Below are positions 1 through 64,000 of a stretch of DNA of 64,000 nucleotides, in pieces. Origin of the DNA: a virus. Both the position numbers and the translations under genes were made by a program. The notes under the pieces were generated by a model that was given only the letters and a program-made list of their open reading frames with translations, ran no database searches and had not been told where the DNA came from. The stretch lies in IMG/VR virus record IMGVR_UViG_3300017971_000207, positions 1-64,000 of that record. One strand, written 5' to 3'. How positions within the stretch are numbered: the stretch's first letter is position 1; the number at the start of each line of letters is the position of its first letter.

Positions 1-3000
1 CCTTATCCGCCGCGGCCTTGAGATTCTCCATGACGATCACCAACGGCCCCATCGCCTTACCGATCTTATCCGCGATCTCCTGAAGAACCTTCTTCAGCGA
101 ATCACGGATGGTCTCGAACATCTCCTTGAAGTACGTCTTCGCGCCCTCCCACGTAGTCTTGATCAGCTTCCACGCATCTATCAGCGGGTCCGTTATGAAC
201 TTGATCGCCTTCTTAACCAGAGGCTTCAGCTCCTTCTCCCACTTAGTGGGGTCAAACATCGTCGTAAAGAAGCCGACCAGCTTATCCCACAGCGTCTTCT
301 TACCCTCCTTCGGCACCAGGAAGTCGAAGGCCCCTAAGATCGTCTTCTTAACCTTCTTAAAGACGTTCTCCACGGCGGTTTGAACAGTCTTAAACGCATC
401 CTCAAGCCCCTTCTTCGAGTCGGTCCAGATCCTCTTGACGCCGTCGAGCGCCTGTTGCGCCTTAGTCTCCGCGGCCTTCCACATCCCAACCGCCGCCTTC
501 TTGAGTAACCCCCACTGCGTCCCAAACCACTTAAAGAGCTTGCCTGCCGTGGCCTTGATGGCCTTCCAGGTGTCCGCGAAGAACCCCACAGCCTTGTCGA
601 GGTCAGCCTTGATATCAGTGCTGATCGAGTTACCGAACAGGTTATCGACCCATGTCTCGATGGTATCGAATACCTCGTCGACCTTCGTATTGAAGTTGTC
701 GAAGTAGCCGATAATGTCCGAGATCACGGTGTCAACGGTGGACCCCACGTCGCCAAACACACCCTTAAAGAACTTCTTGACCCCGTCCCAGATAGGCTTG
801 ACGTGCACGTTCCAGGTGTCGATGAGCGCCTTCTCTATCGGGTCCCAGTAGGGCTTGATGACGCCCCACAGAGCCGCGAAGATGGCCTGGAAGGCTCCCT
901 TGATACCCTCCCAAACCGGCTTGATATGCTTCTCCCAGACCGCAATCGCCTTGTCCTGGATGAATACCCAGGCCGCGGCCGCCTCGGCTACGAGATCTGC
1001 CCAGATGACCTTAAAGAAGGTCTTGAGGTCGTTCCAAGCGCTCTCTATCTCGCGCCAGGCGGCCGTAGCGGCGCCCGCGAGGAGCTTCCAGCCGATGATG
1101 AGCACACGGTGGATAATATTGCCTATCGACTCCAGCACCTTCCAGACCGCTACGGCGCCGATCTTGATAACGCCCCAGATGGGCTCGACCACCACCCACA
1201 GCGCCTTGAAGCCCACCACCAGGCCGTCCCAGATAACCCCCGCAACGAACTTGAGAACAGTCCACCACACCTTGATACCCTCCCAGAAGACCGAGAGGAT
1301 TGGCTCGGTAATGGCCCACCACACCTTGAAGCCGAGCACTAGGAGGTCCACGACCGGCTTGGCGGCCTTCCAGACCTTATCAAAGGCAACGCCAAGACGA
1401 TCCATGATGCCCGGCCCCTCCTGCATCTTGGCCCACGCCTTCTTGACGTTCTCCCACATCTTGGTCAGCACTGGCCCGACAACAGCCCACATAGCCTGGA
1501 AGCCCTTGACCAGGTGCGTGCCCACCCAGATGACCACGTCCCAGAGGACGCCAAGGACAAACTTGAACCCCTTCCACCAGAGCGAAAGGATGGGCTTAGC
1601 TATCGTCCAGAACGTGTTCCAGCCGAGGATGAGACCATCAAAGATAAGGTCGACAACGACCCCAAGAACCTTCTGAACCGTCTGCAGAGCACTGACGATC
1701 CCGTCAAAGATAGGCAACGCCTCGGGCAGGTGCTTAGCTATCAGCTCCCGAATCTTCCCCAGCATACCCATGAGAAGGCTGCCCACCATCTCGCCCAAGG
1801 CACCAACCGCCTTGCGGAGCGCAGCCAGCAACATGGGGACACCCTTGATGATTAGGTCCGGGACCGTGGTAACAAACCAGTTCCAGATCTTCGGCCCCCA
1901 TTCCGCGAGCTTATCAACAATCCAGGCCCCAAGACCCGCTAACCACTTCTTAGCCTTCTCTACAAACGCCTCGGTCTTCGCAGGCGCCAGCATAAAGCCA
2001 GCAGTCAACGCCGCCAGCGCCGCCACCAACGCAATAATCGCGCCCTTCACCGAGAAGATGGTGCTAATCACCGTGCTCAGCGCGCCCCCCACCGCCTTGG
2101 CGATGACCACCACGGTGCCCCAGTTGGCTACGAGGGAGACAGCCGCCGAGACTAACCCCCCGATCGCACTGATGACCCCCCCGATAATCTTCCCGATAGG
2201 AAGAAAGGCCGACAGGGCAAAAGCACCAATAATGCCACTAGACGCCCCCTTGAACGTCCCGGCAGCCTTCTCCTTAAAGGACTTGCTCGGGTCCGCCCAT
2301 AGGTCCGTCATCCCCTTCCACCACTCGGCAAAATAGTTCTTGGCTGCCTCCTTAGCCATCCCCAGGCCCGCCTTGATAGCGTTGCCAATCGCGCCGCCGA
2401 TCTTCTTAGCCGCTGACGCCCCCTCAGCAGACGACGGGTCAAAGCCCTTGGTCAGCCCCGCAAAGACGCCCTTAGCTAGGTCAACAAGCGCCGGCAAGAG
2501 CTTGGTGGTAACGAGCCCACGGAGCTTCTTAACAGCCGCTACGATGGCTCCACCGAGCGCCGCAGCAACCCGCGACGTAGCCTTAAGCCCCTCCGGGCCC
2601 TTCGGATCAAACTGGCCTGTGAGGCCCAACCAAAAAGCCTCGGCGACCCTAACGAAGCCGGCTCCCAGCTTCAGAACAGACTTCTTGAGGGACTTGAGCA
2701 CGCTCCCCCACGTCTTGCTCCACTTGACGCCCTTGAAAGCCTCCTCCATCTCGCCGGCGAATCCCTCAATACTCTTTGCCGCCTTGTCTATCTCGCCGGG
2801 GAGCTTCTTTGCGAACTTCTCTACATCCTCACCTATCGCGTTGAAGGCGTCCCCCCACGTCTTACCCTTACCCAGACTCTTCTTGACCTTGTACAGATAG
2901 CTGAGGAAAACCGTCAGCGCGACAGCCGCGGCACCTATCACCGCTCCTAGAGGTCCGAAGGCTACCGCCAGCACCCCGATGCCTGCACCTACCGGAGCCA

Positions 3001-4969
3001 GCGTCTTCAGCAGCATGCCGAGGATGTGCACGAAGGGCTGCAGGAACTCAGGCAGCAGCCCCTTGGCGCCAAGCGCATGCATGTCCGCAAACATACCCAG
3101 GAGCACCTTGGTGGGCCCCTGAGCACCCTTCATCGCCTTCTGCATCTGCCCCATGGTCTTGGTGGTGTTCTTGACGAAGGCTTGGCGCCCCTTCCCCATC
3201 GCGCGGAACGCTGTCTCAAACTGTTGCTCCGCCATCTCGAACGCCTCTTGCAGCGTCCGCCCCGCGCTAAAACCCTCCTTCTGCAGCTGCCCGAGAGATG
3301 CAGTCGAGTTCATCGTCGACGCCATCATCTTCATCGTGCCTTCATCTGCCTCCTGTAAGAAGCGGATGAAGGCGCTGGAGTCAAAACCCTCAACGCCTTC
3401 CAGACGCCCACGGATGAACTCCAAAGCCTGCCCTACATCCCCTCCGCTCTCCTTAGTAGCCTTGAGCAGCTGATAGAGGCCCTGCACCATCCCTGCTGGC
3501 CCGTGCTGCATGAGATCAAAGGTGTCGCCCATGTTAATACCCATATGGGCGAACCTCTGCATAAGCTCGGGGATGTCCTCAGCAGCAGCCACGCGCAGAT
3601 TCTGGAATTGCTTCTGGGCCGAAACCATCGACTTGGCCAAGCCCATTGCAACCTCTGGAGCCTCCTCCATCCTCCCCGTAGCCTTCGCCATCGCGGCGCC
3701 TAATGCTGCCGTCTGCTTTGCGAACGACGCCAACTGCTTCGGCTGCAGGTTCATCCCCATCAGCGCCGCCTTATCCGAGAGAGTCGTGATCATCTCGGGC
3801 AGCTTACCCAAGGACTCCCCCACATTACCCGATACACGCCCCATCTCAATAAAGGTGGCGGTCACCCCCTTTATGTCCTCCCCCGACATATGAAGCTTGT
3901 GCATCTGCTCCATCATGTGGGCGTATTGCTTAGCACTCAGCCCTGTAACATCCGCAAGCGCTGCTAGGTCCTTCGCTGACTTGATATTTGTGTGCCGAAG
4001 CATCTCCGCGCTCTTGCGCCAGCCGACGATCGCCTCGGTAGCCTCCCCGGCCCCGATATTCAAAGCGATCGCCATCCCCCCAGCCTGCTTGGTTACCGCG
4101 CGCAGCTCCTTTCCCGTGAGCCCTAGATTGACCGCCGTCTTCTTTGACTCCTTGGCCATCGCGACGCCCTGAGCCTCAAGACTGTTGGTCAGGTTGAGCG
4201 CATCGCCCTGCAGCGCCTGCAGCGATGATCGAAACTTGTCGAGGGTCCGAGAGGACAGGCCGCTGATAAACTCCCTTAGCTTGTTAACGTTGAGCGACTC
4301 CCCCATCTTGCGGATAGAGTCTCGGACAAAACCAAAGCCCCCCTGGATAGTGGTCAGCGTCTTCTCGATCTTCTCTCCGATCTGCTTAAAACGCTCAGCA
4401 TACTGGGAAAGCTTATCCGTCGACTCGTTCTGCTTCTCCGCGACATCCTCCGCCGCCTTCCCGACATCATCCAAAGCCTTCGTGGCAGGCTCGACCGACT
4501 TAACATACTTATCCCACAAGCTAGTCAGCCGCGAGGTAACAGGCTGTGCCGCCTCAAGGATCCCGCGAAAGCTCTCCCCCACCCCAGCTATGCGCCCTTT
4601 AACCGACTCGACCGCCGGCCCCAACGTCGCATCCCAGGCCATCGACACAGCCTTCATGCCGCTCTCGAACGTGTCCTCCAACGGCTTGAAGTGCTCACGC
4701 AGGCTATCCACACTAGCCGCAGCGTTCTCGTATTGGGCAGCAAACGAGCGGCTCCAGCGATCAACCGTGGCAGCCGTTCGGTCCATCTCCCCAATCACAC
4801 CATCCAACGCTTTATTGACACCAGCTGCAGCAGGCTGAGCAACCTTGTTGACCTCACCGATGCCCCGGACGATGCCCGTGAAGCCAGAGGTGACCGACTT
4901 CTGCATCTTCTCTAGCCCCATATCCTTGGCGCCGAAGGAAAATCCAAGCCCGAGGAAATTCAAACCCAT
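1..4969 (-). CDS. Tape measure protein (3' end beyond window)
   Basis: Hand translation from the ATG at 4969 gives MGLNFLGLGFSFGAKDMGLEKMQK. The segments I translated are Ala/Gly-rich and helical with periodic Trp. It lies downstream of the tail chaperone. It is absent from the ORF track, consistent with no stop before the window edge. Confidence 0.9.
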   Translation of the reverse strand, partial: MGLNFLGLGFSFGAKDMGLEKMQKSVTSGFTGIVRGIGEVNKVAQPAAAGVNKALDGVIGEMDRTAATVDRWSRSFAAQYENAAASVDSLREHFKPLEDTFESGMKAVSMAWDATLGPAVESVKGRIAGVGESFRGILEAAQPVTSRLTSLWDKYVKSVEPATKALDDVGKAAEDVAEKQNESTDKLSQYAERFKQIGEKIEKTLTTIQGGFGFVRDSIRKMGESLNVNKLREFISGLSSRTLDKFRSSLQALQGDALNLTNSLEAQGVAMAKESKKTAVNLGLTGKELRAVTKQAGGMAIALNIGAGEATEAIVGWRKSAEMLRHTNIKSAKDLAALADVTGLSAKQYAHMMEQMHKLHMSGEDIKGVTATFIEMGRVSGNVGESLGKLPEMITTLSDKAALMGMNLQPKQLASFAKQTAALGAAMAKATGRMEEAPEVAMGLAKSMVSAQKQFQNLRVAAAEDIPELMQRFAHMGINMGDTFDLMQHGPAGMVQGLYQLLKATKESGGDVGQALEFIRGRLEGVEGFDSSAFIRFLQEADEGTMKMMASTMNSTASLGQLQKEGFSAGRTLQEAFEMAEQQFETAFRAMGKGRQAFVKNTTKTMGQMQKAMKGAQGPTKVLLGMFADMHALGAKGLLPEFLQPFVHILGMLLKTLAPVGAGIGVLAVAFGPLGAVIGAAAVALTVFLSYLYKVKKSLGKGKTWGDAFNAIGEDVEKFAKKLPGEIDKAAKSIEGFAGEMEEAFKGVKWSKTWGSVLKSLKKSVLKLGAGFVRVAEAFWLGLTGQFDPKGPEGLKATSRVAAALGGAIVAAVKKLRGLVTTKLLPALVDLAKGVFAGLTKGFDPSSAEGASAAKKIGGAIGNAIKAGLGMAKEAAKNYFAEWWKGMTDLWADPSKSFKEKAAGTFKGASSGIIGAFALSAFLPIGKIIGGVISAIGGLVSAAVSLVANWGTVVVIAKAVGGALSTVISTIFSVKGAIIALVAALAALTAGFMLAPAKTEAFVEKAKKWLAGLGAWIVDKLAEWGPKIWNWFVTTVPDLIIKGVPMLLAALRKAVGALGEMVGSLLMGMLGKIRELIAKHLPEALPIFDGIVSALQTVQKVLGVVVDLIFDGLILGWNTFWTIAKPILSLWWKGFKFVLGVLWDVVIWVGTHLVKGFQAMWAVVGPVLTKMWENVKKAWAKMQEGPGIMDRLGVAFDKVWKAAKPVVDLLVLGFKVWWAITEPILSVFWEGIKVWWTVLKFVAGVIWDGLVVGFKALWVVVEPIWGVIKIGAVAVWKVLESIGNIIHRVLIIGWKLLAGAATAAWREIESAWNDLKTFFKVIWADLVAEAAAAWVFIQDKAIAVWEKHIKPVWEGIKGAFQAIFAALWGVIKPYWDPIEKALIDTWNVHVKPIWDGVKKFFKGVFGDVGSTVDTVISDIIGYFDNFNTKVDEVFDTIETWVDNLFGNSISTDIKADLDKAVGFFADTWKAIKATAGKLFKWFGTQWGLLKKAAVGMWKAAETKAQQALDGVKRIWTDSKKGLEDAFKTVQTAVENVFKKVKKTILGAFDFLVPKEGKKTLWDKLVGFFTTMFDPTKWEKELKPLVKKAIKFITDPLIDAWKLIKTTWEGAKTYFKEMFETIRDSLKKVLQEIADKIGKAMGPLVIVMENLKAAADK

Positions 4970-5004
4970 GACGCCCTCAAAGTTTCTGTGCTAGAGTTAG
5001 CTTT

Positions 5005-5787
5005 ATGCGGAAGTACCGTAGCACCCCCAAGCTTACAGAAAAACAAGTAGAAGAGATACGAAGAAGGGCCGCTGAAGGAGAGAAGGGTAAGGACCTTGCG
5101 GAGAAGTTTAGTATATCTCGTGGAGCCGTGTCCCTGATACTCCGAGGTCTCACCTGGCCAGACGTCCCTGGCCCGCTCAAGCGCGTCCGACCACGTACCC
5201 AAACCGACACGAAACGCGAACGTGTCGAGCTCTGGCGCCCTGTCCCTGGGTACGAAAACCTCTACAGTGCCTCGAACCTCGGCAACATCCGCATCGAGGT
5301 CACACGCCACAACATCCGCGCGGGTACACACCTCCGACAGACCCGCGACCGCGACGGCTACCTGACTGTCACCCTCACTGACACGAAGAGCCCCAGGGCA
5401 TGTCGCGTGTCGCTGCTGGTCCTCGCGGCCTTTGTCGGACCCCGCCCCGCGGGCCTGGAGACCAACCACAAGGACGGTGATCGTCAGAACAACGCGTTGA
5501 GCAACCTGGAATACGTAACCAAGGCTGAGAACATCAAACACGCTGTCGAGGTGCTCGGTAGTGACCGCAAGGGGATCAACAACCCTTCGGCGAAGCTTGG
5601 CGAGCCGGAGGTCTTGGAGCTGCGCCGCCGCGCGGCCACCGGCGAACCCTACACCACCCTTGGAAAAGCCTTCGGCATCACAAGCGTGATGGCCCGGAAG
5701 ATAGCCACCGGCGAGTGCTGGGAGCACGTGGGAGGCCCCCGGACAACCAAGCGCAAGCTGGGGCGGCCGCCCCAGAGGCACCCCTAA
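5005..5787 (+). CDS. Free-standing NUMOD4-HNH homing endonuclease with HTH domains
   Basis: NUMOD4 motif WRPVPGYENLYSASNLGNIR; HNH motif NHKDGDRQNNALSNLEYVTKAENIKH; flanking HTH-like segments. It is the only convincing plus-strand gene. Confidence 0.92.
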   Translation: MRKYRSTPKLTEKQVEEIRRRAAEGEKGKDLAEKFSISRGAVSLILRGLTWPDVPGPLKRVRPRTQTDTKRERVELWRPVPGYENLYSASNLGNIRIEVTRHNIRAGTHLRQTRDRDGYLTVTLTDTKSPRACRVSLLVLAAFVGPRPAGLETNHKDGDRQNNALSNLEYVTKAENIKHAVEVLGSDRKGINNPSAKLGEPEVLELRRRAATGEPYTTLGKAFGITSVMARKIATGECWEHVGGPRTTKRKLGRPPQRHP

Positions 5788-5790
5788 GCA

Positions 5791-5811
5791 TCCCAGGTTG
5801 TTTAAGGGCAT
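5791..5811 (-). pseudogene. Orphaned original 5' end of tape measure gene (MPLNNLG)
   Basis: Strong SD (GAGGTGA) precedes ATG CCC TTA AAC AAC CTG GGA; parallels the MGLNFLG start at 4969. Confidence 0.6.
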
Positions 5812-5885
5812 TTTTCGCTCACCTCTTGTCTTATCACGAACCGTGTGGCCACGACAACGTAGCTGCGACCACGTGGTCGCGGCTG

Positions 5886-6092
5886 CTAGCGGCGCCGAGC
5901 GCGCATCTTAGCCGCCTCGGCCTCTTGCCGCCTTCGCCGTTTGTCCTCTAAGTCTAGCTTCTTACGAACAAGCCTCCTGCGTCTAGTAGTTGGGATGCTC
6001 ATGTAGTCCTGATAGGACCCATGCCACACCTCCATCAGGTAGAAGATCTCTTCTTCGAGGCCCTCAGCACCGAGGACGGGAAGAAAAAACCC
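5886..6092 (-). CDS. -1 frameshift extension of tail chaperone (GT-like product)
   Basis: G GGT TTT TTC slippery sequence at 6083-6092; the -1 frame reads LPVLGAEGLEEEIFYLMEVWHGSYQDYMSIPTTRRRRLV...RRR to TAG at 5886. Confidence 0.8.
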   Translation of the reverse strand, partial: GFFLPVLGAEGLEEEIFYLMEVWHGSYQDYMSIPTTRRRRLVRKKLDLEDKRRRRQEAEAAKMRARRR

Positions 6093-6853
6093 GCCTGGCT
6101 AACGTCCAGCTCCTCCTCAAACTCTAACCCACACTCGGGGCAGACCATCTCCAGAGAGGTATCCACACCCCCCTCAATATCCTCAAAGGCATCCCGCAGG
6201 GCGTTGCGGTCGCGAAGCCCGAGAGCCTGGACCATAGGCAACGTCGGCGGAGCCTCGTTGAGCATCTCCAGGCGCTGCAGAATGCCGAGCGACATAGCCT
6301 GCTTGGTGTTAGCGGCCTCCGCCAGGACCTCCTCGTCACGCCCTAGCAACGGGCGGTACCGCGCCACCTTGCCCGATGGGAGAGTAATGTCGTAGATGCG
6401 CTTCTTGGGGTTTGGCATAGGCTTCACCTCAAGATCGGCTAGGTCCAACGTGAACAGCCCGCTGTACTTGCACTCCTCAGACGGACACTTCCCCCGGAAG
6501 GGGTAGGCATCTCCCAAGGATGTGCGACGAATCGCAAACATCAGGAAGATGCGGTCACCCACCGTCAGCTCGCCGGCAATGCCCGAGAGAGTCTTATTGT
6601 CCGTTATCGTGCCCAGCCGCGTCGTGCATGCTGAGATGAGCTTCCCTACCTTCTTGTGGCCCGGTACTGCCTTGGAGGCGAGCATGTCCTCCTCGTGCCC
6701 CGTAATCTCCCTTACATCCACATCAACGTGGAGTACCCCCTCGGGGTCCAGATACCCGCAGGGCAACGTAAACATCCCAACGGAGCTTTTAGGCTCCTCC
6801 TGCTGTGCCTGCTGGACCGCCTCCAGCACCTGGTCTCGTCCTTGATCTACCAT
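6035..6853 (-). CDS. Tail assembly chaperone / baseplate-hub assembly protein (zinc-binding)
   Basis: Lies between tube genes and tape measure; CPSEEC and CPECG motifs; ends in a GFFF slippery site. Confidence 0.75.
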   Translation of the reverse strand: MVDQGRDQVLEAVQQAQQEEPKSSVGMFTLPCGYLDPEGVLHVDVDVREITGHEEDMLASKAVPGHKKVGKLISACTTRLGTITDNKTLSGIAGELTVGDRIFLMFAIRRTSLGDAYPFRGKCPSEECKYSGLFTLDLADLEVKPMPNPKKRIYDITLPSGKVARYRPLLGRDEEVLAEAANTKQAMSLGILQRLEMLNEAPPTLPMVQALGLRDRNALRDAFEDIEGGVDTSLEMVCPECGLEFEEELDVSQAGFFFPSSVLRASKKRSST

Positions 6854-6866
6854 CGTCCCTTCCTAT

Positions 6867-7490
6867 CTAGTGCGCCCCAGCGCGATCTTTCAGTAAGCTG
6901 TCAGCCTCCTCCTCGTACAGCCGGATAAGGGCCTTGAGGGAGTCTGTAACCGTAAGTCCTCGGGAGTTTACAAGCACCTTGAAGGTGGCATACGCCTGCC
7001 GGTCCACCCACACGTTGACCTTCACATCCGCACCCACGTCCTGCCAGCTGACAAGGTCATCAAAGCGCTCGGTGTCCCGCACGTACATCGACATGAGATA
7101 GCGCACCAGCGCCCCAGCGCTCCTGAAGCCGTTCAAGGCTTTGATCTTGTCGTACATCCGCCGGCTAACCCAGAAGTTCACCGGGCGCCGGGCCTCGCCG
7201 TTCGAGGTTGCCCGAGAGACCGCATCCCTCGCCATCTCGCACGCTCGGCACAGCACGCGGCCGTTGTCGATTGTGAGCTGGCCTCCGGCCTCCACCGGCA
7301 CCAGCATTATCACCCGCAGCTTATGCTTTCCGCCGCAGTTAGAGCAGCAGTCCCGAGTATTCACGAGCACCTGCTTCTCCCACTCGGCCCGCAGCTGTCC
7401 GGGGGTCATCTTCGCCGGGTCGAGCCCCTTCAGAAACTCGATGTGCTCCTCCACCCCTACCTGAACCTTCGGCTCCTCATCCTTAGACAT
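6867..7490 (-). CDS. Degenerate HNH-like zinc finger fused to two ribbon-helix-helix-like repeats; putative regulator
   Basis: CSNCGG...LCRAC zinc ligands without the catalytic His; RRPVNFWVSRRMYDKI and VKVNVWVDRQAYATF repeats. Confidence 0.55.
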   Translation of the reverse strand: MSKDEEPKVQVGVEEHIEFLKGLDPAKMTPGQLRAEWEKQVLVNTRDCCSNCGGKHKLRVIMLVPVEAGGQLTIDNGRVLCRACEMARDAVSRATSNGEARRPVNFWVSRRMYDKIKALNGFRSAGALVRYLMSMYVRDTERFDDLVSWQDVGADVKVNVWVDRQAYATFKVLVNSRGLTVTDSLKALIRLYEEEADSLLKDRAGAH

Positions 7491-7906
7491 TACCCTCTCC
7501 TTTGATCAAAAAGGCGGCGAAGCTCGGGTGGCTGCTCCTCAGCGGGCACGTCCCGCACCTTGCGAATATCCGTCCCCCGCAACCGCACCCACTCCCACGC
7601 AACCTCAGCCGAGCACGCATCCAGATCCAACGGCAGACTAAACACCTCATCAAACGCCGCGGTCACGCACCGCGCGCGGCCTGCGGGGGTGTACATCCAC
7701 ACGTCCACCACGGTGGCCTCGATCAGATACGACGCCAACGTCCGCACGTCCGCCTTGTGCGCGGCCCCAATCCAGATATCCCCGTCGAAGATGTCACTGA
7801 ACACCACCGACGCGCTAAACCACTCATCCACCGACTCGTCATAGCCGAGAGCGCAGAGCGCGAAGCGGTGGCTAAGATACACGTCGGTCACACGTGACCT
7901 TGCCAT
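7490..7906 (-). CDS. Divergent tail-tube-like paralog
   Basis: N-terminus (MARSRVTDVYLSHRF) and C-terminus (DLDACSAEVAWE) align by eye with the two tube-like genes upstream. Confidence 0.45.
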   Translation of the reverse strand: MARSRVTDVYLSHRFALCALGYDESVDEWFSASVVFSDIFDGDIWIGAAHKADVRTLASYLIEATVVDVWMYTPAGRARCVTAAFDEVFSLPLDLDACSAEVAWEWVRLRGTDIRKVRDVPAEEQPPELRRLFDQRRG

Positions 7907-7997
7907 ACCCTTGGTCCTTTCCTGTAGTGTGTACCTGGAGGTTACCTCACCTTTGAGGTAGGGCCAAGCGCGAAAGCTACCTCAGCATCGAGGTAAG

Positions 7998-8219
7998 CTA
8001 CCTGCGCCGTCGGCGCAGCCGCTGGAGCTGCTCCTCTACACGCCGAAGCAGCTCCTCATCCTCCTCGTCTCCATCGGCATCGGGGTAGGAGGGAAAGGTA
8101 CGACGGAGGGGCGTCCCCAACGGGACCGTATAACCTCCAGCGCTACCCGACGTGGTCTGCTCATCACTCCGCTTTCCGCGGCCCAGAAGGGACAGTAAGG
8201 CGGCTTTTGCAATAGCCAT
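7998..8219 (-). CDS. Hypothetical protein
   Basis: 73-aa ORF in operon orientation filling the gap. Confidence 0.5.
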   Translation of the reverse strand: MAIAKAALLSLLGRGKRSDEQTTSGSAGGYTVPLGTPLRRTFPSYPDADGDEEDEELLRRVEEQLQRLRRRRR

Positions 8220-8281
8220 AGGCTCAGGGTACCCCAGAGCAGTAAGGACGTCTAGGAGGCGCCTAGGCGCCGAGACGACGC

Positions 8282-8995
8282 CTACCCACCAAGGGTGATC
8301 TCCTCAAACATATCAACCGCGAGCTCTAGCTCCGCGACATGGACAGCGGATGAGTCGCCAGCCATGTCGGTACCTGCCTTGTACCGGACGGGTATAGCCC
8401 CCTGCAGCACATAGGCCCGCGCAGGGACGCGAATAGCAAACTGAAAAGGGCCGACGTTGGTAGTAAGGGCTGTTGCGGCCGCCAGGCCCACCGAGGCAGC
8501 TACCCCTGCTGCCAGCTGGATGGGGTTGACCCCTCCAACACCCGCGGCCATCACCGCCAGCCCGGCCACCCCGCCCAGCTCCGTCACCGCTACCAGGGGG
8601 TTGTCACTTATCCCCGAGCTAGCAAAGAACTGGATGAGCATCAGCGTGCGCCGAGGCGTAGGACCGGCATCCCCAAGCCCAATGGGCGCAAACGACGTGC
8701 TCGTCATATCCCCCGAGATTGAGGCTATGATCCAGCGCCAAAAGTCGTTGTCGTAGAAGAACACCCCGCGGCTAAGAGTGATGTTGCCGATGCTCCCCCG
8801 CCTCACCACCTTACGCGTAAAGTACCAGTTGCCCTCGTTTACGTCCTGGGTCTCCAGCGATATCTCGGGCGCCGTTATCGCCGAGAAACCAAACAGAGGC
8901 GTAAGTATGGGCATACCCATCGTGTCGCTCGGCCCGACATCCATAAGCCAGAAGCAGTGGCTCTGTAAAGGATCACCGAATTTAGTCCTAGGCAT
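8282..8995 (-). CDS. Tail tube-like protein (gp19 family; possible tube initiator)
   Basis: GFSAITAPEI...EGN...NITLSRGV...FWRW and PVRYKAGTDMAGDSSAVHVAELEL motifs of T4 gp19-like tubes. Confidence 0.8.
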   Translation of the reverse strand: MPRTKFGDPLQSHCFWLMDVGPSDTMGMPILTPLFGFSAITAPEISLETQDVNEGNWYFTRKVVRRGSIGNITLSRGVFFYDNDFWRWIIASISGDMTSTSFAPIGLGDAGPTPRRTLMLIQFFASSGISDNPLVAVTELGGVAGLAVMAAGVGGVNPIQLAAGVAASVGLAAATALTTNVGPFQFAIRVPARAYVLQGAIPVRYKAGTDMAGDSSAVHVAELELAVDMFEEITLGG

Positions 8996-9848
8996 GTCTC
9001 TCCCTCAGCTCCACGAAACGCCAATACTTCCGACCTCCCCGGATGCTACTAGGAACACCACCCCATAGCCACCTACCCAAGCCCACCGCTTGTGACCCAT
9101 ACACCCCAACCACGTATACCGGAGGCCCTCCTGGGCGCCGCACGGCCTCTTGTAGATTCCCACGCGTCCCTGTCACCTCCCGAACCACTCGCAAAAGCTC
9201 CTCCATGAACAGCCTACTGGCCGATGTCGCACGAAGCGTCACCCTCCTCTGGCCATTTGCGGTGCTCTCACTCACACACCCATCCGCCTCCCAGAAACCC
9301 CGCACGAAGTGAGACCTCAGCCCAGAGGGGAGGCTTCCGGGCCACCGCATGTCGTGAGTCTTAGCAGGCCCCAACCCAAAAACCTCCAAAGACTGCGCGA
9401 AGCGCACATTGTGAAAACGCACGGCATGGCAGCCCCCCGTTAAACACCTAATGCGGTGGTCCGCACCAAGGACGGCACAGACCTTCTCACACACATCCAG
9501 GTCTCCCGCCAGCTCCACCCCGTAGACCCGCCCCTTACGTCGACACACACAACCGTCGCCGTAAAGAAGACCGAGAACCCAGGCCCCGGCTGGTGTAAGA
9601 GCCCCTCGGAAGTAGCCCTCGTTCATGTGGTAGCGCCGTCGCCGGTCCCCGTCCCGAGAGGCATTGCGAGCCCCCGTGCGATACGCACGCCGAAGCCCCG
9701 CACTCTTCGAAAGCTTTATCCCCGCTGCACGGGCCCACGACCGCACAGCCCCAGCCGACGCCCCCACGGAGGCCGCCACCTCCACGGGAAAGCCTCCCTC
9801 CTGCAGCAACCGCACCGCCTGCTCCCTAACCTCGACAGGATAGCCCAT
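8988..9848 (-). CDS. Free-standing LAGLIDADG endonuclease (intein/DOD type) with N-terminal HTH
   Basis: AWVLGLLYGDG and FVRGFWEADG motifs; no Hint splicing motifs. Likely start is ATG 9848, just after a promoter (track start 9869). Confidence 0.88.
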   Translation of the reverse strand: MGYPVEVREQAVRLLQEGGFPVEVAASVGASAGAVRSWARAAGIKLSKSAGLRRAYRTGARNASRDGDRRRRYHMNEGYFRGALTPAGAWVLGLLYGDGCVCRRKGRVYGVELAGDLDVCEKVCAVLGADHRIRCLTGGCHAVRFHNVRFAQSLEVFGLGPAKTHDMRWPGSLPSGLRSHFVRGFWEADGCVSESTANGQRRVTLRATSASRLFMEELLRVVREVTGTRGNLQEAVRRPGGPPVYVVGVYGSQAVGLGRWLWGGVPSSIRGGRKYWRFVELRERHA

Positions 9849-9853
9849 AGCCA

Positions 9854-9882
9854 ACTGTAACGTGGCCACTACCCTGTATCAA
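9854..9882 (-). promoter_or_regulatory. Sigma70-like promoter for the LAGLIDADG gene (leaderless)
   Basis: TTGATA-17 nt-TACAGT, 5 nt before the ATG. Confidence 0.55.
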
Positions 9883-9885
9883 CAT

Positions 9886-9936
9886 CTAAGGGCCAACATG
9901 AGCTTGTAACGGGTCCCCAAACTTCGTCCTGGGCAT
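9886..9936 (-). pseudogene. Orphaned duplicate 5' end of tube-like gene (MPRTKFGDPLQAHVGP*)
   Basis: First 11 residues are identical to the N-terminus of 8282..8995, with synonymous changes; GAGGAG lies just upstream. Confidence 0.85.
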
Positions 9937-10017
9937 AGCTCCTCGACGTTCAAACGCGTAAGAGGCCACCAGCGCGAGGCGCAGGTAGCCTCACGACCGG
10001 ACACACATTGACCCCGC

Positions 10018-10044
10018 TAACGCTGCGACTACGCCGCAGCGTTA
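10018..10044 (-). terminator. Stem-loop over tail tube stop codon
   Basis: TAACGCTGCG-7 nt-CGCAGCGTTA, a perfect 10-bp stem; no clear U-tract. Confidence 0.35.
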
Positions 10045-10610
10045 CCCCGCACCGTCATACGCTCGACGGTTATGGTCATCTCAGCAACTGCGATGTCGCT
10101 GGAGGTTGCATCCAGGTCAGAGGAGGGCTTGCAGGAGGACGGAAAGCAATTCCACAGCTGGTATTGCTTCGCCCCTACCAAGGAGTCCACGTCAACCACC
10201 GTCGTCCCCACAGACGGTAGGTAATCACTGCGGTGGTAGTGGTTGATAGTCACATCCCCGCGGTAATTAGCCCCCACCGCCGCCTCGGAGCCCTCAACGC
10301 ATGAGAGGGCCCAATCCCACATAGCCGTATCCAGCCGAACCACGCCCCGGCTGAGAGTGCAATCACCCACCGTGGGGTTGCCGGGGAACTTCATCGGGTA
10401 GATGTACGTGCCCTCCTTATACTCGACGGCCTCGATCGAGATATCCGGAATAGAGCAGGCTGTGAAGCCCGCCTGCGGACGTGCCTGGGTCCCTGCAGGC
10501 TCCTCGGGACCGCTCCGCGTGCCGGGGACAAGTGGGTCCACCTGCTCTGAGTTGGCCACGGTCACGTGGAACCGCATATTGTGTAGGAAGTCTGATGATG
10601 CTGGTCGCAT
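10029..10610 (-). CDS. Major tail tube protein (T4 gp19-like)
   Basis: AGFTACSIPDISIEAVEYKEG...KFPG...TLSRGV...WDW...LWNCFPS...DLDATSSDIAVAEMTI. Confidence 0.9.
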   Translation of the reverse strand: MRPASSDFLHNMRFHVTVANSEQVDPLVPGTRSGPEEPAGTQARPQAGFTACSIPDISIEAVEYKEGTYIYPMKFPGNPTVGDCTLSRGVVRLDTAMWDWALSCVEGSEAAVGANYRGDVTINHYHRSDYLPSVGTTVVDVDSLVGAKQYQLWNCFPSSCKPSSDLDATSSDIAVAEMTITVERMTVRGNAAA

Positions 10611-10698
10611 GTGTTCTCTCCTATTTCCCGAGTCTACCTCAGAGGTAGAGTAAGCGGTAGTCTAACCGGCCTCTGCGACCCGCACCAGATCTAAGACC

Positions 10699-11310
10699 CT
10701 ACAGCTCGGGACGGATGGTAAGCACAAGCTCACCCCCCACTCCGTCGTCGGAGCGGCGCACGAAAAGGCCCTTCGTAGGCCCCGGTGTAGCAATTGCTGT
10801 AGCTATCTCCACATTAGGTGAGCGCCCGATAGCGGCCGCTGTGGTCGAAGCTAGTAGAGTACCAGCACCGCCTGGCTCATCCCTTACCTCGACCGATGCT
10901 GCTCCCACGGCCACCGCAATGTACGCCACCATGTCCAGAACCCGCATCTTAAACGGAAGGGCCCCCACCGGGTAAACCTCCACATCGTCAGGAGCACCCC
11001 CACCACCCGCAGCAAAAGCCTTGTAGATCACCGCAAGACCCGCCACAGGCACCGCCGGGTCCACCGGCGCAAGGTCTCCTGCCTCCACCGAGGCAGGAGG
11101 TGCCTGCAGGCCCGACCCCACCTCATCAGCATCATAGGCGACCGAGAGCGTCACCTTGCCCGCAGCCATTGCGGCCTGAAGCGACCGCATCGCAGACAGC
11201 TCGGAGGCCGCTCGCTCGATCTCCTTCGATTCACCAACCGCAATAGAGGTGTACAGGTCCCGAAGATACACGTCCTCCGTGGACACGTTCGTGATGTTCA
11301 ACGTCGCCAT
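10699..11310 (-). CDS. Virion structural/decoration protein
   Basis: Ala/Val/Gly beta-rich; N-terminal domain paralogous to 12306..12656. Confidence 0.55.
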   Translation of the reverse strand: MATLNITNVSTEDVYLRDLYTSIAVGESKEIERAASELSAMRSLQAAMAAGKVTLSVAYDADEVGSGLQAPPASVEAGDLAPVDPAVPVAGLAVIYKAFAAGGGGAPDDVEVYPVGALPFKMRVLDMVAYIAVAVGAASVEVRDEPGGAGTLLASTTAAAIGRSPNVEIATAIATPGPTKGLFVRRSDDGVGGELVLTIRPEL

Positions 11311-11385
11311 GTTTGTCCCGTCGTCCTTTCTACAACCCTCGTCCTATCATAAACCCTACCTCACTGTCGAGGTAGAGTACACCCA

Positions 11386-12264
11386 CTAGGACAGAGTATG
11401 CGAATGCGCTGTCTGCGTAGGCGTCATTGAATAGCGGTAAAAGAAGTCGTAGACATGCGCACCGTTAGGAGCCGTCGTGGGATTGATACTCTTAGCAGTA
11501 GTATCTACACCTGCGACTGTCTCATCCGCCGCATCTACCACGGTCTTTGCAACAGCAAATGATGCGGCGGCTAAGGGCACGGGCATACCTAACGCAGAGC
11601 CTACTCCCACACTAACCAGGTCGGCCCCAGTTGCACCAGCCAACCCAACAATGGTCGCCGATGTGATCGTCGCATAGGCATAGGTGGTATCCTTGGTAGC
11701 CGTTCCCCCAGTAAGGTCCACCGACTCATTGATGGCATCCCCACCAGCCCCCACTCCAACGATATCCAAAGTCCCTGCGGTTACGGAGGCATCTGCGTCA
11801 ACGATGTCCACCTGCAGCTTTCGAGGGTAGTCCGGCTGTCCCGCAAGTACCTGAGCCCCATCGGCCATTGCTACCTGCGCTACAATGCTCACCAGCTCAG
11901 CTGCTATAGGCGCATCAATGTGAGCCGGACTAGCCATCAACAACGGTTGGTTGACTGCCGTCTGGTTATCCACTGCGAGCGCATCAGAACCACCAGCCGC
12001 ATGCGTCGACTTGTGCAATCCGGGTGCAGGACCCTCAACAGTAAGGGTACCTACTGCATACTCGGGATCGCTAGTCCACTCATACACAAGCGTACCTGCA
12101 CGCTGGGCCTCCAACGCCGTGTAATCAGGCCCTGTGAGCCCTCTAAGCTCCGACGTCACGTCAACCCGAGTTGGCGGGGTAGTGCTCGCAGGAATTGTCC
12201 GAGCAGGATTACCAGCAGCAAGAACCACCGGCGCACCCGTTAAATTGTAAACATAAAGTGCCAT
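11386..12264 (-). CDS. Virion structural protein (fibre/decoration-like)
   Basis: Thr/Ala/Gly-rich; HKSTHAAGGSD fibre-type motif. Confidence 0.55.
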   Translation of the reverse strand: MALYVYNLTGAPVVLAAGNPARTIPASTTPPTRVDVTSELRGLTGPDYTALEAQRAGTLVYEWTSDPEYAVGTLTVEGPAPGLHKSTHAAGGSDALAVDNQTAVNQPLLMASPAHIDAPIAAELVSIVAQVAMADGAQVLAGQPDYPRKLQVDIVDADASVTAGTLDIVGVGAGGDAINESVDLTGGTATKDTTYAYATITSATIVGLAGATGADLVSVGVGSALGMPVPLAAASFAVAKTVVDAADETVAGVDTTAKSINPTTAPNGAHVYDFFYRYSMTPTQTAHSHTLS

Positions 12265-12305
12265 ATCGCCCCTTTGTTAGCTCTAGGTTAGAGTTAGACC
12301 CCAGC

Positions 12306-12656
12306 CTAAGTGATGACGCCTGCCGCGTCCCGCCAATTCGTGCCGTCAGTCCAGTTGAGGGCCTGGTCGTCAGTGTTCCAGATGGCCGAGTAGATCGGGA
12401 AGGCTGATGCAGCAGGGCGCCCTACGTTGCTATAGGCACCCACCACGTGCCCACCACCAAAGCCGCCATCGTCGCCCGTCTCCGTGGCAAAGGTCAAAGT
12501 GATGTCCCCTGCAATGATCTTCTTGTTTAGCTCCAGGTCTCCCCGAAGATCCTCTAACGTCCGCGAAGCCGTCACAGACTCCCCAGCATCCAGCTGCTTG
12601 TACAGCTGGCTGATGAAGGTCTGCGTGCTACCTGCGTTGGTGAAGGTTACTAGCAT
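12306..12656 (-). CDS. Virion structural protein
   Basis: C-terminal RPA...IWNTD...WTDGTNWRDAAG fibre/decoration motif. Confidence 0.55.
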   Translation of the reverse strand: MLVTFTNAGSTQTFISQLYKQLDAGESVTASRTLEDLRGDLELNKKIIAGDITLTFATETGDDGGFGGGHVVGAYSNVGRPAASAFPIYSAIWNTDDQALNWTDGTNWRDAAGVIT

Positions 12657-12785
12657 GTGTCACTCCAGCTTGTGTGTGATCGCACCCACACACGCGGGCG
12701 CGTAGTCCGGCACTAATCTACCTCATCTCCAGCCTAGCACACCAGCTTTTGATCCCCCAAGCCTCCTGTAACCGCCCGAAAGACC

Positions 12786-13112
12786 CTACTCAACGCGTAT
12801 CAGGCTGCTGAAGCTCGACGTATGGTGTGGCTTGGCAATAATGGTATCCAGCCGCTCCGGCCACTGCTGGTTAATCCGGCCGTTCGCCTTCAGGTGCTTG
12901 GCTATCTTGGCCGCCTCCTCGGGCGAGAAAGGCTCATAGCGCGTGATATCCGCGTACTTCCGGTTGATGCGCTTGACACTCACGGAGCGATCACCCACCA
13001 GCTTGCGGATATCCTTCCGGAGCTGCGCCACGTCTGCCTTCGTCGCCCAGCTCAGCGCCTCACCCAGCTCCCGCCGAATATCCTCAAGCAGCCTGTTTAG
13101 CTCTCTGTTCAT
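12786..13112 (-). CDS. Putative internal head protein with conserved leader
   Basis: MNRELNRLLEDIRRELGEA leader shared with its neighbour. Confidence 0.5.
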   Translation of the reverse strand: MNRELNRLLEDIRRELGEALSWATKADVAQLRKDIRKLVGDRSVSVKRINRKYADITRYEPFSPEEAAKIAKHLKANGRINQQWPERLDTIIAKPHHTSSFSSLIRVE

Positions 13113-13151
13113 CGCTTCCTCACGCAGCCTTCAACGACGCCACCAGTCATC

Positions 13152-13529
13152 TCACCTAACAATACTAAATCCTGCAGCGCGCGATCGCGAACGCCGCGCA
13201 ACAGGCGTGAACGGTTTCACATAGTCTCCTCCCCCCCGCGCAGCCCGCGCCCCCTCAAACTCTAGACTCTTCCCACCAAACCACTCCGCAACCGTCCGCG
13301 GATAACGCTTGATAAGGCTACGTATGCGCGCCACTGGTAGGGGACAGCGAGACGCTATCCGCTTGTACTCCATCGAGGACGGCGCCTGACCACCATAAGC
13401 GACACGGATGAGGCGCTTAACCTCGTCCTCAATCTCCTGAAGGTCCTCAACGTCCGCAATTAGAACCTTCTCCGCTTCGCTAAGCTCCGCCAGCACCTGC
13501 TCCAAGAGATGGTTGATCGCTCTGTTCAT
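13152..13529 (-). CDS. Putative internal head protein with conserved leader
   Basis: MNRAINHLLEQVLAELSEA leader shared with its neighbour. Confidence 0.5.
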   Translation of the reverse strand: MNRAINHLLEQVLAELSEAEKVLIADVEDLQEIEDEVKRLIRVAYGGQAPSSMEYKRIASRCPLPVARIRSLIKRYPRTVAEWFGGKSLEFEGARAARGGGDYVKPFTPVARRSRSRAAGFSIVR

Positions 13530-13538
13530 CTTCCTACC

Positions 13539-14723
13539 TCACGCAGCCTTTAACGACGCCAGCTTATCACGGAACGCCGTCACTCGCTCCGCCTGGCGAT
13601 GATCAGCATACCACGGCTCTACGAGCCCCATACCCACCATCTCGCCCGGCCCTAGCACCTCCAGCGGCAGCTCGGGGTACTGCATCGCCAGCAGCTCCAG
13701 CCGCTCCTTCGTCGGATCGTCCAGCCACCCGTGCACCTCAACGAGCTCTAGGAGCTCCCCCTCGGGGCCCAGCACGAAGAAGTCAGGCGTGTACTTGCGC
13801 CGGCGCCCGAGAGGGTAGCTGTGCTGCTCATATTCCCAATCCTTCCCCTCCTCATCGAGCTTCTTGGCGTACGCCACCTCCCAGCTGCTCTTAAACAGCC
13901 ACCGGCGCCCCTTGCGGTCCACATGCGGGGTCACCCGGTACTTGCTCCAGCCCGTGCGTATGCGCGCGCCCGCGCGCTTGAGGGCATCACCTATACAAGC
14001 TGTCGACACACCGTAGAGCTTAGCGAGCGCCCGATAGTCCTCACCTCCCTCGTACAGCTTCACGGCCTCAACTACCTGCGCCTCACTAAGCTTCAACCGC
14101 TTAGACTTACGCTTCAACCCAAGCTCCTTGACAGCCGCGGAGATGTCCCTCGTCGACACCCTCAACAGCTTGGCCATGGCCCGAGAGGTTAGGTCCTGCT
14201 CATACAGCTCGGCCACCTTTGCCTGGAGCTGCGCCTTAGTCAACCCACTGCGATTGCCCTTACCCCTAACCTTCTTACCTGCGCGACGCACAAGCCCAAG
14301 AATCGTGTCGTTATCCACCCCCAGGGAAGACGCGATCTCGTAGGAGCCCTCACCCTTCACATAACGCGCGACAGCTTCGCGCTCTTGCGTGGCCGACAGC
14401 CCCGTAGCCTTTCCAGGCTTGCGCACAACAACCCCCTCCCGCCGCAGGAGACTGTTCACCGCGGTCTTGGACACCCCATAGGCGTGCCCTATCTCCTCAG
14501 TACTGTCCCCTCCTCGGTACAGCTCCACAATCTCACACCGCTGCTGCTCCGTAAGCGCCAGCTGACGTCCAACCCGCAGAGTGACCCCAGAAACGCGAAG
14601 GAGCTTGGCGATGGTGGGGTAGCTGACCCCATATAGCTCGCCAAGCTCCTTGCCTGTCTTACCGCCCTCATACAGGCGGACAATGTCCGCCTGCTGCTCC
14701 GCCGTCCATTCCTTTTTGCTCAT
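13539..14723 (-). CDS. Free-standing PD-(D/E)XK-type endonuclease with five tandem HTH repeats
   Basis: Five approximately 52-aa L(T/S)..Q...IV.LY..G....IG..YGVS repeats; C-terminal FKSSWE...WEYE...YTPDF...VEVHG. Confidence 0.8.
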   Translation of the reverse strand: MSKKEWTAEQQADIVRLYEGGKTGKELGELYGVSYPTIAKLLRVSGVTLRVGRQLALTEQQRCEIVELYRGGDSTEEIGHAYGVSKTAVNSLLRREGVVVRKPGKATGLSATQEREAVARYVKGEGSYEIASSLGVDNDTILGLVRRAGKKVRGKGNRSGLTKAQLQAKVAELYEQDLTSRAMAKLLRVSTRDISAAVKELGLKRKSKRLKLSEAQVVEAVKLYEGGEDYRALAKLYGVSTACIGDALKRAGARIRTGWSKYRVTPHVDRKGRRWLFKSSWEVAYAKKLDEEGKDWEYEQHSYPLGRRRKYTPDFFVLGPEGELLELVEVHGWLDDPTKERLELLAMQYPELPLEVLGPGEMVGMGLVEPWYADHRQAERVTAFRDKLASLKAA

Positions 14724-14729
14724 ACTTGC

Positions 14730-14758
14730 AAGGTAGCAGGCTAACCACCACCTTGCAA
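14730..14758 (-). promoter_or_regulatory. Sigma70-like promoter (leaderless) within an inverted repeat
   Basis: TTGCAA-17 nt-TACCTT, 6 nt before ATG 14723; two CTTGCAAG palindromes. Confidence 0.55.
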
Positions 14759-14771
14759 GGTTTTGATACCA

Positions 14772-17700
14772 TCAGGCCGCGAGGGTTGCTTGCTGGAAGC
14801 GGAATCGGACGAATTCTGCTGGTCTGTTTGGCGCGGCGCCGACATCGATGATGACCTGACCCGCCTCGATGGTGGAGGTGGTGTTGTTGGTATCATCTAC
14901 GATGACGAAGTAGGCTTCTGACGGGCTATTGCCGTAGAAGAGGCCACCGGTGTAGAGGCCATTCATAAAGCCGTCGATCTGCGCCTTGATACGAGACCAC
15001 AGGCCGGCGCCGTTGTTCTCGAAGACGATCCACGCCGTCGCGTTGTAGATGCTCTTCTCCATGAACATGAACAGGCGTCGCGCGTGGACGTAGCGCCACT
15101 CAGACTCCTGCGCGATGGTCCGACAGCCCCAAACGGCGAGGCCGGTCTGAGTCGAGCTGATGAGCGGGTTGATCTTGTTTGGATAGACGTAATCGCGCTC
15201 GCCCTGGGTTGAGATGTACTCCAGGCCGGTCAGCCAGTTAAGTGCCCCGTCGACGGTACCGGCTGGAGCCTTACCGACGCTCTTGCTAGAGTCGGTGCGG
15301 GCGTAGATACCTGCCACGTGACCCAGAGGCGGCATCGTGAGCGTGCGGCCATCAGCGAGGGGGTCGGCGATCTTAATCCACGGCCAGTACAGCGCGGCCC
15401 ACTTCGAAAAGCGGCCGAGGTCGTACCTGAACCAGTCGACGGCCTCCTGCGGGTCAGAGCCTACGGGCACCGTGATAATGATGAAGCGGTCGCCCCCGGA
15501 GGGGAGGTAGGAGCGAGACGCGGCATAGTCCAGCAGGTCACCGGTCACGGTCACATCACCGGCAAAGTCGGGGATGATAACCTGGAGCAGCTCATCGACC
15601 TCGTCGAGAGCGTAGAGCCCCTGCTTGGTCGATTGCAGCAGCGGATTGGTGAACTGCGACCGCGAATAGGTGCTCGTGGTGAAGGTCCCGTCGCTTCCGG
15701 CGAGATAGTGGACCACGGGTGTGGCCGCCATGTCGGTGAAGCGCTTGTTGGCGTCCCCAAACAGCTCCTCGCGCTCCGTCTCCTCGGGCTCGGCGTAGTA
15801 GGTAATCTTGATCAAGGACCCACCAGCTAAGTTGGCAGATGTCTTGAAGTTAGCATAGCCTGTGGAGTAACTGATGGTATTGGGGTCGAGGTCCTCACCG
15901 CCAGCGGTCACAATGGTGGCATAGGCCGGGTCCACATCACCCGTCAGGTTGCCCGAGCCGTCATCTGTGATCTCCAAAGCTGCCTGGTCCGCTCCACCCG
16001 ACATCCCCGAGGTCGCCCACAGGACTATAGTCGCGATGACCGAGGTAATGGTTTGGTTGCCCGCCGACGTCTCCTGGTCATGATAGAGGTCAACCTGTCC
16101 TGCCGTCAAAGCACCAGCGTAGATAAGCAACGTCGCGCCCACACCATTGATGCCTGCTGCTATCGAGTCGCGAACATCGTCCGCTGTAGTGTCCGCGGAG
16201 ATATCGATCTCCACGTTTCCTGGAGACGGGGTGTGCGTACCCGTGACATCGAACTCAAAGGTGGTCGGAGAGTTGATCCCATCGTTCAGAGTAAAGGTGT
16301 CGCCATCCGCAAAGTTGGTCTGAACGTCCGTGGTGATCGTCCCGGTAGCTACTGCGCCTGCCGCAGTAGCAGTGATAGTGACAGCGCGCGCACCGAGATC
16401 ATACAAGGCAACATAGGTAGGCCGAAGCAGCGTCCCGCCAAAGGTGCCGTTGTCCGTGGTCGTCTCATCGTCGCCGCCGCCGAAGTTGTACTCGACCTGG
16501 AGGCCGTCAAGGGAGCCGGGATAGACGTCGTTGCCAGGAGTGTTGACTGAGATCAGGTCCGAGAGCTCATTGACCACATCGGGGAAGTACTCGGTGGAGG
16601 TACTGTCGGTGAAGTCCAGAGCCTCGTAGGACTCGGTAACCTCATAGGCCCCAACAGCGTCGTTGTACTGCAGGACCGAGAAGTCGTGCCGGCTGTAGGA
16701 CTGCGTCGAGACGGTGTAGTAGTCGGCGTTGCCACTAACCTGCACCTTCATCTCGTTGGCCCAGGCCCCGTTGGAGATGGGGTCTAGGTTCCACGCCTGA
16801 TAGTAATAGGTTGCCAAGATGGGCGCCCCATCGTGCGGGGTAGATGCTGCAGTCGTGGTGAAGGAGTAATCCCCATCATTGTAGTCGATGGTCCCCGCGC
16901 TCGCGATTGAGCCGATGACCACATCGTTGAGAGCCCCAGCGCCATCGTCGCTGATCTGCCACGTGGTCGTGGTGGGCGTAAAGTCCCCCGTGAGATTGGT
17001 ACCATCACCAGCAAGAACAATCCGCTCCGAGCCCGCAAAGAGAACCGAGCCGAAGCCTGTGGCAAAGTCAAACACGCAGACAGACCCAGCTGTGCTGGTC
17101 ACCGTGCCCACAGTGCCCGAGGTAGGAGCAGGCACCGTCAGAGTGGACGGTGTAGACCCATCCGGATCAAAGTTGAGCACGAAGTCCGCGGACGGATCGA
17201 CCACGAACTGCTCCATATCCCCTTCGGTCAGAGCAGGCAGCGAGGCGGGGTTAACCCTAAATTCATACGCCTGAACGGGAGTGGTCCCATCCTGCGTGAC
17301 ATCGCCCGAGTCGTCCCGGTTGCGCAGATTCTCAGTGGTAACAGCCGTACCAGCCGCACGCCACCGGATATTGATGCCCACGTTGGTCCCTGTCGGGCCG
17401 TTGTAGGCAATGATGGTGGTGTTCAGCGCAGCGCCTCCGGCGGGCGTGAAAACTCCCGTGGACGAGACATAGGAGAACGTGGTCGAGCTGCCATCACCCT
17501 CATTCATCCAGCCGTTGTAGACCTTGCTCATAATGTCGGCGTCTGCCTCGACACTGTCCGAGGGGACGACGCGGACCACGAAGCAGCGCTTGCCGCCGTT
17601 GGCGAAGAAGGCCAAGACGGAGTGGCCGGTGAAGGTGTTAGCGTTCAGCTCGCCAAACTTGGAGTAGAACTGATCGACGCTGGTTACTAGGGTGGCCTCA

Positions 17701-17822
17701 TCAGTCGGACCCTTGGGGGTAAAGCCGACGATAGCCATGTTTGATGTTGAGACCGCCTGCACCACCTGGGTAGCTGACGGAACCTCCTCGATGAAGACTC
17801 CTGGACTTAGATACTCAGCCAT
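14772..17822 (-). CDS. Contractile tail sheath protein
   Basis: MAEYLSPGVFIEEV start; YWPW, PPLGHVAGIYARTD, KAPAG, WRYVHARRLF and APNRPAEFVRFRF motifs. Confidence 0.97.
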   Translation of the reverse strand: MAEYLSPGVFIEEVPSATQVVQAVSTSNMAIVGFTPKGPTDEATLVTSVDQFYSKFGELNANTFTGHSVLAFFANGGKRCFVVRVVPSDSVEADADIMSKVYNGWMNEGDGSSTTFSYVSSTGVFTPAGGAALNTTIIAYNGPTGTNVGINIRWRAAGTAVTTENLRNRDDSGDVTQDGTTPVQAYEFRVNPASLPALTEGDMEQFVVDPSADFVLNFDPDGSTPSTLTVPAPTSGTVGTVTSTAGSVCVFDFATGFGSVLFAGSERIVLAGDGTNLTGDFTPTTTTWQISDDGAGALNDVVIGSIASAGTIDYNDGDYSFTTTAASTPHDGAPILATYYYQAWNLDPISNGAWANEMKVQVSGNADYYTVSTQSYSRHDFSVLQYNDAVGAYEVTESYEALDFTDSTSTEYFPDVVNELSDLISVNTPGNDVYPGSLDGLQVEYNFGGGDDETTTDNGTFGGTLLRPTYVALYDLGARAVTITATAAGAVATGTITTDVQTNFADGDTFTLNDGINSPTTFEFDVTGTHTPSPGNVEIDISADTTADDVRDSIAAGINGVGATLLIYAGALTAGQVDLYHDQETSAGNQTITSVIATIVLWATSGMSGGADQAALEITDDGSGNLTGDVDPAYATIVTAGGEDLDPNTISYSTGYANFKTSANLAGGSLIKITYYAEPEETEREELFGDANKRFTDMAATPVVHYLAGSDGTFTTSTYSRSQFTNPLLQSTKQGLYALDEVDELLQVIIPDFAGDVTVTGDLLDYAASRSYLPSGGDRFIIITVPVGSDPQEAVDWFRYDLGRFSKWAALYWPWIKIADPLADGRTLTMPPLGHVAGIYARTDSSKSVGKAPAGTVDGALNWLTGLEYISTQGERDYVYPNKINPLISSTQTGLAVWGCRTIAQESEWRYVHARRLFMFMEKSIYNATAWIVFENNGAGLWSRIKAQIDGFMNGLYTGGLFYGNSPSEAYFVIVDDTNNTTSTIEAGQVIIDVGAAPNRPAEFVRFRFQQATLAA

Positions 17823-18372
17823 TACTCACCTCCTCCAGCACCGCACGACCGGAGTCAAACTTCTTCACGTTACTCAACTTCGAGCACTGCTCACGCAGGT
17901 GCTCCACCTTGTCCGGGAAAAGCCTCAACCACCCTTTACGACCCAACAGCTCATCAGTCGCAAAGACCAGGATGGCGCGCCAAATCTCAAAATCCTCTAC
18001 CTTCTTGCTCTGTAGAGGGAACCTCTCGAAGTGGGGCACGACCGAAGCCACAAGCTCCCTTGGGTCTCGCACCTGAAAAAGGAACTGCGGGTTGACCTGC
18101 TTCCTCTTCCTATTGGAGGGGTACTTAGCAGTGTCTCGATAGGTTATCCGACCGCACCCAAAGTACTCCTTCAACTTTAAGAGAACCTCTGCGTCATCCG
18201 CTCGCAGCGCTACCGCGTAGCGGATGTCCAGCTCCACACAATCGACCAGGGAACCCTTCTTGGTGCGCTTGGGTCTGAAGTTCAGGCCCGCATAGAAAGT
18301 GGCCTCCCCATCGGAAAGACCCGTCACCCACCACCCATATATGGGCGGTGACCGCTCGGCTTTGTCTGCCAT
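17815..18372 (-). CDS. Free-standing single-motif LAGLIDADG homing endonuclease
   Basis: WWVTGLSDGEATF; LKEYFGCGRI; VPHFERFPLQSKKVEDFEIW. Confidence 0.9.
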   Translation of the reverse strand: MADKAERSPPIYGWWVTGLSDGEATFYAGLNFRPKRTKKGSLVDCVELDIRYAVALRADDAEVLLKLKEYFGCGRITYRDTAKYPSNRKRKQVNPQFLFQVRDPRELVASVVPHFERFPLQSKKVEDFEIWRAILVFATDELLGRKGWLRLFPDKVEHLREQCSKLSNVKKFDSGRAVLEEVSNG

Positions 18373-18403
18373 GGTGTGTTACCTCCTACAGGTCGCGGCG
18401 CTG

Positions 18404-18823
18404 TTAGGTCGATTTACGCCTGCGACGGCTCTTTGTCTTTGTGGACGTGCCCGCTGTGGAAGGCTTCGGCTCAGGAGCTGCGGGTGCTGGCTCCGGGGCC
18501 TCATCCTTGGCGATCGCCATGGTCTTCGCCTCTTCTACCGTAAGCGCTGGAGGCGCTCCGGAAACCTCTTTTTTGGGTCGCGCTGGCGCCTTCTTGGGCG
18601 CAGGCGCCTTTTTAGGAGCCGGCTTAGGCTCCGGCAACGGTGCTTTAGGGACAGGCTCAGGCTGTCGGTATAGCTGCCCCTTCCGGACGGCCCGGACCAC
18701 ACTCGCACAGGTCTGCTGCTTGCCCGTCAGCTCGACCCACGAGTTGCCCGGCACCGAGACCGAAACCCCTCCCGGCAAGGTTAGAGGGAGATTGCCCCGT
18801 CCGCGGTTGTAATACTTGGCCAT
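18404..18823 (-). CDS. Small virion-associated protein with Pro/Lys/Ala-rich tail
   Basis: Good SD; typical position before the sheath gene. Confidence 0.55.
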   Translation of the reverse strand: MAKYYNRGRGNLPLTLPGGVSVSVPGNSWVELTGKQQTCASVVRAVRKGQLYRQPEPVPKAPLPEPKPAPKKAPAPKKAPARPKKEVSGAPPALTVEEAKTMAIAKDEAPEPAPAAPEPKPSTAGTSTKTKSRRRRKST

Positions 18824-18845
18824 GTGTGCTCTCTCCGCTGTAAGG

Positions 18846-19610
18846 TTACAGCTCCTTAAGGCTTACGGTCAATGTTGGAGGCTGGGTTACGGTACGGTGT
18901 ACCGCTGGGCTGAACAGATCAAGCTCCGCCTCCACACGAAGACTAAGAGCTAGCCCTATGATCCGGTCAGCGATCTCCGAGTGCTCGTCCAGCACTGAGG
19001 TCCCCTGCATAAAGGTATTGTAGTACCGCGGGTCGCCCAGGCTGTCATGGACCTCCACCTTACCATAGTGCCCGTAGGTTTTCAGGATCTCGTGGAAGAC
19101 GAGCTGAACCTGCCCCCGCTGCCCGATTGCACCCCGATAGTGCGCGACCGCAGAGATCGTATAGGAGATGTCGAAGGGAGTTGCTTGGAAGCCCACCTCC
19201 ATCCGGTCGTGGCCCTCGCGGCCCGAGAACACCGTATCATCTGTGGGCAGCTTAACCTTTAGGGCCTCCCGCGGAGGCGTTACATAGGTCTGCTTCGAGG
19301 GATGCCAGCGCTCCATCGCCTGCGCGATGTCATCACGACGAATAAGCACCATCGGGACCACATAGGACTTGTACTCGTCCTCCGGCCACGAGAAGGTCAC
19401 CAGCACCCCCGGACGGCCGGGAGGTGCGTCCACCCCGTCAACCGTTAGCCAATATCGTTGATCCTGGACGAAAGCCCCCAAGGTCTCCACGATACCCTGG
19501 TCGAAGTCCCGCAGACCCACCGTCCCGGTTTGATCTTCCCCCCACCTCCGGCGCTCGGCCGCCTCACGCTGTGCAGGCGGGAGAGGCTCCTCTAGAACTT
19601 TATCAGCCAC
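18846..19610 (-). CDS. Tail completion/terminator-like protein
   Basis: Synteny between neck and sheath genes; PFDISYTIS and LSLRVEAELD beta-strands. Confidence 0.55.
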   Translation of the reverse strand: MADKVLEEPLPPAQREAAERRRWGEDQTGTVGLRDFDQGIVETLGAFVQDQRYWLTVDGVDAPPGRPGVLVTFSWPEDEYKSYVVPMVLIRRDDIAQAMERWHPSKQTYVTPPREALKVKLPTDDTVFSGREGHDRMEVGFQATPFDISYTISAVAHYRGAIGQRGQVQLVFHEILKTYGHYGKVEVHDSLGDPRYYNTFMQGTSVLDEHSEIADRIIGLALSLRVEAELDLFSPAVHRTVTQPPTLTVSLKEL

Positions 19611-19643
19611 GTGACCTCCTTACCCCACAGCATACCACCTTCC

Positions 19644-20474
19644 TCAAGGTTGCACCTTCACCCCAAGCTTGTCCTGGAAGGCCACCAGCTTAGTAGCCTC
19701 CCCCACCCCAATCGAGCGGGGCGCTGCGTCCGGCCAACCGCGCCATCCCCCGAAGGACGGATCTACCAGAGATCTCCTAAGCACCTCGTTCGATCTCAGA
19801 ATAGCCTTAACCCCCCCACGCTGGAGACTAGCAAGCATGGGGCGCCAGTGCGCCTTGCTGTCACCTCCTCCTAGACCAAACTCTAGACGCGCTGCATCCA
19901 AAGCCGCCGCCGGAAGAGCACGCAATCCCCGCGCCGGTGCTGTGTCGCGCTCCCGACGTATACGACGCTGCCCCGCCTTCCGAAGAAGCGGCTCCCACTC
20001 CGAACGATCCCGACGACGGTTGGCCTCCACCCGGCCCACAACCTTCTTCCCCACCCGTTGCGATATCATCTTAGCGTCGCGTCGGCTAGGGCGGTAGGGT
20101 AGCGTGCTGGCCGTCCACGGGCTAAAACGCTCCAGCACCAGAACCGCATCAGGCGTCCGGCGACTACCGCGACGGGGCCGCACATAAAGCAGCACCTCGA
20201 CTGCATCGACCTTACGCACACGAGCCTCCCGAGGGGAGATGTGGACCGCATAGGCCGCCTCACCGTCCGACAGACCAGAAACCTCTGAGACCTGCAGGCC
20301 CTCCCTATAAGCCTTGTAGGCCGCCTTGGTGGGGATCCGGCCTACAAGGTCCTCATAAGCCCACTGCGCAGCCAGACGCACAAACTGAGCTCGAACCTTC
20401 CGGGTACGGGCTGGCCACATCTTAAGAAGCTTTAGGATCTCCCTGGTACCCTGCGTAGCCTCAACCCTCAGCAT
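19644..20474 (-). CDS. Basic neck/tail-completion region protein
   Basis: Arg-rich; RLEFG...AHWRP motif resembling tail-completion proteins. Confidence 0.45.
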   Translation of the reverse strand: MLRVEATQGTREILKLLKMWPARTRKVRAQFVRLAAQWAYEDLVGRIPTKAAYKAYREGLQVSEVSGLSDGEAAYAVHISPREARVRKVDAVEVLLYVRPRRGSRRTPDAVLVLERFSPWTASTLPYRPSRRDAKMISQRVGKKVVGRVEANRRRDRSEWEPLLRKAGQRRIRRERDTAPARGLRALPAAALDAARLEFGLGGGDSKAHWRPMLASLQRGGVKAILRSNEVLRRSLVDPSFGGWRGWPDAAPRSIGVGEATKLVAFQDKLGVKVQP

Positions 20475-20952
20475 CGTCGCCCTCGTCAGACGGCCTGCCT
20501 AGTATCTCCTCGGGCCTGAACTCGTAACCTAACCGATCTGCCCACTCCTTCTCAGTGCGCAGTATCTCCCCAGCCAACGTGCCCGCAGGCGGCAGCTGAA
20601 ACCCGTTCGTCTTGGGCTTCTCGCGCAGACGACGCCGCATCTCCGAGTCTTGCAGCCACCGAACATGCTCATCGCAGACTCCGATCGTCCGAGACCAGGC
20701 CGAGCTGCGCAGCCTGTTGGTGGCCGCGCCCCCACAGACGAAGCAGAAGCGCTGAAAAGCCTCGGCGGTAAGGATGCCCCGGTAGTCGCTGAAACAGTCG
20801 CCCGAGAGAGGCGAGCCACACGGCCGTGGCGCGAGGCACCGGTCCCCTGGGATACCCCTCTCGCGCGCCTCCCAGTAGCGCTCACAGGACGCGCAGACCG
20901 CCGACAGGCCGCTCGCGCTGGCGGCCTTCATCATCGCGACCGTGATCGGCAT
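20461..20952 (-). CDS. Cys-rich hypothetical protein
   Basis: Several CxxC motifs; overlaps neighbouring starts and stops. Confidence 0.55.
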   Translation of the reverse strand: MPITVAMMKAASASGLSAVCASCERYWEARERGIPGDRCLAPRPCGSPLSGDCFSDYRGILTAEAFQRFCFVCGGAATNRLRSSAWSRTIGVCDEHVRWLQDSEMRRRLREKPKTNGFQLPPAGTLAGEILRTEKEWADRLGYEFRPEEILGRPSDEGDDAEG

Positions 20953-21137
20953 TACGTAGGAGCCTCCACCTCAATGATGGTCTCCCCCTCCGACGATATC
21001 GGCAGGTGAACCTCCTCACCAGGATTGACAGGCTGCTGGGGATCCTCCTCTGTTGCACGGACCCATATCACGCGCTCCCCCTCGTTGCGCAGCCGGCTAC
21101 CGTTGAGCAGGCGGAACCTGTCAAAGTGGATAGGCAT
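20952..21137 (-). CDS. Small hypothetical protein (MPIHFDRF...)
   Basis: GGAGG SD before ATG 21137. Confidence 0.5.
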   Translation of the reverse strand: MPIHFDRFRLLNGSRLRNEGERVIWVRATEEDPQQPVNPGEEVHLPISSEGETIIEVEAPT

Positions 21138-21147
21138 TGAAAACCTC

Positions 21148-21732
21148 CTACGTCTGATTGAATAGGCGCCGCTCCGGCGTGAACTCCGTCCGGCGCTTGA
21201 TGTCACATCGAAACCCTACAAACTCGGCGTTGTCGTTGACGTGGCCATCCTCTACGACCCCGATAATGTCGTAGTAGTAGCCAGCGTTGGGAATGCCGCC
21301 TTCCATCCCCTGTGCGAAGGCGTTGAAGTGCGGGAAGTCCCAGACCCGGACAACATCCCCTTCCTTGGGGGACTCGGGCATATCCGCATCCTCGACGCTC
21401 AGGCGGGCGATCCACACCTGTCCCGTCCAATAGACCCTGTTCCCCTCCTCTCGCACCTCGTAGGTTTGCTCCGGCCAGGTAAGAAAGGCCCTGAGCTCGA
21501 ACGGCCCGTGCCAGTCGCGCTCAATAGGCTCGTTGTAAAGGGGGTCCAGGTTAGCTCCGCTCAGATTCTGGCTCCAATACAGGATGGTGGTCCCCTCGGC
21601 CTCGGTCGACTCCTGCGCCCAGAGGGCGTCCAGCTCCATGTTCTCCTTCTCAAGGCTGAACTCGCCGGCTGGCTTAACATCGCAGCTAGCGTTCGGACGA
21701 TACGGCTCAACCTTGGCGCACTTGTCAACCAT
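21148..21732 (-). CDS. Neck/head-closure protein (gp14-like)
   Basis: DPLYNE and PKEGDVV motifs; follows the adaptor gene. Confidence 0.7.
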   Translation of the reverse strand: MVDKCAKVEPYRPNASCDVKPAGEFSLEKENMELDALWAQESTEAEGTTILYWSQNLSGANLDPLYNEPIERDWHGPFELRAFLTWPEQTYEVREEGNRVYWTGQVWIARLSVEDADMPESPKEGDVVRVWDFPHFNAFAQGMEGGIPNAGYYYDIIGVVEDGHVNDNAEFVGFRCDIKRRTEFTPERRLFNQT

Positions 21733-21757
21733 GGGGACCCCTTCACATCATCGGCAG

Positions 21758-22504
21758 CTACGCCGTCATAAACATCATCGGCATACCCAGCTGAATGATG
21801 TCCTCCTCCAGCTTCTCCATCTCCTCGCGGGCCTCATCCAGCAGCTTGTCCCCATCCAGATTGCGGGAGCCCTGCGCTCCGTTGTAGCTGTCGTACTTCG
21901 ACCGAACGCGTCCGAGGTCCGCTTTAGCGAAGGCCAGCGCGCGGCGCTTTATCAGATCGTGGTCTATCTCCGGCAGCTGGTCGATGGCAAAAACCGAGGT
22001 CTTGAACATGTAGATGACACGCCGAGCATACTGCGGGGTGGGGGAGAAGTAGAGCTGGCGGTTGTACTGCCGCCAATCTAGATCAGCTCCCAGCACCCTC
22101 TTAGCCGTCTCGATGTACTGCAGCGTCTGGACATAGCTAGAGTACAGACCGACACTTTGCGGAGCCGCAAAGACGTCGTAAGGTATCTCCTCATTCATCA
22201 GCAGAAAAGGTGAGAAGATCGTCGTGATGTCCTGAGAGGGGGTCTCAAACGCCACGTCAATAACGAAGTCCACCTCATCCGGGAGCGGGTAGTCGGGCTG
22301 CCCCGAGACGATGTTAATGAGCCCTTGCTTAATCAGCCCCTTCTTCGCGGCAAACCAGCGCTTGGCGCTCGCGATGGCATCATCTAAGTTGCACTGCGTC
22401 AGCTCGACCTTCCACTGGGGAGCACCGAGACGGCGCAGGATCCACTTAGATAGCGCCTCCTCATCCATAAGCTGGGAGCGGAACGCTGGCGAGCTAGCAG
22501 TCAC
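21758..22504 (-). CDS. Neck/head-tail adaptor (gp13-like)
   Basis: ILRRLGAPQWKVELT...LGRVRSKY...LDGDKLLDEAREEMEKLEE. Confidence 0.85.
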   Translation of the reverse strand: MTASSPAFRSQLMDEEALSKWILRRLGAPQWKVELTQCNLDDAIASAKRWFAAKKGLIKQGLINIVSGQPDYPLPDEVDFVIDVAFETPSQDITTIFSPFLLMNEEIPYDVFAAPQSVGLYSSYVQTLQYIETAKRVLGADLDWRQYNRQLYFSPTPQYARRVIYMFKTSVFAIDQLPEIDHDLIKRRALAFAKADLGRVRSKYDSYNGAQGSRNLDGDKLLDEAREEMEKLEEDIIQLGMPMMFMTA

Positions 22505-22513
22505 GGCTCACCT

Positions 22514-22684
22514 CTAGCCCAGCAAAGGGGTGCCGGGAGGAGCTGGAACCTCGGTAAGCAGCCGACAGCCTCGCTGGTCCTGCACCTCGTTAAAACCACA
22601 TTCGGTGCACCGCACCTTCTTCGTCTTACCGTCAGGGCTCAGAGACTCCTGAATTAAGCGCTTACCGCACTTAGGGCACTTCAT
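22514..22684 (-). CDS. 56-aa zinc-ribbon protein (not in ORF track)
   Basis: Hand translation MKCPKCGKRLIQESLSPDGKTKKVRCTECGF...; ATGA overlap with the upstream stop. Confidence 0.7.
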   Translation of the reverse strand: MKCPKCGKRLIQESLSPDGKTKKVRCTECGFNEVQDQRGCRLLTEVPAPPGTPLLG

Positions 22685-23004
22685 GTTTTCTTCCTCCTAC
22701 GTATATCGGCCCGTTTCTTAATCTTATCCGAATACGTCCCGGTGCCCAACGTCCCCGTTACGTTATCCTCCTCCTTCTCCAGTGCTGCCTCCTCTGGCGC
22801 CTCTGTCGAGGCGAGCTTCGGAGAGGCCCCCACAGTCTTAACCGGCGCCCTGTCATTCACCTTGCGCGGCTCGACGATCTCCAACAACGAGGGGTAATAG
22901 ACGAGATACTGCTCCCCCTCCAAGATCCGACCAGGCCCTACCCGACCCACACCGGGAATAAATACTATGTCCAGGTCAGCCCTCTTCTGAAACCTCGGCA
23001 TCAT
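22681..23004 (-). CDS. Hypothetical virion-region protein
   Basis: ORF in operon context with SD. Confidence 0.55.
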   Translation of the reverse strand: MMPRFQKRADLDIVFIPGVGRVGPGRILEGEQYLVYYPSLLEIVEPRKVNDRAPVKTVGASPKLASTEAPEEAALEKEEDNVTGTLGTGTYSDKIKKRADIRRRKKT

Positions 23005-23485
23005 CTACTGTCTCCTTGTCGTCCGTCTCTACCACAACCCCGTCGTCTCCACCCTCCAGCACATCGTCCTCGCTAGCTGCGGGGGCCTCCGCAGGCTCAA
23101 GGGCCTCCGCAGGCTCAGCGACCACGTGGTCGTCTGACTCCTCGGGACCCTCCACCTCTACCTCGACCTCGGTTGGCCCACCATCCTCCGTGAGCGTGCA
23201 ACAGAGCACCTCCGCCGCCTCAATAACCCCCTCGAACGAGTCCCGCAGAAGCTTCAACGCCCCCGCAAGCCGCTCTGCGGCTGCCCTCTGAGCCTCCGTA
23301 GTCCGTAAGGGGGGTAACACCTCCACAGGCTCTGCGGGCTCTTGTGGAGCGTCCTGGACCGCCTGCGGAGCATCGTCCTCCCCAAGCTCCGGCGCCTCCG
23401 CGTCGTCAATGTCCTGCGGAACCATCAAAGGTTCCTCCAGGCCCAGCCCTGCCAGCTCCTGGGCAATCTGCTCTGCCCTGTCCAT
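22976..23485 (-). CDS. Acidic hypothetical protein
   Basis: Very Glu/Asp-rich; GGAGG SD before MDRAEQ. Confidence 0.55.
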   Translation of the reverse strand: MDRAEQIAQELAGLGLEEPLMVPQDIDDAEAPELGEDDAPQAVQDAPQEPAEPVEVLPPLRTTEAQRAAAERLAGALKLLRDSFEGVIEAAEVLCCTLTEDGGPTEVEVEVEGPEESDDHVVAEPAEALEPAEAPAASEDDVLEGGDDGVVVETDDKETVDDAEVSEEG

Positions 23486-23684
23486 ACCGCACCTCCGTCC
23501 AATGAATAACCCCGCCGCACAGCGGCCGTCCACTAAAGCTTATGCTACCCCATAACACGCCAAGCCACCACACCGCGCAAACAGCATGGTGGCTTGAAAG
23601 ACGAGCAACGAGGGCAACGTGCAGCAGGCCACGGGTAGAGCATACCCACGGCACTGCTAAGAGCCTACCTGTTTCCGCAGAGGC

Positions 23685-25193
23685 TTACAGGTTAAGGATA
23701 CGGATGCTCCCGTAGTACTCCGGACGAAGCAGCTTGCTCGCGTAGCGGGTCCGAAGGCCCTTGCGGAAGCTGAAGTCGTTCGGGTCGAGGAAGGTGGGCG
23801 TCACCTGCAACGGGATGTACGGGGCCCAGACAAAGCCGCTGTCCAGGTAGCTGTCACCCTTGAGGCCGACGAGCATCTGGTCAGAGGTAAAGAAGGGATC
23901 CTCGTAGACCCACCATTTATTCATGAGGGTTCCGACCTTATAGATCGAGAACTGCCCATGCTGGGTGAGCGGTCGGGGAAGGTCCTCGGGATCAGTCGGG
24001 CTCATACCGCGCGCCCACAGAGGCCGGAAGTCGCCGTGCGTGGTCAGCTGGGTGAGCAGCGCTGAGATCTCAGGGCTGGTGACAATCCAGTTGGCCGGTG
24101 CGCGGAGGGTCCGCTTGTGGATGAGGTTACTAACCGTACTGATCGTGGTGATGAGCGCCCGCAGGTGGTCCAGCTCACTGATGCCTGCCGGCGGGACGCG
24201 GTCGAAGGTGCCCGTGGTCGTGGTAGCCGACTGGAAGAGCGCCTGGATAATCTCCCTATCGATCTCAAGAGCAATCTCCTGAGCGATAGCCGACACCATC
24301 TCGGTCTCTGCGTCGATACCATGAAATGCCCGCAGGTCCTCAGCAGCCTCGGCGGACCACAGCGCCTTAAGGCGTCGCGGCACAGCCTCCACAGGAGCCT
24401 TTTTCACATCCAGGTTGATCTGCGGGATCTTGGTGTTCAGCTCACCGTCGTAGTAGTAGAACGCCTTGACCTGGTTCCCCGTGGCCGGGATGTTCTGGAA
24501 CTTGAACGCCGTGATAGCGCCGTTCGAGTAGTTGATAGAGCCACCTACCGAGCCACCAGTAGGCACGAAGGTGAAGCCTCCAGCCCCATCATCCGTCGCC
24601 TCCTGGACCGTCGCACCGGTGGTGGCGTTGATCTCACGAATGATTACACTGTAACCCTTCGAGGCATCCAGCGGCCGCACAGGATTGAAGGCCAAGGTGC
24701 AGGTCATGACGGCGCCGCCTCCACCGTAGTTGATGCCGTCACCCGTGACGCAGATCTCGCCGTTGATGTACTCCGAGGAGTAATCACGGTCGAAGTCTCG
24801 GGGGAACACCGCCCCGGCTGTGGTCGCCCCCTTGGTGGTGCCGTACACATAGTCGAGGAAGAAGACTGCCCCGACGGGTGCCGTCATCGGCTGAACAGAG
24901 ACGATCTCGTTGGCAATAAGATTCGGGAATACCCGGCGCAAAACAGGAAAGATAAACTTGGTGAACGACCCGACGTTCACCGTGCGAGTCTCCTCGTTTA
25001 GACCCTTAAGGTAATCCGCCTGGTTCTCCATAAGGATGGCAGTTACCCCGAGCGTGTAACGCTCCTGGTCAGTCCTGTCTGGCATTCCCTCCAGGAACTC
25101 TCGCCACTTCCGGACCAGCGCGCCAACGTACGATTTGTCGGCGATCGTCCGACGAGAATCCTCGCTAAGGATTTGTCGAGCTTCAGTGCCCAT
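23685..25193 (-). CDS. Major capsid protein (T4 gp23-like)
   Basis: VQPMTAPVG, RRLKALWSAEAAEDLRAFHGIDAE, EIDREII, APYIPL and KGLRTRYA motifs. Confidence 0.97.
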   Translation of the reverse strand: MGTEARQILSEDSRRTIADKSYVGALVRKWREFLEGMPDRTDQERYTLGVTAILMENQADYLKGLNEETRTVNVGSFTKFIFPVLRRVFPNLIANEIVSVQPMTAPVGAVFFLDYVYGTTKGATTAGAVFPRDFDRDYSSEYINGEICVTGDGINYGGGGAVMTCTLAFNPVRPLDASKGYSVIIREINATTGATVQEATDDGAGGFTFVPTGGSVGGSINYSNGAITAFKFQNIPATGNQVKAFYYYDGELNTKIPQINLDVKKAPVEAVPRRLKALWSAEAAEDLRAFHGIDAETEMVSAIAQEIALEIDREIIQALFQSATTTTGTFDRVPPAGISELDHLRALITTISTVSNLIHKRTLRAPANWIVTSPEISALLTQLTTHGDFRPLWARGMSPTDPEDLPRPLTQHGQFSIYKVGTLMNKWWVYEDPFFTSDQMLVGLKGDSYLDSGFVWAPYIPLQVTPTFLDPNDFSFRKGLRTRYASKLLRPEYYGSIRILNL

Positions 25194-25241
25194 GTGTTAT
25201 CTCTCCTTGATTGTTCTCTCGTTACTCGCTTGTTAACGCGC

Positions 25242-26858
25242 CTACCCAGTCCGTCGCGCGCCGCCCATGCCCGACAGCGCCCGCAAGGTGCTTAGGTTCA
25301 CACCCAGACCGTTGTAGTCATCCTCAGTCCGCCTCTTGCGGCGCGGCGCCTCCTCCTCTAACGGAGTGCTACCGCGGCCGCCTTCTGTCAGCCGTCGAAC
25401 ACGTGCCCTCACGTCCTCAAGATCGTGCGTGTCCTTGGCCGGGGCGTCCTGGCCGTGCTCCTCGATAATGTCGTCCACCTCCTCCTTGGAGGTTGCCTTG
25501 GACGCCTCGATGAGCCTCCTAATCTGCTTCTTGTGGGGGTGGCCTTCGGTTCGCTGCTCAGCGTACAGCTGCACCCCCAAAAGGCTGTTGGCCTCCAGAG
25601 CCTTCTCCAACGCCTCGGTGAGCTTGTCGATATCCGAGGTTAGCTCCTTCTCGATACGCTCGGCCCGTTGGCGCTCCGTCGCAGCAACAGCTTCAATCTC
25701 TGCCTGCCGCTTCCGCAGCTCCTCCTTCCGAGCCTCCTCAGCAGCCTCTCGCGCCGCCATCTCATCCAGGATAGCGCCCAGCTTGGCCTTGAGGTCCTCC
25801 GCCGCCTCGTACTGAGTAAGATCGCCTAGCAGCTTCAGAATAGCCTGCTTGTCTGGATTGCCCGACAGAGAGCGCTCCAGATAGAACTTGTAGCCGGCCT
25901 CCTTGGCCAGCTTTGCCAGGCGCTCTACCTGTCGCTCGCTCTCCTGAAGCTTTGCCTCGGTCTCCCGAAGCTTCAGCTCCAACGCGGCTGCGCGCTCATC
26001 TGGTGTAGGCACCGTAATAAACGGCTGAATGACCGACACAATCTGCTCAAGCGCCGAGCGTGCCCCAGCAACAGCTGGATCGGCCTCCAGCTCAGCACGA
26101 ATACGCTCCCTAGCGGCGGCCGACATCTCCCCTAGATTCGAGATAATGTCCTGCTCAAAGCGCTTCTTCAGCTCGCGCTCATCCTCATCCGCCTGGGCCT
26201 CCTGCCTCACCCGCTCAGCAAAGCGCTTGGCCTTCTCGCGGTCCTCCGCTTGCTGGATCTCTTTTCTGCTCCTCAGCTCTTTATCCACGTCCTCACCAAC
26301 CACCTTCGGATATGCCGACGTATCTGCAGGCTCCGCCACAAAGTCGAACGTCACGAGATTATAGTCCTCTTGAACTATCTCCTCACCCTTTTGATTCGTC
26401 TTAGTTGATCCGTAGCCTCGCGAGGACACCCCAACCTGGCAGCCTGAGCGCAGCAACGCCTGCAGGTCCTTCCCGCGCCCGGTGTCCAAGGCCATCGCCT
26501 CACCAATCACCTTGCCGTTGGAGTCGATCGAAAGCGAGGTAATGATATGAGAGGTCCGCGAGAGGCTGGTGCGCCCATCGGTGGGGTGGTCCAGCTCCCC
26601 ATACAGACGCCGCTCATCCATAGCCGAGGCAAGCTTCTTGATCTCACGCTCCCAGAGGGTCTTAGGGTAGACGCGCTTATTCTCCGTAGCCGCGCCACTC
26701 CGTGCAAACTCCCCTCGGACAACAACCTGACCGCCCGCCGAGCCGTCCTCAATCAGCTGTAGTCGGATCGGTAGGGTATCCTTTAACCACTGCTGGCCGG
26801 GACCTAGCTTGACGGTGTCCTCCGATAGCTGCCCAGTATTCATCAATGCACCTTCCAC
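25242..26858 (-). CDS. Prohead protease (T4 gp21-like) fused to coiled-coil scaffold
   Basis: NKRVYP, GELDHP, GVSSRGYGS and TFDFVAEPA protease motifs, then about 350 aa of E/K/R/A coiled coil. Confidence 0.92.
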   Translation of the reverse strand: MEGALMNTGQLSEDTVKLGPGQQWLKDTLPIRLQLIEDGSAGGQVVVRGEFARSGAATENKRVYPKTLWEREIKKLASAMDERRLYGELDHPTDGRTSLSRTSHIITSLSIDSNGKVIGEAMALDTGRGKDLQALLRSGCQVGVSSRGYGSTKTNQKGEEIVQEDYNLVTFDFVAEPADTSAYPKVVGEDVDKELRSRKEIQQAEDREKAKRFAERVRQEAQADEDERELKKRFEQDIISNLGEMSAAARERIRAELEADPAVAGARSALEQIVSVIQPFITVPTPDERAAALELKLRETEAKLQESERQVERLAKLAKEAGYKFYLERSLSGNPDKQAILKLLGDLTQYEAAEDLKAKLGAILDEMAAREAAEEARKEELRKRQAEIEAVAATERQRAERIEKELTSDIDKLTEALEKALEANSLLGVQLYAEQRTEGHPHKKQIRRLIEASKATSKEEVDDIIEEHGQDAPAKDTHDLEDVRARVRRLTEGGRGSTPLEEEAPRRKRRTEDDYNGLGVNLSTLRALSGMGGARRTG

Positions 26859-27025
26859 CTAAACTTACCCTTAAAGGGAGTTGCCCATATCTCTGAGGGG
26901 AACCTCTTCTTCCTGACCTTGCGTTTCTTCCTCTTGTTGGGTGGGTTCTTTACATCCTTCTCAAAGCCTACCAGCTCTAGCCGTCCAGATCGATAGGCAG
27001 TGCGACGATGACGCCACGCCTCCAT
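26843..27025 (-). CDS. Small basic hypothetical protein
   Basis: 60-aa Lys/Arg-rich ORF. Confidence 0.4.
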   Translation of the reverse strand: MEAWRHRRTAYRSGRLELVGFEKDVKNPPNKRKKRKVRKKRFPSEIWATPFKGKFRWKVH

Positions 27026-27042
27026 CTGGGCCGCTAGCCGCC

Positions 27043-27807
27043 CTAGCTCTTCCTCCCACGCCGACGGAGAGCACTTAGCGGCCTCTGAGCTTTTCCCGAC
27101 TTGCGCCTCTCGGCCACACGTTGCCGCACCGCCTCCAGACGCTCCTGGGCGCGCAAAACTCCCTCGTCTACCTCCAGCCCCTCGACCTCAAACTCGTCGT
27201 CGTCCTCATCGTCCATCTCCCCAAGCTCGTCCTCATCATCGTCGAACTCGGTCACGGGAGCTTTCATCTCGACGTCTAGCTCGTCGTCGTCCTCATCGTC
27301 CATCTCCTCCAGCTCCACGCCGGTTATATCGCTATAGAGCTGCAGCGCATCCAGGAGGTCCGACATGTAGCTTTCAAAGGTGCGCTTCACCTTGCGCTCA
27401 GGCACCGGGCCGCGGTTCTTCTCCAGCCAGAGCGTCCGATCAGCAGCCTTCTCGGCAAGCTGCTCCATCAGGTGGCCCGCCTCCACCAGCGTGTCCTCGT
27501 CGAGCGTGGCCCCCATCTGCGCAAAACGCTCGGACAGGGTGGACGCGATCACAGCCACGTTGGCAAAGCCCTTGATACGCTCCCGCTCGGCCGGAGGCCG
27601 CACCTTGTCGACAACGTCTGCGACATCCTCCAACAGACGGCTGGCACGACGCTCTACCGAAGGCGTAGTAGGCCGCTGCCCGCGCTTGCGGCGCAGCGCC
27701 CCAGACCTCTCCGGCGATGCGTCCTCGACGCAAACCTCCTCCTTTCGGATAAGGCCAATCGCCTGCAGGTCCTCCTCCAACGATGTAATCACTACTGGCT
27801 TTCGCAT
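27043..27807 (-). CDS. Prohead core/scaffold-like protein, paralog A
   Basis: Real start MRKPVVITSLEEDLQ after a GAGG SD; acidic tract. Confidence 0.6.
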   Translation of the reverse strand: MRKPVVITSLEEDLQAIGLIRKEEVCVEDASPERSGALRRKRGQRPTTPSVERRASRLLEDVADVVDKVRPPAERERIKGFANVAVIASTLSERFAQMGATLDEDTLVEAGHLMEQLAEKAADRTLWLEKNRGPVPERKVKRTFESYMSDLLDALQLYSDITGVELEEMDDEDDDELDVEMKAPVTEFDDDEDELGEMDDEDDDEFEVEGLEVDEGVLRAQERLEAVRQRVAERRKSGKAQRPLSALRRRGRKS

Positions 27808-27841
27808 GATCCTACCTCTCCTACAAGCCCCTAGCCCTACT

Positions 27842-28300
27842 CTAGTCCTCGTCCCAATCCACCCCACCAACATCACCCGCATCTGGCCCGGCGGTGATGT
27901 CGTTGTATAGCTGCAGCGCGTCGAGAAGCTTGGCCATGAACATCTTGAATAGCTGGTTGATCTCCTCGTCGTCCGTCGGTCCCTGCTCCTGCAACGATAG
28001 CGCCTGCGTAGACGCCTCATCAGCCAGGTCCTCTAGAACAGCGCTAACCTGGCATAGCGCCTCCTCACCAAGCTCGCGGCAAAAACCTCCGAAACGCTCG
28101 GATAGAGTGCCCGCGATCACAGCCACGTTGGCGAAGCCCTTAACCACCTCATCATCCCGACTAAGCGACTTGCCCATTGCGTCAGGGTAGCTACTCTCCC
28201 CCAAAACCTCTCGCGCCTCCACCTTCGGGTCCTTCCGCGGCAGAAGACCGATAATCTGGAGGTCCTCCTCAAGCGAGGTGATTACAACTGGTTTTCTCAT
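27842..28300 (-). CDS. Prohead core/scaffold-like protein, paralog B
   Basis: Shares MRKPVVITSLEEDLQ, KGFANVAVIA and LLDALQLY blocks with paralog A. Confidence 0.6.
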   Translation of the reverse strand: MRKPVVITSLEEDLQIIGLLPRKDPKVEAREVLGESSYPDAMGKSLSRDDEVVKGFANVAVIAGTLSERFGGFCRELGEEALCQVSAVLEDLADEASTQALSLQEQGPTDDEEINQLFKMFMAKLLDALQLYNDITAGPDAGDVGGVDWDED

Positions 28301-28313
28301 GAGCTGTACTCTC

Positions 28314-29270
28314 CTAAGCGTTTAGCCCTTCGCGCAGGCGCTGAGCCATCGTCACCGCAAAACGGCCCGCTAGCTCATAATCTTGTAACCCTTCGGCTAT
28401 CGTATCGTGGAACCGCCCCAGGCAGTCAACCCCGGACAGCGTGGTGGTTGCCCTCACGATCGACTCGTGAAGGTTGCAGAGGTCTCCTACAAGGTCCTCG
28501 GTGAAAAGCTTCAAGGTGGACAGCGCAGCACCGCCACCATTAAAACCATCGAACTCTATCACAGTTTGAAGCTCAGCGTTACTAAGCTCAACAAGATCTC
28601 GGAGGGACTCCACCCGGTCACCTAGCGCCCGCAAGCCCCGGCGAACCAGCTCCGCAAAGCGTGGGTGATCCTCTACAGCCACCGGCGCGCGACCGCTGTA
28701 CAGCCTCTCGAACCTCGGCTGCAGCTGTGCCGACTCCAGCTCCCGAACAGCCTCGGCCCCTAGCTCCGCACGAATAGCATCCCGACGCGCCCCCAATAGA
28801 TCACGCCAAGGACTGTCCGACACGATGCTGCTAAGGAGCGCTCTAACCTCCCCCCAATCGTCCTTTTGCTCTCCCTCTCCAACGTACGGGGCCACGTCCG
28901 CGATTATCTCTGCCGCCTCCGCGCGACGCCCGGCCCGCCAAGCCTCCACCGCAGTGCTCACCTGCTCCCGAACGTACTCGCGCACACGATCGCCGCGATA
29001 GATAGGAACCGCCGCGGGAGCAGTACCCGTCAACCTGACAGAGCCCTCACCATCCGGCTCGAAGCTCGCCCGAGCAACCCGACCGTCCTCCGAGAGCACC
29101 AGGACCTCACCAGGAAAGGTGCCCACCACACGAACGCCAACAGGCGATCCGAATATCTTCTCAGACTGCTCTTGAACCATAGCCTCAACCACAGCAACGA
29201 CATGCTCGTAGCTGCCACGGGCAAGCGCTCGAAGAGCTTTGATCGGAATGAAGCAACGTTCTGCCGGCAC
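28314..29270 (-). CDS. Hypothetical head-assembly region protein
   Basis: 318-aa ORF between the portal and protease genes. Confidence 0.6.
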   Translation of the reverse strand: MPAERCFIPIKALRALARGSYEHVVAVVEAMVQEQSEKIFGSPVGVRVVGTFPGEVLVLSEDGRVARASFEPDGEGSVRLTGTAPAAVPIYRGDRVREYVREQVSTAVEAWRAGRRAEAAEIIADVAPYVGEGEQKDDWGEVRALLSSIVSDSPWRDLLGARRDAIRAELGAEAVRELESAQLQPRFERLYSGRAPVAVEDHPRFAELVRRGLRALGDRVESLRDLVELSNAELQTVIEFDGFNGGGAALSTLKLFTEDLVGDLCNLHESIVRATTTLSGVDCLGRFHDTIAEGLQDYELAGRFAVTMAQRLREGLNA

Positions 29271-29284
29271 GATGACTGCCTCCC

Positions 29285-29314
29285 AAACTACCTGTACCTT
29301 ACAATTCCTGTCAA
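29285..29314 (-). promoter_or_regulatory. Sigma70-like promoter
   Basis: TTGACA-18 nt-TAGTTT followed by GGGAGG. Confidence 0.5.
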
Positions 29315-29328
29315 CACTACGGCCACCC

Positions 29329-32300
29329 CTAGCCCTGAGAAGATCTAGTCAGCTCTTGAACGAGCCCTCTTAACTGCTTTAGCGAACGCCGTAGCACCTC
29401 ATCACCCTGAAGCAAACGATCCAGCTTATCTCCTGCCCGACGCTCTGCCGCCCGACCCCCACCCGCCAGAAGCTGCTGCTCCAACGAGGGGGTCCGAGAG
29501 CTGTGCAAACTACGGCCGGCTCGCCGGTGCTTACCGTTACCGTTAGAGGGGGCCTTAAGCGCCGGTTGATCGGCTCCCTCCATAGGAGCTTCCAACGCCG
29601 CCGCAGCGGCATCTGCCTTAGCGGACCACACGGTCTCGTCCCTAACGTCTGACTCGCGCTGCTGGTAGATGAGCTTGATAGCGTCGTCGCTGAGGTCGAA
29701 GACCTCCTTGTAGATCCACTCTAGCGAGACGAACTCCCTCATCCGCGAAGCGAGGTCTGCCTGAGCGTTCCGGACCTCCAGCTGCGCTAGCTCATAGATC
29801 GAGCTAGGCACCGTCATGTGCACCTCGTAGTCGTACGCTTGAGGGTCCATCCCCAGCGCCGCCATGTGCACCCGACAGACCTTCCCGAGCCCATTGCGCA
29901 GCTCGCGCTGGATACGAAGGACCGTCCGAGCAAACCTAACGTCCTCGCTGCTCAGCACCGCTCGGGCCGTGTTATCGTCCTGCTGCAGATACGCTTTCGG
30001 GATCTTGATGGCCGAGAACATCTTCCCCTGGAAGTACTCAATGTCATCCATATGCTGCCACTGAGGGCCCGAGAGAACATCGATCCGGGTCCCCTCCTGC
30101 CCCTGCCGCGTAGGCAAGAAGAAGTCCTCATCCTGGCTCAAAGCGTCAAAGCTGAAGTCCAGCTTGCCCGTGGTCGGATTGACAAAGCGGCGCTTCTTGT
30201 ACTGCTGACGGACCCGGTTCACATAGGCCAGCGCCTCGGCCGGCGGGAGGTTGCCTACGTCGACGTAAAAGGCGAAACGCTCCGGCGCCCGCGTAAGCCG
30301 GTACAGCAACGCCGAATCCTCCAGCAGCATAAGCCGCTTCCATATCCAGCGAGCCGCCTCCAACACAGAATTGTGCACCACCAACCCATCAGCAACGAAG
30401 TTGTGCTCTCTGTCAGCCACCTCGATGTCGTAGACGAGCTCTTCTCCATCGGGCTCGATACTGACCACCTCCTCGGACGCAAAGTCCCCAGCAGCAAGCG
30501 GTGCCTCACGAAAGTAGAGCTGGTAGGACGGCCCCGTGTTTATCTCACGCCCTCCAATAACTGGGCGCTCCTCCCGTTTACGAGATCGAATGTTACCAGA
30601 GGTCCACCCTAGCCCATCTACCAGATTCTTCAGGTCTCTGAGCAACGCCTCATTGCACAGCTCTATGTGAAAGTAGGGTTCCGGTCCTTGATGCGTCTCC
30701 CAGCCATCCGCATCGACGAATCCCCTCACGAACTCCGCGCGCAGCTCCTCCGGTAGCACAAACACCCACGAAGGCACACGCTTGTGGTGAGCCCCTCCAA
30801 CCCAACCGAAGCGCTGAAACACCTCAGCAAGAACGCGGCTGTGAACCGTACAGCTGCCTCCGGACCGAGAGGAACCAAGACCCATCTCGTCGAACATACG
30901 CTCGTAACGCGCATTGATGGCATCGTGCTCGCCAAGAGCAAAGCCGACCTCGTTATCCCTAACCCAGCCATCCCCCAACATGAACCCGAACAGTCGGCAG
31001 AACGAGGCATCTACAAAGTCCGACAGCCTAGGGATCTTGTGAGCACCGTCATAGGACCTAACCGTGTAGGACCCATCAAAAAGAGGGAGACCCAGCGATG
31101 AAAAAAGATCGCGCAACAACGACTTAGGTACAGAGGACCTACCTTCTAACAGATCCTCTAGAGTACCCCTAGACACCCCAACCGACGATGCCTTGGCGCG
31201 CAAACCCTCATCACGAGGTCCGTAGGCAGAACGCCGTACAAATGAACGCAGCGCCGCTGCCCCCCGAGGCGTCAGCGTTACCCGACACGTCTCAGTGTCC
31301 TCACTCAGGAGAATACCCAACGGCTGCGCCCCCGACAGGTAGGGCTGACGCGCTGCGGCAACAAGCCTATCTCCCGGCTTCACCTCGGACACGGGCAACC
31401 AAGCGTTCTGATTACCCTTCCGAGCCCCCTCCACCAACACCGGATGATTCGCAGTCAACCGCAACGACCTGTGCTTCGTCGAGAGACGGTACACCGGCTT
31501 AGACCCATTACACACGTGATCTAGAACCTTAGTAGTCCGCAGCATTCCAGCATGCCGCGAAAACACTCGATCTCCGGGAACGACATCTCGTATCTCGACT
31601 AGACCCCTTGTCGTCCAGACCCTGGATTCCCCTGTTAAACAGCTCCCATACACGCTGCGGCGATGCTTACCACGCAGACGGAAGTGCACCACCTCCCAAT
31701 CCTCTAGAGCAGCTAGCTGCTCATCCTGATTGCCCCCGTCCATCTGATGCTGCTTCGAATACTCCTGCGCAATCAGCGCGGTACGGGTGGCCAAGATCTG
31801 CCGAAAATCCTCGGGTGAGTTGTGAACAACCACCCCATCTGCCACGAAGTTATGAGCATCGTCCTCAACCTCCAGATCAAAAACCTCCTCGTCACCATGG
31901 TAGGACACCTCTAGCACCGTCTCAGCCACCAAAGGCTCCGCGAAGCGCTCGTCGGTAAAGGATACCGTATAGCAAGGCTGCTGCGTCTGAATGACCTTCC
32001 CTTTGACCACCGTGCCCGGCTCGCGCGTGCGTGAGGAGATGTTCCCACAGACGTAGCCCAAACCGTCGATCAAGTTCTTGAGGTCCCGCGCAAGGTCGTA
32101 GTTGGCTATCTCAAAGAAGTGCCGAAGCTTCCGACGGGGTTGCTTGTTGACCCACCCATCCGCGTCCAAGAACCCTCGCAAAAACGCCTCTCGGTGGTCT
32201 TCAGGCAGCGTGTAGACCCACGCGGGTACTCGCTTCTTATCAAACCCATCAATCCACCCTAAAGCCGGCAGCAGGCGCCAGAGCTGGACGGAGCACACAA

Positions 32301-33492
32301 CGGTCTCCTCGCCCACCACCGCACCATCGGACCGAACCTGCTTTACCCTAGGGTCGAGCCCCAAAGCTGCTAGAAGATTGTCGTACAGCTCGTTCTGCTC
32401 CGGGTATTCTCCACGAGCATAGGCCACTCGGCCCTCCGCCTCTGACTTCGACCGCCACCCATCTCCCAGCAGAAACCCTAGTAGACGGCAGAAGCCCGCT
32501 GACGGCCTCTCAGGGAGCTGTAGCTGACGCGGGGTGCCCTGGTCCCCCCAAGGCACCTCAAACGGGCTCTCGGCCCACAGGGACGACCACTCAGGAATCT
32601 CTCCCGCAGGCATCCGCGTACTCACAACAATCTTTGATGTCCGAGAGTAATCAATGTTCCGCTTCTTGCCGCGGTACCTAACAATCCGCAGGTCCTTCAC
32701 CCGAACCCACTCCCGCGACCCGTCGAGCCTCTGGGCCAACACCGGGTGATCTTCCGTCAGAAAGACCTCGCGGTGTCTTGTGCGGACCTTGTAAACCTTC
32801 TTGGTGCCGTTGACGTGAAGCTGTTTGACAGGCAGAAGAGCAGGCTTACCGTCGCTGCACCCCAGCACGGAGCCGCGCTCGAAGGCTTGAATCTCCGTCA
32901 GACCACGGTCGGTCCAAACGCGTGAGCCGTGTGCGAGGCAATACCCAAAACGCCCTTTGAAGTCCTGGATGAACCCGTAAAGCTCCCCACGCGGCCCCTC
33001 AATACGCCGCACAGTCGGAGGAGGTAGGTAGTTAAAACCCACCACGCCGTCAGCCGTCACCAGCAGCTCCTCGAAGTCATTACCGTACTTGATCAGCGTC
33101 CGAGCTATCTCCCATATCTCCTCATCCAAGCGCAGTTGCTTGTTGAGCAGATCGTTGAGCATGTTGGCGATGTTCTGGTTTGACGACGTGACCCACACCG
33201 TACGATTCAGCTGCGTGTCGGGCTGCGTGCTATCATCCGCAAAGACGTCGATGGCCGCCGACAGCTCAGGATAATCATCCATCTCCTCATAGTCGGCATA
33301 GCGAGACAGCAGATCTTGCTCCAGGCGCAGGTAGTCCGCGAGGACCTCGTAGCCATACGCTTGCAGAATGTCATAGCCGCTGCCGGGGTAGCCCGCCGCC
33401 GTGGCACCTTTCGCGAGCTGGACCGCAACCTGCTCCTTGTCCTTGGTCCACGCCTGGCGAATGCGATTGGCTATGTTGCTAAAGAACCCCAC
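29329..33492 (-). CDS. Portal protein (T4 gp20-like) with two inteins; about 589 aa spliced
   Basis: YEEMDDYPELSAAID, LEDSALLYRLTRAPERFAFYVDVGNLP, EDFFLP and DDIEYF motifs. Confidence 0.95.
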   Translation of the reverse strand: MGFFSNIANRIRQAWTKDKEQVAVQLAKGATAAGYPGSGYDILQAYGYEVLADYLRLEQDLLSRYADYEEMDDYPELSAAIDVFADDSTQPDTQLNRTVWVTSSNQNIANMLNDLLNKQLRLDEEIWEIARTLIKYGNDFEELLVTADGVVGFNYLPPPTVRRIEGPRGELYGFIQDFKGRFGYCLAHGSRVWTDRGLTEIQAFERGSVLGCSDGKPALLPVKQLHVNGTKKVYKVRTRHREVFLTEDHPVLAQRLDGSREWVRVKDLRIVRYRGKKRNIDYSRTSKIVVSTRMPAGEIPEWSSLWAESPFEVPWGDQGTPRQLQLPERPSAGFCRLLGFLLGDGWRSKSEAEGRVAYARGEYPEQNELYDNLLAALGLDPRVKQVRSDGAVVGEETVVCSVQLWRLLPALGWIDGFDKKRVPAWVYTLPEDHREAFLRGFLDADGWVNKQPRRKLRHFFEIANYDLARDLKNLIDGLGYVCGNISSRTREPGTVVKGKVIQTQQPCYTVSFTDERFAEPLVAETVLEVSYHGDEEVFDLEVEDDAHNFVADGVVVHNSPEDFRQILATRTALIAQEYSKQHQMDGGNQDEQLAALEDWEVVHFRLRGKHRRSVYGSCLTGESRVWTTRGLVEIRDVVPGDRVFSRHAGMLRTTKVLDHVCNGSKPVYRLSTKHRSLRLTANHPVLVEGARKGNQNAWLPVSEVKPGDRLVAAARQPYLSGAQPLGILLSEDTETCRVTLTPRGAAALRSFVRRSAYGPRDEGLRAKASSVGVSRGTLEDLLEGRSSVPKSLLRDLFSSLGLPLFDGSYTVRSYDGAHKIPRLSDFVDASFCRLFGFMLGDGWVRDNEVGFALGEHDAINARYERMFDEMGLGSSRSGGSCTVHSRVLAEVFQRFGWVGGAHHKRVPSWVFVLPEELRAEFVRGFVDADGWETHQGPEPYFHIELCNEALLRDLKNLVDGLGWTSGNIRSRKREERPVIGGREINTGPSYQLYFREAPLAAGDFASEEVVSIEPDGEELVYDIEVADREHNFVADGLVVHNSVLEAARWIWKRLMLLEDSALLYRLTRAPERFAFYVDVGNLPPAEALAYVNRVRQQYKKRRFVNPTTGKLDFSFDALSQDEDFFLPTRQGQEGTRIDVLSGPQWQHMDDIEYFQGKMFSAIKIPKAYLQQDDNTARAVLSSEDVRFARTVLRIQRELRNGLGKVCRVHMAALGMDPQAYDYEVHMTVPSSIYELAQLEVRNAQADLASRMREFVSLEWIYKEVFDLSDDAIKLIYQQRESDVRDETVWSAKADAAAAALEAPMEGADQPALKAPSNGNGKHRRAGRSLHSSRTPSLEQQLLAGGGRAAERRAGDKLDRLLQGDEVLRRSLKQLRGLVQELTRSSQG
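30370..31641 (-). mobile_element. Portal intein 2 (424 aa, in-frame LAGLIDADG)
   Basis: YGS|CLTGESRV...TANHPV...GFMLGDG...FVRGFVDADG...VVHN|S. Confidence 0.95.
31819..32940 (-). mobile_element. Portal intein 1 (374 aa, in-frame LAGLIDADG)
   Basis: FGY|CLAHGSRV...TEDHPV...GFLLGDG...FLRGFLDADG...VVHN|S. Confidence 0.95.
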
Positions 33493-33501
33493 GGGCTACA
33501 C

Positions 33502-33804
33502 CTACGCTTCTACCGTTCCGCCAAGCTTACCAAAACCAGAGGCTTCGTGTTGGCTTCCTACCCAAGCAGCAGTTTCACCTGGTCCGCACGGACCAAGCCA
33601 GCGCTTCCGCGGCGATAGGCTATCCCCCTCGAACTGAGGGTTCACTTTAACCTGATAGGTGAAAGACTTTGCCGACCTAGCTTGGTTCTCGCTACCAACG
33701 GTCAGACTACCTCTTCCCTCTCTAAAGGTTTTACTCCGCCCAAGATTCAGGGCAGAAACCGTGGAACCTTCACTTCTCAAAGAGTTGCCCACAGAAAACC
33801 ACAC
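33502..33804 (-). CDS. Hypothetical protein
   Basis: 100-aa ORF with SD between TerL and portal; lower GC. Confidence 0.4.
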   Translation of the reverse strand: MWFSVGNSLRSEGSTVSALNLGRSKTFREGRGSLTVGSENQARSAKSFTYQVKVNPQFEGDSLSPRKRWLGPCGPGETAAWVGSQHEASGFGKLGGTVEA

Positions 33805-33872
33805 TCTCCTTAGATCGTCAAGCCTACCTTCTACCCTACGGCAACACCGACCAGATTCCTAGCACGTAACAC

Positions 33873-34196
33873 CTACCCCACCCAGCCATCGCCTATCATC
33901 CGATCGACAACCGCCTGAGCCTTCGGCCCGATAGACAGCTTTAGCACCGCCTGGCGCGCGGCGCGCCAGTGCGCCGCAACGTGCTTGAGCAGCGTGTCAG
34001 GCTCCATAGGCACCGCACGGTGGAGCGTTAGCCGAAAGCCCTTGAAACGGCGGAGCTCGTCATTGGACAACCCCACTAGCTCGTCCGTCTCGTCCACGCC
34101 GTCAACCAACGTAATAAGGCTCTGAAGGTCCGCATGCTCGGGACCCGTCAGCGCCTCCCTCATCTCCGTAATAAGCCTCTGAAGCCTTGTAGACAC
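33873..34196 (-). CDS. Hypothetical protein with head-protein-like leader
   Basis: AGGAGG SD, GTG start, MSTRLQRLITEMREA. Confidence 0.55.
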   Translation of the reverse strand: MSTRLQRLITEMREALTGPEHADLQSLITLVDGVDETDELVGLSNDELRRFKGFRLTLHRAVPMEPDTLLKHVAAHWRAARQAVLKLSIGPKAQAVVDRMIGDGWVG

Positions 34197-34231
34197 CTTA
34201 ACCTCCTGAACGACCGCGTGGTCGCATCCTA

Positions 34232-37200
34232 TCAGAAAACGCCGTCTGAGCCCCAGCCTGAGCCACCACGGCCCCATCCAGGCGAGCCCATACCGCCACC
34301 CAAGATCGGTGGGAGCACGTTCGGCTGCTGCCCGACCGGAAGCTGGGCCGCCGGTGGATAAAAGCGACCACTGTCGACGTGCCGGCCCGATAGACGACGC
34401 GCCGCGGCTGCGTGCTGCTGCTCCTCCATCCAGACGTCGGCCGAGGCCATCGCGCCGCGGAGCACAGGGAGCGGCTGCGTGGCCTGATGCTGCGACAGAG
34501 TGTAGATACAGCCCGCCAGGGCATCGCTCGTATCCTTAGAGCCCTTCTTGGGATGATCGACGCGCTGGCGCTTTGCGTCCAGCTCCAGCTCCCGCAGCTC
34601 TTTGAACACCGTAGGGTAACGATAGATGTTAATCCGATCCTCATAAAAAGCCGTCTTGAGCGCCTCGTACGGGTCCATCTTCGTGTCGACCGAGAGATGC
34701 TCCGCCGCATACCCCTTCTGCTTCAGCTGCTGTAACGCGTCGATCGACTGCCATGTATCCTGAGTAACCAGGGTGATAATGAAACCGTGAGCACTAAGCT
34801 CATAGACGAGGCGCCGCAGGTCGCCGAGCACAATCTCGTCCCCCACTGGAGGGACGATGCGCAGAATAACATCGACAAAGTAGATCGGCTGCCGCTCCTG
34901 GAATACCTCCCCGTCCTCCGCACGGCGCAGTACGTCCTTCCAGCCGCTGATATGAGCCATACAGAAGCCCACCGAATCCTTACGATAGGCAGGGTCGATG
35001 TGGATGTGCCGCGCCGCCTTGGGGTTGACAATCGGCGTCAGGGACTCGTGAGTGTAGCCCGAGAAGTCCCGCATCTGCGTCTTACGTACGAGGTTTTCCC
35101 AGATGAACGTCCCCGGCTTGGAGGGGTCGTATACCTCCACGCTGAAGGGATGCTGCCGCGTGTCGTCAAAGACAAGCTTCTCGCGACGCTGAACAAAGGG
35201 GCTAACTGCAACGGTCGACACCCCCGCGATATCTCTTATGCTGCCTTCAAGGTCACGCTCGAAGTCCGACTTGAAGTCGACGGGGACCGCTACCAACGTG
35301 ACGCCGTCAGGCACCCCGTCCCGCTCCAACCTGCTCTCCTCCCCCTCGTCCAGGATACGCGAGGGTATCTGCTCATTACCGCACAGCACATAGAAGCGCT
35401 CGGGGCTAAAGTGGTCCGCGGGCTTTGAATCCCACAGCGCGTAATCTCGGACCATCACCCGCGGGTCCTCCTTAGCTTCCCGAATGCGCCGCGCCGTGAA
35501 GTCATCCGCGGTCTTCTTTGACGAAACGAGGAAGATCTTCCCGAGCACACGGCCGCCCCGGCCGAAGCGGGATTTCATGCGGCGCTTGAGACCGTTGTAG
35601 ATCATCTCCGCGTGGTCCACAGCCCCCATCCGTGGGTCTATCTTGCGCCCCTTGCTAAGGAAGTTGCTGTTGTGAACGAGCACCCCGTCCCCTATGAAGA
35701 CCTCACATCCTGGGACGCAAATGTCGTAGGTAGGGAGCATTCCCAGCCCTCTCTTGGACACGACGCGGGCCACAGTAAACGCTCGTCCCATACCTCGTAT
35801 ACCCACCCCTGACGAGCGCAATACGCCCGTACCGCTCCCATCTTCGCCTTCTCCTTGGGGTTGGATATGTAGCCTCTGGGCTTCACCTCGACGACCAGCG
35901 TGCGGCCGTCGCTCAGCTCGACCACGTAATCCGGCACAGTGTTGCGTCGCTTGTCCTCCCAAAGGTACGGCACCGACAGCTTCTCGTAACGGTAAGCGGC
36001 TACATCCGAACGCCCCTCCAATATCTCCACCGCTCGAAGCTCCCACAGCGAACGAAAGCCCAGCAAACCCGCCTTCGTCGTCTCGACACGGCCTAGATAC
36101 CTCCAATCTCCCTTCTTCAGGCGCCAGACGCTTGACGCCGATATCTTGGCCCGTGTCTCCTCCGAATGCGTGTAGTCCCGAGTGCGGTTGTATTCGATCA
36201 AACGCCGCTTGAACGCTTCCGTATGCATAGGTTTGCCCCGCCGCGCCTCTGACATTTTGCGTCGCGCCTCCGCCGAGGGGCGCCTCCCAGTCGCAGCCTC
36301 TCGCAACCGCTGCTTGTGCTCCTCTGACAGAGGCTTGCCGTAGTTGGGGTTGTCCTCCCCCACCATTGGCGGCGGTGGTCGCAAGTTGCTGTCTCCAGCG
36401 GCCCAACGCTCCTTCATCGCCCGCGACACTTTGGAACGCGCCTCGTCCGACATCACCTTCCCTCGGTTTCCCTCTCCTATCTTGCGCTTGGTCTCCTCCG
36501 TGTGCTTCCAACCAGTCCTCTTCCTCCGCGCCTCCGCCATCTTGCGCTTTGCTTCCGCCGTATGCTTGCGCCCATGAAACGGGTTCTTTGAGCCCGTCCG
36601 CTGCTTGGCTATCTCCGATAAGCGTCTCTTTTGATCCTCCGAAAGCTTCTGACCTTTCCTCGGCATATGTGACAACCTCCTCACCCGGAAGTATATCACG
36701 CATTAACTTGAAGCCTAGAACCCCGTCACGGCCTAGCACAGCCACCGGATGCCTCCACGACGCGCGCAGACGTTGCCCCCCGTCAAGCTCTACCTCAAAG
36801 CACTCCTGGACCGTCGAACGCTTGATATACGCATCAGCCTCCACTGGGCAGCCCCCCTCTACCGACAGCAACCTAAAGGGCAACCGCAGCGGCCCACAAG
36901 ACTCATAAAGAGCCTCCGCAGTGGCCACCCGACCCCCTGGAAGCGACACCAAGGTATCAGCGCACACGCACTCATCCACTAAGGCCCCGAGGGTGTTCAA
37001 ACCCAATGCGGAGGTGTCCGTGGTGGCCCGAGCTGCCAGCCACACGTTGTTGGGGAACCTGAACTCCTTCCGCGTAGCCTTGTACGGGAAGTGCTCCGCA
37101 AAGTAAGGGCTAGCTTTGAGCTTCGTCGCAATGTTCTCAAAGGCGACCTTCATCGCCAGGCCCTCATTGACGCTCAAGCACACGATCGAGATGTCGGTGT

Positions 37201-37642
37201 CCGGCGCCAGCCCAAGAGAGGCGTGAGGGTCGCGGAGGCAGGATAGCTCGTAGAGCATACGGCAGACTGCTACGGACGCTGAAAAGGTCTTTCCCCCTCC
37301 GATCGCCCCCGTAAAGATGACCTCTTCGTAGTCGCCCCCCTCAAAGAGCTCCTCCATGTCCGAGAGCCATCTGGGATACAGCACGCTGCAGGTGTTGCCG
37401 AGGTAGTAGTCATCCTTGACGAAGGTCGCGATATCCACGGGAGGATGCTTGAACTCGGCCTCGCTCACGATATCGATTAGGGGGCGGTCGCCCTCGCTAC
37501 GCTCCTCCTCGACCTCCGTCAACAGCACCATCAAGGCTGCGCGCTCATCCGGGCTTAGCGCTGCTAGCTCCTGCCGTAGGTCGGCCTCGTCCTCCTCAGC
37601 CGTACGCTTGCTGAAGATCCGACCACCGCGGTTTACGAGCAC
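34232..37642 (-). CDS. terL: Terminase large subunit with one intein; about 702 aa spliced
   Basis: Walker A GAIGGGKT; Walker B LVDE|S; nuclease HIHID...DHPKKGSKDTSDA. Confidence 0.93.
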   Translation of the reverse strand: MLVNRGGRIFSKRTAEEDEADLRQELAALSPDERAALMVLLTEVEEERSEGDRPLIDIVSEAEFKHPPVDIATFVKDDYYLGNTCSVLYPRWLSDMEELFEGGDYEEVIFTGAIGGGKTFSASVAVCRMLYELSCLRDPHASLGLAPDTDISIVCLSVNEGLAMKVAFENIATKLKASPYFAEHFPYKATRKEFRFPNNVWLAARATTDTSALGLNTLGALVDECVCADTLVSLPGGRVATAEALYESCGPLRLPFRLLSVEGGCPVEADAYIKRSTVQECFEVELDGGQRLRASWRHPVAVLGRDGVLGFKLMRDILPGEEVVTYAEERSEAFGGSKETLIGDSQAADGLKEPVSWAQAYGGSKAQDGGGAEEEDWLEAHGGDQAQDRRGKPREGDVGRGAFQSVAGDEGALGRWRQQLATTAANGGGGQPQLRQASVRGAQAAVARGCDWEAPLGGGATQNVRGAAGQTYAYGSVQAAFDRIQPHSGLHAFGGDTGQDIGVKRLAPEEGRLEVSRPCRDDEGGFAGLSFAVGASSGGDIGGAFGCSRLPLREAVGAVPLGGQATQHCAGLRGRAERRPHAGRRGEAQRLHIQPQGEGEDGSGTGVLRSSGVGIRGMGRAFTVARVVSKRGLGMLPTYDICVPGCEVFIGDGVLVHNSNFLSKGRKIDPRMGAVDHAEMIYNGLKRRMKSRFGRGGRVLGKIFLVSSKKTADDFTARRIREAKEDPRVMVRDYALWDSKPADHFSPERFYVLCGNEQIPSRILDEGEESRLERDGVPDGVTLVAVPVDFKSDFERDLEGSIRDIAGVSTVAVSPFVQRREKLVFDDTRQHPFSVEVYDPSKPGTFIWENLVRKTQMRDFSGYTHESLTPIVNPKAARHIHIDPAYRKDSVGFCMAHISGWKDVLRRAEDGEVFQERQPIYFVDVILRIVPPVGDEIVLGDLRRLVYELSAHGFIITLVTQDTWQSIDALQQLKQKGYAAEHLSVDTKMDPYEALKTAFYEDRINIYRYPTVFKELRELELDAKRQRVDHPKKGSKDTSDALAGCIYTLSQHQATQPLPVLRGAMASADVWMEEQQHAAAARRLSGRHVDSGRFYPPAAQLPVGQQPNVLPPILGGGMGSPGWGRGGSGWGSDGVF
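35669..36970 (-). mobile_element. TerL intein (434 aa) without in-frame endonuclease
   Basis: VDE|CVCADTLV...SWRHPV...TYDICVPGCEVFIGDGVLVHN|S; the middle reads as low-information G/A/R text. Confidence 0.92.
35692..36666 (-). CDS. Nested +1-frame endonuclease: NUMOD3 repeats plus TnsA-like PD-(D/E)XK domain
   Basis: GAGGAGG SD 9 nt before the ATG; repeated H(T/S)EETKRKI(S/G) NUMOD3 motifs; FRSLWE...YRYE...PDYVV...VEVKP. Confidence 0.9.
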   Translation of the reverse strand: MPRKGQKLSEDQKRRLSEIAKQRTGSKNPFHGRKHTAEAKRKMAEARRKRTGWKHTEETKRKIGEGNRGKVMSDEARSKVSRAMKERWAAGDSNLRPPPPMVGEDNPNYGKPLSEEHKQRLREAATGRRPSAEARRKMSEARRGKPMHTEAFKRRLIEYNRTRDYTHSEETRAKISASSVWRLKKGDWRYLGRVETTKAGLLGFRSLWELRAVEILEGRSDVAAYRYEKLSVPYLWEDKRRNTVPDYVVELSDGRTLVVEVKPRGYISNPKEKAKMGAVRAYCARQGWVYEVWDERLLWPASCPREGWECSLPTTFASQDVRSS

Positions 37643-38346
37643 GACGCCTCCGAAGGCTCCGAGTCCACAACCTCGGCCTTGGCCTCAATAACCTCGGGCT
37701 CATCCGCTACACGGGCGAGCTTGCTCGCAAGCCCCAACAGCTTGCGGCGCTTCTCCGGGTTGGCGAGCACCTTAGCTACCTTGGGATCCCCTAGCCGGTC
37801 CTCCACGTGGGCAGTGATGTGGGCCTCGACATCAATCTTCCCCAGCTGCCGCTCATTGAGCCCCAGGTCCATCTTAAGCTGCGCGATGCTTGTCAGGATC
37901 TCGCGGGCCGCCCGTATCTCCTGCGTCATCGACGGGAATAGCTTGTTGATGGTCTTCTCGTTCTCGTACTCAATGCCTATCCGCTCCATCTGGACGGCAT
38001 AAAGCAACCAAAGCTCGTCGAGCTCATCTAGCCCCTCCGCGACACGCAGCGCTGCCTGCTCAAAGCAGAGCGGCATACGCCCCTTGATGAGCTGCGCAGA
38101 GGGAATCGTCGTCCGATAGCGACGCAGCATCGACACCAACCCCTCGCGGCTGGCGTCGGTGTATTCGTGGCGCTCCTCCTGAATGAACTCCGCTATCTTC
38201 CGGTCGCTCCACCCATCAAGGAACAGCTGATGCATCTCATCAAAGCACTTGAGCGCACGGAGCTTCGGGAAGTTGGTAGCGCGCCTGGTCGGCTTAATCT
38301 GAAAAGCCGCTGGCCGACGCTTGCGGCCGTTCTTCTTAGCAGTCAC
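37633..38346 (-). CDS. Putative terminase small subunit
   Basis: Overlaps the TerL start; N-terminal HTH, then helical region. Confidence 0.55.
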   Translation of the reverse strand: MTAKKNGRKRRPAAFQIKPTRRATNFPKLRALKCFDEMHQLFLDGWSDRKIAEFIQEERHEYTDASREGLVSMLRRYRTTIPSAQLIKGRMPLCFEQAALRVAEGLDELDELWLLYAVQMERIGIEYENEKTINKLFPSMTQEIRAAREILTSIAQLKMDLGLNERQLGKIDVEAHITAHVEDRLGDPKVAKVLANPEKRRKLLGLASKLARVADEPEVIEAKAEVVDSEPSEASCS

Positions 38347-38400
38347 GCCTCCAGCTTATCACGTTCAAACGCGATAGCCTAACCGCGCGAGATCGTTAGG

Positions 38401-38429
38401 TGCCTCGGGCGGGAGTCGAACCCACACCC
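38401..38429 (-). pseudogene. 3' fragment of interrupted tRNA (T-arm plus acceptor)
   Basis: GTGGG-TTCGACT-CCCGC-CCGAGGC-A; the acceptor pairs with GCCTCGG at 39026. Confidence 0.8.
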
Positions 38430-38439
38430 GACCAATCAG

Positions 38440-38524
38440 TGCCCAAGCTGGGAATCGAACCCAGACGCCTCTACGAGACAACGGGTTTTAAACCCGTCCC
38501 GACTACCAATTACGGCACTTGGGC
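38440..38524 (-). tRNA. trnL: tRNA-Leu(TAA), long variable arm
   Basis: GCCCAAG/CTTGGGC acceptor; ACGGG-TT TAA AA-CCCGT; CTGGG-TTCGATT-CCCAG. Confidence 0.9.
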
Positions 38525-38953
38525 TAGAAACTGCGCGCGAGGACGAGCCCCGCAAGAATAAACCTGCCTTCTCCTACTCCACTTACCAGAGCAAGACTTG
38601 CTACAAAATGGCCCCGCCTTACCCTGCTTCCTATTCGAGCGGACCACACGTGCCGGTTTAGTTCCTTGTCCCCCACACTCAGGACAAGCAAAAACCACAA
38701 GCTCCTCGGACCTCGCATGCTCTCGCGCGTGGTCCCCACGAGAGATAACCTCCAGATTACCCAACGCATTGTTGGCTCTGTTTCCATCCCTGTGATGAAC
38801 ACACTCCCAACTCTCCAGCTTACGGCCCAGATGCGCCTCCATAACCTCCCGATGCTCTAGAACACTACGCTTAGTACCATCCGACAATCTCTCGACCCTC
38901 ATTCGGTACCCCTTCATGTTATACCAACCAGACCTCCACGCAACTTCAACCAT
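38510..38953 (-). CDS. Free-standing HNH endonuclease with zinc finger
   Basis: LEHREVME...VHHRDGNRANNALGNLE...H; CPECG...FCSKSC. Confidence 0.9.
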   Translation of the reverse strand: MVEVAWRSGWYNMKGYRMRVERLSDGTKRSVLEHREVMEAHLGRKLESWECVHHRDGNRANNALGNLEVISRGDHAREHARSEELVVFACPECGGQGTKPARVVRSNRKQGKAGPFCSKSCSGKWSRRRQVYSCGARPRAQFLAQVP

Positions 38954-38976
38954 AACGATGGTTTAACACTGTCTCT

Positions 38977-39026
38977 ACCCACAGACCACTAGAACCTGCC
39001 GCCTCTACCAGCTGGGCTACCGAGGC
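38977..39026 (-). pseudogene. 5' fragment of interrupted tRNA-Leu-like gene
   Basis: GCCTCGG TA GCC-CAGCTGGTAGA-GGC G GCAGG-TTCTAGTGG-TCTGT GGGT; D-arm resembles the neighbouring Leu tRNAs. Confidence 0.8.
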
Positions 39027-39033
39027 TCACAGG

Positions 39034-39108
39034 TGCCCGAGAGAGGATTCGAACCTCCAACCTCGTCGTCCTAAGCGACGCGCCTCTACCTGGTTGGGCT
39101 ACTCGGGC
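39034..39108 (-). tRNA. trnL: tRNA-Leu(TAG), short variable loop
   Basis: GCCCGAG/CTCGGGC acceptor; CGTCG-CT TAG GA-CGACG; T-loop TTCGAAT. Confidence 0.9.
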
Positions 39109-39111
39109 TAG

Positions 39112-39186
39112 TGGTCAGAGGGGGATTCGAACCCCCAACCTTCGGCCCCTCAAGCCGACGCCTCTGCCTAGTTGGGCTACCTGACC
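39112..39186 (-). tRNA. trnL: tRNA-Leu(GAG), short variable loop
   Basis: GGTCAGG/TCTGACC acceptor; TCGGC-TT GAG GG-GCCGA; GGGGG-TTCGAAT-CCCCC. Confidence 0.9.
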
Positions 39187-39300
39187 GATACACATGTCTG
39201 CGCCCGTCCACCACCTCCCGGCGGGACGGGCCGTCAAAGCAACAGGTGTAGTCGGCGAGACATCACCGCCTAGACTGCCACAGAAGCCCATCTATGACAA

Positions 39301-39540
39301 CTACTCAGGAACGACCACGTGGTCGCCGCCCCCAACCTCTGGGAAGTACGCTTCATAGCCAGTCGGAGTAGGTGCAGATCTAACCACGTAAGGCATCCCA
39401 CAGCCACCGCAATGAGACAGCTCGCGCGTCTGCCCACAGCCAGGCACCGCCACACGCCCTCGGCAATGAGGACAGTAGATGTCGATCTTAGCACAGCAGC
39501 CCATCCGCTCAACCGCCAGCACCTCGACAACCCGGCCCAT
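39301..39540 (-). CDS. Small zinc-finger protein
   Basis: CPHC...CGGC; abuts the upstream stop. Confidence 0.55.
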   Translation of the reverse strand: MGRVVEVLAVERMGCCAKIDIYCPHCRGRVAVPGCGQTRELSHCGGCGMPYVVRSAPTPTGYEAYFPEVGGGDHVVVPE

Positions 39541-39747
39541 CTAACCGTCCTCCAGATCACGACGCCGCCCATCATCCAGCTTGCGGGCCTCCGCAAGGAG
39601 AAAGCGCTTGCGGTCCTCCTTGCTCATGCTCCGGGTCAGACCAAACAGGTCCGTCACCACCCCCAAGCACCACTGATAGCTCGGCTTGCCCGGCAGGTTG
39701 CGCTGCACATGCCTGGCGTACGCCTTCAAAGGATGACCCTTACTCAT
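39541..39747 (-). CDS. Small hypothetical protein
   Basis: GGAGGTGA SD. Confidence 0.6.
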   Translation of the reverse strand: MSKGHPLKAYARHVQRNLPGKPSYQWCLGVVTDLFGLTRSMSKEDRKRFLLAEARKLDDGRRRDLEDG

Positions 39748-39774
39748 CTCACCTCCCCAACAAAGCTCCAGCAG

Positions 39775-39966
39775 TCACCGTCTGCGCCCCTTACGGCGCA
39801 GCTCCTGGCTCCTCGGACTAGTAACCCTCCCCTCCCACTCGTGAGCACACCCCAAACACCGCAGGTTAGCCCTAGCGTTCATGTCGTAGGTGTCTGGGTT
39901 AAGCACCTCTATCACCTCCACACGCCAACTACCGCACTTCTCGCACACTGTCCTACGCTCTGCCAT
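39775..39966 (-). CDS. Small zinc-ribbon protein
   Basis: MAERRTVCEKCGS...CLGCAHEW. Confidence 0.55.
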   Translation of the reverse strand: MAERRTVCEKCGSWRVEVIEVLNPDTYDMNARANLRCLGCAHEWEGRVTSPRSQELRRKGRRR

Positions 39967-39967
39967 C

Positions 39968-40717
39968 TCACCACCCCAGCAACGTGCGCGCCGCAACCGC
40001 CTCACCGATACGGCGATCCACCTCCCTCAGCGGCTCGTCCAGCTCCTCCCACGGGACCAACCAATGCGACTTGGGGGTGGGCTGCTCCTTGGCCCACGCA
40101 ACCCACGTCTCTCGGACCAACCGACCCAGCTCCTCGCGGTCGCCCAAGCCCGAGATGATGTTCCGGGTAAGCAGCCCTCTGGATAGCAGCCTGATATCCT
40201 TCTCCGGTGGCGCTGTGTGGTCCCCGTTATCCCAGAAGACGATGACGTCCCCAGATAGAAAATGCTTCGTCAGATTCTCCCCCACCATCAAGGCTACCCC
40301 CCGCCGCCCGTCATGCCCAACAACCACCGCCTGCGACAGCTCCCCCGAAAGAAGCTCCTCCAGCTGCGCCCCGTTGACGAGACGCCCGGACTCCGCCCGC
40401 GCCTCACCCTGCAAGCGCTCCCGCGTCCGCTGGACAAGCTCCATAGCCTCCTGCGGGGATAGGTCCCCAACGTCCACGTACTGCACACACGGAGCAGCCC
40501 GTAAAGGCGCGTCTTCGCCCGAGGACGGCTCCTCCGCCGCTTTCTCCAGCTCAAAGCGGTGCCAGTCCCTAAGCCGGCACAAGGCCGCCAGAGGCGAATC
40601 TGCGTCTGGACGCTCCGGCCTCAGCTCCCCCAGATACCCCACATCGCCGACCCGCTCCACCTCCTCCAGCAAATCCAACGCCGCTCTTATGAAACCTCGC
40701 ACAACCTTGCTAGCCAT
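39968..40717 (-). CDS. Hypothetical protein
   Basis: 249 aa; C-terminal WLVPWEELDE..REVDR resembles a RyR-like repeat motif. Confidence 0.55.
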   Translation of the reverse strand: MASKVVRGFIRAALDLLEEVERVGDVGYLGELRPERPDADSPLAALCRLRDWHRFELEKAAEEPSSGEDAPLRAAPCVQYVDVGDLSPQEAMELVQRTRERLQGEARAESGRLVNGAQLEELLSGELSQAVVVGHDGRRGVALMVGENLTKHFLSGDVIVFWDNGDHTAPPEKDIRLLSRGLLTRNIISGLGDREELGRLVRETWVAWAKEQPTPKSHWLVPWEELDEPLREVDRRIGEAVAARTLLGW

Positions 40718-40723
40718 AACACG

Positions 40724-40752
40724 ACGGTACTATATAGCTGGAGGATTGTCAA
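40724..40752 (-). promoter_or_regulatory. Sigma70-like promoter (leaderless)
   Basis: TTGACA-17 nt-TACCGT, 6 nt before ATG 40717. Confidence 0.6.
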
Positions 40753-40939
40753 GAACCTGGGTCGGGGAGAGAGGCACCAAACGAACGACCGCACATACCC
40801 GCTCGGGGACGACGGACACTGTCACTGACCGCACCAGGTAGCTAGTGCCCTTGTGCTCCACCGCCGTCCCTGTATGGGGGGGCTCCCGCGTGAATATTCG
40901 AGCGAGCCGCTCGCTGCCCAGATAGTAGCAGGTCTCCAC
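40730..40939 (-). CDS. Small hypothetical protein
   Basis: GGAGG SD. Confidence 0.5.
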   Translation of the reverse strand: METCYYLGSERLARIFTREPPHTGTAVEHKGTSYLVRSVTVSVVPERVCAVVRLVPLSPTQVLDNPPAI

Positions 40940-40942
40940 AGC

Positions 40943-41344
40943 CTAACCTCCCGACGCGGGCTCAAGAGTGCCGGTCCACCCGTTCTTGGCGGTCCAGCGG
41001 AAGCCCGACTCCTCCCCATCCACCAGCACGACGCGCGCGAAGCTCGCCACCCCGTCCTCGCCCTCACGGAGGCGCACCTCCGACAACGACAAGCGGTCTC
41101 GGTGTATGTCCGCGACCACTGCCAGCTCGTCCAACGCCTTCTCCGTCGTCAAGCTTTTAACCATCTCCACCTCCGTCCTCAGATGCACACAAAGGGCACC
41201 CTGGTGAGCCGCAGCACTCTCGCACCGCAAGACTCTCGGGGTCCTCCTCGTACCAGCTGTCACCACAATCCAAGCAGCGCCACTCAAAGCGCAGCGGGGC
41301 AACGTACTGCACGCCGCCGGTCTTCTCTCGACGCTTGTGCTCAC
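40943..41344 (-). CDS. Hypothetical protein, possible SWIM-like zinc finger
   Basis: C...CVH motif. Confidence 0.4.
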   Translation of the reverse strand: MSTSVERRPAACSTLPRCALSGAAWIVVTAGTRRTPRVLRCESAAAHQGALCVHLRTEVEMVKSLTTEKALDELAVVADIHRDRLSLSEVRLREGEDGVASFARVVLVDGEESGFRWTAKNGWTGTLEPASGG

Positions 41345-41347
41345 AAC

Positions 41348-42262
41348 TCACCACACCACTCCAGCAAGGTCCCGAAGGCTCCCCTCCAGGTCCCGCTCAA
41401 ACTCGCCCCTAAGCTCAGCAGGAACATCCACCCAACCAGCTCGAACGTCGTCCACCCTCAACGAGAGCACCTCGTCCTCCTTCACGATCTTAGGGGGCTC
41501 TTCCCCAGACCCCCGTCGCACAAAGAAGCGCGCTGAGCCAAAGCGCTCCAGCTGAGAATCCCACAAGGCATAGTCCCGGACAAGCACAGCAGGATCATCT
41601 ACAACCTCGCGCAGACGCTGAGTCAGAAAGGCGCCCCCATCCCGCTTTGACGAGGTAAGAAACACCTTCCCGCGACCGGCCGCTCCAAAGCGCGACCTAA
41701 CACGGCGGCGCAGACCCAAGTAGACCTTTCTAAGATCCTTGGCCGTAAACTTCGAGGTGACGGGAGCCTCCACTAGCACTCCCAACAAGTTGCGCCCTAG
41801 ACTAGTCCCCGAGGACAGCGCGCCGGCCGTTACACAGATGTCCGAGGGGAATCGCAGCTCGCCTGGTCGCTCCTCGTGAGGAAACGTCTCACAGAAGTAG
41901 GGGCTGCTCCGGAGCATGCGCGCAACACCCCCGAGGATGACATCAGACGCAAACGCCGGGCTAACGCTAAGACACCCCAGCGAAACGACTGACCCCGACC
42001 CAAGCCCGAGAGACGCCTGCGGGTCTCGGAGGCGCGACAGCTCGTAGAGCATACGGCAAAGAGCCGCCGACGCGGCAAACGTCTTCCCCGAGCCCAGTCC
42101 CCCCGTGAATATCACCTCGTCGAACGGCCCGCGGAAAACCTCCTGGAGGTCCGACAGCCACTGAGGATACAAACCCACACCGCCTAAGTAACGCTCGTCC
42201 CTAAAGAACGTTTCAACGTCCACCAGCTCCTGCTTGTAGGTACCTTCGCTGTCAGCCCTCAC
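41348..42262 (-). CDS. Truncated terminase large-subunit paralog (ATPase domain only)
   Basis: Collinear with the TerL N-terminal half (LYPQWLSDL, EVIFTGGLGSGKTF, CRMLYELS, VRDYALWDS, FERDLEGSLRDLAGV). Confidence 0.88.
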   Translation of the reverse strand: MRADSEGTYKQELVDVETFFRDERYLGGVGLYPQWLSDLQEVFRGPFDEVIFTGGLGSGKTFAASAALCRMLYELSRLRDPQASLGLGSGSVVSLGCLSVSPAFASDVILGGVARMLRSSPYFCETFPHEERPGELRFPSDICVTAGALSSGTSLGRNLLGVLVEAPVTSKFTAKDLRKVYLGLRRRVRSRFGAAGRGKVFLTSSKRDGGAFLTQRLREVVDDPAVLVRDYALWDSQLERFGSARFFVRRGSGEEPPKIVKEDEVLSLRVDDVRAGWVDVPAELRGEFERDLEGSLRDLAGVVW

Positions 42263-42747
42263 TCGACCTCCTCCTGAACCCCCTTAGCAAAGTTGGCATC
42301 GTCCACCACACACCCCAGAGTCGGATGGCCCCGCAAAGGCGCCGCGGCGCCTCCATCCTGGCGAGCATACTCAACCCGGAAAGCGCGATCACGCGCAGCC
42401 AGATGCCCCGCAAAGCCCTCGTGAGTCCGAGAGCGCACAACGTCCGAGGGTATCTTGTAGGGCGACGGCGTGGCCGGGACAGTGATTGTCCAACCGTCGG
42501 GGTCCAGCCGAGCCTCTACCCACTGCGGGTCCTGATAACCGGGCGGTACCAACTGCCCGGTGTCCAGAACAGCCTCGTCCCCGTTCTCAAAGCGACACCT
42601 AAGCTTGTCCGCCTCCACCGCCACCGCAGTCATCGTTAAAAAGCTGCAATCAAAGTTGTGGTTCATCCCAGATATCCCGCGTACAGCTGCTCCCTGCTCA
42701 ATACACAGCCAAGGGCTACGAGCACCACCCCCCAAAGAACTCCCCAT
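42259..42747 (-). CDS. DUF2442-like hypothetical protein
   Basis: V..DKLRCRFENG...VLD...ARLDPDGWTITVP pattern, judged by eye. Confidence 0.4.
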   Translation of the reverse strand: MGSSLGGGARSPWLCIEQGAAVRGISGMNHNFDCSFLTMTAVAVEADKLRCRFENGDEAVLDTGQLVPPGYQDPQWVEARLDPDGWTITVPATPSPYKIPSDVVRSRTHEGFAGHLAARDRAFRVEYARQDGGAAAPLRGHPTLGCVVDDANFAKGVQEEVE

Positions 42748-43042
42748 CCAGCGTCATCATGATGCCCGTCCCTTCCTCATCCCCGTCCTTTAGAAGGTCT
42801 CTCATAGCCAAGATGCTGCCATCCTCATACCGGTAAAGGCGAACCGCAGAAAGCGTGAGGCGATGACGCAGCTCCGCAGGGAGACCCCAATCATCCGAGT
42901 GGTGCAACGCCCACCAAACCATATCCGAAAGATCCAGATTAGCGCGGGCCTTGATGCCCACACGCTCCAGCGCGTCCAACAGCTCCTCGCGAATCGCCTC
43001 GTCCAACCTGGTGTTACCCTTACCATCGTCCGTATAAAACAC
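42716..43042 (-). CDS. Hypothetical protein
   Basis: GGAG SD, GTG start. Confidence 0.5.
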   Translation of the reverse strand: MFYTDDGKGNTRLDEAIREELLDALERVGIKARANLDLSDMVWWALHHSDDWGLPAELRHRLTLSAVRLYRYEDGSILAMRDLLKDGDEEGTGIMMTLDGEFFGGWCS

Positions 43043-43076
43043 TGTCGTCTCCTTCTAGAAGCTTAGTGAGGCGCCC

Positions 43077-46000
43077 TCAATGAGCTGCCCATGACCTGCC
43101 AGTATCTCCCTCAGCGACGCACGGAACTGATCGCATCATCGGCTGAATGCCCTCAATCATCGCCTGCTCCACCTCCAGCTTCACCTGCGCCACGAGCTCC
43201 TCGTCATCGTCACACTCGACCACGATCTCGTCGTGCACCATGTGAACCATCTTGGCCCGAGAGCCGAAGCGCTTCAGGCGGAAGTACACGTTGCGTAGGG
43301 AGCGCTTGAGGCCGTCGGCCCCCGAGCCTTGGATCGGGGTGTTCCCTGTTATGAACACATGCCCACTACGCCGAGCCACGAAGAAGGTATTAGGAACAAT
43401 TGGGCACCATATCCCGAAAACACCCTTGAGCTGCCTCACATGCTTCTTAAGCACCTGCGCCTTGTCGCGGTTGAGCACAGTAACCTGCCAGTGCTCCGTC
43501 CCCTTGGGAACATTCTTAAGCTTGGGCGACCTCGGCCTGTACTTCCGCATATCGCGCTTCTTGATGGAGCCCACGTAACCGCAAAGCGTGCAGAGAATCT
43601 GGAAAACTTCTGCTCCCTCTCGGGAACGGCTGACAAAGGCCGTCTTATCGCTACGCCACCCATCCCCACCGATCATGGTTTGGAGCAGTAGACGACACTG
43701 CCGAGCCGTAAGCAGATTAAGAAGGTCCATGGTCAAAACACGGCCGGGGCAGAGCTGCACCAAAACCTCATTCAGAGGGTGCCGAAAGTACCACATACGC
43801 CCCCCCGCTTCCCCATTCTCGCTCTTCGAGTACCTCATCCCCAATCTACCCAGAAGCGCCTCAATACAAGCCACCTTATAAGGGTTAGCCCGCACACTCT
43901 GATAGAGCTTCAAGGACACCCCACTAGGCTTAGGACCACGCTTTCCGGGACGGTCGTAGACCCTACGGGTCTTCTGAATACCGCCGTCCGTCAACCACCA
44001 ACCAGCAAGCTCCACAAAGTCGTCCGACAGGAGGCTACTCTCGGGCCCTTCGTACCGACCGGTGCGATGGATGCGATCGTCACCATGACGCGAGAGTGTT
44101 GATGTCCGTCGCTCCATGTCCTTTCGGGCGCCCTTGTTGTAGACAAGCCAACGATGGTCCGCTGTGGACACCGCATGAAACGACTTTGACTTGAACTCCG
44201 TAAGCTCCCTCTCCACAGGCTCAAACACCCTTAAGTCCGTAGGAGCCTGCCACTCTAAGGCACCTGTTTTTGGGTTCTTGGTCAGAATCTCGTCGCCCAG
44301 AGCAAGATCCGGCCCTCTGACCCACCCCCGGCGTGTGAGCGCCTCCGTTTCAAAGTCTAGGCAGTTGAAGTACTCATTGCGCGCCGTCTCGGGGTCGAGG
44401 TAGCGCCGACGGCCCCACAGGGTGCGGGCATAGGGGACACGCTTCGCATCACGCAGAGAGCGCTCCTGCCACGCGCGCACGCGCGGGTAGCCGTCAAAGT
44501 AACGCTTGATGAACTTGTTGGCCTGCGCCTCTGTGATCGTCACCCCGTAGTTAGCCTGGGAGTACACGACCAGCTTCGCAGCTCCTAGCCCGTAGATGAG
44601 CCCGAAGTTGACCGGCTTCGCCGCCTGGCGCTGCGCCTTGGTCACCTCATCGTAGGGAACTCCCGCGACGATGCTAGCCGTCCGACGGTGCGCATCCTCC
44701 CCCCGAAGGTAGATACCAATAAGCACAGGGTCCTGCGTCACCTCCGCAGCAAGACGGAGCTCTATCTGTGAGTTATGACTAACAAAGCCGTCGCTGATAT
44801 AGGTCACGGGACCAGGGACCGACAGGTCATAGACATCCTCCTCACCATCAAGCTCTATCGAGTCCACCGCATCGAAGAACGTCCCGTCCTCCACCGTCCG
44901 GCTCAACCCCAGCTCCCGATAAACCTCCGGGTGCTCCTCGCGCAGCTTCACAGCCACCAGAAAGCTGACAGACCGCCCCAGAGACGCCGTGTTGTTGAGC
45001 AATCTCCGTACCTCCCCCTCCAGCCTCAGCTCCCTAACACGCTCCTGCATATTAGGCACAGAGCCCACCGTCGGAGATACGGGACCACGCCCTATCAAGC
45101 CCGACAGCTTCCCCTGCTTGCGCCACGAGAAGAACCCCACAGTCTCCACAAACCTAGAGAGGAACAACCGGGGGACACGCAGCGACCAGCCCACATAACG
45201 ACGCCCCTCCCCATGCCGCTCCTTGCGCCGAGTAGACAACACCCCCAGAGCCAGGAGCAGCTGTTGGACCTCAACAATAAGACGCCTGCGGGAGGAGACC
45301 AGCTTCACGTGGTCCCCCCCAGCACTACCGTCCGCCTCAAAGAGGCCCCGCAAAAAGGCGCCCACCACACGCGGCGGAGAGGACCAAAGAAACCCAGGCA
45401 CAGCCCCCTTTGAAACGCCTAAAGCTACAAACCAGTCGCGAAGCTGCTTGCGATTGACGTGCGTCTCAATGACGCCACGATACTCCTTGACATGTAGATC
45501 ACGAAGCCCGAACAGCTCCTCACACAGCCCCAGCAGACGCTCATGGACCGCCGGGTCCTTAGCGTTTACCACCCACCGAAGATAGTTGGACCCTAGATTC
45601 CCGTCCCCCACAAAGTAACCAACAAAGAAAGCCAAGTCCTCAGAGACCTCCCCAGGAACACGAACCTCCTTGCTGTTGACGCCACCAGAAGGCTTAGGCG
45701 GCAGCACAACCTTCGACGAAGCCTCCGACAAACCCCGGCCGGATTGCACAGCCACGTAGTCCGACGGCCCTATCTCATGTAGACGCTTCCAAACATAGGC
45801 TCCCTCACGGTCAAGGACTCTAATACGGTGAAGAGACGTAGCACGCAGCTCGTAGCCAAGCTTCGTCCGAATCCGATAGACAGACTGGACCCCTTTAGAG
45901 ATACGGTCGCTCACTCGATGCTTCGTCCCGTCCTCCACCAAGACCTCAGCACCTACGGCAACATTCTCCACCGGCACCAAACCCTCCGATGTCGCCACGC

Positions 46001-47951
46001 GCGTCCCCCCCACGACGCAATAGTCGGTAACGATTAGTATTCGGCCATCGCCCGGTCTGAAGCAATCACGGTACTCAAAAGCGCGAGGAATCTGCTGCAG
46101 GTTTGGCGATCGGCTATTATGAGAGAAGACCCCACAAGCCTCATAGCTCTCATCTACGGCGACGGTAATGTCATAGACCTCACGACTTCCGCAAGCGTAG
46201 ACTTCCTCAATTGTAACGTCTTGCTGTCCTTCAGCTGCCTGTAGTGAATAGCCTTGTGGCCTGAGTGAGTCACCAGCGCGAGGTTGTGCAGATCGTTGTT
46301 CTTCGGATCCCCGTCTATGTGATGGACCGTCAAGTGCTCGGGAATCTCCCCCAAGCCCAACGCTTCGGCCATCACCACGCGATGAACGAATCGCCTCTTG
46401 CCATTGTGCAGGCAAGTCAGATACCCATAGCCGTCGTCGCACAACCCCTTCCAGTTGTGGTGTTGCTCCCCCTTCTTGCCCCACATAGGATTCTGCTCCC
46501 CCGTCTTTGATGCCGAGTAACGCAGAGCTGCTAACGCCTTGCGCTCGGCCTCCGGCATACACGATCGTACCACATGCGACACGTTGTGAAACGTAGTCCC
46601 CAGCCTCTCGGCAACCTCTGTAAGCTTCAACATCTCCGGGCTCCGGTACAGTTCCAGAACATCCCGACGATTCTTCGCGTCCCCTGTCCAAGTCTTTGAT
46701 ACACTCATCTACCATACTCCGAACAGACTTCCACTCACCAGTAGAGAGTAGCAATCTGTGGGAGCCCGTGCACTTCAAAACCTCCCCGTTACTAAAACGT
46801 ACCGAATATATCCTCTCGGGTTTAAGCCTCCAATGGTTGATGACGGGCTGCCAACGCTCCTTGTGGGTCCATACCTGGTCACCGACAGAGACATCCTCCA
46901 TCCGCTTCATACCCTCAGTGGTCCGGATAAGTGTCTCCCCCACTACGCAGCTGTATCGGCCAGCTCCAGTTAGCGGCCAGAAGTCCGTATGGATACGACC
47001 CGTCTTCGGATTGATGTTCTCCAGGTAGTCAGGACCGAAGGAGTCGACACGCTTCGATATCTTGCGGTACTCGATGAAGAGCGGGAAGACCTTATGCTTT
47101 GTCGCGATCATCGCAATGAGGTCTGACGCCGTGCTCGTCAGACCAAGATTAAGCGGCTTACCGTTCGGCTTGGTCAGCGAGTTAAAGCTCGCGAGCACCT
47201 GCTGCGGCGAGCGGTAGTTGAAGCCCGAGGGAATGCCCGGCAGGCTCAGCAGCCCCTTCGGATGCGGCAGCATCACATCCAGCTTATTGCGCAGCTCCTC
47301 TAGCTTACGCTTGTTGGCCTCCGCTACCTTGAGCCACATCTCGCTATCCAACCGAAAGCCGTTCAGCTCTATCTCCGCCTCGGCGAGAGGGGCCCCGAAC
47401 TCGATCAAGGCTATACGGTTGAGCCCTGCCTTGGCCAGCTTCGGCTTGAGCGCGTCCCGCAGCTCTAGGAGGTACGTCACATCCTCCGCCGCATAGTCTA
47501 GCTGCTCTTCCCCAAGCTCGGCCGCCGACCAGTCCGACCCTCCCATGTCCCCTGTCCCTGGCTCTACCTTGAGCTCTCGGGCATACAGGTCATAAAGGTT
47601 GTTCCCCAAAAAGCGGCCATTGTGGATAATCGCAGAGGCCCGAAAGGTATCGAACACAGGCCACAATTCAATACCGTGGTGAAAGAGTAGCCACTTCTGC
47701 TCAAACTTCGCGTTCTGGATCACCTTAATGGCGGAGCCCTTCAGCGCCTCCACCAACGGCCCCATAGTGCACGTCTTGAACAGGTCAATGACGTAGATAC
47801 CCTGCCCTGTGTTGAGCTGCAGCAGCCGTATCTTCCCGTCGCGCGGGTCCAAGGAGGTGGTCTCAATGTCGAGACCCACCACCTTGGCGTTGTCGACCTC
47901 GTTGGCTATGGCCCCTAACCGCTCCGCAGAGGTGACGTATTCATAGCTCAT
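43077..47951 (-). CDS. polA: Family A DNA polymerase (3'-5' exo plus pol) with three inteins; about 589 aa spliced
   Basis: ExoI DIET, NAKFE and YAAED; GRYS|SRSPNLQQIP; motif A DY|SQIELR; motif B RQAAKPVNFGLIYG; motif C VHDE. Confidence 0.96.
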   Translation of the reverse strand: MSYEYVTSAERLGAIANEVDNAKVVGLDIETTSLDPRDGKIRLLQLNTGQGIYVIDLFKTCTMGPLVEALKGSAIKVIQNAKFEQKWLLFHHGIELWPVFDTFRASAIIHNGRFLGNNLYDLYARELKVEPGTGDMGGSDWSAAELGEEQLDYAAEDVTYLLELRDALKPKLAKAGLNRIALIEFGAPLAEAEIELNGFRLDSEMWLKVAEANKRKLEELRNKLDVMLPHPKGLLSLPGIPSGFNYRSPQQVLASFNSLTKPNGKPLNLGLTSTASDLIAMIATKHKVFPLFIEYRKISKRVDSFGPDYLENINPKTGRIHTDFWPLTGAGRYSCVVGETLIRTTEGMKRMEDVSVGDQVWTHKERWQPVINHWRLKPERIYSVRFSNGEVLKCTGSHRLLLSTGEWKSVRSMVDECIKDLDRGREESSGCSGTVPEPGDVEAYRGCREAGDYVSQRVACGTIVYAGGRAQGVSSSALLGIKDGGAESYVGQEGGATPQLEGVVRRRLWVSDLPAQWQEAIRSSRGDGRSVGLGGDSRALDGPSHRRGSEEQRSAQPRAGDSLRPQGYSLQAAEGQQDVTIEEVYACGSREVYDITVAVDESYEACGVFSHNSRSPNLQQIPRAFEYRDCFRPGDGRILIVTDYCVVGGTRVATSEGLVPVENVAVGAEVLVEDGTKHRVSDRISKGVQSVYRIRTKLGYELRATSLHRIRVLDREGAYVWKRLHEIGPSDYVAVQSGRGLSEASSKVVLPPKPSGGVNSKEVRVPGEVSEDLAFFVGYFVGDGNLGSNYLRWVVNAKDPAVHERLLGLCEELFGLRDLHVKEYRGVIETHVNRKQLRDWFVALGVSKGAVPGFLWSSPPRVVGAFLRGLFEADGSAGGDHVKLVSSRRRLIVEVQQLLLALGVLSTRRKERHGEGRRYVGWSLRVPRLFLSRFVETVGFFSWRKQGKLSGLIGRGPVSPTVGSVPNMQERVRELRLEGEVRRLLNNTASLGRSVSFLVAVKLREEHPEVYRELGLSRTVEDGTFFDAVDSIELDGEEDVYDLSVPGPVTYISDGFVSHNSQIELRLAAEVTQDPVLIGIYLRGEDAHRRTASIVAGVPYDEVTKAQRQAAKPVNFGLIYGLGAAKLVVYSQANYGVTITEAQANKFIKRYFDGYPRVRAWQERSLRDAKRVPYARTLWGRRRYLDPETARNEYFNCLDFETEALTRRGWVRGPDLALGDEILTKNPKTGALEWQAPTDLRVFEPVERELTEFKSKSFHAVSTADHRWLVYNKGARKDMERRTSTLSRHGDDRIHRTGRYEGPESSLLSDDFVELAGWWLTDGGIQKTRRVYDRPGKRGPKPSGVSLKLYQSVRANPYKVACIEALLGRLGMRYSKSENGEAGGRMWYFRHPLNEVLVQLCPGRVLTMDLLNLLTARQCRLLLQTMIGGDGWRSDKTAFVSRSREGAEVFQILCTLCGYVGSIKKRDMRKYRPRSPKLKNVPKGTEHWQVTVLNRDKAQVLKKHVRQLKGVFGIWCPIVPNTFFVARRSGHVFITGNTPIQGSGADGLKRSLRNVYFRLKRFGSRAKMVHMVHDEIVVECDDDEELVAQVKLEVEQAMIEGIQPMMRSVPCVAEGDTGRSWAAH
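43341..44363 (-). mobile_element. Polymerase intein 3 (341 aa, in-frame LAGLIDADG-like, ends GN|T)
   Basis: YFN|CLDFETEALT...TADHRW...AGWWLTDG...FITGN|TPIQG. Confidence 0.93.
44772..46019 (-). mobile_element. Polymerase intein 2 (416 aa, in-frame LAGLIDADG) in motif A
   Basis: TDY|CVVGGTRV...GYFVGDG...FLRGLFEADG...FVSHN|S. Confidence 0.95.
46116..46949 (-). mobile_element. Polymerase intein 1 (278 aa) without in-frame endonuclease
   Basis: RYS|CVVGETLI...CTGSHRL...VYDITVAVDESYEACGVFSHN|S. Confidence 0.93.
46154..46708 (-). CDS. Nested +1-frame HTH-HNH endonuclease inside polymerase intein 1
   Basis: GGAG SD 8 nt before the ATG; NPMWGK, HHNWKG, FVHRVVMAE and VHHIDGDPKNNDLHNLALVTHSGHKAIH. 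Confidence 0.92.
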   Translation of the reverse strand: MSVSKTWTGDAKNRRDVLELYRSPEMLKLTEVAERLGTTFHNVSHVVRSCMPEAERKALAALRYSASKTGEQNPMWGKKGEQHHNWKGLCDDGYGYLTCLHNGKRRFVHRVVMAEALGLGEIPEHLTVHHIDGDPKNNDLHNLALVTHSGHKAIHYRQLKDSKTLQLRKSTLAEVVRSMTLPSP

Positions 47952-48913
47952 CCTACCGGCTCACTGCTGACGGCTTCTTTGCCCCCGTCCGTCGCCCGAT
48001 AGGTCCCCTTCCCTACCTTCTCGACCAGCGAGCCTCGCACCAGACGCCGCAGAGCGTTTCGCACCCAGCTGTTCGCCTGCCGGCTCGGAACACCCTCAAA
48101 CACCTCCGCCATCGCCTTCAGAGTCCGCGGATCGCCCCCGGACAAGGTGCCCAGCACGATCACCTCCTTGGGGTTGAGGTCCGCCGCCTCCAGCTGAAGC
48201 GGCTTACCGCTCTGCCCCGAGGCCGCCTTCTTACCGTTACCCTTTCGAGATGTCTTCTTTGCCTTCGCCTTGGCAGCCTTCGCCTTAGCCGCCTTCGCCT
48301 TGGCCTTTGCACGCAGACGCCCTCTAGGGCGTGCCTTCCCATTCCCCTTGGCACGTCGGCGCGGCCTAGGCTGCGGGGGCCCCTCTACCTCCTCCACCAC
48401 AGGCTGTGCACCATCCGCAACAGTGGCCGCAGCGGGCCCTGGTGCGGCTGCTGGCGCGGCAGGCGGCTCGGGCTCGGGTGCGGCCACCTTCGGCGCGGCT
48501 GCTGGCGCGGCAGGCGGCTCGGGCTCGGGTGCGGCCACCTTCGGCGCGGCTGCTGGCGTGGCAGGCGGCTCGGGCTCGGGTGCGGACACCTTCGGCTCAG
48601 CCGTAGGCGTTGGGGGGGGCACCTCCTTCTCGGGGAGTGCCGTTGCAGCCTCAACAAGCATCACCACATCAAAGGTCTGCGCATCAACCAGCTGGATGGT
48701 GGCCTTCTCCCCCTCCTTGACCACTCGACAAAGACGCCCCTCCTCGCGCCCAACCTCCTTAGCCTTAACCAGCTTTCTCGTCGTGGGGTGGAACTCCTGC
48801 ACCATCTTCACAGTGACCTCGCGGTAGAGTCCCTCACCACACTGTACCGCTACGCGGCGCGTGGTCTCTCGTTCCATAGATCCTCCTGTCGACTCGCCGT
48901 GGTTGTGCGGCAA
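47948..48913 (-). CDS. Putative nucleoid/DNA-binding protein (Pro/Ala linker, Lys/Ala tract, C-terminal winged helix)
   Basis: KAKAKAAKAK tract; WVRNALRRLVRGSLVEKVGKGTY. Confidence 0.6.
   Translation of the reverse strand: MPHNHGESTGGSMERETTRRVAVQCGEGLYREVTVKMVQEFHPTTRKLVKAKEVGREEGRLCRVVKEGEKATIQLVDAQTFDVVMLVEAATALPEKEVPPPTPTAEPKVSAPEPEPPATPAAAPKVAAPEPEPPAAPAAAPKVAAPEPEPPAAPAAAPGPAAATVADGAQPVVEEVEGPPQPRPRRRAKGNGKARPRGRLRAKAKAKAAKAKAAKAKAKKTSRKGNGKKAASGQSGKPLQLEAADLNPKEVIVLGTLSGGDPRTLKAMAEVFEGVPSRQANSWVRNALRRLVRGSLVEKVGKGTYRATDGGKEAVSSEPVG
48443..48596. repeat. Three 51-bp tandem repeats (PKVAAPEPEPPAAPAAA)
   Basis: Near-identical GCGGCTGCTGGCGCGGCAGGCGGCTCGGGCTCGGGTGCGGCCACCTTCGGC units. 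Confidence 0.9.
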
Positions 48914-48934
48914 GTCTACCCATTAGCACAGGAG

Positions 48935-48963
48935 ATCGTAACAGGCCGAGAGCTTATTGTCAA
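48935..48963 (-). promoter_or_regulatory. Sigma70-like promoter for the polymerase operon
   Basis: TTGACA-17 nt-TACGAT. Confidence 0.7.
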
Positions 48964-48970
48964 GGGGCGA

Positions 48971-49411
48971 TCACCGGCTAGCAGCAGCAATTATCTCTGC
49001 AGCCTCCTCACGCCAGCTCTGAGTGACGATGTCCAGGTTCATCGCGGTCTGCAAGGTGCCCGTGTCCGAATACGCCTCGCCTTGCACCTTGCTTATCTCA
49101 CCAGCCGCCATCTTCTGGCGCCAGATATTGATGGTGAGTGGCGAGAAGGTGAAAAATATTGGTGGTGTGGTGTCAGTCGGCCTCTCAGCGGACTCCACCA
49201 CAATCGTACCGTCGGGGCGCTCCTCCACGATATCCCCTACCACCGAGGAACCTCCCATCCCCGCGCCCGACAGATTCAGATACCTGTACCGGGCCTGACG
49301 GCCTCCAGGGTAGACGTCGAAGCCCTCCACCACACCCGCGACGACCTCCCCTTCGTAGGGCTCGATGCCCGTGTAGGAGAGCACATAAACCTTCTCCAGA
49401 TCAAATCCCAT
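48971..49411 (-). CDS. Hypothetical protein following the giant effector gene
   Basis: 146-aa ORF starting 4 nt after the upstream stop. Confidence 0.6.
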   Translation of the reverse strand: MGFDLEKVYVLSYTGIEPYEGEVVAGVVEGFDVYPGGRQARYRYLNLSGAGMGGSSVVGDIVEERPDGTIVVESAERPTDTTPPIFFTFSPLTINIWRQKMAAGEISKVQGEAYSDTGTLQTAMNLDIVTQSWREEAAEIIAAASR

Positions 49412-49415
49412 CGTC

Positions 49416-52400
49416 CTACTCCATCAGAAGGGGCTCGACATACTTCCTGTACATCTCCCCAAGGTTGCGCTCCTCAACCACAAAGTCCTCAATCGGTACC
49501 CCGTTGCAAACATTGATGCCCGCTGCGCGGCACTTCTCAATAATGACCTGCCTGTACGTCTTCCCGTGGTAGGGGTCGGATATGTCAGTGACCGTACCAG
49601 AGCAGGTTATCCGGAGAATGCTCCGAACCGGGATACCGTAGCGGACCGCAGACTCCGTGGTCTTGTTCTGCGCCGACGTCTCAAGGTCGTTTATCGCGCC
49701 CTCGATGTTCAAACGCTCCCGCCAATACATACCATCCTTCGGACCCGACCGTTGCGGCGCCGTTATCCCAAAGTCGTCGCCGATCAGAAAGTAATAATCT
49801 AAGCGGCCGATCTCCCGCGGGTGGATGAGCGCCTGAGCACCTCCTCTCGATGCCCAAGGCATACCCGCGCCGGACCCCGCATTAGACGAAAGCTTCTTCT
49901 TCGTGACGATGTAGTTGAGCGCCTGGTCCGCTCCCCCCGTCTTCGTATCATCGTTCTCAGACGTCGCCCCAACGCGCCCAATACCCTGCGTAGCCCGCTG
50001 ATTCGCGCTGATAATCCCAGCAGTCAGAATCGAGTGCACAAACTCGTAGTTGATGCCCTGCACGGCAAAGCGATAGCCCTGCTCATATAGGCGCTTATAG
50101 CGTCCCTTGTCGACGAAGCAGGTGTAGCCGGGAAACACCTCCTCCTCGACAACCTCGTTCAAGTTAACATCCACGCCCGATGCCGCAATGAACTCCTTGA
50201 TCTTCGCAGGCGTCTTCAGCTCCTTCGGCATCGTCGCCCCGTAATAGCTGTCCGACAGCGCATCTGCCGTCTGAGGTGCGACAGACCAGAGCACCTGCAT
50301 CAGCTTGCGATACTCCTTCTCCTCTGGCGTAGCATTGCGCAGCAGCTCCCCAGACAGACCAGGCTTTACCGCCTCCAGAAGACGCTTCAGCGCCTCGTGA
50401 GGCGTCTCGCCCGCCTTCGGGCGCACGCGTGCCCACACACCACCCTGCCACGCATAGCAACCCTGCTTCATCCAGTAGCCTGGGACCTTAAGCTTGTCGC
50501 CGACCTCTAGGTCCCCTGTGGGCCTGTTGTTCCGTAGGCGTAGCGCCTGCTCCGTCGTGTTGTGCTGGCGCGCAACATACTGCCAAGCAGTAAGCGACAC
50601 CTTGGGGGCGCCCCAGACACCCGCGTTGATAATGTCGGTACCCTCCCGCCCAAAGTCCGACGCCTTAACCTTGTGGTTCTTCTCTTTGATCCGGTCTGCC
50701 TTCGCGATATGAAGCTCCGAGCCCTGGTCCGACCAGTACACAGTAGTGATTGGTTGGCTATGATGCTGTCCAGTCGCCACAAAGGCATCCAAGCTGTCGT
50801 CAAAGTTGTTCGGAGGCGTTGGGGCGGCTGACAGGCGGAAGCTGCCGTCCGTGCCGCCATGCCCCGTAAGCAGCTCTCCCCACACGTTAGGCCGCAGCTT
50901 GAGAGCAAACTCGTAGTAGAGCCCCTGAGTATCTTTCCACTTCCTAACGGTAAGATTGTTGCCCTCGACCGCTGCACCATCCGACTCGAAGCGCACACCA
51001 GAACGCCCGAGGTTCATCTTGTGCACCTCCGCGAGGTCTGCCGCGTTAGCCCTGGCGGGCGGATGGGCAATATCGTCCGGGAAGTACAAAGGTACCGGCG
51101 GGGTCGGACCTACCGGAGACGTCACATTGAACGGCTCGACCGGAACATCCATCTTCACGGAGGCTCCCTCAAAGGCCGCCTTGTCGATTAGAACGTGCGT
51201 GTAGTAGCTGCCCGTTACAAGGCCGTGCGCCGTATCGTACGAGATACCCAGCTCCGTACAGATATCCTTGAGCCGCTGCTTCGGGTCCGGCGCATCATTA
51301 GTGATGCACAGCAGCAGCTTCGACGGCTCGGTGTTGTGCTGCTTGGTCTTGACAGTAACGCCGAGATCACTCCCTTGCTTGGTCAGATACTCGGAGGATG
51401 AGAAGGTCTTCTCAATAACAGAGGGGCCCTCGACGGGCTCGTCAGGCACCTGCCAGCCGCCTGCAAAGGTGAATTGCCCTGTGTCCTTCTTCCCCGTCCG
51501 CTCGCGGTACATGAGCGTGATGAAGGTCTCAAAGTCCCTCCGCAGATCAAGCTTTCGGCGGCGCGCCCGCTGGAGGAACTTGCGCTGCTCCGCCGGCTTG
51601 CCGGGCCAATACGACTCCGCATAGGGGCGCAGCATCTTGATAAACTTCGCCGTGGGGATGGCCTGCAGCTTCATAACGGTTTTCTCGATCCTACTTAGAT
51701 CGAGATCGAAGTCATTATTCCGCCACCCTACCCACAGCTTGTTGTAGACACTCCCAACGTTGTTGGGGTCGTACTTCCCAGTTAGCTCATCCTTACCCAG
51801 GAACAGGTAGCATTGCTCCTTATCGACACCCTGCACCGTGCCGTCCGCCAGACGGATAAACTGCCCCCCATGATTGTCGTTCTGCGACATCAGCCAATCG
51901 ACCACCTGCTCCTGAACGAGGTAAGAGCGGTCTGCCGCCGATAGCTCCGTAGCCGGGTGCTTGTATTGCTGCTCCAAGGTGGGGTTGGTGCTGTCCAGCT
52001 CTACTAGCGGCTGCAGCGTGCCCACGTGGCCGCGAAGCTTGATCACCCCGACGGGGATAGCATCTGGGTTGACCGTCTTGGCCACCTCGTAGAATATCTG
52101 CTGAGCTGCTGCCGCGAAGGGTTTGATCTCCTTGTTCCAACCCTTTGTGATGGCCGGCTTGAACATCCACCGCTTACCGGTCTTCTTATCGGTGTAGATG
52201 TATTTCTCGCCCGCGCCGCCGAGGATGCTCTTGGCGCTCTTCCCCTCGTCTAGGTCCTTCTTCTTAGGCAGCTGCGGCAGCTTCGGCATCGCCAGGACGA
52301 CCTCCTCAGCTGACAGGGAGACCGGCGGCAATGCCGTGGAAGGCCCAGGCTCAGGGAGAACCTCGGGCAGCGGGTAGGTAGCTGTGGGTCCTGGAGGCGG

Positions 52401-55400
52401 CGCAGAGACTGGTACCTCTTCCCCGGCCTCATCCGTCACATCCTTGTAGTTGCCCGTGCTGACAATGTGCAGCTTAACCTTCGCCGGCTTGGTCGGGTCC
52501 GCCGTGTCGTAGATGGCCCCATCGTTGGAGTCGACATATTGCGTCGGCCCTAGACCGATAACCTGAAACACCTCGCTCGTGAGCGGGTGGACGAACTCGT
52601 TTACGGCTAGGCCCTGAGCAGCTTGGTCTGCCTCCGTGTTCGACTTGGAGGGGACCGGCTTGCTCTTCGGAGGCTTCGGAGTCCAAGGCATCACGAACAG
52701 CCCCTTTGCCTCCATCTCCTCCACGGTGGGCGTCGCCGGTGCCGGCGCGGGCTCGGGAGCCGCTGCCGGAGGCGACGGTGCTGGAGCCAGCGCCCCGGTC
52801 ACCTTGGCCTTCATGACCTCGTTGGCCTTCCCGGACCAGGCGTGCGCTAACGTCTTGTCCTCCTCAGCATGTATGGCATAAGCAGCATAAACTTGAGCAG
52901 CTACACTAGCCGGTCCCCACTTGGCTAGGCCCTTCAGCACATCATACGCCGCCTTGACCTTGTCGGCCTGGTCCGCTGTGAGCTTGGAGGCCCCAAGGAG
53001 CAGCCCAGCATAGCTCTCCGAGGCTATCGCCGCCTCAACGTCCTCGTCCGACACAGGCTCCCCAGAGGTACCCACTATCCCAAGTATCTCTGCCTGACGC
53101 ATGCACCAATCCGACGCCGTCTTATCCTCCCCATTCATCTCATAGGCGAAGTAGATCGCCCCAGCCGCTGCTAATGCATCCCCTATCTTGGTGTTCACCA
53201 TCGAGGTGTGAAAGTTCATCATCAGAGTGGCAAGCTCTGAGCCGTGAACAGCCGCTGGGTAGCAATTATAAGCCTCGTTGAGATACCACTGCACGTTGGT
53301 ATCCGCGCCCTTCTCCTTCGAGCCGCCGGGCTCCACCGCACGCCAGTGCAGATAGAGTAGGTAGCTAAGAAGCGCACGCTCGTTCATAGCCTCTGCGGAC
53401 GAAGCTAAGAGCGCCGCGTCTATCTGAGCTGCCTGGCCGCCCTCTAAGGATCCCGCCTTGCACTGCTCCGACACCTTGGTGTAAAGCGGCCCGAGATTGA
53501 TGTCCGCAAGAAGCTTGTCAATGTCGCTCTGTGGAGCTGGAGCGGGAGCGGGGGCCACAGGGTCGAGAGGCTCAGGCTCTGGCGGGTCCGTCAGCTCCGC
53601 ACCCGTGGTGAGCATACCTAGCTTGGTCTGAACGTCCGCGAGGTCGTCCTCATACATGGTCGTCGCCGCAGCATTCCCCTGAGCCTTATACGACGCGATG
53701 ATAACCTTCAGCAGGCCGGCATACTTGAGCCAGCTCTCCTCATCCTCCGCAACCACCAACGCATCCTTGATGTCCGCCCAGTTAGAGGCGCTGAGGTAAG
53801 GCGCGAGGGGAAGCAGGTCCTCGGGATTGGCCTCCGAGTACGTTAGCACCGTCTTGAGTGCTGCGTTTACCTCCTCCTGCTGCTGGCTCTTCCAGTCGGC
53901 CGCATCAGGCGAGCCAATCTGATCGTGATACTTAGCCACCACGGCCAAAGCCTGCGCTGCCTTGACGTGCTGCTTGTCCTTCTTTAGCTGCGTCAGCGCC
54001 GTGGTTAGACCGCCAAGCTCGAACGCATTAAGATTGCCCGCGCTGGCCTTAGCATATAGGCCCTCGGTATCTCCCTTCTGCGTAGCCTCCATGGCCACGT
54101 TGAAAAGATCCCCCGCCGCTAACGCCTGCTCCGCGTTGTTCTTTGCCTGCTGCCAATACTCCTCGTGAGCATCGTTGCCCTTGGCCTTGTGGTAAGCCTC
54201 CGCGACAGCTGCCAGCTTGACCATGTCCGCCCACCCTGTGGATGCCTTAGCCTCATAATACGCTTGTGTAACCGCAATACACGACTCGTCTAGAAGACCG
54301 CCGCTCGTAGCAGCCTCCTGCAACACATCGAGCTTACCGCCCGCCAGTGCTGCCGATGCCTCGTCCACACTAAGCACCTTGGGAGCGGGCATCGCCGCTA
54401 CAGCGGCCGCGTTGTTGGCATCAAACTGAAGCTTGTCCGACTCGGCCTGCCAAACCGCTGCCGTCGCCTTTGCACCCTGCGCCTCGCACGCGTCCGCAAT
54501 CGCCTGAGCCTTCTGGGCCGCTGCTGCCTTGTCGGCAGTCAGCTGCAGCTCATCAAACTCTGCAATAAGCCCAAGAACATCTGCGTCCGACGGCACAGCA
54601 GCCTTCGCAGCCTCCTCAGCCTTCTCCTGCTCCACGGCCGCCACAGCCTGCCAGTTCAGCGCTGAGAAAGACTGACCCTGCGACGCCCACCCCTTCGCTA
54701 TCTCGCTAGCGATCTCCGCCTTCTGCGCGGGCGTTAACGCCTCGGTGAAGTCCTGTACAAGGTCGTTGATCTCCTCCTTCGTATAGGCTTCCCCTCCAGG
54801 CTCCTCAAGCGCTGCCGCCTTCACCTGTGCCGTAGCCTTAATATCTTCGGCAACCTCCTTCCACATCCCACAAGCCTCGTCGCCGATAGCGCCGAAACCA
54901 TCTGAGATTTTCAGAGCCAGATCCAGAGCCTTTGCGAGATCACCTCCCTGGAGCGCCGCCGCAAACGCGCTCTGCTCAGCCTGCAGCTCCTGGAAAGCGG
55001 GGGCGGACATGTCCGCCTTAGCTGCATAGACGTCCGCCTCCTTAAACCAGGCCGCGGACTTCTTCCCATCATCGACCACCTGCGCGTAGTAACCAGCAAT
55101 GAGGTGCGCCAGCTTAGAGCACTGCTCCCACTCCCCCTTGCTATCCGAGGCAACCAGGAGGTCCATCAGCTTGTTGAACTGGTCCGAGGTTACCTTACCC
55201 GCATCGATGTCCTCGGGCTTGCCCGCGGCTAAAGCTCCCGTGAAAGCCGCCTCCTGCTGCTCAATCGCAGCTTTCTCCGCCGCCTTCTCGATGGCCTTCT
55301 TGTGCATCATGATCTTGAAGCCGAAGGCCCCCACCCACTGCTGACCAGGCTGCGTTGCGTAGTAGTCTTTCAGGAGCTGAAGAACCTGAATGGCTCCTTC

Positions 55401-56987
55401 ATAGTCCTCCTTCCCCGTCAGCTCGTTCTGGTCCTTGTGCAGCTGCGTCAGAAAGTCCTTACCCGCCTTCGACATATTGGCGGCGACCGTCGCAAAGTCC
55501 TTCGCCTCATACGCCGACTGAAGCTCCGCCTCGACCTTCCATGCCGTCGCCTGAGCCAAGCTGTCCGACCAGGCAGACTTGAACGGAGTCTCAATCCCAC
55601 TGAGGAGCGCCATCAGCTCGGAGCCCTGCTCCACCGCCTTAGCCCAATCCCCCGCACTCAGAGCGTTTCGGAACGCTAACGCCTTCTCCTGGACCTCCGC
55701 CGGGAGCTCGTCAAACGCTGCCTTCTTCTCCTTGACCAACGACAACCGCTGCTGCGCGGTTTCGATCTTCTCCGAGTCCCCCATCAGCACCCTATACTTG
55801 AGAAGAAGATCAAATAGCCGGACAGCCTTGTCGAAGTTCAAGGCTCGCTCCGCCCGCGCAGCCACCTTAAACACGTTCCCAGCCATGGCCCCCGTCCAGC
55901 CGACCAACGTATTGCTAAGAAGAGTATAGTCGTCGGAGCTGAGCGCCTTCTTAATCGCTTGTACTGATATGGGGACGTGACCAGCCGCAGAGGCCGCCTT
56001 AGCCTTCAGCCCCCACTCCTCACCCTTGTCGGGCTCCCCTCGGATGTTGTAGATGCCCTGGAGAATCGTGGCCAGGAACGCGGCCTTCCCCCACTGGTTG
56101 AGCCCGGTAAAAGTCTCGTAGTCGGCCTCTAGGGAGGCCAACATGGTAGCTGTGAGCGCTGCCGCCTGCGCCTTGATGGCCAGATAGTCCCCGGCGGCCT
56201 GAGCCGAGAAGAAGTCGTCCGGGTCCATCATAGGCGGCACATCAGACTCATCCACCACCTTCTGCCACTTAGCGGCTTGGTCCCCCTGACCGCGCGCATT
56301 GTAGATGTCCGCCAATATCGCAGCGATGTAAATGGCCTGCGGCATCTTGCTGGCCAGCAGCTTGTCGTTGTAGTCCGCCTCGATGCCTTGCAAGATCGCT
56401 GGGACCAGCTCCGAGGCCATTGCGACCAGCGCCTTGTAGTCCTTGTTGGCCAGGGCCTCGGCCTGCGCCTCGGGAGGCTCCGGCTCGGGGGGCTCCGGCT
56501 TCTTAGGAAGACCCACAATACCGACCGGCTCGGGGAAGGTGGTGGGCAACGGCTCGCCAGCGGCGAGCGCCTTGGAGAAAGTGTCCTGCGGTACGACCCC
56601 CGCAGCCTTAGCCTGCTTCACCTTCCAGGCCAGATAACCCTTTTTCATCCACTGGGTCATCTGAGGAACCTCCTCGGCTCCCTCCACAGGCTTGATGTCC
56701 GCCACGGCGCCCGAGAACGCCGCAGGGTCTCCGATATCGCCGACCGGTGGGAACTCCTCAGCTCCTGGTGGAGGATCAATGAGGTGTGGTGCGTGCTGCT
56801 TCTTGGATAGGTGCTGTGCCTTAATCGTGGCTACGAAGGGGTCCTTACCTGGCGGCTGCTTCCAGACGTAAACCTTTTCTCCCTTGACACCGATGACCTT
56901 CACCTCCTGCACAATGCTGGAGGTATCAAGCAACGCTCCCTGCTGCTCCCAAAGGGCAGCACCCGCTGGACGACCCTGACGAGACAT
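49416..56987 (-). CDS. Giant multidomain protein: helical repeats, PI3/4-kinase/HipA-like kinase, LysM, ART-like C-terminus
   Basis: LGGAGEK...WMFKP...DWLMSQNDNHGGQF...GVDKEQ; VARQHNTT...DLEVGDKLKVP; SILTAGIISANQR...ESAVRYGIP. Confidence 0.7.
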   Translation of the reverse strand: MSRQGRPAGAALWEQQGALLDTSSIVQEVKVIGVKGEKVYVWKQPPGKDPFVATIKAQHLSKKQHAPHLIDPPPGAEEFPPVGDIGDPAAFSGAVADIKPVEGAEEVPQMTQWMKKGYLAWKVKQAKAAGVVPQDTFSKALAAGEPLPTTFPEPVGIVGLPKKPEPPEPEPPEAQAEALANKDYKALVAMASELVPAILQGIEADYNDKLLASKMPQAIYIAAILADIYNARGQGDQAAKWQKVVDESDVPPMMDPDDFFSAQAAGDYLAIKAQAAALTATMLASLEADYETFTGLNQWGKAAFLATILQGIYNIRGEPDKGEEWGLKAKAASAAGHVPISVQAIKKALSSDDYTLLSNTLVGWTGAMAGNVFKVAARAERALNFDKAVRLFDLLLKYRVLMGDSEKIETAQQRLSLVKEKKAAFDELPAEVQEKALAFRNALSAGDWAKAVEQGSELMALLSGIETPFKSAWSDSLAQATAWKVEAELQSAYEAKDFATVAANMSKAGKDFLTQLHKDQNELTGKEDYEGAIQVLQLLKDYYATQPGQQWVGAFGFKIMMHKKAIEKAAEKAAIEQQEAAFTGALAAGKPEDIDAGKVTSDQFNKLMDLLVASDSKGEWEQCSKLAHLIAGYYAQVVDDGKKSAAWFKEADVYAAKADMSAPAFQELQAEQSAFAAALQGGDLAKALDLALKISDGFGAIGDEACGMWKEVAEDIKATAQVKAAALEEPGGEAYTKEEINDLVQDFTEALTPAQKAEIASEIAKGWASQGQSFSALNWQAVAAVEQEKAEEAAKAAVPSDADVLGLIAEFDELQLTADKAAAAQKAQAIADACEAQGAKATAAVWQAESDKLQFDANNAAAVAAMPAPKVLSVDEASAALAGGKLDVLQEAATSGGLLDESCIAVTQAYYEAKASTGWADMVKLAAVAEAYHKAKGNDAHEEYWQQAKNNAEQALAAGDLFNVAMEATQKGDTEGLYAKASAGNLNAFELGGLTTALTQLKKDKQHVKAAQALAVVAKYHDQIGSPDAADWKSQQQEEVNAALKTVLTYSEANPEDLLPLAPYLSASNWADIKDALVVAEDEESWLKYAGLLKVIIASYKAQGNAAATTMYEDDLADVQTKLGMLTTGAELTDPPEPEPLDPVAPAPAPAPQSDIDKLLADINLGPLYTKVSEQCKAGSLEGGQAAQIDAALLASSAEAMNERALLSYLLYLHWRAVEPGGSKEKGADTNVQWYLNEAYNCYPAAVHGSELATLMMNFHTSMVNTKIGDALAAAGAIYFAYEMNGEDKTASDWCMRQAEILGIVGTSGEPVSDEDVEAAIASESYAGLLLGASKLTADQADKVKAAYDVLKGLAKWGPASVAAQVYAAYAIHAEEDKTLAHAWSGKANEVMKAKVTGALAPAPSPPAAAPEPAPAPATPTVEEMEAKGLFVMPWTPKPPKSKPVPSKSNTEADQAAQGLAVNEFVHPLTSEVFQVIGLGPTQYVDSNDGAIYDTADPTKPAKVKLHIVSTGNYKDVTDEAGEEVPVSAPPPGPTATYPLPEVLPEPGPSTALPPVSLSAEEVVLAMPKLPQLPKKKDLDEGKSAKSILGGAGEKYIYTDKKTGKRWMFKPAITKGWNKEIKPFAAAAQQIFYEVAKTVNPDAIPVGVIKLRGHVGTLQPLVELDSTNPTLEQQYKHPATELSAADRSYLVQEQVVDWLMSQNDNHGGQFIRLADGTVQGVDKEQCYLFLGKDELTGKYDPNNVGSVYNKLWVGWRNNDFDLDLSRIEKTVMKLQAIPTAKFIKMLRPYAESYWPGKPAEQRKFLQRARRRKLDLRRDFETFITLMYRERTGKKDTGQFTFAGGWQVPDEPVEGPSVIEKTFSSSEYLTKQGSDLGVTVKTKQHNTEPSKLLLCITNDAPDPKQRLKDICTELGISYDTAHGLVTGSYYTHVLIDKAAFEGASVKMDVPVEPFNVTSPVGPTPPVPLYFPDDIAHPPARANAADLAEVHKMNLGRSGVRFESDGAAVEGNNLTVRKWKDTQGLYYEFALKLRPNVWGELLTGHGGTDGSFRLSAAPTPPNNFDDSLDAFVATGQHHSQPITTVYWSDQGSELHIAKADRIKEKNHKVKASDFGREGTDIINAGVWGAPKVSLTAWQYVARQHNTTEQALRLRNNRPTGDLEVGDKLKVPGYWMKQGCYAWQGGVWARVRPKAGETPHEALKRLLEAVKPGLSGELLRNATPEEKEYRKLMQVLWSVAPQTADALSDSYYGATMPKELKTPAKIKEFIAASGVDVNLNEVVEEEVFPGYTCFVDKGRYKRLYEQGYRFAVQGINYEFVHSILTAGIISANQRATQGIGRVGATSENDDTKTGGADQALNYIVTKKKLSSNAGSGAGMPWASRGGAQALIHPREIGRLDYYFLIGDDFGITAPQRSGPKDGMYWRERLNIEGAINDLETSAQNKTTESAVRYGIPVRSILRITCSGTVTDISDPYHGKTYRQVIIEKCRAAGINVCNGVPIEDFVVEERNLGEMYRKYVEPLLME

Positions 56988-57071
56988 ATGCTGGCTCTTA
57001 TCCTTCTGGTGGCGTTAATCTGCGCTCCCCCTGGCGGCGGGGGTGCCCTCCTACTTCTACCATAGATCTAG

Positions 57072-57911
57072 CTAAAGCGCGTCCCTCTCCGCCTCTAGCT
57101 CCTCCTGATCAACACGCTCCGCAGCCTCCAGCCACTGCTCCGTCACCTCTGCAATGACCTCGTTGACGTCACGACCCCAGCTACGGCAAACCTCCAACAC
57201 ACGGTTAACCACCTTTTTGGTACGCTTGCTCATGGCTATATAGACGTGCTCCTTGCCGCCAAAATCGAAGACCATGAACGAGTATTCTAAGGTGTCGCCG
57301 TATTGATTGAACAGGTGGTTGAGCACGCGCCCAAGGTCACTAACCGACTTGGCCTCCTTGGTGGCATTCTGGAGCTTGTCCTGGGCCTCCTTGGGCATCC
57401 CTGCCGCCTTCATACCCTTCTGCACCTGCTTGATCATCTTCTGCCAGCCGGCCTTGTCCGCAAAGGCGAACATTCGCCGCATAGCTTTCTCCCCGTACTT
57501 TGCGGCCATCTCCCGGTGGAGCGCGACCATCTTCTCGGGATTAAGGCGACCGTGAAGCGCGTTCAGACGCACCGTCACGAACTTTTGAAGATCCGGCTCC
57601 TGCCACTTCTCGTCCGAGAGGACCACACACGGTACACGCTCCATCCCAAGCGTCTTAGCCGCCTGCCACCGATGGGCTCCACCGATGATACGATAGGACC
57701 CATCCACCAGCGGGACCACCTGCAAAGGAGCGATGAAGCCTACCTCCGTGATCTCGTTAAGGAGCATCTCGAACTCCTCAGAGTTCATCTCATTCGGGTT
57801 AAATGCCGTCGGCTCAATGTCATCGACCCGTATCTGCTTCACCTCCGGAACACTGACCCCACCTTCAATCATGACAGCCCCGAGGTTAAGGTCTCCGATA
57901 GCGTGTCGCAC
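57072..57911 (-). CDS. ParB/Srx N-terminal domain protein
   Basis: FNPNEM...VGFIAPLQV...IIGGAHRWQAAKTLG. Confidence 0.85.
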   Translation of the reverse strand: MRHAIGDLNLGAVMIEGGVSVPEVKQIRVDDIEPTAFNPNEMNSEEFEMLLNEITEVGFIAPLQVVPLVDGSYRIIGGAHRWQAAKTLGMERVPCVVLSDEKWQEPDLQKFVTVRLNALHGRLNPEKMVALHREMAAKYGEKAMRRMFAFADKAGWQKMIKQVQKGMKAAGMPKEAQDKLQNATKEAKSVSDLGRVLNHLFNQYGDTLEYSFMVFDFGGKEHVYIAMSKRTKKVVNRVLEVCRSWGRDVNEVIAEVTEQWLEAAERVDQEELEAERDAL

Positions 57912-58090
57912 TTACCCGCGACCACCCGCAGCTCCCCAATCAGCTGCACCAAAAACAGGTTCAAAGCCTGCGGGTCTGTTGCCGGAATCGTTACCCCCGG
58001 CACCTCGTCCATCTTCTTCTGCCACTTCTGGAGCACCGCAACAGCGGTCTCCAGCTCGTTATGGATCACCTCTGGTGAGACTGGTAGCAT
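57869..58090 (-). CDS. Small hypothetical protein
   Basis: TGATG coupling with the upstream gene. Confidence 0.5.
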   Translation of the reverse strand: MLPVSPEVIHNELETAVAVLQKWQKKMDEVPGVTIPATDPQALNLFLVQLIGELRVVAGKCDTLSETLTSGLS

Positions 58091-59016
58091 CAGCCCTTCT
58101 CCCCTTCTGATAGCAGCTTCAGAGCCCTAAAGCCGTACACGACCTTGTTCCTCTTCGGGTCGATTGCAACCAAACGCATGTTTAGCAACCTCTCCAGCTT
58201 GTTCAGGTAGGAGACCTTGGCTTTGGGGTCTCCCGCCTTCCCCCAATCGTTGCACGCTATGAAGTCCATGCAGATAAGCCCGAGCCGCGACGACTTACTG
58301 CGCTCCATCCCCCCGAGCTCTCCAGCCCGCTCCAAAGCCGCCAGCACGAGGTCGATGTTCTCGTCCATGCAGGTGAACGTGAACACCTTCGTACGCTCAG
58401 GCTTAGGTAGCGCGGCCGCTGCATCCGTCACCTTGATCGTACCACACCCTAGAAACTTCTCCCGCTCCGCCTCGTTGGCCTCGGCATCCTCGTCCTGCAC
58501 TACATCCTCCCCAACATCATCCACGACCTCGCCGTCTGCCTCACCCATGCGGTCAAGTGCCCGCCCGACAGCGCGCTCCACCAGCAGGTGGTTGTGGGTC
58601 TCCGAGTAATCGACCCACTCCTCTACGGTTCGACGATCATGCTTGTTAGCAAATATTCGGGCCAGCTCCCTGACCTTGGTCCAGCCGAGATTGATGAGGC
58701 GGTCCCGAAGGTCTACGTCCAGCCCGGCCAGCTCTACCTCTAGCATACGTCCGATAACGCGCAGACGCTGCGCTCGCCGGACATGCATCCCAAGGTCGAT
58801 GGTCACGAAGTCGTTGAAGCTGGTATAGCCCCAACGCGTGTACGTAGGGGCGCGCCGCGGGTCGTCGTTGACGGGTATCTGATCAAACCAATACAGCAGC
58901 CGCGCCATCTCCACGTAGCCAGTATCCAGCTGCCGCGCGAGATGCTTGGCCCGCTTCCGCTTACCTTCTGCCCAGTGTAACGACCCTACCGCAATGCTCT
59001 CTGCTGCCTCTGCCAT
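58090..59016 (-). CDS. Hypothetical DNA-binding protein
   Basis: AAGGAG SD before MAEAAES; WGYTSFNDFV...LGWTKVRELA pattern. Confidence 0.55.
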   Translation of the reverse strand: MAEAAESIAVGSLHWAEGKRKRAKHLARQLDTGYVEMARLLYWFDQIPVNDDPRRAPTYTRWGYTSFNDFVTIDLGMHVRRAQRLRVIGRMLEVELAGLDVDLRDRLINLGWTKVRELARIFANKHDRRTVEEWVDYSETHNHLLVERAVGRALDRMGEADGEVVDDVGEDVVQDEDAEANEAEREKFLGCGTIKVTDAAAALPKPERTKVFTFTCMDENIDLVLAALERAGELGGMERSKSSRLGLICMDFIACNDWGKAGDPKAKVSYLNKLERLLNMRLVAIDPKRNKVVYGFRALKLLSEGEKG

Positions 59017-59027
59017 AGCTCGCTCCT

Positions 59028-59321
59028 TTACTTGGGAAAGTCCAGGCGTCTGGCCCGGACCTCCGTCAGCTCCCCCATCTGTCCGTCCCGATTCATAAGC
59101 TCCCCCTCCACCATCACCGTCACCCCGCGCCCGAGACGCTGACGACAAAGGTCGACCAGCCCCTGGCCATACGCGTTAACCTTCACCCAGACAGTGATGG
59201 TCCGATCGCGCGCGACGCGGTCCGCCGCCATCTGAAAGGTGCAGACCGGAGCCCCGTTCCCGGTCTGAGCGTACTCGATCTTTGAGCTTGCGTTGCCGCT
59301 GAGAAAAACGAAGTTAGCCAC
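59028..59321 (-). CDS. ssb: Single-stranded DNA-binding protein (no acidic tail)
   Basis: NFVFLSGN...GVTVMVEGEL OB-fold motifs. Confidence 0.85.
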   Translation of the reverse strand: MANFVFLSGNASSKIEYAQTGNGAPVCTFQMAADRVARDRTITVWVKVNAYGQGLVDLCRQRLGRGVTVMVEGELMNRDGQMGELTEVRARRLDFPK

Positions 59322-59867
59322 TTACATCCTCCGAGCCATGTGCAGCACCTCGCTACCGAGGCACGCGACCACGGCCCCCACCGCATCATAGGCATGCTCG
59401 TGGAAGGTACGTGGCACCCCTCGTTTTATCAGCTCCGCCGCAAAATCGCGACCAAAGCGCCGGTCCAGGGCCGCCGCTACATCCCCCTTACTGGCGCTAG
59501 AGCGCCCGCTAACGGCCTTTTTCAGCTCTTGGGGGGTCACCATAACCGTCGGGGTCCGGGCGGCCTCTACGATGCTCACCAAGGCTCCGTAGGCCAGCCC
59601 CATCTTGAAGGTGGTCGAGGCATTGCGCGGCAGGCTCGGAGCCTCAACACAGACAACCTGGACGCCGTCCACAAGCGGGAGCAGGGCGCCCGAAAGCTCT
59701 CGGGCGCGTCGCCAGCTGTCATCTGTCGCACGTACCCCCCGCTTGGCCGCAGATGCCTGCGTCCGAAGAACCCCGAGCGTGTGGACCGTCTCGCCGTCCA
59801 GAGCTATATCAACGACCGCATAGCCGAAGGACGCAAAGCCGGGGTCAAGCCCTAGAACCCGTGCCAT
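59322..59867 (-). CDS. ruvC: RuvC-like Holliday junction resolvase
   Basis: VLGLDPG, VCVE, TPQELKKAVSG, ASKGDV and HAYDA motifs. Confidence 0.9.
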   Translation of the reverse strand: MARVLGLDPGFASFGYAVVDIALDGETVHTLGVLRTQASAAKRGVRATDDSWRRARELSGALLPLVDGVQVVCVEAPSLPRNASTTFKMGLAYGALVSIVEAARTPTVMVTPQELKKAVSGRSSASKGDVAAALDRRFGRDFAAELIKRGVPRTFHEHAYDAVGAVVACLGSEVLHMARRM

Positions 59868-60378
59868 CGTCCGGGCCTTCGGTGTCTGGGCGAGCCGCCT
59901 GGCTTACCGCCTCGATCGTATCGTGGACCTGAAACATACGCGACGTTAGAGCTATCGCCCCCAAGATGTCGTTTGCATCCTTGCAAGATAATAGGCGATC
60001 GTCTGGCGTTCGAAGGAAGCGCTCGCCCTTCTCCGCCTCGATGTCGTGTATCAGGAAGGGGAGCTGGTCCCGACGCTTCTGCCCCCACTGCGACTCATAG
60101 AGAAAGCATAGGGAGCAGACGAAAACACACTCATCAGACCCTTGCGGGCCCATCTCCCAGCGCGACTGCATACGGTCACAGTTGACACACGAGGAGTCCC
60201 AGAGGGGCTCCGGCAACGGCCGAAGCATCCGCGTATCGAGCACCATTGGCGCAAGATGCTGCCGCTCATAGCCGGGCGGCGGCTCACTGTAAGGACCACC
60301 CTCCGCAGCATCCGGCGAATCCGCGGCGGAGACCCCAGGCAACGGCACTACATTCGATTCCTCTTTACCCTTACTCAC
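59845..60378 (-). CDS. Hypothetical zinc-binding protein
   Basis: CVNC...CSLC; GGAGG SD. Confidence 0.55.
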   Translation of the reverse strand: MSKGKEESNVVPLPGVSAADSPDAAEGGPYSEPPPGYERQHLAPMVLDTRMLRPLPEPLWDSSCVNCDRMQSRWEMGPQGSDECVFVCSLCFLYESQWGQKRRDQLPFLIHDIEAEKGERFLRTPDDRLLSCKDANDILGAIALTSRMFQVHDTIEAVSQAARPDTEGPDDGTGSRA

Positions 60379-60387
60379 ATCGTCCTC

Positions 60388-60702
60388 CTACTCATCCAGC
60401 AGACGGTCGAGGAGGCGCCTAAGCCAGCCTCGCCTCTTACCCTGCTTTCTCCACACGTCCTCGCGAATCAAGCGAAGCCTCCGGATCGCCAAGTTTAGCA
60501 GACCTCGCGCCTCTGCGGTGGTCATCTCATACCCACACGAGTCACAGCGCCACCAGCTCTTGTCCTCCTGCCACAACAGCAGCTCCTCACAGGCATCACA
60601 CTCAAACAGCGGGACGCGGCTTTCACCCTCAAAAACAACCCGCACCTGCGCGTCGGCGCACAGGCGCAGCTGCGGCCGTATCTGCTCTAGCGCCGGTGTC
60701 AC
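60388..60702 (-). CDS. Zinc-ribbon protein
   Basis: GTG start overlapping the pyrE stop; CDAC...CDSCG. Confidence 0.55.
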   Translation of the reverse strand: MTPALEQIRPQLRLCADAQVRVVFEGESRVPLFECDACEELLLWQEDKSWWRCDSCGYEMTTAEARGLLNLAIRRLRLIREDVWRKQGKRRGWLRRLLDRLLDE

Positions 60703-61508
60703 CGCCGACTCGTCGTCGGGATGAAGTCCTCCCGCGTAAAGATGCTCCGCAGAGGTATGTCCAGCTCCGCCGTGATGCGCGCAAAGCCTCCCTCCTGCCG
60801 ATCTACCAGCACCACAACGCCAACCACCTCCAGCCCCACACCCTCCAAAGCTTTGACGGCCGCAATCGTGGTGGCCCCGGTGGTGACCACGTCCTCCAGC
60901 AGCACTACGGCCGCCGGCGGCCGTACGTCCCCCTCTACTAGCCTCTTCGTGCCATGATCTTTCGTCTGCCGCCGAACGTACAGGATATCGAGCCGTACGG
61001 GCTCCGCCACCAACGACACTGCCCCCGCCAAGGGACACCCACCCAAAGCCGCCCCCGCCACATAGGGAACCATCCCAAAGCTCCGTACCTCGGGCCACAG
61101 GACCCGGCCCGCAAGATAATGGCCGTCGCCCGAGAGCACCGTGCGCGTGCAGTCGATAAAGAAGTCACTCTTGCGCCCCGACGACAGCGTAAACTCCCCT
61201 TTCTTAAACGAGCGCTCACGGAGCAGGCGAAGCAACGCCTCGCGATCTTTCTCCAGGGAGCGCTCCTGGTCACTCACGCGCTGCAAAAGCGCCGCGTGGT
61301 CCACGATGAGCTGCTCAATCACAAATAGCCACTGCTTAGGCACAGTCACGGGGTTCAGCGTGCACCACTGCTGCACCCCCATCGCGTTGCGGCCGTCCTG
61401 CGCCTCCAGAACCAACCCCTCCTTACCCTTCTTACCCGGCACGCTAACCAAGCGTGCCGTGGGCGCCGCCTCCGGCCCTACCGTCCACACGATCTTCGGT
61501 TCGTCCAT
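60699..61508 (-). CDS. pyrE: Orotate phosphoribosyltransferase with N-terminal extension
   Basis: GEFTLSSGRKSDFFID, VRRQTKDHG, PRPP-binding LLEDVVTTG, and VDRQEG. Confidence 0.92.
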   Translation of the reverse strand: MDEPKIVWTVGPEAAPTARLVSVPGKKGKEGLVLEAQDGRNAMGVQQWCTLNPVTVPKQWLFVIEQLIVDHAALLQRVSDQERSLEKDREALLRLLRERSFKKGEFTLSSGRKSDFFIDCTRTVLSGDGHYLAGRVLWPEVRSFGMVPYVAGAALGGCPLAGAVSLVAEPVRLDILYVRRQTKDHGTKRLVEGDVRPPAAVVLLEDVVTTGATTIAAVKALEGVGLEVVGVVVLVDRQEGGFARITAELDIPLRSIFTREDFIPTTSRR

Positions 61509-61509
61509 T

Positions 61510-62220
61510 CTACTCGTCCTCCAGCCTACCGCTACCGCGCAGCAGCCTCACAAACACGTCCATCGGGAGCACCACCAGCTCCACATCGTCCTCCCCACCG
61601 GGGGTCCGAAAGGTGAGTGCCAACGCCGGGGCTACCCCAGCACTCCTCGCCACGACCTCCTCAGCCCACTCCCGCTTTAGCCCGCGAGACCGGTGCCTGG
61701 TCTCCTCGCGGATAGCTGCGGCGCAGTCGCCCAGGCACCCCCCCGCAGCCAGCAGTACGCGCTCATACACATCCTGCGGGAGCACCACCAGCTCCACATC
61801 CTGCTCCCCGACCTTGGCCAGGAAGCGAACCACTACGGCCGGCTGAACCCAACGCGCGCTAGCGCCCTCAACCACCTTCTCGACCCAGGCCCGCTTGAAC
61901 CTGATCGACTGCGCCTCTGTCTCCTTCAGCTCAACCAAAAAGCCTGGGATGCTCACATCTCCGCGAGCTGTTGGGCCCTCTCCCACCAAGCGACGCTGCC
62001 CCGGCGCGAGGCTCACCTGCCGAAGAGACCACGGGCGTCCCCCCGAGGCGGGAAGGCGCCGCCCCCCCAAACGCGCTCCGAGCTCGTGCTCATTCTTGCG
62101 CGAGCGTCGCGTGCGAGCTGCCCGATCACCCCCCGGCCGAACCCATGCAGGCTCAGGACGACAGGGGGCCTCGGCCTCGTCGTCCAACCAAGCTGGAGAA
62201 GGCTTGCGGTGAGAACTCAC
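61510..62220 (-). CDS. PD-(D/E)XK resolvase-like nuclease with duplicated C-terminal module
   Basis: E..LG..LGGRR.PASG...GDV...LVELKET. Confidence 0.7.
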   Translation of the reverse strand: MSSHRKPSPAWLDDEAEAPCRPEPAWVRPGGDRAARTRRSRKNEHELGARLGGRRLPASGGRPWSLRQVSLAPGQRRLVGEGPTARGDVSIPGFLVELKETEAQSIRFKRAWVEKVVEGASARWVQPAVVVRFLAKVGEQDVELVVLPQDVYERVLLAAGGCLGDCAAAIREETRHRSRGLKREWAEEVVARSAGVAPALALTFRTPGGEDDVELVVLPMDVFVRLLRGSGRLEDE

Positions 62221-64000
62221 AGCCCGTCGTCCTGTAGCAGTACATGCATGACAGCGTCGCGAACTCGCGCACCAAGCTCAACATCCGTCTCCAGCGCCGC
62301 CTGCAGTGCCTTCTTTGAGCCGAACTTCTGATCGAGCACCTGCCACGAGGAACCACGGCCCTTCACTAGACCCACCATCTCCCCCATGCTCACAATCTCG
62401 GGAACATCTATCGAGTCCCCCACCCGGTACCTCTCTGTATCCATCAACGCAAGCTGAAACTCGCCCTCAATGCGAGGGTAGAAGGATTTGTTTTTCTCCA
62501 CCCGGAAGGCAAACTTCCCCGCTAATGGGCGCCCGAGAACCTCGTCCATCTCGTAGCCCGCCGAGCGTAGCTTCGTCTCTGTAACCGCCGCAAAGCCTGG
62601 GGCTAGGCCCCCCGGCTGGATCTCCGGACTATTATGGACGACCACACCACGCCCGTCGCCGCCAACAAGGTAGAAGCAGTCCCCCTCTATCTGGAGGTCG
62701 TACTTGACGCGAGACCTGTGTTTCTTCTGAGACTTTCGAACGCTGTGAACCTCCACAGGTATCGGTCGGCGGCGCATCACCGACTCCGGCAGCTCTAGCT
62801 CACCCGTGGCCTGCTCCCGATGCTCCGGCAGAAGCTTGTAAGCCATATCCGGAGGGAGATAGCGAGCGACGGCCTCCGAGAACTGCGTGAATGTGCTAGC
62901 GGGAAACACTATCGCACGTTGAGTTTGACGATAGCGCGTGCCAGGGAAGCGCTCGGCGAGCACCGCGGCCACGCGCACGGCGTGATCGTCTCGAAGGCGT
63001 TTGACCGAGATAGACGCCGACCGATGCGATTCCCGATAGGTGCCGTCGTCCGCATACCAGACAGCAAGGGTTAGGGGGCCAGCTTCGCGCAGAACATCCA
63101 GAGGGATGGTCCGATAGTCCTTGCCCTCCAACGTGTCGCCTGTCCCATAGAATTGCGCCCGTAGCTGCCGAAGCTCAAAGCTGTTCTCTGTCTTCCACGT
63201 GTCGCGCCCGCACGCGCTCACGAGGCTGAAGCCATAAGATCGAATGAGACGCTTCTTCCAGCACAGGTAAGCCTTCTGCTCCCCATTTGTTAGGCAAAAA
63301 GACCCCCATCGCGTGATGTGACCGTCTCCCAATAGCGAGCCTAAGACAACCTCACGCTCCACACTCGTGAGGCGCTCCTCGTACCAAGACAAGAGCTTCA
63401 TGCCTGGGCGCACTCGCCCAGCACGAATCTCGTTGCCGTCCCCATCGACGAGCAAGTGGTTCGGGGTACAGGTGAAGCCCTGAGCACCGCGCCGGCCTCC
63501 GGCCCCTGCCACACGGAACGTCAGCCAACTCTCACCCGGCGCCAAGACGCCGTTCTGATACCAGTTGACGATCCTACGCGCGACAATACGCCCGCGGTCT
63601 TTATCCCAGGAGAGCACCGGACCCTCCATACGCTCCTTAACCACCCGGTGGATGGGCACCTGCGACCCGTCCGCGAACATCACAGGCGTCTTCGCGTGAA
63701 AGCACCCAAACATCACTCCCACCTGCATACGCACCTGGTTGGTGAACAGCAAGGTAGGGGCAACACCTCGGGCGTTCGCAACCGTATTTAAGGCCACGAT
63801 AAACTTCCGTATCCCCTTGCCCAGCTGCCTCGCCTGCACCGCAGGGTTGTCGTCCATCGTGGAGCCTACAATCTCCTTCGCCGGCGCAAGAAACGCAATA
63901 CTGTCAATAACCACAATATCGAAGCCCTTCCGCAATAGAGCCTCGGTCATATCCATCGACTGCTCCTGATACTCCGGCGCAGATACGAATAGGTTGTCCA
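62217..64000 (-). CDS. recA: RecA/UvsX-like recombinase with intein (5' end beyond window)
   Basis: VVIDSIA, QARQLGKGIRK, FTNQVRMQVGVMFG|SPEIQPGG and VEKNK motifs. Confidence 0.92.
   Translation of the reverse strand, partial: DNLFVSAPEYQEQSMDMTEALLRKGFDIVVIDSIAFLAPAKEIVGSTMDDNPAVQARQLGKGIRKFIVALNTVANARGVAPTLLFTNQVRMQVGVMFGCFHAKTPVMFADGSQVPIHRVVKERMEGPVLSWDKDRGRIVARRIVNWYQNGVLAPGESWLTFRVAGAGGRRGAQGFTCTPNHLLVDGDGNEIRAGRVRPGMKLLSWYEERLTSVEREVVLGSLLGDGHITRWGSFCLTNGEQKAYLCWKKRLIRSYGFSLVSACGRDTWKTENSFELRQLRAQFYGTGDTLEGKDYRTIPLDVLREAGPLTLAVWYADDGTYRESHRSASISVKRLRDDHAVRVAAVLAERFPGTRYRQTQRAIVFPASTFTQFSEAVARYLPPDMAYKLLPEHREQATGELELPESVMRRRPIPVEVHSVRKSQKKHRSRVKYDLQIEGDCFYLVGGDGRGVVVHNSPEIQPGGLAPGFAAVTETKLRSAGYEMDEVLGRPLAGKFAFRVEKNKSFYPRIEGEFQLALMDTERYRVGDSIDVPEIVSMGEMVGLVKGRGSSWQVLDQKFGSKKALQAALETDVELGARVRDAVMHVLLQDDGL
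62631..63704 (-). mobile_element. RecA intein (358 aa, in-frame LAGLIDADG)
   Basis: MFG|CFHAKTPV...CTPNHLL...GSLLGDG...AVWYADDG...VVHN|S. Confidence 0.95.

What the first reader, a model, noticed from the sequence alone, without database searches (positions are those of the whole stretch)
8957..9936. LAGLIDADG gene splits a tail-tube gene start and supplies a synonymously recoded replacement
Seen: upstream of the nuclease is a mini-ORF ATG CCC AGG ACG AAG TTT GGG GAC CCG TTA CAA GCT CAT (MPRTKFGDPLQAH...). Downstream, the intact gene starts ATG CCT AGG ACT AAA TTC GGT GAT CCT TTA CAG AGC CAC (MPRTKFGDPLQSH). Eight of the ten codons after Met differ only at the third position, and the new start overlaps the nuclease stop. 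Inference: this is a splicing-free way to invade an essential gene. The element inserts about 13 codons in and carries a cleavage-resistant recoded 5' end plus a translation start.
Basis: partly seen in the sequence, partly recalled or inferred. Interest (0 to 1): 0.8.

Follow-up and report, generated by a model that had tools for sequence, protein, structure and literature searches.

The report
Homing nuclease that replaces a gene start
A selfish DNA-cutting enzyme gene sits about 13 codons inside an essential tail-tube gene of an uncultured phage and keeps the gene working by bringing a differently spelled copy of those 13 codons with its own start signal; the same design recurs in at least five other uncultured phages.

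Summary
On the minus strand, a 13-codon stub of the second gp19-like tail-tube gene (9936-9898) keeps its ribosome-binding site. It is followed by a two-motif LAGLIDADG nuclease gene (9848-8988) and then the intact tube gene (8995-8282). The tube ATG overlaps the nuclease stop by 8 bases. Stub and new start differ at 9 synonymous codons and 1 amino acid.

The layout recurs. All seven nearest nuclease homologues whose contigs I fetched lie between the same two tube genes. Two more turned up in a tube-gene scan, and one further locus holds a decayed copy. Five other lineages carry a stub plus a replacement start. Across the six lineages, 47 of 64 comparable codons differ synonymously and only 6 codons change the amino acid. 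None of about 55 nuclease-free relatives has a second copy of the start.

No ribozyme or intein features were found, and one stub contains a stop codon, so splicing is unlikely.

The closest described parallel is the mobile endonuclease ORFs of fungal mitochondria, which replace gene 3' ends. I found no published phage or 5'-end case. Earlier notes of this scan report similar cassettes in other phage genes.

Cleavage specificity, and whether the respelling was selected, remain untested.

The parts
10029..10610 (-). First gp19-like tail-tube gene (193 aa), upstream neighbour
   Evidence: Pfam Phage_T4_gp19 E=1.5e-18. The same gene precedes the second tube gene in all relatives.
9939..9944 (-). 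Native ribosome-binding site of the second tube gene, now serving only the stub
   Evidence: Read directly. The nuclease-free relative L006 has a comparable site at the same distance before its start.
9898..9936 (-). Stub: the native first 13 codons of the second tube gene
   Evidence: 12 of 13 residues equal the functional start. It is closer than the functional copy to the nuclease-free relative L006 (26 against 21 of 36 bases). At the 9 differing codons its codon choices are about 9-fold more typical of this genome (own arithmetic on the frequencies).
9886..9897 (-). Left edge of the inserted cassette: three unrelated codons and the TAG that ends the 16-codon stub ORF
   Evidence: Homology to the tube gene does not extend past codon 13 (local alignment against shuffles, p=0.85).
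9854..9882 (-). Promoter-like site (TTGATA, 17 bases, TACAGT) ending 6 bases before the nuclease ATG. It suggests a short-leader or leaderless nuclease transcript.
   Evidence: It is the only hit of the consensus scan in 8000-12400 (by itself no more than chance, since shuffles give 1.5 such hits). Similar hexamer pairs sit at the same place in L014 and L031. This is an inference, not shown.
8988..9848 (-). Free-standing homing endonuclease gene (286 aa): N-terminal helix-turn-helix region plus a two-motif LAGLIDADG core
   Evidence: Pfam LAGLIDADG_3 E=3.9e-9. Both motifs and their acidic residues are conserved in homologues. The AlphaFold model has pLDDT 94.8, and its best structural matches are I-Tsp061I, I-AniI, PI-SceI, PI-PfuI and I-OnuI.
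9000..9006 (-). New ribosome-binding site for the tube gene, embedded in the last codons of the nuclease gene
   Evidence: Read directly. A purine-rich site lies at the same place in L014, L031, L034 and L035.
8957..8995 (-). Replacement first 13 codons of the tube gene, synonymously different from the stub. Right edge of the cassette.
   Evidence: The N-terminus is functionally constrained: R3, L10 and F15 are invariant and D8, Q11, W16, L17 and D19 nearly so in 48 homologues.
8282..8995 (-). Functional second gp19-like tail-tube gene (237 aa)
   Evidence: Pfam Phage_T4_gp19 E=4.9e-11. There are 95 homologues of similar length.

Best explanation
**What it is.** A 941-base mobile cassette (9897-8957, minus strand) is inserted after codon 13 of the phage's second tail-tube gene. 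It holds three things:
- a short leader with a promoter-like site;
- a free-standing monomeric LAGLIDADG homing endonuclease gene;
- at its right end, a ribosome-binding site and a replacement copy of codons 1-13 that joins in frame to the rest of the tube gene.

The tube protein is therefore made from the new start without any splicing. The original ribosome-binding site and 13 codons are left upstream as a dead 16-codon mini-ORF.

**How it most likely works (inferred).**
- The nuclease cuts the uninterrupted allele of related phages near codons 12-16, next to the most conserved N-terminal motif.
- In a mixed infection the break is repaired from the cassette-bearing genome. The stub and upstream DNA serve as the left homology arm and the gene body as the right arm, so the cassette is copied in.
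- The respelled codons keep the carrier's own gene from being cut. They probably also keep the two 39-base copies from recombining, which would delete or bypass the nuclease.

**Shown:** the anatomy, the enzyme family, the presence/absence pattern, the recurrence in other lineages, and saturated synonymous divergence with conserved protein sequence.

**Inferred:** the cleavage site, immunity of the new copy, the use of the stub as a homology arm, the nuclease promoter, and that the respelling was selected.
For: **Anatomy and enzyme**
- Anatomy.
- Enzyme family: Pfam hit; both motifs conserved; model with pLDDT 94.8 matching solved LAGLIDADG enzymes.

**Same site in other lineages**
- All seven nearest nuclease homologues whose contigs I fetched lie between the two tube genes: L014/15, L016, L031/32, L033, L034, L035/36.
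- L075 and L078 came from a tube-gene scan of IMG/VR.

**Stub and replacement pairs**
- Pairs occur in WIN, L014, L034, L035, L075 and L078. Of 64 same-residue degenerate codons, 47 differ synonymously, and only 6 codons differ in residue.
- For the first four lineages: 33 of 42 codons differ synonymously, against 13 of 33 in natural pairs with at most one residue difference (p=0.0008). Residue differences are 4 of 47, against 441 of 936 between lineages (p=3e-8).
- The duplicate start occurs only with the nuclease: 5 of 5 loci plus the window, against 0 of about 55.

**Signs of a mobile element**
- Occupancy is patchy: 2 of 78 IMG/VR relatives.
- L029/L030 carry an internally deleted copy.
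- L031 has only a decayed fragment of a stub.

**Details that fit the model**
- The stub resembles the nuclease-free relative more than the new copy does.
- The new copy differs from the stub at 3-5 of the 9-12 bases just left of the junction in four lineages.
- In L035 the stub is fused in frame to the nuclease and supplies its start.
Against: - There is no experiment. The target site is inferred only from where the stubs end.
- The nearest nuclease-free relative is only 73% identical in the tube protein, so an exact empty site was not recovered.
- Stub-less forms exist (L016, L033, L029), with the nuclease lying between the genes and the tube gene keeping its own ribosome-binding site. The duplication is therefore not obligatory for this nuclease family.
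- In L078 the stub runs to about codon 22, so the junction is not uniform.
- Synonymous divergence (0.79) is not significantly above the saturation level seen between unrelated lineages (0.67; binomial p=0.07). A long-lived diverged allele cannot be excluded as the source.
- The promoter-like site is a single consensus match.
Confidence: 0.8

Rival explanations
1. **Scar of faulty homing; the different spelling is incidental.** The nuclease normally lives between the two tube genes and cuts inside the downstream gene. In a cross between diverged phages, the right end of the break was repaired by homology. The unresected left end was joined illegitimately to donor DNA upstream of the nuclease. 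That left the recipient's first 13 codons as a stub and imported the donor's allele. The synonymous differences are then ordinary donor/recipient divergence, not an evolved feature.
For: - Intergenic, stub-less forms of the same nuclease exist: L016, L033, L029.
- Synonymous divergence is at, and not clearly above, the saturation level.
- Natural pairs with one or two residue differences can still differ at about half of their codons.
- Nuclease and tube-protein identities are uncorrelated (rho 0.16), as expected if the element moves between lineages.
Against: - In all six lineages the two copies share lineage-specific residues that the nearest relatives lack. For the window, no other start among 95 homologues is as close. 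A donor would have to be a near-sibling in protein yet saturated at silent sites, six times over.
- The junction falls at codons 12-14 in four lineages.
- The cassette's left leader is partly conserved. This suggests a propagating unit rather than repeated independent accidents.
Confidence: 0.12
2. **Group I intron or intein.** The stub is exon 1 (or the N-extein) and is joined to the gene body by RNA or protein splicing. The downstream copy is irrelevant.
For: LAGLIDADG enzymes are typically intron- or intein-encoded. The nearest matches among cultured phages are intron-encoded endonucleases of Staphylococcus phages.
Against: - No Rfam hit at E<=10 across 8200-10700, and none at gathering score in nine related loci.
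- Only about 49 non-coding bases lie on the left and none on the right.
- The stub ORF ends in a stop and is out of frame with the nuclease. The L014 stub has an internal stop.
- The downstream copy keeps the protein sequence through many silent changes in six lineages, and it has its own ribosome-binding site and start. It is therefore translated.
- No intein splicing blocks are present.
Confidence: 0.03
3. **Domesticated, no longer mobile.** The nuclease-like protein now acts as a DNA-binding regulator of the tail operon, and the stub mini-ORF is kept as a translational leader controlling it.
For: - An N-terminal helix-turn-helix region is present.
- Stubs are well preserved.
- In L035 the stub provides the nuclease's start.
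Against: - The protein is present in only 2 of 78 related IMG/VR loci.
- Decayed copies occur.
- Both catalytic motifs are conserved.
- Stub-less and stop-containing stub variants exist.
Confidence: 0.04

Closest known systems
Mobile endonuclease ORFs (mORFs) of fungal mitochondria that create hybrid genes. Examples are Allomyces macrogynus atp6 and Glomus sp. atp6, atp9, cox2 and nad3 (PMC3630166, read).
   Same: A free-standing LAGLIDADG (or GIY-YIG) endonuclease ORF is inserted near one end of a protein-coding gene. It brings a replacement copy of that gene end. The native end is left as a displaced duplicate, and no intron or intein is needed.
   Different: - There the 3' end is replaced, so no translation start has to be supplied. 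Here the 5' end is replaced, and the cassette carries a ribosome-binding site and an ATG that overlaps the nuclease stop.
- There the inserted end is visibly foreign and is read as horizontal transfer. Here it encodes the same lineage-specific peptide as the stub and differs almost only at silent sites.
- The host is a bacteriophage structural gene, not a mitochondrial respiratory gene.
Free-standing homing endonucleases of T4-like phages and 'intronless homing': SegB, SegF, SegG and MobE, and mobE or mobA splitting nrdA or gene 39/60 (PMC2988022 read; PMC2330249 and PMC2790892 listed).
   Same: A phage-borne free-standing nuclease gene lies next to or inside the gene it targets, spreads by break repair with co-conversion of flanking DNA, and has patchy presence among relatives. 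That the carrier is protected by sequence differences at the target comes from my knowledge of SegF and SegG, not from the passages read.
   Different: Those elements sit between genes, or split a gene into two polypeptides that reassemble. The review contains no mention of duplication. They belong to the GIY-YIG or HNH families, not LAGLIDADG.
Intron- and intein-encoded LAGLIDADG homing endonucleases (I-AniI, I-OnuI, PI-SceI, PI-PfuI, I-Tsp061I)
   Same: Same enzyme fold, with two motifs in one chain. The enzyme targets a conserved coding stretch of an essential gene.
   Different: There is no ribozyme and no intein around it. It has an extra N-terminal helix-turn-helix region. Harmlessness to the host gene is achieved by duplication and replacement instead of splicing.
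Engineered homing gene drives with a recoded rescue copy of the target gene (PMC7609566 and PMC7935863, listed)
   Same: The design logic is the same: cut an essential gene, insert into it, and carry a cleavage-resistant recoded piece that restores function.
   Different: Those are synthetic and Cas9-guided, in insects. This is an analogy of logic only, not of ancestry.

Membership tests
LAGLIDADG homing endonuclease (enzyme family) | One or two LAGLIDADG motifs, each with a conserved acidic residue at the end of the motif helix | tested here: met
   There are two motifs, with Asp98 and Asp189 in the 286-aa numbering. Asp189 is invariant and Asp98 at least 90% conserved in 42 homologues. Pfam LAGLIDADG_3 scores 37.1 bits against a cut-off of 22.5.
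LAGLIDADG homing endonuclease (enzyme family) | Alpha-beta-beta-alpha-beta-beta-alpha fold, duplicated in monomeric enzymes | tested here: met
   The AlphaFold model has pLDDT 94.8 and pTM 0.80. Foldseek top hits are all LAGLIDADG enzymes, with probability 1.00 and E down to 1.8e-7.
LAGLIDADG homing endonuclease (enzyme family) | Site-specific double-strand cleavage of a long (about 20 bp) target | not testable with these tools
   Needs expression of the protein and a cleavage assay.
Mobile homing endonuclease gene | Presence/absence polymorphism at one homologous site among related genomes | tested here: met
   Present in the window, L014/15, L016, L031/32, L033, L034, L035/36, L075 and L078. 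Absent in L006-13, L026, L028 and 76 of 78 IMG/VR relatives.
Mobile homing endonuclease gene | Life-cycle signs: degenerate copies at the same site | tested here: met
   L029/L030 retain only the helix-turn-helix head and the C-terminal tail of the gene. The intact relative is P0103 in L033.
Gene-end-replacing endonuclease cassette (mORF-like) | Endonuclease ORF inside a gene, flanked by a displaced native gene end and a functional replacement end | tested here: met
   The duplicate is found only where the nuclease is present.
Gene-end-replacing endonuclease cassette (mORF-like) | The replacement end is foreign (acquired with the element from another lineage) | tested here: inconclusive
   Silent sites are as diverged as between unrelated lineages (0.73-0.79 against 0.67). 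Yet the peptide is lineage-specific and nearly identical to the stub. Functional starts of different cassette-bearing lineages share no common haplotype.
Gene-end-replacing endonuclease cassette (mORF-like) | The replacement end is expressed as part of the host protein | not testable with these tools
   Inferred from the ribosome-binding site, the in-frame join and the purifying selection on the peptide. Needs RNA or protein data.
Group I intron | Conserved ribozyme core flanking or containing the ORF | tested here: not met
   No Rfam match at E<=10 in 8200-10700, and none at gathering score in nine related loci. Only about 49 non-coding bases are available.
Intein | In-frame insertion with N- and C-terminal splicing blocks and no stop codons | tested here: not met
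   The stub ORF ends in TAG, the nuclease is in another frame and has its own stop, and the tube gene restarts at an ATG.

The most novel reading that the evidence does not exclude
The cassette is a natural 'home-and-rescue' drive with three interdependent, selected parts.
- The nuclease cuts the native spelling of codons about 10-17.
- The stub is kept, and renewed at each homing event, because it is the left homology arm and in some lineages the nuclease's own translation start.
- The replacement start is actively driven to maximal silent divergence. This keeps the carrier from being cut and stops repair from bypassing the nuclease.

An extension concerns the cassette-associated lineages that have a one-base insertion or deletion exactly at codon 14/15 (L078, L029/30, L033). 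There, immunity would come from the indel, and the tube protein would be made by ribosomal frameshifting.
Probability: 0.3. Interest if true: 0.8.

Novelty: new variant of a known kind. Interest (0 to 1): 0.62.

Why it matters
Homing endonucleases are thought to enter essential genes safely only inside self-splicing introns or inteins. Otherwise they stay between genes, or split a gene into pieces that still assemble.

This family shows a fourth route in phages. The element enters the coding sequence near the start and carries its own translation start plus a respelled copy of the displaced codons. The replacement copy encodes the same peptide as the stub in six deeply diverged lineages, while the silent sites are saturated. 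That makes it a natural test case for two questions:
- whether selfish elements select for synonymous recoding;
- how natural 'cut and rescue' designs, now being engineered as gene drives, evolve and decay.

There is also a practical point for annotation. Such loci produce a spurious mini-ORF and an apparently overlapping gene pair that are easy to misread.

Tried and rejected
- **Close relatives by single-protein or DNA search.** Scans of IMG/VR with the tube protein and with the nuclease found nothing. blastn and tblastn against 50,697 cultured phage records found no relative of the tube gene. The genome collection gave only one small MAG contig. The clade is uncultured.
- **A longer stub.** By eye the spacer looked like decayed codons 15-28. 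Local alignments against shuffles were not significant for WIN, L014, L034, L031 or L075 (p=0.25-0.94). Only L078 extends, to about codon 22. Rejected for the window.
- **A shared 'immune' haplotype travelling with the nuclease.** WIN and L034 share 25 of 27 bases in codons 11-19. Several unrelated pairs do as well, and other cassette pairs are average. Not supported.
- **Co-divergence of nuclease and tube protein.** No correlation (rho 0.16, p=0.36). Uninformative at this depth.
- **Respelling to open up the new translation start.** Folding energies of the two starts are alike (-13.7 against -14.0 kcal/mol, both less folded than shuffles). Not supported.
- **Synonymous divergence above saturation.** Only marginal (p=0.07).
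- It was rewritten with coordinates only.
- **Literature.** Eight searches found no phage description of a 5'-end-replacing endonuclease cassette.
Full report
**1. Observation**

The window is the first 64 kb of a 145-kb IMG/VR virus record, estimated 64% complete and about 60% G+C. All features lie on the minus strand.

- The first gp19-like tube gene runs 10610-10029.
- After a 92-base spacer come a strong ribosome-binding site (9944-9939) and an ATG at 9936.
- Thirteen codons follow (to 9898), then three unrelated codons and a TAG (9888-9886).
- A 286-aa ORF runs from ATG 9848 to TAG 8990-8988.
- The second gp19-like tube gene runs 8995-8282. Its ATG overlaps the end of the 286-aa ORF by 8 bases.

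Codons 2-13 of the stub and of the intact gene differ at 9 codons synonymously and at one codon by Ala to Ser. Two codons are identical, so 12 of 36 bases differ.

**2. The nuclease**

- Pfam gives LAGLIDADG_3 (E=3.9e-9).
- Alignment with homologues shows an N-terminal helix-turn-helix region and two LAGLIDADG motifs with conserved Asp residues.
- The AlphaFold model is confident (pLDDT 94.8).
- Its best structural matches are all LAGLIDADG homing enzymes: I-Tsp061I, I-AniI, PI-SceI, PI-PfuI and I-OnuI.
- The homologues align from the Met-Gly-Tyr start, so ATG 9848 is the likely start.
- A promoter-like pair of hexamers ends 6 bases before it (9882-9854). Comparable pairs sit at the same place in L014 and L031. 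The nuclease may therefore have its own short-leader transcript. This is inference only.

**3. Relatives without the nuclease**

- The tube protein has 95 homologues of similar length.
- The closest is 73% identical and occurs on four contigs, L006-L009. There the two tube genes are separated by 80 bases, with no nuclease and no second start.
- More distant relatives (L010, L011-13, L026, L028) look the same.
- A scan of IMG/VR with an alignment of tube proteins returned 78 loci. Only two carry the nuclease upstream.
- In 63 loci where the start could be recognised, an upstream look-alike of the locus's own N-terminus occurred only in the nuclease-bearing loci. That is 5 of 5 plus the window, against none of about 55.
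- L006 matches the stub better than the new copy: 26 against 21 of 36 bases. The last two codons are identical to the stub's.
- At the nine differing codons, the stub's choices are about nine times more typical of this genome (my arithmetic on the frequencies).

**4. Relatives with the nuclease**

A search of 1.84 billion representative proteins found 23 homologues at E<1e-30. Every one of the seven nearest whose contig I fetched lies between the two tube genes of a myovirus tail module.

| Locus | What is there |
|---|---|
| L014/L015 | 14-codon stub with an internal stop, a 49-base spacer, then the nuclease overlapping a respelled start |
| L034 | 12-codon stub; 10 of 11 codons differ, all silently |
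| L035/L036 | Stub fused in frame to the nuclease, supplying its start |
| L075, L078 (IMG/VR) | Stubs of about 12 and about 22 codons |
| L031/L032 | Only a decayed piece of a stub |
| L016, L033 | No stub; the tube gene has its own ribosome-binding site after the nuclease stop |
| L029/L030 | No stub; an internally deleted, dead copy of the nuclease |

More distant homologues (22-31% identical: L017, L018, L019) are free-standing genes at other intergenic sites. This is therefore a family of free-standing phage homing endonucleases, and one clade of it specialises on the start of this tube gene.

**5. The respelling**

- Over six lineages, 47 of 64 same-residue degenerate codons differ, and only 6 codons differ in residue.
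- For the first four lineages the synonymous fraction is 33/42 = 0.79. Unrelated lineages show 0.67 in the same codons, which is the saturation level. Natural pairs with at most one residue difference show 0.39 (p=0.0008).
- Residue differences are 4 of 47, against 441 of 936 between lineages (p=3e-8).
- The two copies in one genome are therefore as different at silent sites as unrelated phages. Yet they share the lineage-specific peptide. The window's start has no equally close match among 95 homologues.
- A dead stub drifting for as long as the silent sites suggest would have lost the peptide. So either the stub is young or renewed and the new copy comes from a long-separate allele of the same population, or silent changes in the new copy were selected.
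- I favour selection, for immunity to the nuclease and against recombination between the two 39-base repeats. The excess over saturation is only marginal (p=0.07), so I mark this as inferred.
- The new copy differs from the stub at 3-5 of the 9-12 bases just left of the junction in four lineages. From general knowledge of LAGLIDADG specificity, that is enough to block cleavage.

**6. Splicing, inteins, artefact**

- No Rfam family matches 8200-10700 even at E<=10, and none matches nine related loci at gathering score.
- There are about 49 non-coding bases on the left of the nuclease gene and none on the right.
- The stub ORF ends in a stop and is out of frame with the nuclease. The L014 stub contains a stop.
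- The downstream copy has a ribosome-binding site and start, and it is under purifying selection.
- An assembly artefact is excluded by recurrence in independent samples and lineages.

**7. Mechanism**

The cassette (9897-8957) is best read as a mobile unit of leader, nuclease and replacement start. The steps below are inferred.

- The nuclease cuts uninterrupted alleles near codons 12-16, beside the nearly invariant Phe-Trp-Leu motif.
- Repair uses the stub side and the gene body as homology arms.
- The carrier's own gene is protected by the respelled codons.

The stub-less intergenic forms suggest how the duplication could first have arisen. A break repaired by homology on the right, with an illegitimate join on the left, would produce it. 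This is the main rival reading if the spelling differences are incidental.

**8. Comparison and novelty**

- The closest described systems are the mobile endonuclease ORFs of fungal mitochondria. They insert near the 3' end of atp6, atp9, cox2 or nad3 and bring a replacement C-terminus (PMC3630166).
- This case is the mirror image: the 5' end is replaced, which requires supplying a translation start. It occurs in a phage, and the replacement is silent-only.
- The review of T4-type free-standing endonucleases describes split genes and contains no mention of duplication (PMC2988022).
- Eight literature searches found no phage description.
- Earlier notes of this scan report similar cassettes in other phage genes (gp10, gp6 and others). 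One note reports a possible second case in this same genome at the tape-measure start. I partly checked that one. An HNH_3/NUMOD4 gene lies antisense at 5005-5787, between a 7-codon look-alike start at 5811 and the real start at 4969.
- I class the finding as a new variant of a known kind.

**9. Unresolved**

- The cleavage site and immunity of the new copy.
- Whether the silent divergence was selected.
- Why three cassette-associated lineages (L078, L029/30, L033) carry a one-base insertion or deletion at codon 14/15 of the tube gene. The count is 3 of 10 such lineages, against 0 of 52 nuclease-free loci (p=0.003).

Noticed in passing
L078:2458-2520 and 1511-1575; L029:2885-2935 (also L030); L033:1844-1895: The second tube gene has a one-base insertion (L078, in both the stub and the functional copy) or a one-base deletion (L029/L030, L033) exactly at codon 14/15, next to the inferred nuclease target. 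This was seen in 3 of 10 nuclease-associated lineages and 0 of 52 nuclease-free loci (p=0.003). In L029 the site reads as a classical -1 slippery heptamer. In L078 the body frame has no start codon before Met18. Possible readings are frameshift-dependent expression, an immunity indel, or dead genes.
   Followed up: partly
L029:2571-2858 (also L030): An internally deleted relic of the same nuclease lies between the two tube genes. It consists of the helix-turn-helix head joined to the C-terminal tail, with no start codon. Its intact counterpart is P0103 in L033.
   Followed up: partly
L035:2429-3292: The 12-codon stub of the tube gene is fused in frame to the nuclease, which has lost its own first 10 or so codons. 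The nuclease is therefore translated from the tube gene's original ribosome-binding site and ATG.
   Followed up: partly
window 4960-5811: There may be a second start-replacement case in this genome. An HNH_3/NUMOD4 endonuclease gene lies on the plus strand (5005-5787), between a ribosome-binding site plus a 7-codon look-alike start at 5811 (minus strand) and the start of the long tape-measure-like gene at 4969. Five of 7 residues are shared, and four codons differ silently. L026 has an HNH_3/NUMOD4 gene antisense at the equivalent place. The match is too short to be sure, and another note of this scan covers it.
   Followed up: partly
window 30583-32484 (minus strand): A 1388-codon open frame contains two weak matches to the LAGLIDADG nuclease (E about 1e-4). 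These are probably intein-borne endonuclease domains in a large gene.
   Followed up: no
L077, L097, L099, L103, L107-L113 (match 2501 to about 3550): In about ten IMG/VR relatives the tube-gene match spans about 1050 bases instead of about 710. The gene therefore carries an extra segment of about 340 bases, either an inserted domain or an intervening sequence.
   Followed up: no
P0105, P0106, P0107, P0109, P0111, P0115: A subgroup of the nuclease family (350-371 aa) has a second copy of the helix-turn-helix region at the C-terminus.
   Followed up: no

Follow-up and report, generated by a model that had tools for sequence, protein, structure and literature searches.

The endonucleases of inteins are normally in-frame domains. 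Actinobacteriophage inteins, terminase inteins included, have been reported in which the endonuclease lies in a separate frame or on the other strand (Gosselin, Arsenault, Gogarten; bioRxiv 10.1101/2025.01.02.630785). The types described are antisense LAGLIDADG, antisense VSR-like and a sense 'frame 3' endonuclease VII-like enzyme, all of them in cultured actinophages. In 'fractured genes', split inteins carry a free-standing endonuclease gene between their two halves (Dassa et al. 2009, PMC2677866). The ShiLan insert of phage DNA methylases hides an HNH endonuclease encoded out of frame (Arsenault et al. 2025, PMC11855218). In the cellular world, a cyanobacterial dnaX intein with an out-of-frame LAGLIDADG-type homing endonuclease of sporadic occurrence is reported in a preprint (bioRxiv 10.64898/2026.09.14.751524).

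The locus examined here lies in the window, by which is meant the whole 64,000-nucleotide stretch of viral DNA that was analysed (positions 1 to 64,000 of IMG/VR record IMGVR_UViG_3300017971_000207). It is most probably a mobile intein in a putative large-terminase gene, the homing endonuclease of which is encoded by a separate gene that occupies the endonuclease slot in the +1 frame. The same +1 layout is found in eight independent metagenomic assemblies, namely the window and seven further DNAs (L001, L003, L165, L166, L167, L168 and L171), among which the nucleases are 32-55% identical. The features of the window are collected in Table 1.

Table 1. Coordinates in the window of the putative terminase gene, its intein and the nuclease gene.
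Feature	Coordinates	Strand	Basis or detail
Host ORF, putative large terminase precursor	34232..37642	(-)	1136 aa, open across intein
N-extein, 224 aa	36971..37642	(-)	C-terminus is Walker B ...LVDE; alignment to intein-less relatives
C-extein, 478 aa + stop	34232..35668	(-)	N-terminus is SNF...
Class-1 intein, 434 aa, Cys1 ... His-Asn, then Ser +1	35669..36970	(-)	Motifs, intein-less alignment, AF2 model
N-terminal splicing region, residues 1-104, blocks A + B	36659..36970	(-)	pLDDT 78-92; CVCADT, SWRHPV
C-terminal splicing region, residues 393-434, blocks F + G	35669..35794	(-)	pLDDT 88-92; conserved motifs
Intein-frame spacer, residues 105-392, stop-free, predicted disordered	35795..36658	(-)	pLDDT ~28
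Nuclease gene, +1 frame, 324 aa + TAG	35692..36666	(-)	ORF, Pfam domains, homologues
Shine-Dalgarno GAGGAGG	36676..36682	(-)	9 nt before ATG; shared with intein codons G-E-E-V
NUMOD3 repeat array, nuclease residues ~5-160, presumed DNA-binding	36187..36654	(-)	Pfam NUMOD3 x5, E 1.3e-21
TnsA-like PD-(D/E)XK catalytic domain, nuclease residues ~190-300	35767..36099	(-)	Pfam PF08722; D246, E260, K262
Dual-constraint overlap: nuclease C-terminal tail over intein C-terminal splicing region	35692..35794	(-)	Codon-position pattern

The host gene and its intein

The exteins of the host ORF carry a Walker A motif (GAIGGGKT) and a Walker B motif (LVDE), and the intein-less relatives of the host protein are ~680-720 aa long. 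A Portal_T4 gene (E 4e-65) lies immediately 3' of the host ORF, and the same adjacency is found in L001 and L003. Neither the exteins nor the intein-less relatives matched a terminase profile in Pfam, PHROG, NCBIfam or the PDB profiles, and the Atlas neighbours of the host protein are viral 'hypothetical protein' entries with PF27249. The designation of the host gene as a putative large terminase comes from motifs and synteny only.

The first residue of the intein is the Cys encoded at 36970-36968, which opens the motif CVCADT directly after the DE of Walker B. Block B is SWRHPV, in agreement with the pattern [TS]xxH, and its His74 is invariant in 6 relatives. The intein ends in VLVHN (Asn codon 35671-35669) and is followed by Ser at +1; among the relatives, H433 and N434 are invariant and the +1 residue is S or T in all. 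The motifs of the C-terminal splicing region are strongly conserved (ARVVSKR..PTYD..VPG..VHN). The insertion is precise, since intein-less relatives read from DE directly into [ST]NF and show no other gap. The original prediction of a TerL intein with intact splicing blocks is thus borne out, with CVCADT, SWRHPV and the junction of VLVHN with S each at its coordinates and with the terminase label resting as above.

In the AF2 model, the HINT domain is assembled from intein residues 1-104 and 393-434. Compared with the mini-intein 2imz, the model gives a VIA Z of 19.5 (141 residues aligned, rmsd 2.4), and the values for 4o1s and 1am2 are Z 19.3 and Z 19.0, respectively. The spacer frame between the two parts (288 residues) has no Pfam match and no recognisable fold. 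This is the uninformative middle of ~320 aa in the original prediction, which is indeed predicted to be disordered and lacks a Pfam match, but its length is ~288 residues (105-392). Because the host ATPase is presumably essential and the intein interrupts its Walker B motif, we infer that the intein undergoes protein splicing.

The nuclease gene inside the intein

The nuclease ORF extends from ATG 36666 to TAG 35694-35692. The 324-aa NUMOD3/TnsA-like PD-(D/E)XK nuclease that had been predicted at 36666-35692 in the +1 frame was confirmed by the ORF and by Pfam, and an HMM scan of both frames returned NUMOD3 and TnsA-like matches in the nuclease frame and no Pfam match in the spacer frame. The stop codon, which had been placed inside block F, actually falls in the interval from block F to block G, 8 codons short of the intein end.

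The NUMOD3 array is helix-rich in the structure model, and the catalytic domain is modelled with a pLDDT of 85-96. The latter matches Tn7_TnsA-like_N (PF08722) with E 6.4e-9 and 36.7 bits, the cut-off being 26.5; the score against NCBIfam TnsA_like_Actin is 46 bits versus a cut-off of 110, and this match spans the catalytic core only. Among 11 homologues D246 and E260 are invariant and K262 is nearly so, and all three are invariant in the nine closest. By sequence, the nuclease has no match in the PDB at E<=1. A Foldseek search with the catalytic domain gave TnsA as the best match (1t0f_A, E 3e-7; 1f1z_A, E 2e-6, with 128 columns and rmsd 3.0). Vsr-type chains are not among the Foldseek matches listed, and the nuclease motif is the canonical D/E-x-K and not the His-based Vsr site.

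Proteins with NUMOD3 and a TnsA-like domain are abundant as stand-alone genes (756 matches, E<=1e-10). In the open-access literature, no paper joining TnsA, NUMOD and homing endonuclease was found. A nuclease of the same family is fused in frame to an N-terminal intein half in another terminase-like gene (L170/P0147), which ties the NUMOD3 + TnsA-like family to inteins.

The position of the nuclease start is the same in the 8 DNAs, with ATG in 7 and TTG in L165, and the intein residues that lie under it vary (Y/H/D/F, then A/G). The GAGGAGG Shine-Dalgarno sequence, doubling as the codons for GEEV, is present at 36682-36676 as originally described. In the relatives, GAGGAGG, CAGGAGG or GACGAGG is found 9-10 nt before the start, while L171 has a GGAGG of its own 7 nt before the ATG, inside a 9-nt insert. 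A conserved intein motif, G-[EQD]-E-V, lies over the Shine-Dalgarno sequence and may account for part of its conservation.

The fused L170/P0147 protein makes a fusion product plausible, and programmed +1 ribosomal frameshifting from the terminase frame might yield a fusion of N-extein, N-intein and nuclease, with no independent initiation. In the window, however, the nuclease frame is closed upstream by TAA 36705-36703. This stop lies 12 codons before the start in the window and in L003, and 1 codon before it in L001, so that a simple fusion product is excluded and almost no room is left for a shift site. The conserved start codon with its canonically spaced Shine-Dalgarno sequence suits initiation, and the alignment contains no conserved RNA structure at the start site. 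Frameshifting is therefore considered very improbable, and the preferred reading remains a nuclease with its own start.

The start site of the window, taken alone, can form a hairpin over the Shine-Dalgarno sequence and AUG (-29 kcal/mol, z -1.86; 11/200 shuffles equal). No consensus base pairs were found at the start site in a 7-sequence alignment, which thus gives no evidence of a conserved regulatory RNA structure at this position.

Selection on two reading frames

The codons of the nuclease were permuted synonymously (20000 shuffles) and stops were counted in the other frames. Across the nuclease, the intein frame of the window contains 0 stops where 11.7 are expected, and 0/20000 shuffles reach 0. 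None of the 42 nuclease codons ending in T is followed by AA, AG or GA, and 29% of codons start in this way (analytic P ~6e-7). The third frame of the window contains 11 stops versus 11.1 expected. The result is repeated in L001, L003, L165, L166, L167 and L168, with 0 intein-frame stops versus 6.5-12.6 expected, and in the distant L171 (0 versus 8.8), while the third-frame stop count agrees with the expectation in all 8 DNAs. The predicted depletion of T-AA, T-AG and T-GA junctions relative to synonymous shuffles thus holds in the window and the seven further DNAs. A search for homologues with stops in the intein frame found none in 8/8 DNAs, in agreement with the original view that selection keeps this frame open.

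Constraint in each frame was compared by divergence per codon position and not by formal dN/dS, owing to saturation and the overlap of the frames. Within the nuclease body, divergence is highest at codon position 3 (0.43-0.60 versus 0.19-0.49 at positions 1 and 2), and the relatives have an amino-acid identity of ~0.5 in the nuclease frame versus ~0.3 in the spacer frame. In the 29 codons at the end of the nuclease (~35695-35781), variation is greatest at codon position 2 of the nuclease, which is position 3 of the intein, and identity in the intein frame equals or exceeds that in the nuclease frame in most pairs. The per-frame comparison of homologous inteins therefore places constraint on the nuclease frame in the body and on the intein frame at the end. 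The conserved nuclease tail (...LWPASCPRE.W.CSLPTT) is a consequence of the constraint that the intein frame exerts on the last ~30 codons.

The layout in two frames is conserved, host-frame stops have been purged, constraint is frame-specific and folds are predicted for the splicing domain and the nuclease. As judged from these sequence patterns, selection acts on the amino acids of the nuclease and on the splicing blocks of the intein, and in the spacer only against stops in the host frame. The computational tests all support the dual-coding element of the original prediction, with a nuclease in the endonuclease slot, its own start and a spacer whose sequence is not selected.

One homologous predicted protein, P0122, passes from the spacer frame into the nuclease frame. 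The frame change marks either a misassembly or a copy that has been frameshifted or is decaying.

It would take a shift of only one base close to each end of the nuclease to join the two frames, because the boundaries lie in short overlap zones; the nuclease might then be a true in-frame domain that was displaced by two compensating indels in assembly or sequencing. Indel errors do occur in metagenome assemblies, and P0122 changes frame inside the spacer. Against such an artefact, the same +1 offset recurs in eight assemblies made independently from different samples with different pipelines, none of the 6.5-12.6 stops that an unselected frame should contain is present in the host frame, and a nuclease-frame stop stands just before the ATG in the window, L001 and L003. 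A search for compensating indels found none in two Logan assemblies of the same DNA (sediment 2018, seawater 2021; ~9x depth), contigs that match the stretch exactly and, as they may include the source sample, give weak independent support. The agreement of eight assemblies, the purging of host-frame stops and the Logan contigs led to the rejection of this artefact, the probability of which is close to nil.

The selection on two frames also bears on whether the nuclease is a decaying relic, a former domain or dead invader that is unexpressed or non-functional while only the terminase frame is selected. Homing endonucleases often decay once fixed; among RNA runs, none is listed as containing the stretch; P0007/L168 has an internal deletion and no Pfam TnsA match, and P0122 is apparently frameshifted. 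A dead gene, however, would gain stops in its own frame, which nothing protects, and here both the host ORF is unbroken and the nuclease ORF intact in 8/8 DNAs at 32-55% identity. The greater divergence at codon position 3, the invariant catalytic D/E/K of the nine closest homologues, the retention of start codon and Shine-Dalgarno sequence and the confidently folded catalytic domain of the model likewise oppose it. A relic is thus very unlikely, and a nuclease gene under selection is the reading adopted here.

Distribution, mobility and comparison with known systems

Intein and nuclease occur together in every carrier. The conserved C-terminal tail that block F of the intein imposes is present in all close homologues of the nuclease (P0001-P0008) and places them all in this intein at the same terminase site. 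In a tree of 36 extein sequences, the three full-length carriers fall into three separately supported clades beside intein-free alleles, and carrier L003 is 89% identical to the intein-free L098. Divergence between carriers is similar for exteins (45-51% identity) and nucleases (44-53%). This suggests that old vertical inheritance with repeated loss could explain part of the patchiness without recent homing.

Further carriers were sought in several ways. A scan of viral contigs with the nuclease alignment returned only distant NUMOD3 proteins, the scan having been keyed on the generic NUMOD3 motif, and scans of genome contigs found no further carriers. One carrier, identical to L168, came from the metagenome-contig scan, and cultured-phage records gave partial, distant matches only. 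Gene callers split these loci into a nuclease and a truncated terminase, so inteins of this kind are systematically mis-annotated.

Other arrangements are found nearby. L001 has, at a second terminase site, a true fractured arrangement consisting of an N-intein half, an HNH gene and a C-intein half. In the same window, a DNA polymerase intein has an overprinted HNH gene (0 stops versus 8.0 expected).

In the proposed mechanism, ribosomes in the terminase frame would read through the nuclease gene and produce a precursor in which the two parts of the HINT domain are joined by the disordered spacer of ~288 residues. Protein splicing in cis would remove the whole intein and restore the ATPase. 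The nuclease would be translated from the same mRNA by ribosomes that start internally at its ATG, with the help of its own Shine-Dalgarno sequence. In co-infection, the enzyme would presumably cleave terminase alleles that lack the intein, in or close to the Walker B codons, and repair of the cut allele would copy the element in.

The nuclease may instead be expressed and yet not be the homing enzyme of this intein, but a free-standing selfish or accessory gene that uses the spacer as a harmless landing pad and moves or acts on its own. Stand-alone NUMOD3 + TnsA-like genes are numerous (the 756 matches above), and an invasion of inteins by free-standing endonucleases is what Gosselin et al. 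propose. The nuclease body and the intein ends can also differ in history: in a blastn comparison of L003 with L168, the alignment is limited to the 3' end of the nuclease, the C-terminus of the intein and the C-extein (87% DNA identity), and the two nuclease bodies have 41% protein identity. On the other hand, the block-F tail puts P0001-P0008 in one intein at one site, and intein and nuclease co-occur in every carrier and are patchy as a unit. An unrelated occupant of the spacer is therefore unlikely, and the nuclease is taken as the probable homing enzyme of the intein.

It is tempting to speculate further that NUMOD3 + TnsA-like PD-(D/E)XK proteins are an unrecognised family of homing endonucleases, and that overprinting is here a long-lived, selected design, the nucleases having diverged to 32% identity, rather than a transient chance stage before a split or in-frame intein. 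The output of the nuclease would then be tied to the late terminase transcript and the disordered spacer would be tolerated. This wider proposal is tentative, and we hold it at slightly less than even confidence.

With this locus, the recently recognised class of inteins with overlapping endonucleases gains a new nuclease family and reaches into uncultivated phages of marine and sediment origin. The locus also provides quantitative evidence of selection on both frames, in the purging of stops from the host frame only, in the switch of constraint at the C-terminal splicing blocks, and in a start codon that is kept although the overlapped intein residues vary. The relatives form a natural series, overprinted, fused in frame to an N-intein half, and fractured or split at a second terminase site, which is relevant to the question of how endonucleases come into inteins ('splicing first, endonuclease invades later').

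The overprinted-endonuclease design was already known; the new elements are the family of the nuclease and how deeply the layout is conserved. The original prediction knew of no described case, but out-of-frame intein endonucleases had been reported in 2025 (bioRxiv 10.1101/2025.01.02.630785). As in those inteins, the endonuclease ORF lies here out of the intein frame in the endonuclease slot of an intein in an essential phage gene, the in-frame translation of the slot is structureless, and the distribution across exteins is patchy. Gosselin et al. propose that such an arrangement arose when a free-standing endonuclease gene invaded an intein. In contrast to their cases, the present gene is sense, +1 and of the NUMOD3 + TnsA-like PD-(D/E)XK type, and it comes from uncultivated large phages of sediment and seawater metagenomes. 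Statistics of stop purging and per-frame constraint are added here, and the terms TnsA and NUMOD are absent from their paper.

Like this locus, fractured genes have at the intein endonuclease site an endonuclease gene that is, or here would be, translated separately, and they are found in phage genes for replication and packaging, among them terminase. The 3' end of the endonuclease overlaps the downstream intein part by 6-69 bp in fractured genes and by ~100 bp here. In fractured genes, however, the host frame is broken into two ORFs and splicing is in trans, whereas here there is one 1136-aa ORF, to which cis splicing would apply. Their endonucleases are GIY-YIG or Vsr-like, while the present one is TnsA-like. 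The ShiLan insert is likewise in frame and stop-free, and the endonuclease ORF hidden in it is out of frame and has a start of its own. The insert lacks splicing domains and is thought to persist as a protein loop, whereas the ORF here is bordered by clear intein blocks and a HINT fold. The dnaX intein has a cellular host, unlike the phage host and non-LAGLIDADG nuclease of this locus.

The catalytic domain resembles TnsA of Tn7 (PDB 1f1z, 1t0f) in its restriction-enzyme-like fold and D...E-x-K motif. In contrast to TnsA itself, the nuclease lacks the TnsA C-terminal domain as well as TnsB/TnsC partners, and it lies inside a phage intein, outside any transposon context. Its N-terminus is a NUMOD3 array, which is typical of homing endonucleases.

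An intein in a putative terminase gene and its inner nuclease

The element lies in a putative large terminase gene of a 145-kb IMG/VR viral record, whose completeness is estimated at about 64% by CheckV. Profile searches gave no terminase match for the exteins or for intein-less relatives; the label is drawn from the Walker A and B motifs, from a length near 700 aa, and from the T4-like portal gene found immediately downstream, here and in relatives. At the intein site, ten insert-free relatives read DE followed directly by [ST/G]NF and align without any other gap, thus the insertion is precise.

Coordinates of the features in the window and of a fractured gene in the related contig L001
Feature	Size	Position	Strand	Description
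Putative terminase ORF (host)	1136 aa	34232-37642	-	Intein inserted directly after Walker B motif LVDE
Intein	434 aa	36970-35669	-	Begins CVCADT; block B SWRHPV; ends VLVHN, then Ser
Nuclease ORF	324 aa	ATG 36666 to TAG 35694-35692	-	+1 frame; Pfam NUMOD3 x5 (E 1.3e-21) and Tn7_TnsA-like_N (E 6.4e-9, over threshold)
T4-like portal gene	1387 aa	29335-33495	-	Portal_T4 E 4e-65; adjoins terminase
Free-standing HNH_3 endonuclease gene	147 aa	38510-38953	-	Pfam E 7.8e-9; upstream of terminase region
DNA polymerase ORF	1624 aa	43077-47951	-	Intein 1 with inner gene in +1 frame
Inner HNH_3 gene	184 aa	46154-46708	-	Pfam E 2.2e-12; +1 to polymerase intein
L001 fractured gene		6100-7650		Second terminase intein site (DHPKAG, then C...)
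L001 N-terminal split-intein half		to 6429
L001 HNH_3 gene		6456-7268
L001 ORF	126 aa	7270-7650		C-terminal intein half (...VVHN) and C-extein (SKDTSDALAG...)

As the original prediction of an overprinted endonuclease gene had it, a Pfam scan of both frames places the nuclease domains in the +1 frame, and the host-frame translation of the same DNA yields only a weak Intein_splicing match at its two ends. In the AlphaFold2 model built on the intein alignment, residues 1-104 and 393-434 are confident (pLDDT 78-92), and the spacer has a pLDDT of about 28. Structures of mini-inteins match these two confident ends, with Z 19.5 for 2imz, 19.3 for 4o1s and 19.0 for 1am2. In the nuclease model, the N-terminal repeats are helical and the C-terminal domain is predicted with confidence (pLDDT 85-96); the closest solved structures to this domain are TnsA (1t0f, E 3e-7; 1f1z, E 2e-6). 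The catalytic residues D246, E260 and K262 are conserved across the homologues.

Selection on two reading frames

When synonymous codons were shuffled within the nuclease, with its protein and codon usage held constant, 11.7 host-frame stops were expected across the window's nuclease and none was observed; zero was reached in 0 of 20000 permutations. The third frame has 11 stops, with 11.1 expected. The predicted depletion of stop-forming codon junctions is also present: after the 42 T-ending nuclease codons, the next codon never starts with AA, AG or GA, against 29% of codons starting so (analytic P ~6e-7).

Homologues of the nuclease exist at about 50% identity. The window was compared with six of these and with one distant homologue (32-35% identical), giving eight DNAs (the window, L001, L003, L165, L166, L167, L168 and L171). 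Each of these DNAs has the nuclease in the +1 frame of an intein at the same insertion site. For the length of the nuclease ORF, or as far as the contig ends where contigs are short, the host frame is free of stops in every one (0 versus 6.5-12.6 expected), and third-frame counts match expectation. At the relatives' loci, gene callers report the nuclease and a truncated C-terminal piece of the terminase.

The frame offset might be read as an artefact; this is ruled out by the homologues, which have the same +1 layout and a stop-free host frame. Positions 35500-37100 are identical in Logan contigs from two runs, possibly including the source sample.

To locate the constraint, codons were aligned with the nuclease protein as guide. 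In the nuclease body, divergence is highest at codon position 3 (0.43-0.60, versus 0.19-0.49 at positions 1 and 2), and identity is about 0.5 in the nuclease frame and 0.3 in the spacer frame. Over the last 29 codons the pattern is reversed: in most pairs, the most variable site is position 2 of the nuclease codon, equivalent to position 3 of the intein codon, and intein-frame identity equals or exceeds that of the nuclease frame. Because these codons are constrained in the intein frame, the nuclease tail LWPASCPRE.W.CSLPTT is strikingly conserved in all close homologues. Judged from these alignments, the tail is a shadow of intein block F and marks all close homologues as residents of this intein. 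The inner nuclease layout is real, conserved and maintained by selection, as stop purging across the eight DNAs and per-frame divergence attest.

Probable expression of the nuclease

The nuclease might be made either from its own start or by frameshifting, as a fusion with the host product. The eight DNAs align at the start codon, which is TTG in L165 and ATG in the other seven, while the intein residues that it overlaps vary (Y, H, D or F, then A or G). A Shine-Dalgarno-like heptamer precedes it by 9-10 nt in the aligned DNAs, and is GAGGAGG at 9 nt in the window. In L171, a 9-nt insert displaces the conserved GACGAGG, and a new GGAGG lies 7 nt upstream of the ATG. Upstream of the start, a TAA ends the nuclease frame 12 codons away in the window, and in L001 this frame is shut one codon before the ATG. 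Together, these signals make it likelier that the nuclease initiates on its own than that frameshifting yields a fusion. A hairpin across the window's start site is not conserved in the aligned relatives. Most likely, we infer, the precursor would be spliced in cis with its disordered spacer, and internal initiation would provide for translation of a homing nuclease.

Distribution and related systems

In a phylogeny of 36 exteins, all from related viral contigs, each of the three full-length carriers falls in its own separately supported clade beside intein-free alleles, and at least three changes are required by the starred branches. One carrier, L003, shares 89% identity with L098, which lacks the intein. 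Such a patchy distribution resembles that seen for homing elements; since the exteins have diverged about as far as the nucleases, ancient inheritance followed by repeated loss may also account for part of it.

Exchange may occur within the intein. The sole blastn-alignable stretch between L003 (~4727-5180) and L168 (1012-1465), 455 nt at 87% DNA identity, spans the nuclease 3' end, intein C-terminus and C-extein start. Over the last 29 codons the two nuclease genes hardly differ; the nuclease bodies share only 41% protein identity, with an internal deletion in L168. This suggests mosaicism or nuclease exchange.

Ordinary in-frame inteins occur in relatives (L099-L101, L107, L109, L115, L116, L121, L138) at the Walker A site (~residue 118) and/or a C-terminal site (~residue 1034); inteins thus occupy at least three sites in this terminase family. 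In contig L170 (P0147; 1-3568), the N-extein and N-intein of a terminase-like gene are fused in frame to a NUMOD3/TnsA-like nuclease of 31% identity. This fused ORF (1-1857) ends at a stop, and the C-intein half and C-extein form a separate called gene from 1790, overlapping by ~68 nt. Two readings fit L170: a split intein whose N half bears the nuclease, or an in-frame intein broken by a single frameshift. P0122, a predicted 1045-aa terminase (ENA ERZ28612979 contig), has a LAGLIDADG intein at Walker A, and its Walker-B intein spacer frame leads straight into the nuclease frame near nuclease residue 92; either this copy is frameshifted or decaying, or the contig was misassembled.

The phage is unusually rich in inteins, with examples in portal, terminase and polymerase. 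The portal gene matches Intein_splicing (two stretches), LAGLIDADG_3 and Hint_2. The polymerase supplies a second overprinted case: across the inner HNH_3 gene, its intein's host frame has 0 stops versus 8.0 expected, and the polymerase ORF apparently contains further inteins.

The design was thought undescribed, but it had been reported already, in 63 actinophage inteins with non-canonical endonucleases, some in terminase genes (Gosselin, Arsenault and Gogarten, bioRxiv 10.1101/2025.01.02.630785), and elsewhere. The 63 include antisense LAGLIDADG, antisense VSR-like and sense frame-3 endonuclease VII-like examples, and were proposed to originate from free-standing endonuclease genes invading inteins. 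A methylase insert free of stops is known to hide an out-of-frame HNH (Arsenault et al. 2025, PMC11855218), and the accessible part of a 2026 preprint describes a cyanobacterial dnaX intein with an out-of-frame endonuclease (bioRxiv 10.64898/2026.09.14.751524). The split version corresponds to 'fractured genes' (Dassa et al. 2009, PMC2677866); L001 carries a typical one at its second terminase site, where a free-standing HNH_3 gene separates the two intein halves. The present nuclease differs in family, NUMOD3 plus TnsA-like PD-(D/E)XK, which goes without mention in these papers (for the preprint, in that part). The habitat and phage group, the depth of conservation and the explicit two-frame selection statistics also set this case apart. 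It extends a recently described kind of intein rather than forming a new category.

Follow-up and report, generated by a model that had tools for sequence, protein, structure and literature searches.

Intein nucleases encoded outside the intein reading frame were known before the present analysis, the first description of this general kind dating from 2025. Earlier reports are those of Gosselin et al. (2025) and Phillips et al. (2026), and Gorbalenya (1998), as cited in both preprints, likewise reported an out-of-frame intein nuclease. The idea that a nuclease may invade an intein is not new either, having been proposed in these two preprints (Gosselin et al., 2025; Phillips et al., 2026). The actinobacteriophage inteins of Gosselin, Arsenault and Gogarten (bioRxiv 10.1101/2025.01.02.630785) share three features with the locus described here: the splicing blocks flank a nuclease ORF that is off the intein frame, translation of this stretch in the intein frame yields no recognisable fold, and the proposed origin is a free-standing nuclease gene that invaded the intein. 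However, in their set the nuclease gene on the same strand is endonuclease VII-like and in frame 3, the HNHs of inteins are in frame, and the 19 host genes listed include DNA polymerase III alpha but not the family A polymerase PolA. The nested gene in PolA is an HNH_3 of the I-HmuI/I-PfoP3I type, in the +1 frame and with a Shine-Dalgarno (SD) motif, and its carriers are non-actinophage metagenomic phages with 53–58% GC across the intein; the PolA case also adds quantified stop avoidance and per-frame dN/dS.

The cyanobacterial dnaX intein of Phillips et al. (bioRxiv 10.64898/2026.09.14.751524) has an overlapping nuclease ORF as well, with dN/dS that is low in the frame of the nuclease and inflated in that of the host, coexisting mini-intein alleles and a proposed secondary invasion. 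It differs in its cellular host gene, its LAGLIDADG nuclease and its phase (+2); no donor lineage was identified there, whereas the PolA HNH has a sister group of intron-borne and free-standing PolA HNHs. Three other systems are also comparable. The HNHs of PolA group I introns, such as I-PfoP3I (PMC3428280), are homologous HNH_3 proteins associated with the same PolA motif, but they reside in a self-splicing RNA intron, in a non-coding context and without overlap, while the nested gene is carried by a protein-splicing element, on whose loop it is overprinted. The ShiLan domain of a mycobacteriophage DNA methylase (Arsenault et al., 2025; PMC11855218) also hides an HNH in another frame under a host frame free of stops; since it has neither a splicing domain nor a detectable ribosome-binding site, its insert stays in the protein, in contrast to the PolA HNH, which is flanked by complete intein blocks and has an SD. 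Finally, in the fractured genes of Dassa et al. (2009; PMC2677866) a nuclease gene is found between N- and C-terminal intein halves, but the host gene is split into two ORFs that are trans-spliced, unlike the single contiguous open ORF of PolA.

The window, i.e., the whole stretch of 64,000 nucleotides that was analysed, encodes a family A DNA polymerase precursor of 1624 aa on the minus strand, as are all the features given below (43077..47951; ORF list, translation and Pfam). Its frame is open from end to end, as the original prediction had it, and comprises 3′-5′ exonuclease and polymerase domains and three inteins, with Pfam matches to DNA_pol_A_exo1, DNA_pol_A, Hint_2, Intein_splicing and LAGLIDADG_3. 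Intein 1 is a class 1 intein of 278 aa (46116..46949), recognised by its boundaries, which agree exactly with those predicted, by alignment A2 and by fold matches. It is inserted at TGAGRYS/SRSPNLQQIP (the slash marks the junction), and the C-extein segment SRSPNLQQIP (46086..46115) together with GRYS (46950..46961) is the presumed homing site. The intein begins with Cys1 (CVVGETL...) and ends in ...VFSHN/S; block B contains CTGSH (T61-x-x-H64) beside the nucleophile C1, and blocks F and G read ...VYDITVAVDESYEACGVFSHN/S, with penultimate H277, terminal N278 and a +1 Ser. C1, H64, D260, H277 and N278 are invariant among the 17 inteins of alignment A2, and all loci have S or C as the +1 residue. 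Protein splicing by intein 1 is to be expected from these intact motifs in an essential polymerase.

Three parts can be distinguished in intein 1. The N-terminal splicing region (aa 1–80, blocks A and B; 46710..46949) has the polymerase frame as its sole coding frame, and the C-terminal splicing region (aa 243–278, blocks F and G; 46116..46223) is dual-coding over its first ~23 codons with the C-terminal tail of the HNH, a stretch that is conserved in both alignments A1 and A2. Between them lies a loop of ~155 aa (aa 88–241; 46227..46688) that is rich in R, G and S in the polymerase frame, has neither stops nor amino-acid constraint and is predicted to be disordered. The AlphaFold model of the host frame is confident at its ends (pLDDT 89–96 at the N-terminus and 76–92 at the C-terminus) and falls below 50 in residues 88–241. 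With this model Foldseek retrieved the gp41-1, Ssp DnaB, Npu DnaE and Mtu RecA mini-inteins (E 1e-6 to 1e-4; TM by target 0.7–0.86, with 0.85 for gp41-1 and 0.81 for NpuDnaE), and both halves align. The HNH frame gave a mean pLDDT of 84.7; its best PDB match by Foldseek was I-HmuI (1u3e), a weak one (E 0.06, probability 0.95, 81 columns), and a profile of the HNH alignment retrieved no PDB sequence at E ≤ 0.01. The modelling thus agrees with the host frame encoding a Hint fold whose loop is disordered, and the +1 frame a folded nuclease.

It is confirmed that intein 1 is a mini-intein whose central-loop DNA also encodes an HTH-HNH_3 endonuclease in the +1 frame. This gene of 184 aa (46154..46708) is supported by Pfam, PHROG, alignment A1, dN/dS and AlphaFold; its phase follows from 47951 − 46708 = 1243, i.e., 1 modulo 3, and it begins at intein codon 81 and is terminated by a TAG at codon 265. 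It scores 46.9 bits against HNH_3 (PF13392; cut-off 24.8) and matches phrog_7545, 'HNH endonuclease', at 4e-21, and H109, H129, H130, N138, N142, H151 and H155 are invariant in the 34 sequences of alignment A1. Both sequence and Pfam bear out the predicted 184-aa ORF with its GGAG motif directly after the N-terminal splicing region. The start codon is the ATG at 46708..46706, with a TAG of the HNH frame directly 5′ of it, and GGAG (46717..46720), an SD-like motif within polymerase-frame codons, lies 8 nt before the ATG. The HNH stop codon is seen in the sequence where it had been predicted, inside block F (GTC GCC GTA GAT GAG, polymerase-frame V A V D E). A blastn search of the region against GenBank phages gave no match.

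Since the locus was read from a single metagenomic virus contig, it could be asked whether sequencing or assembly has shifted an HNH that is truly in frame by two compensating indels. Such a shifted HNH predicts ~10–13 stops in the polymerase frame. None is observed across the HNH, while 10.0–12.6 are expected once the HNH protein and local codon usage are taken into account (P about 1e-5 to 2e-7); the third frame over the same gene has 12 stops. T at HNH codon position 3 before AA, AG or GA occurs in 0 of 41 cases versus 32 of 103 elsewhere. The same holds at each of 24 loci, with 0 polymerase-frame stops where 3.4–18.7 are expected, P values per locus not being independent because the loci share ancestry. 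The HNH also has its own ATG, SD and stop, and the TAG directly 5′ of the ATG closes its frame. An identical phase is found in 47 further independently assembled contigs from many samples, with synonymous sites near saturation. The original prediction had argued against an artefact; because compensating indels would have left ~10 polymerase-frame stops and none is present, that explanation is excluded for practical purposes and its probability can be regarded as negligible.

The HNH-in-intein layout is a genuine one that has been conserved across dozens of phages. Of the 56 loci with a near-full-length homologue, a number that includes the window itself and 8 repeat retrievals, 48 carry the HNH within an uninterrupted ORF of the PolA type; these represent 38 distinct nested HNH sequences, with the ORF intact in every copy. 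The host frame is at +2 relative to the HNH in 48/48 nested loci, no other phase being found, and intein lengths range between 259 and 300 aa, mostly 276–280, with the HNH starting at about intein codon 81. A search for loci based on the intein used a profile built from an 8-sequence alignment (A3). Two decayed forms are also known: locus L197 has a 165-aa mini-intein with an HNH remnant, internally deleted, in the +1 frame, and locus L203 has stops in the host frame.

As for the phase itself, five apparently independent nested nuclease ORFs are all in +1: the PolA HNH, a terminase TnsA-like, an AAA-ATPase Vsr-like, an HNH in L223 and a second ORF in L007. In the ordinary genes of the window, stops per codon amount to 0.047 at the +2 offset versus 0.038 at the +1 offset; the +2 offset being the richer in stops, chance openness does not explain the phase of the nested genes. 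In the +1 phase the host-frame stops all put T at nuclease codon position 3 and are therefore removable by a synonymous T>C change, which may explain why all five ORFs are in +1. The notion that only +1 is possible was rejected, as frame 3/+2 and antisense nucleases are on record (Gosselin et al., 2025, bioRxiv 10.1101/2025.01.02.630785; Phillips et al., 2026, bioRxiv 10.64898/2026.09.14.751524). The contrast drawn in the original prediction, with five inteins carrying in-frame LAGLIDADG-type nucleases and two others in +1, was checked on PolA intein 2 (in-frame LAGLIDADG_3) and on the terminase (+1, NUMOD3 and TnsA-like), both of which agree with it. Two more ORFs in +1 within long ORFs, 50507..50998 and 34198..34710, were dropped as nested genes; they have no Pfam match and may be due to chance.

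Purifying selection acts on the +1 frame only. In pairs with 64–77% nucleotide identity, NG86 dN/dS is 0.10–0.34 in the HNH frame versus 1.3–2.0 for the polymerase frame over the same stretch, and identity in the overlap is 50–73% for the HNH versus 27–48% for the polymerase-frame loop. In the two flanks, one of which is 150 aa long (~70 extein aa plus the N-terminal splicing region), host codon positions 1/2/3 have variabilities of 0.50/0.41/0.64 and 0.53/0.46/0.64, position 3 being the most variable; in the overlap the phase of the HNH takes over, with 0.39/0.31/0.58 at its codon positions 1/2/3. The check on purifying selection that accompanied the original prediction was thereby passed. 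These data bear on the possibility that intein 1 is a relic, that is, a fixed mini-intein with a long loop whose nuclease is no longer made or used. The absence of an SD at some loci and the decay of L197 and L203 would fit a relic, but the +1 frame would then quickly gain stops and indels, because nothing else constrains it; instead, the dN/dS values are low at considerable divergence, the seven catalytic residues are invariant and all 38 distinct nested copies are intact. This explanation is thus considered unlikely.

With regard to expression, a purine-rich SD-like motif is found at the matching position in ~14/19 homologous loci, 8–13 nt from the start, while a clear SD is absent in ~5/19; for reference, SD-like motifs precede 17/30 gene starts within the window, against a background of 26%. 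The HNH starts are ATG or GTG and lead into a conserved MS(V/I)SK N-terminus, and at every locus checked a stop 3–66 nt 5′ of the start codon closes the HNH frame. Programmed ribosomal frameshifting, +1 on entry, could produce the HNH as a fusion without internal initiation: ribosomes on PolA do cross the HNH region, and internal initiation within a translated ORF is usually inefficient. The stop that precedes every HNH start, the invariable ATG or GTG ahead of MS(V/I)SK and the spacing of the SD-like motif in most loci argue against such a fusion, which is very unlikely; nor was a conserved slippery site noticed.

It might also be thought that the apparent contiguous intein is a misread group I intron or, alternatively, a 'fractured gene' with a split intein, given that group I introns of PolA carry homologous HNHs at a distance of 4 codons and that nuclease genes between split-intein halves are on record (Dassa et al., 2009; PMC2677866). 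Against this, the polymerase frame is uninterrupted and forms a single ORF in 48/48 nested loci, the two Hint halves occur together and make one fold in the model, and Rfam gave no match at the present locus (L001) at E ≤ 0.1, whereas the Pf-WMP3 control was recovered (RF00028, E 6.6e-5). A misreading of this kind is highly improbable.

The reading preferred here, to which a probability of about 85% is given, is that PolA intein 1 is a dual-coding mobile element whose splicing and homing are predicted. In the polymerase frame, 80 N-terminal and ~36 C-terminal residues would make a complete class 1 Hint splicing domain, joined by the ~155-aa disordered loop, whose sole requirement would be to have no stop codon; read in +1, the loop DNA would be a separate HTH-HNH_3 homing endonuclease gene. 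The nuclease would most likely be made by internal initiation on the polymerase mRNA, from its own SD and ATG. During co-infection it would cut or nick intein-less PolA near the conserved sequence coding for TGRxS/SxxPNLQ, repair would copy intein and nuclease jointly, and protein splicing would restore the polymerase. Two points weigh on this dual-coding element: ~10 host-frame stops would have faced the first HNH insertion, and self-immunity would not be accounted for if the nuclease recognised the 14 bp that I-PfoP3I does, which are downstream of the cut, because intein insertion would leave them intact.

Several observations are consistent with mobility. Pairwise identities of HNH and splicing domain are correlated (Spearman 0.74), while those of each with the extein are so only at 0.26–0.31, which suggests that HNH and splicing domain move as a unit, for the most part independently of the extein. 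On average, identity is 0.45 for the HNH, 0.44 for the splicing domain and 0.28 for the flanking extein; the higher values for intein and HNH could partly reflect rate differences rather than transfer. In the 17/17 nearest PolA relatives (42–67% identity) the intein site is empty, and the empty alleles of L224, L225 and L239 read ...GAGRYASRAPNLQQIP....

The nearest free-standing homologues of the nested HNH are group I intron nickases, e.g., I-PfoP3I, with 34% identity (E 2e-12) to the Pf-WMP3 homologue. The PolA introns that carry I-PfoP3I (Pf-WMP3) and the PhAPEC7 ORF are located at ...RLSSSKP/NIQQIP (exon ends), i.e., 4 codons (12 nt) downstream of the intein 1 site, and I-PfoP3I nicks 4 nt upstream of its PolA intron insertion site (PMC3428280). 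From this homology and the shared PolA site, we infer that the nested HNH would cleave or nick empty PolA (PMC3428280). In an HNH tree, obtained by a quick search and rooted at the midpoint only, a branch with 98% SH-aLRT separates the nested HNHs from seven free-standing HNHs, two of which are annotated as intron-encoded in PolA; Rfam found no intron on L100, a free-standing copy. Free-standing or intron-borne HNH genes whose target was already this PolA site probably gave rise to the nuclease clade. A more specific descent, from group I intron or free-standing HNH nickases of the PolA motif, with a change from an RNA-splicing to a protein-splicing carrier 12 nt away, is a tentative proposal and rather doubtful. 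The original prediction that a free-standing nuclease colonised a mini-intein and made it mobile again is favoured by the HNH tree, the Spearman coefficient, the empty sites and L197; the direction of evolution is the one that the sequences suggest.

These results have several implications. Gene callers report the HNH and miss the contiguous polymerase gene; therefore, such polymerases are annotated as fragments and their inteins taken for nuclease-less. According to the models, the Hint domain should tolerate ~155 residues of essentially unconstrained sequence, which would be useful for intein engineering. If the proposed descent from intron nickases were true, one homing-endonuclease lineage could be traced switching between intron and intein, providing a molecular basis for the 'intron-intein coincidence'. 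The PolA inteins also bear on the old question of how inteins gained their homing nucleases ('splicing first, nuclease invades later'), for which the family may be an unusually clean test system, with dozens of diverged members predicted to have a separately translated nuclease, a free-standing and intron-borne sister group on the same motif, natural empty sites and a decayed mini-intein.

The family A DNA polymerase (PolA) precursor of this virus, encoded in the initial 64 kb of an IMG/VR contig of 145 kb (43077..47951, minus strand; defined by ORF, translation and Pfam), is 1624 aa long and contains DNA_pol_A_exo1, DNA_pol_A, Hint_2, Intein_splicing and LAGLIDADG_3 domains; the GC content across the gene is about 0.53–0.64. 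Its first intein (278 aa; 46116..46949, minus strand) was delimited by boundary reading from Cys1 (CVVGETL) to ...GVFSHN, followed by Ser, which reproduces the original prediction exactly. Within the intein DNA, and in the +1 frame relative to the polymerase, lies a 184-aa ORF (46154..46708, minus strand) that matches HNH_3 (46.9 bits, Pfam cut-off 24.8) and PHROG 7545 "HNH endonuclease" (4e-21). A GGAG precedes its ATG and its TAG stop codon sits in block F, both as had been claimed; the GGAG is 8 nt from the ATG, the stop falls in the V-A-V-D-E codons of the polymerase frame, and an in-frame TAG immediately precedes the ATG. The same polymerase bears two more inteins (43077..46115, minus strand): in intein 2 a LAGLIDADG_3 domain lies in frame (precursor residues 862–939), and Pfam gave no nuclease match in intein 3 (about residues 1240–1545).

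When the polymerase-frame intein was modelled by AlphaFold with a 17-sequence alignment, pLDDT values were 89–96 for residues 1–80 and 76–92 for residues 243–278, but below 50 for residues 88–241. Foldseek aligned both ends to mini-inteins, namely gp41-1 (TM 0.85), Npu DnaE (0.81), and also Ssp DnaB and Mtu RecA. The model of the HNH frame (mean pLDDT 84.7) combines a helical, HTH-like N-terminal part with a core of beta-beta-alpha type; its top PDB match, a weak one, is I-HmuI (E 0.06). These models make intein 1 a mini-intein; its loop is what results when a folded nuclease gene is read out of frame.

An overlap of this kind could be simulated by two compensating indels introduced during sequencing or assembly. 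At the same offset, the ordinary genes of the window contain 0.047 stops per codon, and 10.0–12.6 polymerase-frame stops would be expected over the nested HNH, conditioned on the HNH protein and the local codon usage; none occurs (P about 1e-5 to 2e-7), and the remaining frame contains 12. Before codons starting with AA, AG or GA, 0 of 41 HNH codons end in T, compared with 32 of 103 elsewhere. Two compensating indels could not produce such a stop-free frame, and therefore the artefact reading fails from the sequence alone. Host-frame stops are likewise absent from each of the 24 loci tested (3.4–18.7 expected, 3.4 being the lowest expectation for any locus). Avoidance of about 10 stops by the first insertion might be explained by an origin in a genome of high GC, for which few would be predicted, or by passage via a split-intein stage.

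The overlap evolves in the phase of the nuclease. In the two flanks, codon-position variability at polymerase positions 1/2/3 is 0.50/0.41/0.64 and 0.53/0.46/0.64; for the overlap, the values at the HNH positions are 0.39/0.31/0.58, and the polymerase third position becomes the least variable. By the Nei–Gojobori method, dN/dS is, where computable, 0.10–0.34 in the HNH frame and it is 1.3–2.0 for the same DNA in the polymerase frame (eight of nine pairs, with 64–77% nucleotide identity; the ninth pair, 99% identical, was uninformative). Identity to the window copy is 50–73% for the HNH and only 27–48% for the polymerase-frame loop, and the catalytic His and Asn residues are invariant across 34 sequences. 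The low dN/dS, the HNH-phase variability and the invariant residues therefore argue against an absence of purifying selection in the +1 frame.

Regarding the synthesis of the nuclease, the start codon is ATG or GTG at every locus, the N-terminus MS(V/I)SK is conserved, and a stop 3–66 nt before the start closes the HNH frame. A GGAG/GAGG-type motif, 8–13 nt upstream and overlapping Glu/Gly codons of the polymerase frame, was present in about 14 of 19 loci. Of 30 gene starts in the window, 17 have an SD-like motif ahead of them, against a background of 26%. On these sequence features, internal initiation is the best-supported candidate mode of HNH translation.

More than 100 homologues of the nested protein were found (42–74% identity, nearly all 180–183 aa). 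Viral and metagenome contigs were searched with the HNH and, independently, with the polymerase-frame intein; contigs encoding the closest HNH homologues were also taken, yielding two usable loci. Among 56 loci with a near-full-length HNH match, 48 (including the window and eight repeat fetches) are nested in a long contiguous ORF and eight are free-standing. All 48 nested loci have the host frame at HNH+2, and none has the other phase. Once duplicates and two partial copies are removed, 38 distinct nested sequences remain. The host PolA genes are highly diverse, and at least two have an apparent uracil-DNA-glycosylase-like N-terminal region, judged by eye. Nearly all share one insertion site, TGR(L/Y/F)S|C ... 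HN|(S/C)xxPNLQ, corresponding to TGRLS|STDPNLQNIP, the motif of E. coli Pol I; intein length is mostly 276–280 aa and the HNH begins at about codon 81. At two loci from public assemblies (L174 and L175), automatic callers give the HNH and then a separate DNA_pol_A fragment starting after it; as the polymerase is never called as one contiguous gene, such dual-coding elements are left there without an intein annotation.

In actinophages, inteins have been described whose nucleases lie outside the intein frame (an endonuclease VII-like gene read in frame 3, and LAGLIDADG and Vsr-like genes in antisense), and invasion of inteins by free-standing nucleases has been proposed; HNH was reported there only in frame, whereas the PolA HNH is in +1 (Gosselin, Arsenault & Gogarten, bioRxiv 10.1101/2025.01.02.630785). 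A cyanobacterial dnaX intein shows the same per-frame dN/dS contrast, but with a LAGLIDADG gene in +2; its authors credit the first hint to Gorbalenya 1998 (Phillips et al., bioRxiv 10.64898/2026.09.14.751524). An HNH insertion that is also out of frame, but without splicing blocks, is known as well (Arsenault et al., 2025, PMC11855218). Both the layout and the evolutionary idea have thus been published already. In the literature searched, with subscription journals outside its scope, we found no account of a PolA intein with an HNH_3 gene in +1, of how large and how old this family is, of its start of SD type, or of its sister relation to intron nickases located at the same PolA site.

Other nested ORFs share the +1 phase. 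The first case of the original prediction, a 335-aa ORF (35692..36699, minus strand) within a 1136-aa ORF of a putative terminase (34232..37642, minus strand), is laid out alike; Pfam matches in it are NUMOD3 repeats (1e-21) and, of PD-(D/E)XK type, a TnsA-like endonuclease N domain (6e-9). Some 16.6 kb past the end of the window, the gene for an intein-bearing AAA ATPase (G000:C1 about 80061..82109, minus strand; L242 562..2610) is a third dual-coding candidate of the genome, whose nested 290-aa ORF (L242 1158..2030) gives a weak DUF559/Vsr-like match (E 0.0036), below cut-off. One PolA with the HNH intein has another intein whose loop contains a 409-aa +1 ORF (L007 4252..5481); it has no significant Pfam match and may represent one more family of nucleases arranged in this way. 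A different intein (L223 2501..3355; C-extein SNCRC...) carries in +1 a Cys-rich HNH (..IHHINGDPTDDRIENL..) related only distantly to the PolA family (E 1e-8). Two +1 ORFs of 163 and 170 aa in or overlapping long ORFs of the window (50507..50998 and 34198..34710, both minus strand) have no Pfam match and may be chance open frames. The +1 phase is possibly favoured, since host-frame stops there put their T at the nuclease wobble position and are therefore always removable by a synonymous T>C change; given the published +2 cases, it is not a rule.

The closest non-intein HNHs include group I intron ORFs in the PolA genes of phages Pf-WMP3 (I-PfoP3I) and PhAPEC7, where exon 1 ends ...RLSSSKP and exon 2 begins NIQQIP, four codons downstream of the intein site. 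I-PfoP3I introduces a nick on the coding strand, 4 nt upstream from its own intron site, which is shared by the SPO1, SP82 and Bastille introns (PMC3428280). In a quick ML tree rooted only at the midpoint, a branch with 98% SH-aLRT separates the nested HNHs from seven free-standing or intron-encoded ones. One free-standing HNH (L100 2242..3549) falls inside the nested clade, sister to L195/L201; it lies some 190 nt downstream of a PolA 5′ portion ending TVTGRSSSR*, and no intein blocks, Rfam intron match or recognisable PolA 3′ part were found within the locus, which may be a secondary escape from the nested state or a broken or chimeric contig. The tree, the site and the intron relatives would fit a mini-intein having captured an HNH gene that targeted PolA, in line with the colonisation by free-standing nucleases originally proposed.

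Pairwise identities of the HNH and the splicing domain are correlated (Spearman 0.74), while either is nearly uncoupled from the flanking extein (0.26–0.31); mean pairwise identity is 0.45 for the HNH, 0.44 for the splicing domain and 0.28 for the extein. The site is empty in 17 of 17 nearest relatives of the window PolA N-extein (42–67% identity), e.g., ...TGAGRYASRAPNLQQIPR... At the same site, a 165-aa mini-intein (L197 2501..2995) retains in its +1 frame the HNH N-terminus (FSKTWTSNPKN) joined to the C-terminal third (NALDNLAVVT..GHKTVH...), an in-frame deletion of the nuclease core and thus nuclease decay without intein loss. Another intein of this family (L203 2501..3046), with two host-frame stops in a short loop and no HNH, represents a degenerate allele or else a split form. 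Empty sites, behaviour as a unit and decayed copies are the stages that a homing cycle would be expected to show.
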